Notes: generated from the sequence alone by a model not told the origin. 32,751 nt of DNA from a virus (IMGVR_UViG_3300045988_100063:1-32751); one strand, 5' to 3'; counted from the first letter of the stretch, positions 1 through 32,751 are shown. Numbers and translations: made by a program.

Positions 1-533
1 TCTGTATCACACACGCTTTCTTTCCTCGTGTCAATGCTCAAAAGAAAGCCAATGATGATGGCATCCCACTTTTTGGGTGGCAATCAGACGGATGGCTGAC
101 CATGAGTAATACTCCAACTGTTCTCTATGATGACATTGTTAAATGGTTCATAGAGATGAGACAGAAAGGCTTCAAAATTGCTGCTGTCGGTATGGACAGG
201 AAATTTGGTAGAGAGTTCATGCTAAAAATGAAGCAAGCTAAATTCAAAATGATTGACCAGCCTCAGCTATTCTATTTGAAATCAGAGGGATTCAGAAGAA
301 TTGAATTGAAAGTGAAGAATAAAGAATTTTATTATGTGCATTCGGACGCTTATGAGTATTGTGTCAGCAATGTCAGAGCCATTGAGAAAGTAGATGATGC
401 TGTCCAGTATGAGAAATTGGACGGTGATGGCGGTACAGCAAGAATTGACTTGTTTGATGCGAGCGTTTTTGCTTGTATACAGGCACTTGCTAACCTTGGT
501 AAGAATAAGAATGTGATGGCTTACTTTGATTAG
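1..533 (+). CDS. terL: Terminase large subunit, C-terminal part (5'-truncated by the window; codon phase starts at base 3; continuation of 31508..32751 across the circular junction)
   Basis: The frame is open from base 3 to the stop at 531-533. Bases 1-55 duplicate 32697-32751, and the 31508 frame continues in phase (32798-31508 is divisible by 3). The joined product is 573 aa, a typical TerL size. Confidence 0.9.
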
Positions 534-553
534 ATAGAAAGGAGGTGAGAAAT

Positions 554-1756
554 ATGGGAATCTTTGACAAATTATTCAAGCGTGGAAAGTCTCAGACGAT
601 GTTCACAAGCTTTGGGAATTCAGATATGGGCATCATGTATGACGGTGATGGCTACATTCCACTGGCAAGAAATCCAGATGTGATCATGGCTGTCAATAAA
701 ATTGCTGACATGGTTTCAAATATGACAATTCAGCTTATGGAGAATACAAAATCCGGAGATGTACGAATCAAGGACGGGTTAGCCCGTAAGATTGACATCA
801 ACCCTTGTGATCACATGACACGGAAATCATGGATCTTCAAAATTGTCAGAGACTTGCTTTTGTTTGGTGATGGAAATTCTGTTCTACATGTGGAATATGA
901 CCCAATGACTGACTATATCAGCAATCTCAGACCATTCCCAATGTCGGAAGTGTCATTCAAGAGTAATGATCTAACATACATGATCCATTTCAGAGACACT
1001 GATTTCAATCCAGATGAGGTGGTCCACTTTGCCATCAATCCTGATCCAGACCGGCCTTATATTGGGACCGGTTTTAGATTGGCCTTGAAAGATATTGTGC
1101 GTAATTTGAACATGGCCACACAGACCAAAAAGGGCTTTATGAACGGAAAGAACGTTCCTAGCCTTATTGTGAAGGTCGATTCATCAAGTGAGGAACTTGG
1201 GACTGTTGAAGGTCGGGAAAAAATCGCTAAGAAATACTTGACAACAAGCCAGTCTGGTGAACCTTGGATTGTTCCTGATGCCTTGATGGAAGTGGAACAA
1301 GTGAAGCCATTGAGTCTGAATGACATTGCTTTGAATGAGTCAGTAGAAATTGATAAGAAAACAGTAGCTGGGATGTTAGGAGTTCCGGCTTTTGTGTTAG
1401 GTGTGGGAGATTTCAACAAAGAAGAATACAACAACTTTGTGAATACAACCATCATGAGCATCGCAACAACGATCACTCAGACGCTCACAAGAGACCTACT
1501 GACTTCAACCACACGCTACTTCAAATTCAATCCACGTTCATTGTATTCATACGACATCACAGAGCTTTCAACTGTTGCTCAACAAATGACCAACAGTGCT
1601 GCAATGCGTAGAAATGAGTGGAGAGATTGGGTTGGTATGACTCCAGATCCTGAAATGGATGAAATTATTGTTCTTGAAAACTATCTGCCACAAGGCGAGT
1701 TAGGCAATCAGAGCAAACTAAACAAGGAAGGAGGAAATGCCAGTGAAGAAACGTAA
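554..1756 (+). CDS. Portal protein, HK97-type
   Basis: About 400 aa, immediately after terL and before the prohead protease. GGAGG at 541-545 lies 8 nt upstream of ATG 554; the ORF track's GTG 545 overlaps the RBS. Confidence 0.88.
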   Translation: MGIFDKLFKRGKSQTMFTSFGNSDMGIMYDGDGYIPLARNPDVIMAVNKIADMVSNMTIQLMENTKSGDVRIKDGLARKIDINPCDHMTRKSWIFKIVRDLLLFGDGNSVLHVEYDPMTDYISNLRPFPMSEVSFKSNDLTYMIHFRDTDFNPDEVVHFAINPDPDRPYIGTGFRLALKDIVRNLNMATQTKKGFMNGKNVPSLIVKVDSSSEELGTVEGREKIAKKYLTTSQSGEPWIVPDALMEVEQVKPLSLNDIALNESVEIDKKTVAGMLGVPAFVLGVGDFNKEEYNNFVNTTIMSIATTITQTLTRDLLTSTTRYFKFNPRSLYSYDITELSTVAQQMTNSAAMRRNEWRDWVGMTPDPEMDEIIVLENYLPQGELGNQSKLNKEGGNASEET

Positions 1757-2321
1757 TTCCTACATTGCTACTCAATTCGAGACACGAGAAGAACAAGAAT
1801 CTGGTGACTTGATTCTGAGTGGCTACTTCATCCGGTTCGATGAAGAAACTGAGCTGTGGCCAGGCTACTTTGAAGTGATCAAACGTGCAGGAGTGGAAGA
1901 AGCCATCAAGAATGCTGATATCCGTGCATTGTTTAACCATGATCATAACCTAGTATTAGGACGCACAGGAAACAGCACAGTGAGTCTCAAAGTTGATGAC
2001 AAAGGTCTTTATGGTGACATTATCATCAACAGGAATGATCCAGACGCTATGGGAGCCTATGCCCGTGTCCAGCGTGGGGATATTGTTGGATGCAGTTTTG
2101 GATTTATGCCAATCAAGGTGGACACCATTGAGCGTGAAGATGGGTCTTATCTTGATACAGTGCTAGAACTTGAAATCTTTGAAGTCAGTCCTTGCACATT
2201 CCCGGCCTATCCACAGACTGAAATTGCTGCACGGAAGAAAGACTTTGAATGTCTAAAACGTGCCAATGTTGAAGCGTTAAATGAACGCAAAATGAAAATT
2301 AAGGAGAAATACAATCTATGA
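1737..2321 (+). CDS. Prohead maturation protease, HK97 family (S78/U35-like)
   Basis: 194 aa between portal and capsid. Contains 'LFNHDHNLVLGRTG', as in HK97-type prohead proteases. Overlaps the portal stop. Confidence 0.88.
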   Translation: MPVKKRNSYIATQFETREEQESGDLILSGYFIRFDEETELWPGYFEVIKRAGVEEAIKNADIRALFNHDHNLVLGRTGNSTVSLKVDDKGLYGDIIINRNDPDAMGAYARVQRGDIVGCSFGFMPIKVDTIEREDGSYLDTVLELEIFEVSPCTFPAYPQTEIAARKKDFECLKRANVEALNERKMKIKEKYNL

Positions 2322-3490
2322 ACAAAGCATTGATTCTGGGCGCACGTATGCGCACCAAAGCAAACAAGGTTGTTGAATTGGAAGAAGCAATCACAGAATT
2401 GAACAACCGTTCTGCTAGTGAAGCAGAAAAATTGGACCGTGCAGAAACTGAAGAAGAAGTTTCAACGGTTGAAAAGAGCCTTGAAGAAATCCAAAAAGAA
2501 TTGGAAGAAAAACAAGCAGAAAAAGCAAAACTTGAAGAAGAAATTGAAGATCTTCAAAAACAAGTTGATGAACAAAATCGGAAAGCCCCAACATTCAAAG
2601 ATGTTGAGCAACGTGGAGGAAAGAAATTGGAACAACGTGACGCAATTGCTAAATTCATTCGTACTGGTCAAACTCGTGACATTGAAGGTCTTAAAACAAC
2701 TGACTCTGGAAGCGCTGCTTTGATCCCAACTGAAATTTTAAAACCTCACTTCCTTGAAAAGACACGCAATCCACTCTTGGATCTTGTCCAACGTGTTCAA
2801 GTGAATAGTGGCTCTGGTAAATATCCAGTTATCAAGAAGACAGATGGGAAAATGGCTTCTACTGATGAATTGAAAGCCAATCCTGAACTTGGAAAGCCAA
2901 AGATCAGTGAAATTGATTACTCAATCAAGACTTACCGTGGATACATTCCTGTGTCTCAAGAAATGATTGATGATGCAGACTACGACATCATGTCTATTGT
3001 AGAAGATGAAGTAGTCAATCAAGGTGAAAATACTGAGCTTTCATTGATTACTGCTGTACTAAAAGCAGCTCCTCAAGCAGATGCTGCTGGATTAGATGGC
3101 ATCAAAGACATCTACAACAAGAAATTAAAACCAATCTACAAAGCAAGTATTGTTGTAACTCAATCAATGTTTGCAGCGCTTGACAAGGTCAAGGATAAAA
3201 ATGGGAAATATATGCTTCAACCAGATGTTACATCACCTACAGGCTATTCATTCGGTGGCAAAAAGATTTATCCAGTGGATGACACTCTATTTGGCAATGA
3301 AGGTGACATGAAGTTCTTTATTGGAGATGTTGCTGAATTCGTTAAATTGTTTGACCGTCTTCAAGTATCAGTTAAATGGATTAACAATGATATCTATGGC
3401 CAATTGCTTGGACTCTTCCTACGTCTTGATGTCAAGAAAGTAGATGAAGCTGCTGGATTCTTTGGCACATACACTGATGTTGTAGCATAA
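2318..3490 (+). CDS. Major capsid protein, HK97 fold, with N-terminal coiled-coil delta/scaffold domain
   Basis: 390 aa. The N-terminal ~100 aa are E/K-rich coiled coil (delta domain), followed by a capsid-like body. ATGA overlap with the protease gene. Confidence 0.88.
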   Translation: MNKALILGARMRTKANKVVELEEAITELNNRSASEAEKLDRAETEEEVSTVEKSLEEIQKELEEKQAEKAKLEEEIEDLQKQVDEQNRKAPTFKDVEQRGGKKLEQRDAIAKFIRTGQTRDIEGLKTTDSGSAALIPTEILKPHFLEKTRNPLLDLVQRVQVNSGSGKYPVIKKTDGKMASTDELKANPELGKPKISEIDYSIKTYRGYIPVSQEMIDDADYDIMSIVEDEVVNQGENTELSLITAVLKAAPQADAAGLDGIKDIYNKKLKPIYKASIVVTQSMFAALDKVKDKNGKYMLQPDVTSPTGYSFGGKKIYPVDDTLFGNEGDMKFFIGDVAEFVKLFDRLQVSVKWINNDIYGQLLGLFLRLDVKKVDEAAGFFGTYTDVVA

Positions 3491-3501
3491 GGAGGTATCA
3501 C

Positions 3502-3882
3502 ATGACCTATACAGTAATCCGTCCATTCAAGGACATGCGTGACACAGAACAACATGAATATAAGATTGATGATGTCTTCCCACGCAAAGGATATGAACCT
3601 GATCAAGAGTTTGTTAAAAGCCTCTTGACAGGCTTCAACTCAGCAGGTTCAATCTTCATCACTGATGAAGTAGTGAAGAAAGCTACTAAGAAAGTAGAAG
3701 AGGCCGCTGAAGAAGTGGAAGAAACTGCTGAGAAAGCAGAAGAAACCACTGAAGAAGTGAAAGAAGCTACTGAGGAAGTAGAAGAAGCCACTGAAGAAGT
3801 GAAAGAAGCTACTGAGGAAGTAGAAGAAGCCACTGAAGAGAAACCAAAGCGCAAGAAAGCAACTAAGAAAGAGGAAGAATAG
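3502..3882 (+). CDS. Hypothetical head-module protein with a highly acidic repeat tail (EEATEEVKEATEEVE...)
   Basis: 126-aa ORF with GGAGG 8 nt upstream. The C-terminal half is a Glu-rich tandem repeat ending in a KRKKATKK basic patch. Function unknown. Confidence 0.7.
   Translation: MTYTVIRPFKDMRDTEQHEYKIDDVFPRKGYEPDQEFVKSLLTGFNSAGSIFITDEVVKKATKKVEEAAEEVEETAEKAEETTEEVKEATEEVEEATEEVKEATEEVEEATEEKPKRKKATKKEEE
3751..3834 (+). repeat. Two perfect tandem copies of a 42-bp unit (gaagaagtgaaagaagctactgaggaagtagaagaagccact), in frame within the 3502..3882 CDS
   Basis: Read directly: 3751-3792 is identical to 3793-3834. Degenerate copies flank it on both sides. Confidence 0.95.
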
Positions 3883-3883
3883 C

Positions 3884-4150
3884 ATGGACACTGGTCAGTT
3901 AGTGGAATTACTTAAAATCAAATTAGGAATTGCTTCAAATTTGCGAGATAAAACACTAGAGAAGATTGTTTTAAGCGTCATCAGCGAGTTAGAAAACAAT
4001 TTGGGTGTTGAATTGGTTCCAGATCGTGCTGACCATGAAATGTTCATTGTTGACTTTGCTGCTTATCGCTATGAAGGTGGTGTTGATTTGCCACGTCACC
4101 TTCAATGGCGCTTGCACAATCTGCAAATCTCTTCCAAGAAAGAGGTGTGA
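3884..4150 (+). CDS. Head-tail connector (gp6-like) protein
   Basis: 88 aa in the canonical position after the capsid. Size and N-terminal 'LKIKLGI...D..L' pattern are typical of gp6-like connectors. The call rests mainly on position. Confidence 0.6.
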   Translation: MDTGQLVELLKIKLGIASNLRDKTLEKIVLSVISELENNLGVELVPDRADHEMFIVDFAAYRYEGGVDLPRHLQWRLHNLQISSKKEV

Positions 4151-4151
4151 G

Positions 4152-4451
4152 ATGTGGAATGATGAAATCACATTGATAGGTTTTAAAATTACAGGTAATG
4201 ACAAACTCAAGCAAGATCTGACTGAGAAAGTAAAGACTACAATTTTTTGTAAGAAAAAATCTATTACACGGTCAGAATTCTACCAAGCCAATCAGGCTGG
4301 CATTCGTCCAAATCTGATTGTTGATATTCACAGTTTTGAATACGACAATCAGGAGTTTGCTGAATTTGGCGGTAAAGAGTACCGGATTTTGAAGACATAT
4401 CCAATCAACCTCAACATCCTTGAATTGACTCTAGTGGAGAAAATGACATGA
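4152..4451 (+). CDS. Head closure / head-tail joining protein
   Basis: 99 aa from ATG 4152 (MWNDEITLIGFK...). The ORF track's start at 4005 would overlap the preceding gene by 146 nt. Position is typical for this function. Confidence 0.6.
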   Translation: MWNDEITLIGFKITGNDKLKQDLTEKVKTTIFCKKKSITRSEFYQANQAGIRPNLIVDIHSFEYDNQEFAEFGGKEYRILKTYPINLNILELTLVEKMT

Positions 4452-4795
4452 GCCAAGATCTAGCCAGTCAAATTGCTAAAGCATTAGCAGAGTATTCCAC
4501 AGAAGTTGAAGAGAAAGTTGACAAGATAGCAGAAGAAACAGCAGAAGAGACCGTCCAAGAATTGAAAGCGACAAGTCCCAAACGATTTGGGAAGTATGCT
4601 AAAACGTGGAAGAAAAAGAAAATGGGGAAAGGTAACTTTATAGTGCATAACACAAATTACCGTCTCCCACATTTGCTTGAATTTGGCCACTTAAAAAGGA
4701 ACGGGGGACGGGTTTCCGGCATCGTACACATCAAGCCGGCAGAAGATCACGCTATTGAGAATTTTGAAAAGAAATTGAAGGAGCTTGGAAGATGA
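4448..4795 (+). CDS. HK97 gp10-like tail-component protein
   Basis: 115 aa with an 'LLEFGH' motif resembling the gp10-family 'EFG' signature. ATGA overlap at both ends. Confidence 0.65.
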   Translation: MSQDLASQIAKALAEYSTEVEEKVDKIAEETAEETVQELKATSPKRFGKYAKTWKKKKMGKGNFIVHNTNYRLPHLLEFGHLKRNGGRVSGIVHIKPAEDHAIENFEKKLKELGR

Positions 4796-5115
4796 AGCTG
4801 TCAGAGTTTGCAGAAATTTTGGAAAAGGCTGGCTTGCCAGTCACTTACAAGGCATTCAGGGAAGGAAATGTCCCATCACTGCCTTACCTTGTCTATTTTG
4901 AAAGCTTGCCATCTATCACAGGGACAGACAATCAAGCATCATACAAGATCCGTGCTGTCACTGTAGAATTGGCCTTTGAAAGAAAAGATGAGGAGCTAGA
5001 AGAACGATTAGAAGAGCTGTGGAATGACCATAAGCTCTTTTATGATGTTCAAGAAGAAAATTTTATTGAATCAGAAAGACTGTTTGTGAAGTCTTATGAA
5101 GTCTATCTATATTGA
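4792..5115 (+). CDS. Tail completion / tail terminator-like protein (hypothetical)
   Basis: 107 aa, immediately upstream of the major tail protein. Call is positional only. Confidence 0.5.
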   Translation: MKLSEFAEILEKAGLPVTYKAFREGNVPSLPYLVYFESLPSITGTDNQASYKIRAVTVELAFERKDEELEERLEELWNDHKLFYDVQEENFIESERLFVKSYEVYLY

Positions 5116-5126
5116 GGAGGAAAGAA

Positions 5127-5699
5127 ATGACTGAAAACAAAGTTACATTCGGACTTGAAAATGTCCACGTAGCACCAATCCAATCAATCAGTGAAGCAGG
5201 AGTGATCACTTATGGTCAAGTATTCCGCTTCCCTGGAGCGATGGAATTGACGCTGGACCCTAAAGGGGATTCAGGATCAGTGAAAGCTGATAACATTGAT
5301 TATTACTTCGTCAACTCAAACGAAGGTTACGAAGGTAAATTAAAAGTCCCACACATCATTGAAGTATTCGCAACAAAAATTTTGGGCGACATCAAAGACT
5401 CTACAACAGGAGTGGTCACAGAAAAAGCAGATGCGAAGACAACCAACTTCGCACTTATGTTTGAATTTGCTGGCGATGCTAACAAGACACGCCATGTCAT
5501 GTATTACTGTTCAGCAAGTCGCCCATCAAGTGGATCAGCTACTAAGAACGGAACCAACGTGAATGAACGTGAATTGAGTTTCAATGCTAGTCCTCGTCCC
5601 GGTGATCAAGTGGTGAAACGTTCCATCACATCAGCAGATGATCAAGAAGTTTATAAGAAATGGTTTGAAAAGGTCTATGAACCTAATCAAGCTTTGTAA
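5127..5699 (+). CDS. Major tail protein
   Basis: 190 aa from ATG 5127, with GAGGAGG 6 nt upstream. Lies directly before the chaperone/tape-measure pair. Confidence 0.8.
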   Translation: MTENKVTFGLENVHVAPIQSISEAGVITYGQVFRFPGAMELTLDPKGDSGSVKADNIDYYFVNSNEGYEGKLKVPHIIEVFATKILGDIKDSTTGVVTEKADAKTTNFALMFEFAGDANKTRHVMYYCSASRPSSGSATKNGTNVNERELSFNASPRPGDQVVKRSITSADDQEVYKKWFEKVYEPNQAL

Positions 5700-5714
5700 T
5701 TGAGGAGGTCTTAA

Positions 5715-6113
5715 ATGCGTAAGAGTGTGATCATTAGTGAAAAGGAGTATGAGCTTGTAACCAATGCTTACACTCCTATTGCTTATAAGAGTGAATTTGG
5801 GAAAGATTTCTTCCAAGATCTATTTGGAATGATCTCAAACCAGAATATCATGCAAATGGCTGAGAATGGCACCAATGAAGTTGACATCAACATGTTAGCC
5901 AATTTTGACATGACCTTCTTCAATCGCTTGTTTTGGGTTTTTACAAAATCAGGGAACCCACATATCAAGCCTTATGAACAATTCTTCATGGAGATGGAGG
6001 AGTTTCCTTTGCAGGACATCGCTCCAATTCTGATGGAAATGATCAACGACACGATGACATCAAAAAAAAACCAGATGAGTCAGAATCAGCCAGTGATGAA
6101 ATCTTTACAGTAG
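5715..6113 (+). CDS. Tail assembly chaperone (gpG-like, zero-frame product)
   Basis: 132 aa between the major tail protein and the tape measure. An A9 slippery run lies near its 3' end. Confidence 0.8.
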   Translation: MRKSVIISEKEYELVTNAYTPIAYKSEFGKDFFQDLFGMISNQNIMQMAENGTNEVDINMLANFDMTFFNRLFWVFTKSGNPHIKPYEQFFMEMEEFPLQDIAPILMEMINDTMTSKKNQMSQNQPVMKSLQ

Positions 6114-6277
6114 AGTCATACCTCTCTTGCTGTAAAGAAACTGGTCTCACGATTGATGACCTGAAGCACATTTCAATTGGAATGGCTCTGGATTATCAAA
6201 CAGATTATGTGAATTTGCGTACTGAGAACAAATCAGAAACACGCAAAGCCACACAGTCAGATTTTGACTCATTTTAG
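5715..6277 (+). CDS. Tail assembly chaperone, -1 frameshift fusion product (gpGT-like)
   Basis: The -1 frame is open from the A-run at 6062-6070 to TAG 6275-6277. It encodes ...KKKPDESESASDEIFTVESYLSCCKETGLTIDDLKHISIGMALDYQTDYVNL..., and 'T(I/L)DDL..ISIGM.LDY' is typical of gpT extensions. Confidence 0.7.
6062..6070 (+). promoter_or_regulatory. Slippery A9 run (programmed -1 frameshift site)
   Basis: tca aaa aaa aac in the zero frame. An A AAA AAA heptamer lies at the G/T junction. Confidence 0.7.
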
Positions 6278-6391
6278 TCTGAAATAGAGTGCTGAGAGGA
6301 AGAATCTGAGGTCAAGTTCATTGAATAGATGGACGATTGATCACAAGAATCCTTTAGGCGCTCTTTATATTTTTATGTGAAAGGAGGAAAT

Positions 6392-9300
6392 ATGGCCGGT
6401 AATATTAAAGGGATAAAAATTGAAATTGGTGGAGACACACAGCCCCTTCAAAATGCCCTTAAAAAAGTAAATTCAGCCTCTATTGAAGCAGCAAAAGAAT
6501 TGAAGAGCATTGACAAGGCTCTGAAATTTGATACAGGGAACGTGACCCTATTGGCTCAAAAGCAAGAAGTCCTTCAAAAGCAAGTCTCAACTACCAAGGA
6601 AAAGTTGGAAACATTGAGACAGGCACAAGCACAAGTTGAAGCTCAATTCAAAAGTGGTGACATTGGAGCTGATCAATACCGTGCATTTCAACGGGAAGTG
6701 GTCCAGACAGAAAACATCCTGAAAGGCTATGAGAACAAGCTTGAAAATGTCAATAAGGCATTGGACGGAAATGGGAATGCCACAAAATCCAACCGTGAAC
6801 AACTGAAAGAGCTTCAAAATGAGCAACAGCGTCTTGCCAGTGAAGGTGACAAAGTTGTCAGCTCATTCAAACTGCAAGAAAGCCAGATGGGTTCCAACGC
6901 TAGTGAAGCAGATAAGCTGGCACTTGCTGAACAGAAGATTGGGAAGCAAAGCGAGATTGTCGCACAACAGATCGAGAATCTTGAGAAACAGCTTGCTCTT
7001 GCAAAACAAGAATATGGCGAGAACTCAACAGAAGTCAATAAGCTAGAGACTCAACTGAATGAGTCCAAGGCTGCCTTCAACGGGCTTGCCAATGAAATGG
7101 AAAATCTTGGTGAGTCGGGAAAGAAAGCCAGTAGTGGTCTTGAAGAGACAAACAAGCTTCTGAAAGCTGAGTTACTGAATCAATTCTCTGAGAAGCTGTC
7201 TGAGATCAGTCAAAAGTTGGTTGATTTTGGGAAGAGCGCTCTAGATGCATTCCGTGAAATTGATGAGGGAATGGACACCATTGTCACCAAGACCGGTGCT
7301 GGTGGGAAAGCTCTTGAAGAAATGCAAGGCATTGCTAATGGCATAGCCACTGAGGTCCCTACTGATTTCAGCACCATCGGGAATGCGGTTGGTGAGGTCA
7401 ATACTCAATTCAAATTAACTGGAGACGCTTTGAAAGTGACTTCAGAAGACATGATCAAGTTTTCTGAGATCAATGGCACAGATGTCACTAATGCTACAAT
7501 TCAATCAAAGCAAGCTATGGAAGCCTATGGCTTATCTATTGATGACTTAACAGAGATTCTGGACAATGTAACCTATGTTTCTCAAGATACAGGGGTTTCT
7601 GTTGATGAGTTGATGAAAAAGGCAACTGATGGAGCGCCTCAAATCAAGATGCTTGGTCTTGAATTTGGCGAGGCAGTCACCCTTATTGGTCAATTCGAAA
7701 AAAACGGGGTGGATTCATCTTCAGCACTCTCTGGACTGACAAAGGCTGCTGGTGTATATACCAAGCAAGGAAAGACCATGAAGCAAGGTCTGAATGAGAC
7801 CATTGAAGCCATCAAGAACAGCAAGTCAGAGACCGAAGCGATGGGAATCGCTATGGAGATCTTTGGTGCTAAGAAAGCCCCTCAAATGATTGATGCAATC
7901 AAACGTGGGAAATTCAACATGGAAGATTTAGGCTACACTTCACAAGTGTCAGCCGGTCTGGTTTCTCAAACTTACGAGAACACCCTAGACCCCATTGACA
8001 AGTTCACCACAGCACAAAACGGTTTGAAAATCGTTATGGCTGAAGTTGGTGGAGCAATTGCTGAAACATTCGCACCAGCCCTTGACATCATTGTAGATAT
8101 CTTCAAGAAGGTAGCAGAATGGATCAACAACTTGCCGGGACCAATCAAGAACTTTGTTGTAGTATTTGGATCAATTGTGACTGTGGCCGGTGTACTTGCG
8201 CCCATCTTCCTTGCCCTTCAAGCTGCCGCTGTGGCTGTCGGAACGAGTATAGGAGGGCTGATAGCTGCTGCATTGCCAATCATTGCGGTGATCGCTGCTG
8301 TTGTTGTCGCAGTAACCGGAATTGTATTGGCCATCAAGCACTTGTGGGAAACCAATGAGGGATTCAGGACCGCTGTTGAGACAGTCTGGAACGCTATCAT
8401 GTCAGTCATCAACACTGTTGTCAAAGCTATCTCTGACTTTGTAATGCAAATTTGGGGAACGCTGACAAGTTGGTGGAACGACAATCAGCAATTGATCAGA
8501 CAGACAGCAGAAACAGTCTGGAATGCTATTTCAGCAGTAGTGACAACGGTCATGAATGTTCTTGGTCCATTTATTCAAACGGCATGGAATAACATTTCAA
8601 CGGTAATTTCTACGGTCTGGGAGACCATCAAAACCGTTGTTGAAACAGCCATCAACGTGGTATTAGGCATCATTAAGACTGTGATGCAGATAATCAATGG
8701 TGATTGGTCGGGAGCTTGGGAATCTATCAAAGGTATTGCTGAAAGTATCTGGAATGGTATCAAGAGCATTGCTGAATCTGTATTCAATGCGATGGCTCAG
8801 ATCTTATCTAACATCTGGAATACTATTTCAAGCACTGCATCAAGCATTTGGAACGGCATCAGCTCTACCCTATCAGGTATCTGGAATGGAATTTCAAGCA
8901 CGGTCTCAAGTGTATTCAATGGGATTTCAAGCACGATTTCAGGGATCTGGAACGGTATCAGCTCAACTGCATCAGGAATCTGGAACGGGATCAAAGACAC
9001 CATTGGCGGTGCTATCAATGGAGCCAAAGACCTAGTAGGAAAAGCCATTGACGGAATTAAAGGTTTCTTCAATTTCCAATTCAAATGGCCACACATCCCA
9101 CTACCTCACTTTAAGGCCAGCGGGTCACTGAACCCAATGGACTGGCTGAAAGGTAAAGGAATTCCAAGTATTGGCATTGAATGGTATGCCAAAGGTGGGA
9201 TCTTAACCAAGCCCACAGCATTTGGCATGAACGGGAATAGCCTGATGGTTGGTGGGGAAGCCGGAAAAGAAGCAGTCCTACCACTGAATGAACGTAACTT

Positions 9301-9484
9301 GAGCGCCATTGGTCGGGGCATCGCCCAAACAATGGACCCACAAGGAACCGTGATCAACATCAACATCTCTGACAACATCATCAGAGAAGAAGCTGATATT
9401 GAGAAGATCGCCAATAAGGTATCTCAGAAGATAGCTGCTGAACTCAGGAGACAGAAAGAATTGAGAGGAGCGCCCGCATGGTAA
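6392..9484 (+). CDS. Tape measure protein
   Basis: 1030 aa from ATG 6392 (AGGAGG 5 nt upstream). It has N-terminal coiled coils, a hydrophobic core (residues ~580-650), W/F-periodic repeats, and the C-terminal 'GGEAGKEAVLPL' motif common in Gram-positive phage tape measures. Confidence 0.92.
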   Translation: MAGNIKGIKIEIGGDTQPLQNALKKVNSASIEAAKELKSIDKALKFDTGNVTLLAQKQEVLQKQVSTTKEKLETLRQAQAQVEAQFKSGDIGADQYRAFQREVVQTENILKGYENKLENVNKALDGNGNATKSNREQLKELQNEQQRLASEGDKVVSSFKLQESQMGSNASEADKLALAEQKIGKQSEIVAQQIENLEKQLALAKQEYGENSTEVNKLETQLNESKAAFNGLANEMENLGESGKKASSGLEETNKLLKAELLNQFSEKLSEISQKLVDFGKSALDAFREIDEGMDTIVTKTGAGGKALEEMQGIANGIATEVPTDFSTIGNAVGEVNTQFKLTGDALKVTSEDMIKFSEINGTDVTNATIQSKQAMEAYGLSIDDLTEILDNVTYVSQDTGVSVDELMKKATDGAPQIKMLGLEFGEAVTLIGQFEKNGVDSSSALSGLTKAAGVYTKQGKTMKQGLNETIEAIKNSKSETEAMGIAMEIFGAKKAPQMIDAIKRGKFNMEDLGYTSQVSAGLVSQTYENTLDPIDKFTTAQNGLKIVMAEVGGAIAETFAPALDIIVDIFKKVAEWINNLPGPIKNFVVVFGSIVTVAGVLAPIFLALQAAAVAVGTSIGGLIAAALPIIAVIAAVVVAVTGIVLAIKHLWETNEGFRTAVETVWNAIMSVINTVVKAISDFVMQIWGTLTSWWNDNQQLIRQTAETVWNAISAVVTTVMNVLGPFIQTAWNNISTVISTVWETIKTVVETAINVVLGIIKTVMQIINGDWSGAWESIKGIAESIWNGIKSIAESVFNAMAQILSNIWNTISSTASSIWNGISSTLSGIWNGISSTVSSVFNGISSTISGIWNGISSTASGIWNGIKDTIGGAINGAKDLVGKAIDGIKGFFNFQFKWPHIPLPHFKASGSLNPMDWLKGKGIPSIGIEWYAKGGILTKPTAFGMNGNSLMVGGEAGKEAVLPLNERNLSAIGRGIAQTMDPQGTVININISDNIIREEADIEKIANKVSQKIAAELRRQKELRGAPAW
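8813..8999 (+). repeat. About six tandem 33-nt (11-aa) coding repeats, IWNGISST(x)SG, inside the tape measure
   Basis: Units start at 8813, 8846, 8879, 8912, 8945 and 8978. Looser W-x10 periodicity extends upstream to about 8380. Confidence 0.9.
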
Positions 9485-10203
9485 AGTACAATGAATTGAT
9501 AATTGATGGAGTCGGAACTTCATCATTTCCATTTGATGTGATTGTGCTGGAAGGTCCTACAATTCAAGTAGGTCTCTCAAAGGACAAACTTTTGAGTCAT
9601 GATGGAGTTAGTGGATATATTGTTCAGTCGAATCCTCACAGAGAAGCGATTGAAAAGAAATACACTCTTCAACTCATCAACCCAACAGAATTGCAAGTCC
9701 TTGAATTCGTTCAATTCCTTTCCAAAAGGAATTTCTGGCTTGAGAATCAACAGAACAAGCTCACAAGATGGTTCTGTTATCAGACAAAGGTGTCTGACAC
9801 TCAGAGAGATAAAACTAAACTGTATTCTGTGGAAGTGACATTTGTTTGTCACCCCACAAAATACATGAAGAACAACGATGTTCAAACTCTTTCCTCAAAT
9901 GGTGTTCTCAGGCTCCAAGGTAGCTCACTAGCGTTCCCTAAAATCACAATAAGAGGAAATAGCTCATCTGAGACCAGCTTCACGATTGGGAAGCAAACCA
10001 TCAAGCTTGAGCAGCTATCTGATAGCGCTGTGATGGTGAATGATCCACAGAATCCAAGTTTCTTGGACAAGAAAGGAAATCTGGTGAAGTGGTCAGGAGA
10101 TTTCATCACAATTGACGCTAACCAAGGTCAAAAGACTGTTGGTGTGGTTTTAGGACCAGGTATTCAATCACTTGTCTTTGAAACTAATTGGGGGTGGTTA
10201 TAA
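9478..10203 (+). CDS. Distal tail protein (Dit)
   Basis: 241 aa, immediately after the tape measure (7-nt overlap) and before the Tal-like gene. Confidence 0.75.
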   Translation: MVKYNELIIDGVGTSSFPFDVIVLEGPTIQVGLSKDKLLSHDGVSGYIVQSNPHREAIEKKYTLQLINPTELQVLEFVQFLSKRNFWLENQQNKLTRWFCYQTKVSDTQRDKTKLYSVEVTFVCHPTKYMKNNDVQTLSSNGVLRLQGSSLAFPKITIRGNSSSETSFTIGKQTIKLEQLSDSAVMVNDPQNPSFLDKKGNLVKWSGDFITIDANQGQKTVGVVLGPGIQSLVFETNWGWL

Positions 10204-13200
10204 TTCTATATTTATTAGACAGAAATGTTCAAACAGTGAAATGGAATGGGCAACCACTCCATGAAGCAACAAAAGCAGAAGTTGAAGAAGTAATCAACGT
10301 GAGCTACACTCTCAAGGTTGATTATCCAATCACAGACACTGAAATTTATAAGAAGTTTCAGGAAGACATGCTCATCATTGCCCCCACCCCTGTCACTGGC
10401 CGGCAACTATTCCGAATTAAGGAAATCAGTGAGCAAGATGACACAGTAAGTCTGACTTGTCAGCACATCACAGAGGACATCTTCAAGCGCTCTGTTCGTC
10501 CTATCAAGGTTTCAAACTCAACCTGTCAAATAGCCTTGAATGCTATGATTTCAGCAGTTAAGACACCACTTGGGAAATTCTCTTTCACAAGTAACATCAT
10601 GGACAATAGAACTTTCAACACTACAGAAGATGAAACGCTCTATAAAATCCTGATGGATGGGAAACATTCCATCGTAGGCGCTTGGGAAGGCGAGATGATT
10701 CGGGACAACTTCCTGATTGATATTCCTAAAAGTCGGGGGATTGATCGTGGTGTAGTAATCACCACACATCAAAACCTGAAACAGTATGAACGAAACAAGA
10801 GCAGTTCTAGCATCATCACAAGACTGCATCTGAAATCAACCTTCAAACCAGAGGGAGCAGAAGAAGACACGGTTCTGAAAGTTACCGTGGACAGCCCCAT
10901 CATCGGAAATTACCCTTACATCAATGAAGCTGAGTATGAGAACAATGATCTTACTACAGAGGAAGAACTGAGAAAATGGGGTGAAGCCAAGTTCAAGAAT
11001 GGGAATATTGACAAGCCCACTGATCAGATCAAAATTGAAGCTTATGAGCTTGATGGGCAAACTGTCCATCTTGGTGACACAGCAGCCCTCATGAGCTTGA
11101 AGCATGATGTCATGTTGAAGAAAAAAGCTGTGGGCTATGTCTATGATGCTCTGTCAGAAGAGTATATCTCTCTTACATTCGATGACAAGGCTGGTCACGG
11201 TGGAGGCCTATCAGGCTCTAATGGAATTTCTGATGTAGCATCTGAAATCCTAGATACAGTCCAAAAGACTCAAGAGGATGATGAATACTACAAGAAATTG
11301 AAAGTATTGGTTGACAATGCCAACAGGGCTTTTGAAGACAAGGCAGGAGCTTTGGAGAAAGAGATCACCGATGGAATCGAGCAAGCCAAAGCACAAGCTG
11401 AAGTAGTAAAAGAGGAAATCTCAGCACAAGTCACTGAGAAGATCAAAGCAGCAAACCAAGCTAACAAAAATGAAATTGTGGAAGAGTTTAAGGCTCAATA
11501 TAATGGCATCGAAGTCAATATGGAAGGCTTGAAAGCTACTACTGATAAATTAAAGACCAGTGATGAAGATATCAAGAAAATAATCAATGACTTTAAAGAT
11601 CAAACACAAAGCCAATTTGTAGGAGTCCAAGGCGCACAATCACGATTTGAACAGACCACAGAAAAGGCCATTTCTGATCTAACTAATGTCACAAATGGCA
11701 AAGCAGATCGCTCTTATGTCGAACAGACAGTGGAGGGTGTCAAAGAAGAGTTCACAAATCTGAAAGTTGGATCAAGGAACTATGCTGAAGATTATGATTT
11801 CACTCGTGGTCTTTGGTTTTTTGCTCATGGCGATTCAAGTGATTCAACCGGTACAGCAGAGAATGGTATATATACCATTACAGGCAATACCAACACTTGG
11901 AAACAGGCACAGCTATTTTCTAGTACCGCACCAAGCTGGGCAACTTCAAAAACAACTGCTCTGGATTATCTAGAAAAAGGCGAAACTTACACAATTTCAT
12001 TCTACGCTAAAAGAAATAGCGGTTCAGGAACAATGTGGGCTTCATTGCGTGAGAATCGCAAATCTGGAGACAATCCAGAAAGAATCTGTGCTCAATTTCA
12101 ATTGACTGATGAATGGCAATTGTTCAAAGTTTCTGTTCCAGCTCTAGAAAAAAGCGATGAGTTTGATTTCTGGCGCATCATTATTGGCTATAGTGAAGCA
12201 GGTTCAATTTCATTCAAAAAGGTAGAGCTAACACAAAGCACTACCAGAACAGATGCAGGACCTGCTCCAGAAGATCAAGAGGCTATCATCCAAAATGCTT
12301 CTGCATCATTTGAACGTACCGCACAAGGACTTAAAACACAAATCACAGAACTTGAACAGTACACTGGAGAGAGTGGAATCCTTGAATCTAGGTTGAAGCG
12401 TTATACAGAAGAGCAGACAAGCAACACCCTGAAGACAATTCGTGAGAATCTATCTGAGAATTACATTTCTAAGAATAAGTACACAGAAGACTCTGAGGGC
12501 ATTACTAGAAGAATTGAAGCTCTAGGAAGTCAGATTGACCAAGAAAACCTTGTGAAATTAGCTGACAGCTTAACTGAATATAAAGCGCCCAATAATGGAA
12601 CAACCAGAATTGCATCAGTAGAGAACGGGATTTTCAAAATGAAAGTTTCCGGATCTCCTGCAAATTCTTATACATTTGCAGGTCCAACATTCCCACTGTA
12701 TATCAACAAAATGGCTCAAGGGGAATACTACTCATTAGGTTTTGAATATCAAGTGAGAAGTGATGTTGAGTGTGATAAAGGAATAGCAGTCACGCTGAAA
12801 CGACATTCAAACAATAAGCAAGTGTTTGGGAAGAGTTTTGCAGACAAAACGACTTCAAAGGACACATGGTTGAAAGCTGAGTTCACATTCATAGCAACTG
12901 ATTTTGAATTTGATTCATCAGGAAGTTTCCCATTCTACTTCTATGCAGTAAACAATGCACACTTTTGGATTCGTAAGCCAATTTTAGTCAAAGGGCCTAA
13001 AGTTCCTCCGTACAAGCCAAACAGCCTAGACACAATAAACTCACGAATTGAAAGCAAACTTGCTGAATACAAGCAGACTGTTGATGGCCAATTCTCAACA
13101 TTCTCAACTGAGTTTGGAAACAATCTGAGATATGCCACAGAAGGGCTAAACAATAAGCTTGCAACTCAGGAACAGGCACTTACGAATAAAATCACCAATC

Positions 13201-14456
13201 AAGCGCAAGAAACTGCTGCAAAACTTCAAGCTCAAGCAGATGAAACTAACCAGAAACTTTCCAGTCAAAACTCTGTACTCAATGACAAGCTAGATGATTT
13301 TAAAGACAGCATCAATGGGCGCTTTGCCAACTATCAGCAAACTGTCAATGGTCAAGTGGCAACAATCATCAGTCAGTTTGATGGAGTCCTCAAAAAAACA
13401 GACATCAACATCACAGATGGCCTAATCTCTTTTGGCACAGGTAAGAGCATCAATGGTCGGACAATCAGCTCATTGCTTGTACAAGAACCGGAAGCCATTG
13501 CTTTGATCGCTAAATTGATCAAAGTTAAAGGCGATATGGTAGTTGATGGATCTATTTTAGGCCGTCACATCGCAAGTGAGAGTGTGGAAACTGGACACAT
13601 GAAGGCTGGATCAGTAACAACTCCTATCCTTGCCAGCAATGCAGTCACAGCGGATAAGTTGTTGGTAGATTATGCAATGATCAATAAGCTTGTATCAAAT
13701 CAAGCATTCATCAGAGAGCTAGCTTCTCAGAGAGCATTCATCACTCAACTGATATCTGTTGGAATTTCTGCAAATGACATTCGTGGTGGAAGGCTTACAG
13801 CAAATTCTGGTGTGTCTATTTTTGATCTAGACAATGGAAGATTGTCATTCAACGATAATTTTACAGGGGTCTTCCGTGATCAAACAAATGCTTCAAGTCA
13901 GGGGCTTTTCTTCCGGAATGATGATGTGATAATAAACGGAAGGCGGTATGTAAACTCAAAAGCTATTATTGGTGCTGACCGTCGTGATAATGACATCAGA
14001 AATCACTGGAACCAAGGTGGATTCAATGGGATGATTGTTGATACCATCAAGGGAGTTGGTACAGGAGATCATGACAATGCAGATAAGGTCACTTTTGTAG
14101 GCGACAGATTCAATTTTACTCACTCTTATAATTATGACCAAGCCACGGGAAGCGATCCTTATGGTTGGAGAATAACAACTTGGGGAGGAACAACAATTGC
14201 TCCATATGGGACCAACGGAAGGAACACCAACATACAAGCTGGTGACTTCCTACTTATTAACAATGGAAACAACGGTGTGTGGCTCAGACAAGTTTTGAGA
14301 ACTCTCAGAACAGCTCTTCAGCACTTTGTCAACGCTGGCTTTGCAACAGATGACTTCACTCCACAGAATGGGAAGCCTATGAGAACAGCTCTTCACAGTT
14401 CTATCAGAAATGCAGTAGCTAATTCATTAAGAGATTTTGACAAATTCGGAATATAG
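10188..14456 (+). CDS. Tail-associated (Tal, prophage-tail type) / receptor-binding fusion protein
   Basis: 1422 aa. It has an N-terminal Tal-like domain (ILYLLDRN...), long coiled coils, two beta-sandwich CBM-like inserts, a streptococcal gp58-like segment (GRHIASESVETGHMKAGSVT...LLVDYAMINKL) and a globular C-terminal head. The start is uncertain (TTG 10188 or GTG 10194). Confidence 0.85.
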   Translation: MGVVIILYLLDRNVQTVKWNGQPLHEATKAEVEEVINVSYTLKVDYPITDTEIYKKFQEDMLIIAPTPVTGRQLFRIKEISEQDDTVSLTCQHITEDIFKRSVRPIKVSNSTCQIALNAMISAVKTPLGKFSFTSNIMDNRTFNTTEDETLYKILMDGKHSIVGAWEGEMIRDNFLIDIPKSRGIDRGVVITTHQNLKQYERNKSSSSIITRLHLKSTFKPEGAEEDTVLKVTVDSPIIGNYPYINEAEYENNDLTTEEELRKWGEAKFKNGNIDKPTDQIKIEAYELDGQTVHLGDTAALMSLKHDVMLKKKAVGYVYDALSEEYISLTFDDKAGHGGGLSGSNGISDVASEILDTVQKTQEDDEYYKKLKVLVDNANRAFEDKAGALEKEITDGIEQAKAQAEVVKEEISAQVTEKIKAANQANKNEIVEEFKAQYNGIEVNMEGLKATTDKLKTSDEDIKKIINDFKDQTQSQFVGVQGAQSRFEQTTEKAISDLTNVTNGKADRSYVEQTVEGVKEEFTNLKVGSRNYAEDYDFTRGLWFFAHGDSSDSTGTAENGIYTITGNTNTWKQAQLFSSTAPSWATSKTTALDYLEKGETYTISFYAKRNSGSGTMWASLRENRKSGDNPERICAQFQLTDEWQLFKVSVPALEKSDEFDFWRIIIGYSEAGSISFKKVELTQSTTRTDAGPAPEDQEAIIQNASASFERTAQGLKTQITELEQYTGESGILESRLKRYTEEQTSNTLKTIRENLSENYISKNKYTEDSEGITRRIEALGSQIDQENLVKLADSLTEYKAPNNGTTRIASVENGIFKMKVSGSPANSYTFAGPTFPLYINKMAQGEYYSLGFEYQVRSDVECDKGIAVTLKRHSNNKQVFGKSFADKTTSKDTWLKAEFTFIATDFEFDSSGSFPFYFYAVNNAHFWIRKPILVKGPKVPPYKPNSLDTINSRIESKLAEYKQTVDGQFSTFSTEFGNNLRYATEGLNNKLATQEQALTNKITNQAQETAAKLQAQADETNQKLSSQNSVLNDKLDDFKDSINGRFANYQQTVNGQVATIISQFDGVLKKTDINITDGLISFGTGKSINGRTISSLLVQEPEAIALIAKLIKVKGDMVVDGSILGRHIASESVETGHMKAGSVTTPILASNAVTADKLLVDYAMINKLVSNQAFIRELASQRAFITQLISVGISANDIRGGRLTANSGVSIFDLDNGRLSFNDNFTGVFRDQTNASSQGLFFRNDDVIINGRRYVNSKAIIGADRRDNDIRNHWNQGGFNGMIVDTIKGVGTGDHDNADKVTFVGDRFNFTHSYNYDQATGSDPYGWRITTWGGTTIAPYGTNGRNTNIQAGDFLLINNGNNGVWLRQVLRTLRTALQHFVNAGFATDDFTPQNGKPMRTALHSSIRNAVANSLRDFDKFGI

Positions 14457-14468
14457 AAAGGTAACAAA

Positions 14469-14690
14469 ATGAAAGAAAATACTTATGTATCAATCATCAC
14501 AGATCTAGCTAATCAATTAGCTAGCAAATCAATCAATGAAGCTGAGTTCAAGGCACGCTTAAATGAAGCGCAGCAGGAGAAAACACAGCTCATTCAAGAG
14601 CTGGAAACATATCGCTCTGTTCTGGAATCTGACAAAGATTTGAAGGACCTATTTGAAGAAGTTAAAAATAAGAATGAGGTAAATGCTTAA
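14469..14690 (+). CDS. Hypothetical coiled-coil protein (73 aa)
   Basis: ORF lies in the + operon between the tail fibre and the holins. Its TAATG overlaps the next gene. Confidence 0.6.
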   Translation: MKENTYVSIITDLANQLASKSINEAEFKARLNEAQQEKTQLIQELETYRSVLESDKDLKDLFEEVKNKNEVNA

Positions 14691-15361
14691 TGAATTATAA
14701 AGTACAGTTCAAATCCTATGACCCTGTAGCTAATGCCACAAAGGTTTCCATCAAACAAGATTATCCTTACCGTGTTTTTGAAGAATCTCTTCCAAATAAC
14801 CGCATGGGAGACGAAGAAACAAACCTTGTGGATGCTGTTCTAAATCTTGTACGGATGGAGCTAGACCCTTCTGGCGCTATCGTATCCCTCAAGAAAGAGC
14901 TTGATAAGTCTGTTGATGCCAATAAGGATGCTATTCAGAAAATTCAAGAACTCACTCAGGAAAACGAAAAGAAAGATGTCCTAATTCAAAATAACAAAGC
15001 ACTTGCTGACTGGTCTGTCCTTGTGGCTGTCACCAATCAAGACAACCCACTTGATCCAACACTCTACAAACGGGCGCTTGAACTTGTGGAAGCTGCTCAA
15101 GTAGGCAAAACCTACAAACAACATGACATCTTCACCCTCGTGGATCCTGATCACACTGAAAAATACAGTGAAGGAAAACGTGTGCTTGTACAAGTCAACT
15201 ATGATTTTGTCTATAATGGCGAATCCATCAAAGACTTGAAAGGACCACTTCTTCAAAATGGCAAACTTGCAATCTATAATTGGGAAGTACCAAAAGAAGT
15301 GAATAAAAACAAACCATCTGGAGATCTTGAAACTCAACCGGTAGCACAGCCTGAATCTTAA
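14690..15361 (+). CDS. Hypothetical protein (223 aa), tail-fibre/lysis junction
   Basis: Translationally coupled ORF. I recognise no motif in it. Confidence 0.6.
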   Translation: MNYKVQFKSYDPVANATKVSIKQDYPYRVFEESLPNNRMGDEETNLVDAVLNLVRMELDPSGAIVSLKKELDKSVDANKDAIQKIQELTQENEKKDVLIQNNKALADWSVLVAVTNQDNPLDPTLYKRALELVEAAQVGKTYKQHDIFTLVDPDHTEKYSEGKRVLVQVNYDFVYNGESIKDLKGPLLQNGKLAIYNWEVPKEVNKNKPSGDLETQPVAQPES

Positions 15362-15379
15362 TTGAGAGGAGTGTGATTG

Positions 15380-15832
15380 ATGTATAAAGAACCAGATGGA
15401 ATCTTTGGAATCATTGAAATAGTAAGGGAATTTTACGATCACGGAATTGATGAACACATGATTGTGTTCATGTTCATGGCCATTGTTGCTCTAGACATCG
15501 TTTTAGGAGTATCTAGAGCATGGGCCTACCATGAATTTTCAAGTAAAAAATGGCGAAAAGGGCTGGTCAGCCATACAGCTATGATTTTAATTGTAGCTAT
15601 TGGCTATCCATTCGCCCTATACATGAATCTTGGACCCGTAGTTGATGCCTTTATTGTCGCTATGATGGCAGCATACGGATCTAGCATTCTGGCCAGCCTA
15701 TCAGCTTTAGGAGTTGAAATACCTGGGCTTGATCATCTCATCAAGCAGAATATTGACCGTAATAAATTCTTGTTGAAAGAAGGCTTGGAAGAACCAAGTC
15801 AGTTGATTAAAAAAAGGAGAAAAGAAAAATGA
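15380..15832 (+). CDS. Holin (multi-TM, phi LC3 / 'toxin secretion-phage lysis' type)
   Basis: About 150 aa with 3-4 hydrophobic helices and a charged KKRRKEK tail. GAGGAG lies 8 nt upstream of ATG 15380. Position is just before the lysin. Confidence 0.75.
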   Translation: MYKEPDGIFGIIEIVREFYDHGIDEHMIVFMFMAIVALDIVLGVSRAWAYHEFSSKKWRKGLVSHTAMILIVAIGYPFALYMNLGPVVDAFIVAMMAAYGSSILASLSALGVEIPGLDHLIKQNIDRNKFLLKEGLEEPSQLIKKRRKEK

Positions 15833-16158
15833 ATCAAATCACTGATATTGTAACAAGTAGCGCAATGAGTATTCTTGTAATTTTGGTTGGAATTGTTGTC
15901 CAAGCAGTCAAGAAATATCTTTTGACTCGTGGAGGGAAGAAAGCCATTGAAGTTGCTGAAATTCTTGCAAAAAATGCTGTGAACGCTACTGAACAAGTAG
16001 CGGGAACATTGGACATTCATGGCAAAGACAAGATGGAGCATGCTAAGACTAGCTTGATTGAAGGACTAGAAGCATACAACATCAATTTGACAAATGACCA
16101 ATTGAACACATTCATTGAAGCTGCTGTAAAGCAAGCAAATGAACAATGGAAGAAATGA
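15829..16158 (+). CDS. Second holin-like protein (LL-H type: one N-terminal TM helix plus a soluble tail)
   Basis: 109 aa with an N-terminal TM helix (SSAMSILVILVGIVVQAV). ATGA overlap with the first holin. Confidence 0.65.
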   Translation: MNQITDIVTSSAMSILVILVGIVVQAVKKYLLTRGGKKAIEVAEILAKNAVNATEQVAGTLDIHGKDKMEHAKTSLIEGLEAYNINLTNDQLNTFIEAAVKQANEQWKK

Positions 16159-16168
16159 GGTTCTAAAA

Positions 16169-16915
16169 ATGGTAGCAACAAATGATATTTTAAATTATTC
16201 AGGATCTTTGGCTGATCAAGGTGTGGGAGCTGATGCAGATGGTGCATACGGGACTCAATGTGTAGACCTACCGAACTCAATTTCTATCAACTTTTTTGGA
16301 AAAGCTCTCTGGGGAAATGCCATTGATCTACTTAACTCAGCCGCTGGGTTAGGATATGAAGTAGTATATGATGCAGTAGGAGTCAATCCAAGAGCAGGAG
16401 CCATCTTTGTCATGGACACAACCTATCTATGCGGTCATCCCTACGGTCACACAGGAATTGTGATTGAAGATAGCGATGGGGTCACCATGAGAACTATTGA
16501 ACAGAACATTGATGGAAATGCTGATTCTCTTTATGTTGGAGGGCCAGCACGTTACAACACACGCAACTTTGATGGAATTATTGGATGGTTCTATTTCCCA
16601 ACTGATGGCACATCTGTGGCATTTGAACAGCCAGAACCATCAGAACCATTGACAATTGAATCAAATGGATTCAATCCAGAAACAGGAACATTCACTGTTG
16701 AAGTATCTGCTCTAAATGTACGAGCAGAAGCAGGACTTGGAGCTGAGATTGTAGCAGTATATAGTGCAGGTCAAGAAATCAATTATGATGGATGGATTGA
16801 TAATGATGGATATATTTGGATCTCCTATATTGGTGGTTCTGGAAATCGTAGATATGTAGCTGTGGGACAATCTGAAAACGGTCAACGCATCACAGACTTT
16901 GGATCTTTTAAATAG
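16169..16915 (+). CDS. Endolysin: N-terminal CHAP amidase/peptidase plus C-terminal SH3b-like cell-wall binding domain
   Basis: Catalytic Cys context 'GTQCVDL' and His context 'GHTGIV'. The C-terminus 'GWIDNDGYIWISYIGGSGNRRYVAVG' is SH3b-like. GAGG lies 8 nt before ATG 16169; an alternative start is at 16139. Confidence 0.9.
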   Translation: MVATNDILNYSGSLADQGVGADADGAYGTQCVDLPNSISINFFGKALWGNAIDLLNSAAGLGYEVVYDAVGVNPRAGAIFVMDTTYLCGHPYGHTGIVIEDSDGVTMRTIEQNIDGNADSLYVGGPARYNTRNFDGIIGWFYFPTDGTSVAFEQPEPSEPLTIESNGFNPETGTFTVEVSALNVRAEAGLGAEIVAVYSAGQEINYDGWIDNDGYIWISYIGGSGNRRYVAVGQSENGQRITDFGSFK

Positions 16916-16948
16916 ATTTATATAGCCTGTTAGAATATGAGGAATTTA

Positions 16949-17686
16949 ATGACCGGAAAAAATTCAACAAATCTGAAACAGACAAAAGGTGGTGAAGTCA
17001 TCAAGCAAGGTGACTTCTCATCTATTTTTGAATATGAACTGCTAGACTATGATGGCAACAAAGTAAGCTCTCTTGAAGGTAAAAACGCTAATATAAAAAT
17101 AGCAAATGCCAAAGGAAAGAAAACAATTGTAGCTGTTGTAGAAAATTCAAGAATTCAATTCAAAATTGAAAAAATTCTACCTCCCGGCATCTATCAAGTA
17201 GAGATTGAATGTGATGGGTTTATCTTCCCTAGTGACAAAAGTGCTAAAATTGATATAATTCAATCTATTGAAAATTATCAAATAAGCAATATTGTTGAAA
17301 TTGACAAGATCAACATACAGGAAGAAATAGCTGCATACATTGCCACACATCAAATTCAGTCATACAATGATAGTCAAATCATAAAGAGGATTGAATCACT
17401 AGAAAATAGATCGCAAATACAGCCAGAAGTGGTTGACTTAACAAACTATTTGACATCAGATAAATCATATCAAACATTTGTGACCTATAGCGCCCTTCAA
17501 TCTCAGATGACAACCAACATCAAGGAAAAGCATCTAGAACTTGGAATTGATGCCCTGATAGATGAGAAACTAAAAAATGGCGGTGATTCATTCATCACTG
17601 GCAATCAGGCGCAAAACATTTTTGTTTCAAAACAAGAGCTTGCAGCTATCGTTTCACGAGTTCAAGCGTTAGAAAATAAAGCATAG
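16949..17686 (+). CDS. Post-lysin accessory protein: Ig-like/BppU-N-like N-terminal domain plus C-terminal coiled coil (function unknown)
   Basis: 245 aa from ATG 16949 (GAGG 6 nt upstream; ORF-track start 16937). It is the last + strand gene before attP and is followed by a strong terminator. Confidence 0.7.
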   Translation: MTGKNSTNLKQTKGGEVIKQGDFSSIFEYELLDYDGNKVSSLEGKNANIKIANAKGKKTIVAVVENSRIQFKIEKILPPGIYQVEIECDGFIFPSDKSAKIDIIQSIENYQISNIVEIDKINIQEEIAAYIATHQIQSYNDSQIIKRIESLENRSQIQPEVVDLTNYLTSDKSYQTFVTYSALQSQMTTNIKEKHLELGIDALIDEKLKNGGDSFITGNQAQNIFVSKQELAAIVSRVQALENKA

Positions 17687-17691
17687 TTTTC

Positions 17692-17715
17692 ACCCTCCAA
17701 AATGGAGGGTTTTTT
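17692..17715 (+). terminator. Rho-independent terminator of the late operon
   Basis: Stem ACCCTCC (17692-17698) and GGAGGGT (17704-17710) with loop AAAAT, followed by a T-run. Confidence 0.85.
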
Positions 17716-18068
17716 CTGTTATAATGGAAAATTTCAGGAATGTCTGTTATAACCTCAAACATTTATCAAAAAATCTTTTCCTATTAAATGCTTCCTTTTG
17801 TATCTGAGATAAAAAATAAAACTTGAACTTTCTTGAAAGCTATGCTAAACTAACAATGTGAGCAATGAACTTGTGGAGTTTTAGAAGTCAGTACCTAAAA
17901 CAGACCCTAAAATCTAAAAACAGCGATACGATTGAGTTTTAGAAACTCCCACCGGCTCCATATATACTTTCTAAAACTTCTTAAAACTTCCCAAAACATT
18001 GATAATTCAATGTTTTTTATTTATATACTTTCTATTCTTTCCCATACCTTTTTGAAATGAACAGACCC
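17716..18068. other. attP region (non-coding, repeat-rich, downstream of int)
   Basis: About 350 bp without ORFs between the late terminator and the int terminator. It holds several short direct repeats and phased A-tracts (details in findings). Confidence 0.55.
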
Positions 18069-18097
18069 AAAAACAGACCCTTTTTGAAAAGAGTCTG
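18069..18097 (-). terminator. Rho-independent terminator of int
   Basis: On the - strand: CAGACTCTTT / loop TCAA / AAAGGGTCTG (10 bp with one G-U pair) followed by TTTTT. Lies 19 nt after the int stop. Confidence 0.75.
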
Positions 18098-18115
18098 TCC
18101 TGATAACTGATATTT

Positions 18116-19198
18116 TTAAAAATCTATATAATTAGCAAATTTCTCACCAATATCATCCTTGGCTTGCTTGGTGATATGTGTGTAGACATTCATGGTTGTC
18201 TTGAGATCACTGTGTCCTAGTCGATGCTGGACCTGCTTCAATGTCATTCCAGCTTCAAAGCATAGGCTGGCATGCGTATGCCTAAAACCGTGAATCTTGA
18301 TAGGTCTGACCTCAGTCCCTTTTACAATCTGCAAAAGCCATTTTCTTGGTAGTGAACTTGGAATTGGCTTTCCTTCAGGACTTTCAAAAATGAAAGTGGT
18401 AGTAGGATTCATTTCTCTGTACTCTGATAGTAGATCAATTGTCCTTTGATCAAGGCTAATCAGTCGGACACTACTCTTGTTTTTAGTAGCTCCCACAGAT
18501 TCGCCCTCAAAACCTCTTGTAATGGCCTTGTTTATGTTCAAGGTGTTATCTATCCAGTCAGTCCATTTGAGAGCTAAAATCTCCCCTTTTCTGGCTCCTG
18601 TGAACGCAAAAAGACGAAACATGACTTTCTTTCTCAGATCATCCGTACCATCCACTAATCTCATGAATGCTTTTAACTCATCTTTATCATAAAAATCACT
18701 AGAAGAATCACTCTCTTTTTTGACAAGAGTGGTGACACTATCAACAGGATTGGTTGAAATATAACCATAACGGATGGCATATTTGAAAATATTATTCATT
18801 AAACCTTTCAACTTCCGCCCATACACCAATTTTCTGGACCATTCATTGACCTGTTCCTGCAATTGAAGAGGAGTGATGGAAGCTATTTTTTGACTACCAA
18901 AAACAGGATAGATGTGATTTTTGATATTTCTTTCAGTCTTGATGTAAGTGCTATCCTGAACGGTATCAGCGTACTCTTTGAGCCACTTCTTTGCGATTTC
19001 CTCAAATGTGATATCTTTTTGGGATTGTTCCCCATTTTCCAAATCGTCCTGAAGTTGTAAGAGTGCCACCCGTGCCTTTGCTTTGGTTGGAAATCCTTGA
19101 CGCTTGACATACTTATCTTTTCCGTTTTCTTTACCTACATAGATCCTAAATCCGTAGGCTGTATCACCATTCTTCTTTTTATAAGATTTTATTTCCAT
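18116..19198 (-). CDS. int: Tyrosine integrase (full-length: arm-binding, core-binding and catalytic domains)
   Basis: 360 aa. The N-terminal 'YKKKNGDTAYGFRIYVG' is arm-binding-like. Catalytic residues sit in 'TGARKGE', 'HGFRHTH' and 'LGHSDLKTTMNVYTH'. Confidence 0.95.
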   Translation of the reverse strand: MEIKSYKKKNGDTAYGFRIYVGKENGKDKYVKRQGFPTKAKARVALLQLQDDLENGEQSQKDITFEEIAKKWLKEYADTVQDSTYIKTERNIKNHIYPVFGSQKIASITPLQLQEQVNEWSRKLVYGRKLKGLMNNIFKYAIRYGYISTNPVDSVTTLVKKESDSSSDFYDKDELKAFMRLVDGTDDLRKKVMFRLFAFTGARKGEILALKWTDWIDNTLNINKAITRGFEGESVGATKNKSSVRLISLDQRTIDLLSEYREMNPTTTFIFESPEGKPIPSSLPRKWLLQIVKGTEVRPIKIHGFRHTHASLCFEAGMTLKQVQHRLGHSDLKTTMNVYTHITKQAKDDIGEKFANYIDF

Positions 19199-19272
19199 TG
19201 CGTTTTACCTCATTTCTTGATAAAATGGGCATAAGAAAAAGACCTTTTGAATGGCTTTTCTTACACTGTAAT

Positions 19273-19316
19273 CCTCACACTCAATTTTTGGCGAAGGCGA
19301 GTGTGGGGATTTTTTT
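19273..19316 (+). terminator. Hairpin plus T7 oriented on the + strand (antisense to the lysogeny module)
   Basis: CCTCACACTC (19273-82) pairs with GAGTGTGGGG (19299-308), one G-T pair, followed by ATTTTTTT. The T-run follows the stem only on the + strand. Confidence 0.6.
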
Positions 19317-19321
19317 CTTAC

Positions 19322-19816
19322 TTAATTATTAAGTATCTTCATCTTGCCACCATGCTCTTGAGCAATTGTTGTTTTATCTGCATCAGAAACTTTAACTATT
19401 AATTCAGGAGTATCTTTCTCTGGGTTAATTTTATAGTTGTTTTCTTTTGCCCATTTTTTAAACAGCTCATTTTTTTGTTTAAGAAATGAATTAGCAAGAT
19501 AGATTTTACGACTTGTACTTTCAGCACTCCACGATTCTCCAACACGGACAGAAACAGCAGTAGCATTTCCACCTGTAACAAATTCGATTTTATCACCATT
19601 GTCCAAGACTTCCGCATTTTCTCGTAAATAAATTGCGAACTCTTCCCCAAGCTTATCCGTCATTTTAAAAGTGTTGTTTTTAATAGTAGCAGACTTTTCT
19701 GCACTACTTGTAGTTTTTGATTTTGGTTTAGTTAGAGAGCTTATACCGCCAATAACAACCAAAATAATAAATATTATAAACCAAACTTGTTTATAAAAAG
19801 GCTTACTTTTTTTCAT
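19322..19816 (-). CDS. Membrane-anchored protein, candidate superinfection-exclusion (Sie-like)
   Basis: 164 aa with a single N-terminal TM helix (VWFIIFIILVVIGGISSL) and no lipobox Cys. Located between int and the ImmA/cI pair. Confidence 0.7.
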   Translation of the reverse strand: MKKSKPFYKQVWFIIFIILVVIGGISSLTKPKSKTTSSAEKSATIKNNTFKMTDKLGEEFAIYLRENAEVLDNGDKIEFVTGGNATAVSVRVGESWSAESTSRKIYLANSFLKQKNELFKKWAKENNYKINPEKDTPELIVKVSDADKTTIAQEHGGKMKILNN

Positions 19817-19829
19817 TAGATCCTCCTAT

Positions 19830-20210
19830 TTAACTAATTAGTGAATTAAACTCGTCTTTAACCATCGTTTCATTTGCGATGGTCTTCAGACTGTATTTTT
19901 CCATAAAATGAAGATAATTAAAATCCCTAATATCATCCATTAGCTTCAATTCTTCTTCAAGCAAATGATGAATCATGCTTCTATCAGCTTGTAATTCGCA
20001 AAGCTCTCTATTCAATTCATATTGAACAGGAGTGTGTTCTTTATGACCTAATTCATGAAGAGCTACTTGTTTTTGATCTTCCACCGACAAATTAATATCC
20101 AGGGCTAGAATATTAAGAGCAGGATTGAAAAATCCAGGGCTGTGCCAATTACTTCCGTCAAAGTAGCAGAGATTTACACCTTCTTTGGCACAAAGCTCTT
20201 GTACTGTCAT
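19830..20210 (-). CDS. ImmA/IrrE-family zinc metalloprotease
   Basis: 126 aa with an 'HELGH' motif, directly downstream of and co-oriented with the XRE repressor. Confidence 0.85.
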   Translation of the reverse strand: MTVQELCAKEGVNLCYFDGSNWHSPGFFNPALNILALDINLSVEDQKQVALHELGHKEHTPVQYELNRELCELQADRSMIHHLLEEELKLMDDIRDFNYLHFMEKYSLKTIANETMVKDEFNSLIS

Positions 20211-20221
20211 ATAATGTACCT

Positions 20222-20566
20222 CTATTTATTTTTTAAATGAGCCTCAAGGACAGCAGTGATGAAATCAATATCTTCTTCGGTCAATGGCTTTCCATCAAAC
20301 AGCATGGATTGAGCCGCAATATCACGCAGATCCAATGGTGCAGAAGCATCACCATCGTTTGCGACATTCGGGTTATCAGTTCTTCCCAATAAGTAGTCTG
20401 TAGAGACATTGAAATAATCAGCAACCTTTTCTATTTTATCACCGCTAGGCATAGAGGTTTCCCATTTTCTTAAACTACCATTGCTGAAATCTAGCTTTCT
20501 TTCCAGTTCAGCCATGGTCATTTGATGAGTAGCTGCCAATAACTTGATTCTATCAAGTAGACTCAT
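20222..20566 (-). CDS. cI-like XRE-family HTH repressor
   Basis: 114 aa with an N-terminal HTH (MTMAELERKLDFSNGSLRKWE). Divergent from the cro-like gene. Confidence 0.85.
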   Translation of the reverse strand: MSLLDRIKLLAATHQMTMAELERKLDFSNGSLRKWETSMPSGDKIEKVADYFNVSTDYLLGRTDNPNVANDGDASAPLDLRDIAAQSMLFDGKPLTEEDIDFITAVLEAHLKNK

Positions 20567-20602
20567 TTTTTCCTCCTTTTTTTAAAAAAACTTACAAAAA
20601 TG

Positions 20603-20813
20603 TAAAATTTTCTATTTTATCTGTTGACAAGAGGAAAATTTTCTATTATACTATTCTTGTAAGTTAAATTAAAAGCTATAAATAAGTTTTACAAATATCA
20701 ACGTGGTCCGCCAAGACAGTAGATATCAAAACCTATTTAGTAGTGTTCTTTTCTATACCCTAATAGTAGAATATTTTCTATTATTTGTCAATAAAAAAAG
20801 ATAATTTTCTTAT
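20603..20813. promoter_or_regulatory. Genetic switch: four copies of a GAAAATTTTC-like palindromic operator
   Basis: taaaattttc 20603-12, gaaaattttc 20634-43 (perfect palindrome), gaatattttc 20769-78 and gataattttc 20800-09. Each is followed by tatt or ttat. Confidence 0.6.
20624..20652 (+). promoter_or_regulatory. Sigma-70-type promoter (rightward, early lytic)
   Basis: TTGACA (20624-29), a 17-nt spacer and TATACT (20647-52). The second operator copy lies in the spacer. Confidence 0.6.
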
Positions 20814-20840
20814 AAAATTTTCCAAAGAAAGGAGAAAAAG

Positions 20841-21026
20841 ATGCTATATGACAAAATTAAAAAAATAGCAAAAGAAAACAATATTTCTATTTATCGAATA
20901 GAAAGAGATCTGGATCTTAGCAATGGAAGCATCAGAAAATGGAATTCGAGCATTCCGCTTTCCCAAACATTGAATAAGGTCGCCAAATATCTTGGTGTAT
21001 CAATCAGCGACTTGATGGAGGAATAA
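20841..21026 (+). CDS. Cro-like XRE HTH protein
   Basis: 61 aa HTH ([21 protein letters not shown]), first rightward gene. AGGAG lies 7 nt upstream. Confidence 0.8.
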
Positions 21027-21027
21027 A

Positions 21028-21774
21028 ATGAATGAGATTTTTAATTTTAACGGAAAACAGGTCCGCACAATAATCTTAAACAGTGAACCTTATTTTGTTG
21101 GAAAAGATGTTGCGGATATTTTGGGATATTCAAGAGCAGACAACGCAATAAGAAGTCATGTTGATGATGATGATAAGCTAACGCACCAATTTAGTGCATC
21201 AGGTCAAAATCGAAATATGATAATCATTAATGAATCAGGTTTGTATTCTCTAATATTAGCAAGCAAATTACCACAAGCGAAAGAGTTCAAAAAGTGGATT
21301 ACAAGTGAAGTCCTGCCAGCAATACGGAAACACGGGGGCTACTTGACAGATAGGATGATTGAACAAGCCTTGCTAAATCCTGACACTATTATCAAATTAG
21401 CAACAGATCTGAAGCAGGAACGTGAAAAAAGTAGCCGTTTGGAAATTGAGTTAGAACAAGCACAGGAACAGGCACGCTACTTGGATTTAATTATTGAAAG
21501 CAAATCCGCTGTGGTTATCACCCAAATAGCTGCTGACTATGGAATGAGCGCCATTAAATTCAATCAACTCTTGTATTCTCTAGGCATCCAACACAAAGTT
21601 AATAATCAATGGATTCTATACAGAAAATACATGGCCAAAGGATACACAGATAGCAAGACGATTGAAATCTCTGGTAGGGTCAGAATGCAGACAGTATGGA
21701 CTCAAAAAGGCCGGCTGTTCTTGTATGAACTATTGAAAAAACATGACATTCTACCATTGATTGAACAGGAGTAA
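21028..21774 (+). CDS. Antirepressor (Bro-N domain plus KilAC/ANT C-terminal domain)
   Basis: '[30 protein letters not shown]' is a Bro-N signature. The C-terminal half is KilAC-like. Confidence 0.85.
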
Positions 21775-21791
21775 CGGAAATATAACTAAAT

Positions 21792-21812
21792 AAAAAAGCC
21801 CATTCGTGGGCT
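21792..21812 (-). terminator. Terminator of the reverse-oriented DUF4145 gene
   Basis: AGCCCA / TTCG / TGGGCT hairpin. The T-run follows the stem only on the - strand (A6 at 21792-97 on the + strand). Confidence 0.7.
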
Positions 21813-21832
21813 GTGAGTAATTGGTTTAAAAG

Positions 21833-22567
21833 TTATGAATCTCTCCTTTCAATAGATTGTAGAATTGATTCTGGCAAATTATTATATACTTCATTAATCC
21901 TTTTTTGTTGGCTAATTTGGTTCTCAACAATTAAATTAATAAAATCTAGTAAAGAAGAAGCAAGTTGAGCATTATCTGACAGGTCTATTTCTCCCGGATG
22001 AACAGCATTGTTTCCAATTACTCTGACACTATCAAGCATTTGTTGAATTCGTGCTGATAACCCTTTTGAAACAAGATCGGCAATTTTTAAATTCAAATTG
22101 CTCCCTTCAGCTTCTAAGTGGTCAACTAATTTTTCTATTGCTAAACGTGAGAGAGCAGCAGAAGATCTAGGAGAATATTTTAAAACGAGACAAGCCTCAT
22201 CATATATTTTCTTAACATCTTCCGGCATATCTTCATTTGCTTTTGGAAGATCAGGACTAGTGAATGGATATAAAAGAATTTCTGAAGAATCATCTCCTGA
22301 AAATGTGCTGGGATTAGAAACGGTATTTTTCAATTTCTCTGTTAACCAAATGGAAGTTTTTAAACAACCTTGACATCTTGCAAAAATTACATATCTGCTT
22401 TCTTTAATTTTATCTAGACCCATCATATCACCATCAAAAAGTTCCATTTGCATGTATCTCCAATCATGAGTTGCCACCCCATTACAATAAGGACAAATAA
22501 AGGAACGGGAGTGAAAACCTTCGTTATATGTATAGCTAGTAATTTTATTGTTATCAAATTTTTGCAT
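21833..22567 (-). CDS. Zinc-ribbon + DUF4145 (HEPN-like) protein; candidate prophage-encoded defence/abortive-infection effector
   Basis: 244 aa with an N-terminal CPYC...CQGC four-Cys cluster. The C-terminal helical domain contains '...AALSRLAIEKLV...' and 'DSVRVIGNNAVHPGE', as in DUF4145. It has its own RBS (AAGAGG), an extended -10 and a terminator. Confidence 0.75.
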   Translation of the reverse strand: MQKFDNNKITSYTYNEGFHSRSFICPYCNGVATHDWRYMQMELFDGDMMGLDKIKESRYVIFARCQGCLKTSIWLTEKLKNTVSNPSTFSGDDSSEILLYPFTSPDLPKANEDMPEDVKKIYDEACLVLKYSPRSSAALSRLAIEKLVDHLEAEGSNLNLKIADLVSKGLSARIQQMLDSVRVIGNNAVHPGEIDLSDNAQLASSLLDFINLIVENQISQQKRINEVYNNLPESILQSIERRDS

Positions 22568-22594
22568 AGCAACCTCTTATGTGTTTTTACATTT

Positions 22595-22603
22595 ATTATA
22601 TCA
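22595..22603 (-). promoter_or_regulatory. Extended -10 (TGATATAAT on the - strand) for the DUF4145 gene
   Basis: The reverse complement of attatatca at 22595-22603 is TGATATAAT. It lies about 28 nt upstream of the ATG at 22567. Confidence 0.5.
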
Positions 22604-22620
22604 AAAATTGAAAGGACGTG

Positions 22621-22929
22621 ATGAAAATGATGCAGTATCCTATTCTAAATCAAATAACTCAAACTCATAACGAGAACTATATTAATCAACTTTTTGAAGA
22701 ACTCGTATCTCTTAATATTAAAGCTATGGAAGAAGCTAAGCGCATAACAAGCAGACAGATTACCTGGGTGTCCATCAAAGAGCTGCAAGCATCTACTGGT
22801 TGGGGCAGAACCAAGCTTGAAGAATGGCGTGATCAAGGGAAATTTCAATTTCAACAGTCTGGGAAAGGCGGAAAGTATCTGTATAATTTGGAAGATGTTC
22901 AGCGATTCTGTCGAAGCTTGCAAAAATAA
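22621..22929 (+). CDS. Excisionase-like / MerR-type HTH DNA-binding protein
   Basis: About 102 aa. 'WVSIKELQASTGWGRTKLEEWRDQGKF' resembles excisionase-family HTH_17. The start is ambiguous (GTG 22618; ATG 22621, 22627 or 22630). Confidence 0.55.
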   Translation: MKMMQYPILNQITQTHNENYINQLFEELVSLNIKAMEEAKRITSRQITWVSIKELQASTGWGRTKLEEWRDQGKFQFQQSGKGGKYLYNLEDVQRFCRSLQK

Positions 22930-22999
22930 AAAAAGCGCCTTTAGAAAGGCACTTTGAAAGAACTATAAACTAATTATAACACAATTTGAAGGAGAAGAA

Positions 23000-23167
23000 A
23001 TGGATCCTATTAAAAGATTACTAAAATTGATGGATTGGCAAGATGCCAATAGGACATTAAAAGTAGAAGAAAAAGCCAAATTGATGAAACTGTCAGATAA
23101 TGAATTTGAAGATAAACTTCATCAGATGGCTCTGGATTTTAAGAATGATGGGGTGATTAGAGCATGA
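23000..23167 (+). CDS. Small hypothetical protein (55 aa; below the ORF-track cutoff)
   Basis: GGAGAAG lies 2 nt upstream of ATG 23000. The frame is open to TGA 23165-67, with an ATGA overlap to the next gene. I translated it by hand: MDPIKRLLKLMDWQDANRTLKVEEKAKLMKLSDNEFEDKLHQMALDFKNDGVIRA. Confidence 0.45.
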   Translation: MDPIKRLLKLMDWQDANRTLKVEEKAKLMKLSDNEFEDKLHQMALDFKNDGVIRA

Positions 23168-23442
23168 GCTTAAAACAATTAAAATTTACTGTTTTATCAC
23201 TTACAACACTATTCTTATTATTTGCAGGCGCAACAATGAAAATCATGTACGGTCAAGAACAACGCATCAAGGATCTAGAAAATGCGGTCCAAATGAATTT
23301 TGAAAGTACAGGTCATTGGGCCGAAAGTATCGAAAAAATCAAAGAGACCAATAAGGCTCAAGATGTGATGATCAACAAATTCAACCGGGAACTTTTCCCG
23401 CAAAAAGAAACAAAAGAGGTAGAAGAAAATGACAACAATTGA
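23164..23442 (+). CDS. Hypothetical membrane-anchored protein (92 aa)
   Basis: N-terminal TM helix (FTVLSLTTLFLLFAGATM). Translationally coupled to its neighbours. Confidence 0.6.
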   Translation: MSLKQLKFTVLSLTTLFLLFAGATMKIMYGQEQRIKDLENAVQMNFESTGHWAESIEKIKETNKAQDVMINKFNRELFPQKETKEVEENDNN

Positions 23443-23638
23443 AATTATTTTAGCAGTAGCTTTTGTAACATACATTTTACTTTCAGGATTTGCAATCTAT
23501 GTGATGCGTGAAGTAATCGTTCGCCAGAAAGCCAAAATGAAGCATTACAAATCAGCAAAATATCAGCGTGAAATGTGGAATAAGAGAATGTCTGAAATCC
23601 ATCAAAAAAGAACAGTGAAAGGAATGTCTGAACTATGA
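23429..23638 (+). CDS. Hypothetical membrane protein (69 aa)
   Basis: N-terminal TM helix (IEIILAVAFVTYILLSGFAIYV) with a basic tail. Confidence 0.55.
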   Translation: MTTIEIILAVAFVTYILLSGFAIYVMREVIVRQKAKMKHYKSAKYQREMWNKRMSEIHQKRTVKGMSEL

Positions 23639-23895
23639 ACGACAATGTAAAAAATCCAAAACATTACCAAGGCCGGAATGGCATAGAAGCAATTGATGTT
23701 CATCGCAATTTCATGAATGATGAACAGTTAACAGGGTATCATTTGGGTAATACCCTAAAATACCTCCTTCGCTATCGCAAAAAAAATGGGATTGAGGATT
23801 TGGAGAAAGCAAAGGTTCACATGGATTGGTTGATTGAGAAAGAAAAGGCAATTTTAAAAAACGAAAATGATTTGAAAGGTATGGAAAATGATTAA
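23635..23895 (+). CDS. DUF3310-family protein
   Basis: 'NPKHYQG..GIEAIDV......[24 protein letters not shown]' is the DUF3310 signature, as I recall it. Confidence 0.7.
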
Positions 23896-24301
23896 TAATG
23901 TTGTACTTATCGGGCGTTTAACTCGTGATGTAGAACTGCATCGAACATCTCAAGATCAAGCAGTTGGACAATTCACGCTTGCTGTAAATCGAAATTTTAA
24001 AAATCAAGATGGTGGATATGATGCAGATTTTATCAATTGCGTGATTTGGCGGAAATTAGCGGAAAACTTCGCAAGCTGGATCAAGAAAGGAAATCTGGTA
24101 GCAATCACTGGCCATATCCAAACCCGTAATTATGAGAATCAGCAAGGTCAACGTGTCTATGTCACTGAAGTTATTATTGATAGTTTCAGAAGCTTAGAAA
24201 AGCGTGACAATTCAGCCAACCAGAACTCTATTGATGAGCAAATGCCTCCTTCACTTGAGAGTAATCAAATGAATATCCCTGATGATGGTTTACCATTCTA
24301 G
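23888..24301 (+). CDS. ssb: Single-stranded DNA-binding protein
   Basis: '[17 protein letters not shown]' opens an OB fold. The acidic/aromatic C-terminal tip is 'DDGLPF'. Confidence 0.92.
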
Positions 24302-24315
24302 AATGGAGGAATGAA

Positions 24316-25215
24316 ATGTCAGATAATAAGAAATACTACTATCTGAGAGTAAAAGAAAATTTTTATGACAGTGATGAAATGATTATTTTGGAAAGCATGC
24401 CAGATGGTTTTCTATACTCTAACATTTTGATCAAACTCTATCTGAGGTCATTGAAAAACAATGGTAAGTTGATGTTCAATGATCGAATCCCATTCAATTC
24501 TGAAATGCTTTCAAAAATAACAAGGCATCCTGTGGCAGTAGTAGAAAAAGCTGTCAGCATTTTCAAGGAAATGAACCTAATTGATGTTTTGGACAATGGT
24601 GCCATCTTTATGCTAGACATTGAATCATTTATTGGAAAATCGAACACGGAAGCTGATAGAAAGCGTGACTATCGCAGAAGAATTGAGAAGGAAAAACAAA
24701 AATTATTGTTGGGACATTTGTCCGGACAAATGTCGGACGAACATCCACCAGAGTTAGAGATAGAGAAAGAGAAAGAAATAGAGATAGATATAGAGAAAGA
24801 TTTAGAGAAAAATACACTCAAAATCATCGTAGATGAATATCAGTCTCGTATTTCACCAATTGATGGAATCCAATTTGAAACTTTAAAAGAATTCATCACT
24901 CTGGATGGTATGGAACCAGATGTAGTTTTAAAAGCTATCAGTTTAGCCGCTGACAATGGTAAAAGAAATTTCAGCTATATTAGAGCTATTTTGCAAAATT
25001 GGAAAAATGATGGATTATTATCCATTGCAGCAGTAAACGAACGAGAACGGAAGTTTCAGGAAAGTAAAACCAAAGGACAACCAACAAAGCAACAATCAAA
25101 TGTTCCAGATTGGTCAAAACCAAATTATACCAATCAAACAAGTGATCAAGAGAAAAAAGCTTTAGAAGAGGCAAAAAATAGACTGCTACAGAAATTAGAA
25201 AAGGATGGAAAATAA
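24316..25215 (+). CDS. Replisome organizer (phage rep-org N domain plus DnaD/DnaB_2-like C-terminal domain)
   Basis: 'YYYLRVKENFYDSDEMIILES' is rep-org N-like. 'NFSYIRAILQNWKNDGL' is the DnaD C-terminal motif. Confidence 0.85.
   Translation: MSDNKKYYYLRVKENFYDSDEMIILESMPDGFLYSNILIKLYLRSLKNNGKLMFNDRIPFNSEMLSKITRHPVAVVEKAVSIFKEMNLIDVLDNGAIFMLDIESFIGKSNTEADRKRDYRRRIEKEKQKLLLGHLSGQMSDEHPPELEIEKEKEIEIDIEKDLEKNTLKIIVDEYQSRISPIDGIQFETLKEFITLDGMEPDVVLKAISLAADNGKRNFSYIRAILQNWKNDGLLSIAAVNERERKFQESKTKGQPTKQQSNVPDWSKPNYTNQTSDQEKKALEEAKNRLLQKLEKDGK
24751..24813 (+). repeat. Purine-rich degenerate direct repeats inside the replisome-organizer gene (candidate ori)
   Basis: gagttagagatagagaaagagaaagaaatagagatagatatagagaaagatttagagaaaaat. 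'tagagaaaga' occurs at 24761-70 and 24791-800. The region encodes ELEIEKEKEIEIDIEKDLEK. Confidence 0.4.
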
Positions 25216-25409
25216 TGTTTATCTTAAAACATGGATCAAAACAAGCAAAACCATTTATAAAATCTGTAGTGGTTGGTGCAACCGGTCTAGATGTTTCATT
25301 TTCAGAGGAAACTAAAGCCATGAAATTCGTATCTCGTGGGGTTGCTATACAGGTAGGAAATGCTTTAAGAAAGTCATTTGGTACATTCTATCCAGTAGAA
25401 ATTGAATAA
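25215..25409 (+). CDS. Small hypothetical protein (64 aa)
   Basis: ORF with a TAATG overlap to the rep-organizer stop. No motif recognised. Confidence 0.55.
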   Translation: MFILKHGSKQAKPFIKSVVVGATGLDVSFSEETKAMKFVSRGVAIQVGNALRKSFGTFYPVEIE

Positions 25410-25425
25410 GGAGTTGTAATGTATC

Positions 25426-25815
25426 ATGGCAGGCTACACAAAAAATCAGATAGAACATTTTAAAGAGCAACTCAAGCTCTTAATGAAAAGCCATAACTTG
25501 ACAGCTAGAAAATTATCCAAAGAAATAGGCTACTCAATGAATACTATAAGCAGTCTATTGACCGGCAAAACCGAAGTACACGAATATCACATAAAGATGA
25601 TTTGCGAGTATTTTGAAATAGGAGAAAAACCCCTTATGGGTGATGCTGATGAGTTAGCTGATTATAAACTCTATGAAAATGGGCGTTATTTATGTACTGG
25701 TTCATTGAAGAAGTTAAGCGAAATTACAGGGAAAGATAAATTGCTATTGAAATTCTATGCAGATTTAAACAAAAAAGGCAAAGAGACCGGCAATCTAAAA
25801 CTTGTGAAAAAATAG
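25426..25815 (+). CDS. XRE-type HTH regulator (129 aa)
   Basis: HTH 'LTARKLSKEIGYSMNTISSLLTGK'. Confidence 0.7.
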   Translation: MAGYTKNQIEHFKEQLKLLMKSHNLTARKLSKEIGYSMNTISSLLTGKTEVHEYHIKMICEYFEIGEKPLMGDADELADYKLYENGRYLCTGSLKKLSEITGKDKLLLKFYADLNKKGKETGNLKLVKK

Positions 25816-25827
25816 AAAGAGGTAAAA

Positions 25828-31507: not shown

Positions 31508-32751
31508 GTGGAGAAAGCTAAAAAATACGCTCAACACGTTCTGGACCATCAAGAAGAGCATTGTGAAGAAAACATTCTGGCAGCATCACGCTTCCTGAAA
31601 GATTTAGACAATCCAGAGTTTGAGATGGATGAAGACATGGTTGATTTTGTTGTCCATTTCATCGAACACACAATTGTCCATCAGCAGGGTGATGATATGT
31701 TTGCGGTCTCTATCCGTAACAAGCCCTTGTTACTTCAACCGTGGCAACATTTTGTTGTGGTCAATCTCTTTGGCTTCTACATCAAGGGAACGAATGAGAG
31801 ACGTTTCAAAGAAGCCTTGATCATGCTTGCCAGAAAGAATGGCAAGACTTCCTTCACTGCCGCAATCGCTTTGGCTTATCAGATTCTTGATACAGATAGC
31901 GGTTCAAAATGCTATATTGTAGCCAATTCTGTCAAGCAAGCCTTGGAAGCCTTTGGATTCTTGAGGTTCAATGTTGAGCGATGGAATGACAAGAACATCC
32001 GTATCAAAGATAACAACCAAGAACACTCCATCACTGCCAATTTTGGCAAGGAGGGTTCATTTTTCATCCAAGCACTAGCCAATGATGAAAGCCGGCTTGA
32101 CTCTCTCAATGGGAATGTCATCATCCTAGATGAGGCACATACCATGAGGAACTCCAAGAAATACGGTCTTATGAAAAAAACAATGTCAGCATACCGGAAC
32201 AGTATGCTTTTTGTTATATCCACAGCCGGGGACATTCCAACAGGCTTCCTTGCTAACCGTCTGAAATACTGTCAGAAAGTGCTGAAAGATTTAGTCAAAG
32301 ATGATTCATTCTTCATCTTTATCTGTAAGGCAAATCAGGCCACTGATGGAGATGTGGGAGACTACTTGGATGAGAATGTGTTGAAGATGGCTAATCCGTC
32401 ATGGGGTGTGACTGTCTCACTAAAAGCCCTCAAGGAAGAAGCAGAACAAGCTTTGAATGATCCACAGACCAGAAATGAGTTCTTCAATAAGACACTGAAT
32501 GTCTTCACCAACTCAATGAACGCTTATTTCAACCCTGATGAGTTCATTGCTAGTGATGACTGTTATGACTGGACAATTGAGGAGCTTGCAAGGCTTCCTA
32601 TTCGATGGTATGGAGGAGCTGACCTCTCAAGACTGCATGACTTGACCGCTGCTGCCCTCTATGGTGTATATAACGATGGTAAAAAAGATATTGATATCTG
32701 TATCACACACGCTTTCTTTCCTCGTGTCAATGCTCAAAAGAAAGCCAATGA
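31508..32751 (+). CDS. terL: Terminase large subunit, N-terminal part (3'-truncated by the window; continues at base 56 after the 55-bp overlap)
   Basis: GTG 31508 lies 1 nt after the terS stop. Walker A is 'ARKNGKTS' and Walker B is 'VIILDE'. The frame is open to the window end. This ORF is missing from the track because it has no stop in the window. Confidence 0.9.
   Translation, partial: MEKAKKYAQHVLDHQEEHCEENILAASRFLKDLDNPEFEMDEDMVDFVVHFIEHTIVHQQGDDMFAVSIRNKPLLLQPWQHFVVVNLFGFYIKGTNERRFKEALIMLARKNGKTSFTAAIALAYQILDTDSGSKCYIVANSVKQALEAFGFLRFNVERWNDKNIRIKDNNQEHSITANFGKEGSFFIQALANDESRLDSLNGNVIILDEAHTMRNSKKYGLMKKTMSAYRNSMLFVISTAGDIPTGFLANRLKYCQKVLKDLVKDDSFFIFICKANQATDGDVGDYLDENVLKMANPSWGVTVSLKALKEEAEQALNDPQTRNEFFNKTLNVFTNSMNAYFNPDEFIASDDCYDWTIEELARLPIRWYGGADLSRLHDLTAAALYGVYNDGKKDIDICITHAFFPRVNAQKKAN
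32697..32751. repeat. 55-bp exact duplicate of bases 1-55 (circular-closure overlap)
   Basis: Base-by-base comparison shows identity. It lies inside the terL coding sequence. Confidence 0.95.

Follow-up and report, generated by a model that had tools for sequence, protein, structure and literature searches.

A single minus-strand gene interrupts the early operon of a temperate Streptococcus phage

The window (the whole stretch of viral DNA that was analyzed, 32,751 nucleotides) carries at 21833..22567, on the minus strand, an intact open reading frame (ORF) with an ATG start that encodes a protein of 244 amino acids (the stop codon is counted in the coordinates). The main features around this gene, together with the portal gene, are as follows.

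545..1756, plus strand: portal
18116..19198, minus strand: integrase
19322..19816, minus strand: Sie-like lipoprotein
19830..20210, minus strand: ImmA-type metalloprotease
20222..20566, minus strand: cI-like repressor
about 20624-20791, both strands: divergent switch promoters
20841..21026, plus strand: cro-like gene
21028..21774, plus strand: Bro-N/ANT antirepressor (Ant)
21833..22567, minus strand: probable RAZR / PD-T7-4 homologue (PADLOC, Pfam, PDB entry 9y9c, PHROG 1305)
22618..22929, plus strand: Xis-like HTH protein
downstream of the Xis-like gene, plus strand: small ORFs, DUF3310, SSB, DnaD-like replisome organizer, MazG-like protein and orphan methyltransferase

Because the cro-like, Ant, Xis-like, SSB and DnaD-like genes all lie on the plus strand, 21833..22567 is the only counter-oriented gene of the early operon. 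The first-pass annotation, made from the DNA alone, had described it as a reverse-oriented gene interrupting a uniformly plus-oriented early operon, and the neighbors indeed all run on the plus strand. The same annotation had called the element a prophage. Both ends of the window share an exact 55-bp overlap; therefore, the window is a circular assembly and represents a complete temperate siphophage of ~32.7 kb. The host element is a temperate Streptococcus (parasanguinis-type) phage with a complete, circular genome, so that it is not strictly an integrated element.

We note that a further ORF, at 22098..22373 on the plus strand, is antisense to the gene and wholly contained in it, and was set aside; gene callers do not call it in homologous loci. 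A search against Rfam found no RNA element at the locus and one tRNA elsewhere in the window. When PADLOC was run on 10 further proteins of the phage, it reported no other complete defense system, returning an orphan methyltransferase and weak HTH matches.

The gene carries its own putative expression signals

Three elements flanking the coding sequence, all on the minus strand, are relevant to its expression.

21787..21812, minus strand: terminator-like hairpin with U-tract (terminator scan, folding)
22573..22578, minus strand: Shine-Dalgarno sequence AAGAGG, 5 nt before the ATG (read from the sequence)
22595..22603, minus strand: extended -10 element TGATATAAT, 27 nt before the ATG (read from the sequence)

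A ribosome-binding site AAGAGG, an extended -10 and a minus-strand terminator had been proposed for this gene, and each was found in its place. A generic sigma-70 scan for -35/-10 pairs called no promoter for the gene, and a good -35 is missing; therefore, its putative promoter would be of the extended -10 type only. Accordingly, two observations underlie the promoter assignment: the extended -10 element itself and its repeated occurrence at homologous loci. Specifically, an extended -10 matching TGnTA..[AT]T, located 22-30 nt before the predicted start and with a Shine-Dalgarno sequence in between, is present at 19 of the 25 Bacillota homologue loci, many of which are related, so that the counts are not independent; a rough estimate from base composition gives a chance expectation of ~2% per locus. 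The DNA upstream of the gene is otherwise dissimilar among the Bacillota loci that have the element. In the window, TGATATAAT lies within the 5' end of the divergent Xis-like ORF when the first possible start codon, GTG 22618, is taken as the start of that ORF, and gene callers place the Xis-like start 9 nt downstream of that codon.

At the other end of the gene, the terminator scan identified a minus-strand hairpin at 21812..21797 followed by UUUUUUAUUU. The hairpin has a 6-bp stem with 4 GC pairs and a 4-nt loop, with a folding energy of -8.8 kcal/mol (z = -2.46). Read on the plus strand it has no U-tract, i.e., it is unidirectional for the minus strand. The layout of extended -10, Shine-Dalgarno sequence and terminator, together with the recurrence of the extended -10 at the Bacillota loci, supports autonomous expression of the gene, presumably in the lysogen. 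In addition, the interval from the gene to the Xis-like ORF contains no plus-strand promoter according to the scan. Given this and the unidirectional terminator, early transcripts from the cro promoter would probably read through the gene in antisense.

The protein joins a Cys4 zinc ribbon to a DUF4145/HEPN domain

The protein can be divided into three segments, all encoded on the minus strand.

22340..22510, minus strand: Cys4 zinc-ribbon domain, about aa 20-76 (C25, C28, C65, C68), from alignment and the AF2 model
22238..22339, minus strand: variable loop, aa 77-95, then conserved linker P101...N111-x-D113-M114-P115, from alignment and pLDDT
21836..22237, minus strand: DUF4145/HEPN RNase domain (predicted) and C-terminal helices, aa 111-244, from Pfam and alignment

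The N-terminal four-cysteine cluster CPYC...CQGC, which had been noticed in the first reading of the DNA, corresponds to C25/C28 (CPYC) and C65/C68 (CQGC). The assignment of the C-terminal part to DUF4145 was equally sound: Pfam DUF4145 (PF13643) matches aa 124-199 with E=5.7e-17 and 62 bits, against a cut-off of 23.1. DUF4145 had further been described as a HEPN-type domain occurring with restriction and Abi genes, and its place in the HEPN superfamily (Pfam clan CL0291), with fusions to restriction enzymes and Abi modules, is documented by Anantharaman et al. 2013 (PMC3710099), who also list a zinc-ribbon fusion of DUF4145. Within this domain, RVIGNNAVH spans R182 to H190 and forms an R-x7-H motif. 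This motif had been described as one residue longer than the HEPN Rx4-6H motif, which is correct; the x7 spacing lies outside the canonical x4-6 range and is exactly the catalytic spacing of the experimentally validated RAZR (PMC13017515).

Conservation follows these elements. The four cysteines are invariant in sets of 25 and 73 homologues, and P101 of the linker, R182, G185, N186 and H190 are invariant in the 73, a set that spans Bacillota, Bacteroidota, Pseudomonadota, Actinomycetota and others. The 73 loci were recruited by the peptide patterns GNNAVHPG or [AS]SAALSRLAI, one of which covers H190, so that the invariance of G, N and H partly reflects how the loci were chosen; the cysteines and R182 lie outside the patterns. 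The linker N111-x-D113-M114-P115 is also conserved, with D in 69/73 homologues and M or L in 73/73.

The AF2 model (mean pLDDT 79) has a confident helical C-terminal domain, a three-stranded, zinc-ribbon-like sheet between the knuckles (strands 34-44, 54-65 and 71-76), and a disordered loop with pLDDT <50 at residues 82-88. Profile HMM and Foldseek searches had been suggested as checks, and they gave a divided outcome: PF13643 was matched, and Foldseek found no match to the full-length model in the PDB at E<=0.001. The best Foldseek hits by probability were the HEPN toxins 7ae8/7ae6 (probability 0.82-0.94), which are weak matches with TM ~0.45 and E>0.05. The top matches by E-value, HAT1 and nucleoporins, were disregarded at TM ~0.15. 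PDB entry 9y9c was not in the Foldseek list and may not be in that library. Against BFVD, Foldseek returned two unnamed viral proteins (E=1e-11 and 2e-4). A search of NCBIfam gave no meaningful match, and PHROGs assigned the protein to phrog_1305 (E=2e-38), labeled “DNA binding protein”.

The gene is very probably a homologue of RAZR (PD-T7-4)

PADLOC, whose use had been recommended from the outset, was run on the protein and matched PD-T7-4 (PDLC04109) with E=1.1e-64 and 215.7 bits, aligning aa 15-244 with profile positions 6-208 of 211. A sequence search of the PDB found 9y9c chain OA (“DUF4145 domain-containing protein”, 24 chains) with E=2.2e-34, and a profile of 25 Gram-positive homologues aligned continuously with 9y9c over residues 8-208, through both CxxC knuckles (E=9.9e-56). 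Entry 9y9c is the RAZR-Gp77 complex of Zhang et al., Nature 2026 (PMC13017515), who renamed PD-T7-4 as RAZR, for ring-activated zinc-finger RNase; PD-T7-4 comes from E. coli UMB1727 (Vassallo et al. 2022; Zhang et al. 2026). Residue mapping places C25/C28/C65/C68 on RAZR C16/C19/C49/C52 and R182/H190 on the RAZR catalytic residues R146/H154. Identity to E. coli RAZR (RAZR-Ec) is 40% overall; the HEPN part reaches 46.7% and the zinc-finger domain (ZFD) about 33%, the last figure counting the residues that align.

The published mechanism, worked out on the E. coli and Klebsiella homologues, gives these matches a functional meaning (PMC13017515). RAZR is a single-gene abortive-infection system that is non-toxic when overproduced alone, and the substitutions R146A and H154A each abolish defense. 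Its triggers, each necessary and sufficient, are the Erf-like protein Gp77 of SECphi27 and the portals of T7, T3 and SECphi18. Around rings of ~170 Å, 24 RAZR protomers gather via their zinc-finger domains, and the activated enzyme cuts single-stranded RNA (mRNA, tRNA and rRNA) non-specifically, but not double-stranded RNA or DNA, so that translation is blocked. The ZFD is both the specificity determinant and the most variable region of RAZR, and the linker packs on the HEPN domain and is needed for function (PMC13017515).

The window protein resembles E. coli RAZR in its architecture, with a Cys4 zinc ribbon at the N terminus and, after a conserved linker, a DUF4145/HEPN domain at the C terminus, and in its catalytic R-x7-H motif, and its gene is likewise a single gene on a mobile element, without an antitoxin. 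With canonical HEPN toxins and RNases (HEPN-MNT 7AE6/7AE8, Gifsy-1 HepS 9OIJ, Abi_2/AbiD-F) it probably has in common a predicted alpha-helical HEPN-like fold, for which the structural similarity is weak, and a putative Arg and His catalytic pair in one helix, and these proteins also have abortive-infection or toxin roles. It differs from them in its R-x7-H motif (canonically R-x4-6-H) and in lacking the MNT antitoxin of HEPN-MNT toxins; moreover, RAZR is regulated by assembly on a foreign ring, whereas canonical HEPN proteins are regulated by an antitoxin or a nucleotide signal.

We therefore consider it highly probable, from homology, that the gene is a RAZR/PD-T7-4 homologue, an accessory “moron” in the genome of a temperate Streptococcus phage, and that it provides the ring-activated RNase defense of this family. 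As such, it would add a streptococcal-phage member to an already known, experimentally characterized family, and the recently solved RAZR mechanism would carry over to temperate phages infecting streptococci of the mouth and gut. The proposal that motivated the analysis, a prophage-carried single-gene Abi effector with zinc-ribbon and DUF4145/HEPN domains, is thus supported by the PADLOC PD-T7-4 match, by 9y9c and by the published RAZR work. It had been added that trigger and self-immunity are unknown; this no longer applies to the family, since the triggers of the E. coli protein are ring-forming phage proteins and the protein is inactive until assembled on such a ring.

The gene belongs to an accessory module, and its counter-oriented layout is repeated in other prophages

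The closest deposited phages are the S. parasanguinis prophages Javan371 and Javan372, whose flanks are ~91% identical to those of the window and both of which lack the gene. The segment 20442..22692, which includes cro, ant and the RAZR gene, has no nucleotide match in Javan371 or Javan372. A clean insertion boundary relative to these two phages was sought and not found, as the whole cro-ant-RAZR segment is replaced. The unmatched segment and the missing gene together indicate that the gene is an accessory cassette within a mosaic module.

The family itself is widespread. We found 966 homologous proteins with E<=1e-5 and at least 526 species-level genome matches to the protein family, with homologues also in the chromosomes of many phyla, outside phages. 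Homologues in Gram-positive bacteria had previously been mentioned by Zhang et al., Nature 2026 (PMC13017515). Among the matches listed, the best genomic homologue is from S. parasanguinis (73% identity), and the identical protein occurs on at least 23 independent metagenome contigs. A homologue is present in only 9 of 50,697 deposited phage records, 7 of the nine being streptococcal, and every annotated copy in phage records, Javan phages included, is called “hypothetical protein”. A concrete function could now be assigned to streptococcal-phage genes labeled in this way or as “DUF4145”.

A lone RAZR gene opposed to the early or replication operon is a recurring topology in independent prophage lineages. 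In an S. anginosus prophage, a homologue of 53% identity lies 1-2 genes past the switch and shares its strand with cI and int; in an Enterococcus prophage, the homologue adjoins a DEAD/SNF2-type helicase gene inside a block of replication genes; and in an S. parauberis prophage, it lies between helicase and primase. In the window, the adjoining genes of this single-gene layout, encoding Ant and the Xis-like HTH protein, are on the opposite strand. Since the neighbors vary between lineages, there is no conserved partner gene. The position within the early operon, in a temperate siphophage of a Gram-positive host, also differs from that of E. coli PD-T7-4 homologues, which “often overlap an integrase gene”. 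An MNT-type or other antitoxin ORF is adjacent neither in the window nor in any homologous locus examined, in agreement with the first-pass annotation, and a HEPN-MNT type II toxin-antitoxin system was ruled out because no partner gene occurs at any of these loci.

The gene could instead encode an RNase or nucleic-acid-binding regulator that benefits the phage in its own cycle, through host takeover, control of the lysis-lysogeny decision or prophage addiction as a toxin, rather than through defense. Such a role would fit the PHROG 1305 label, the position within the regulatory and early region beside cro, ant and xis-like genes, and the fact that zinc ribbons are often nucleic-acid binders. 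However, the gene is opposed to the lytic operon and missing from Javan371/Javan372, so it is not a core function; its homologues reside in chromosomes of many phyla outside phages; it has no adjacent antitoxin ORF, MNT-type or other; and members of its family are demonstrated anti-phage Abi proteins that are non-toxic alone. Altogether, we regard such a role in the phage's own cycle as quite improbable, and we retain the RAZR-type defense gene as the preferred reading.

The zinc-finger domain and the oligomer interface diverge from E. coli RAZR

The window protein is longer than RAZR (244 vs 219 aa). Its inter-knuckle hairpin has 36 residues as opposed to 29 in RAZR, and an extra insertion of about 20 aa follows the ZFD, corresponding to the low-confidence loop at aa 77-95. 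The residues through which RAZR-Ec contacts Gp77 (R29, Y31, R35, T41 and E43) lie within the inter-knuckle hairpin, which is largely unalignable with the window protein, and they are not conserved here where an alignment is possible. Divergence is not confined to the ZFD: the RAZR-Ec oligomer-interface residues D179, D180 and R184 correspond to E215, N216 and Q220, and the D180/R184 salt bridge is absent. Across the 73 homologues, the R184 position is Q in 52/73 and R in 4/73. As judged from this alignment, the oligomer-interface residues characterize the E. coli clade and do not define the family, and ring assembly in the clade of the window protein may differ in geometry from that of RAZR-Ec.

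By analogy with RAZR, the zinc-ribbon domain is presumed to be the trigger sensor. Among relatives of 71-74% identity, the ZFD differs at 25-32 of 57 positions (44-56%), vs 6-9 of 90 positions (7-10%) in the HEPN core, a pattern that supports a division into sensor and effector. Near-identical phages that differ in this fast-evolving ZFD also form a natural series in which trigger specificity could be mapped.

The same divergence could mean that the protein belongs to a different zinc-finger and HEPN family, e.g., of the DS-38 type, which would have only the HEPN domain in common with RAZR and would not be ring-activated. There is a precedent, as DefensePredictor's validated DS-38 is reported to have both domain types, with only its HEPN domain aligning to PD-T7-4; in the window protein, the ZFD is only about 33% identical to that of RAZR over alignable residues, there are 7 residues more between the knuckles, and phmmer alone gives a weak ZFD alignment of 5.7 bits. 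On the other hand, the PD-T7-4 HMM and the family profile align continuously through the ZFD with the four cysteines in register, the conserved linker is present (P101, D113-M114-P115), and high ZFD variability is a described property of RAZR homologues. Compared by its description only, DS-38 differs in having a different zinc finger whose ZFD does not align with PD-T7-4, whereas the ZFD of the window protein does. Membership in such a family thus appears quite improbable, and the assignment to RAZR is kept.

Finally, we consider it very improbable that the gene has lost its function and persists as an inactive or decaying remnant, a reading to which nothing specific points beyond the homologue's presence in only 9/50,697 deposited phage records, since the frame is intact and full length with all catalytic and zinc-binding residues kept, the identical protein is found on >=23 contigs, a putative promoter, Shine-Dalgarno sequence and terminator are present, and the HEPN core is strongly conserved while the ZFD diversifies, as is typical of genes under selection.

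A proposed mechanism for the streptococcal homologue

Extrapolating from the E. coli and Klebsiella homologues, we propose that the protein would be made in the lysogen and held as an inactive oligomer. A superinfecting phage would then make a large ring, either a portal dodecamer or a ring of an Erf-like recombinase, and the zinc-ribbon domains would bind around its circumference. The resulting curved assembly would set the HEPN dimers into active sites, and the enzyme would cut single-stranded RNA (mRNA, tRNA and rRNA) non-specifically. Translation would halt and the infection would abort, which would protect the lysogen population and hence the prophage. An antitoxin would be unnecessary because activity would depend on the foreign ring.

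The inter-knuckle hairpin is longer by 7 residues and is the fastest-evolving part, and the contact residues are unconserved where they can be aligned. From these features, we suggest that the homologue probably recognizes triggers other than those of E. coli RAZR, and these triggers plausibly come from streptococcal siphophages.

A phage with RAZR also produces a portal ring itself, and its relatives encode Erf as well, which raises the question of whether self-activation on induction is avoided via zinc-finger specificity or via transcriptional shut-off. Speculatively, the opposed orientation could serve the latter, with read-through lytic transcription damping RAZR expression when the phage itself is induced.

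These considerations can be joined into a broader, tentative idea, which we hold to be rather unlikely as a whole: that the Gram-positive phage-borne RAZR clade departs from the E. coli system by a linked set of features, namely a different sensor, a different oligomer interface and a self-immunity switch. The longer hairpin, the ~20-aa insertion and the missing D180/R184 may reflect the sensing of other rings made by rival streptococcal phages, e.g., SPP1/HK97-type portals or Erf/Sak rings. As a matter of speculation, with the gene consistently placed against the early operon, convergent lytic transcripts starting at the cro promoter would shut RAZR off on induction, and suicide would then not be triggered by the portal ring of the phage itself.

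The RAZR module differs from the closest phages by mosaic exchange

Across positions 20442-22692 of the window, which carry cro, ant and the RAZR gene (a homologue of a single-gene zinc-finger and DUF4145/HEPN defence RNase), we found zero nucleotide similarity to Javan371 and Javan372, the closest deposited phages, while elsewhere these genomes are about 91% identical. As judged from this comparison, the cro-ant-RAZR segment is a swapped mosaic module, not the product of a simple gene insertion.

The following features lie at or beyond the right-hand end of this segment:
22618-22929, + strand, Xis-like ORF (phrog_5866, E=5e-43; HTH_17/excisionase-like models)
within 22932-22990, - strand, strong terminator-like hairpin (10 bp plus T-tract) just beyond the Xis-like gene
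22990..22962, - strand, promoter-like site directly upstream of the hairpin

Counterparts of the Xis-like ORF lie at 5516-5824 in L001 and at 5027-5335 in L002, the Javan371 and Javan372 loci. At this position both GenBank records place a “hypothetical protein” on the - strand, and other gene callers assign the ORF to the + strand; the Javan records probably have the strand wrong. The - strand hairpin past the Xis-like gene could terminate transcription in both directions, or it could have arisen by chance.

Other genes of the lysogeny module and early region

Further features of these regions are as follows:
19322-19816, - strand, ORF of 164 aa, flanked by the integrase and ImmA protease genes
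25828-26328, + strand, MazG-like pyrophosphatase, early region
26802-27278, + strand, orphan DNA methyltransferase, early region (PADLOC oMTase, E=9e-85; phrog_954)
28215-28289, + strand, tRNA-Lys, anticodon TTT (Rfam and ARAGORN both)
28262..28873, second, short integrase-like ORF, late part of the early region (phrog_216, E=1e-75)

The 164-aa ORF has a hydrophobic N-terminal segment. In PHROGs it weakly matches Sie-like proteins, which act in superinfection exclusion, at E=1e-6 and E=1e-4, with no match in PADLOC; it is possibly a second anti-phage gene in the lysogeny module. The methyltransferase and the MazG-like pyrophosphatase are candidate counter-defense genes of the typical sort. In addition, the tRNA-Lys covers the earliest possible start of the second integrase-like ORF.

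RAZR-carrying prophages of S. anginosus

Among the six S. anginosus prophage loci shown that carry a RAZR homologue, an Abi_2 (AbiD/F-type HEPN) gene adjoins the integrase in five (L009-L013, about 9020-10100), and three encode an ERF recombinase. ERF recombinases belong to the ring-protein class that triggers E. coli RAZR; their presence in prophages that also carry RAZR raises a question of self-compatibility.

Genome form

The window begins and ends with an exact 55-bp repeat (1-55 = 32697-32751), and these identical ends show that the assembly is circular. It spans the entire genome, about 32.7 kb, of a temperate phage. The window represents an excised or replicating phage form, not an integrated prophage alone. 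In L004, a metagenome contig of 32,745 bp, lysin and holin genes immediately adjoin past the integrase.
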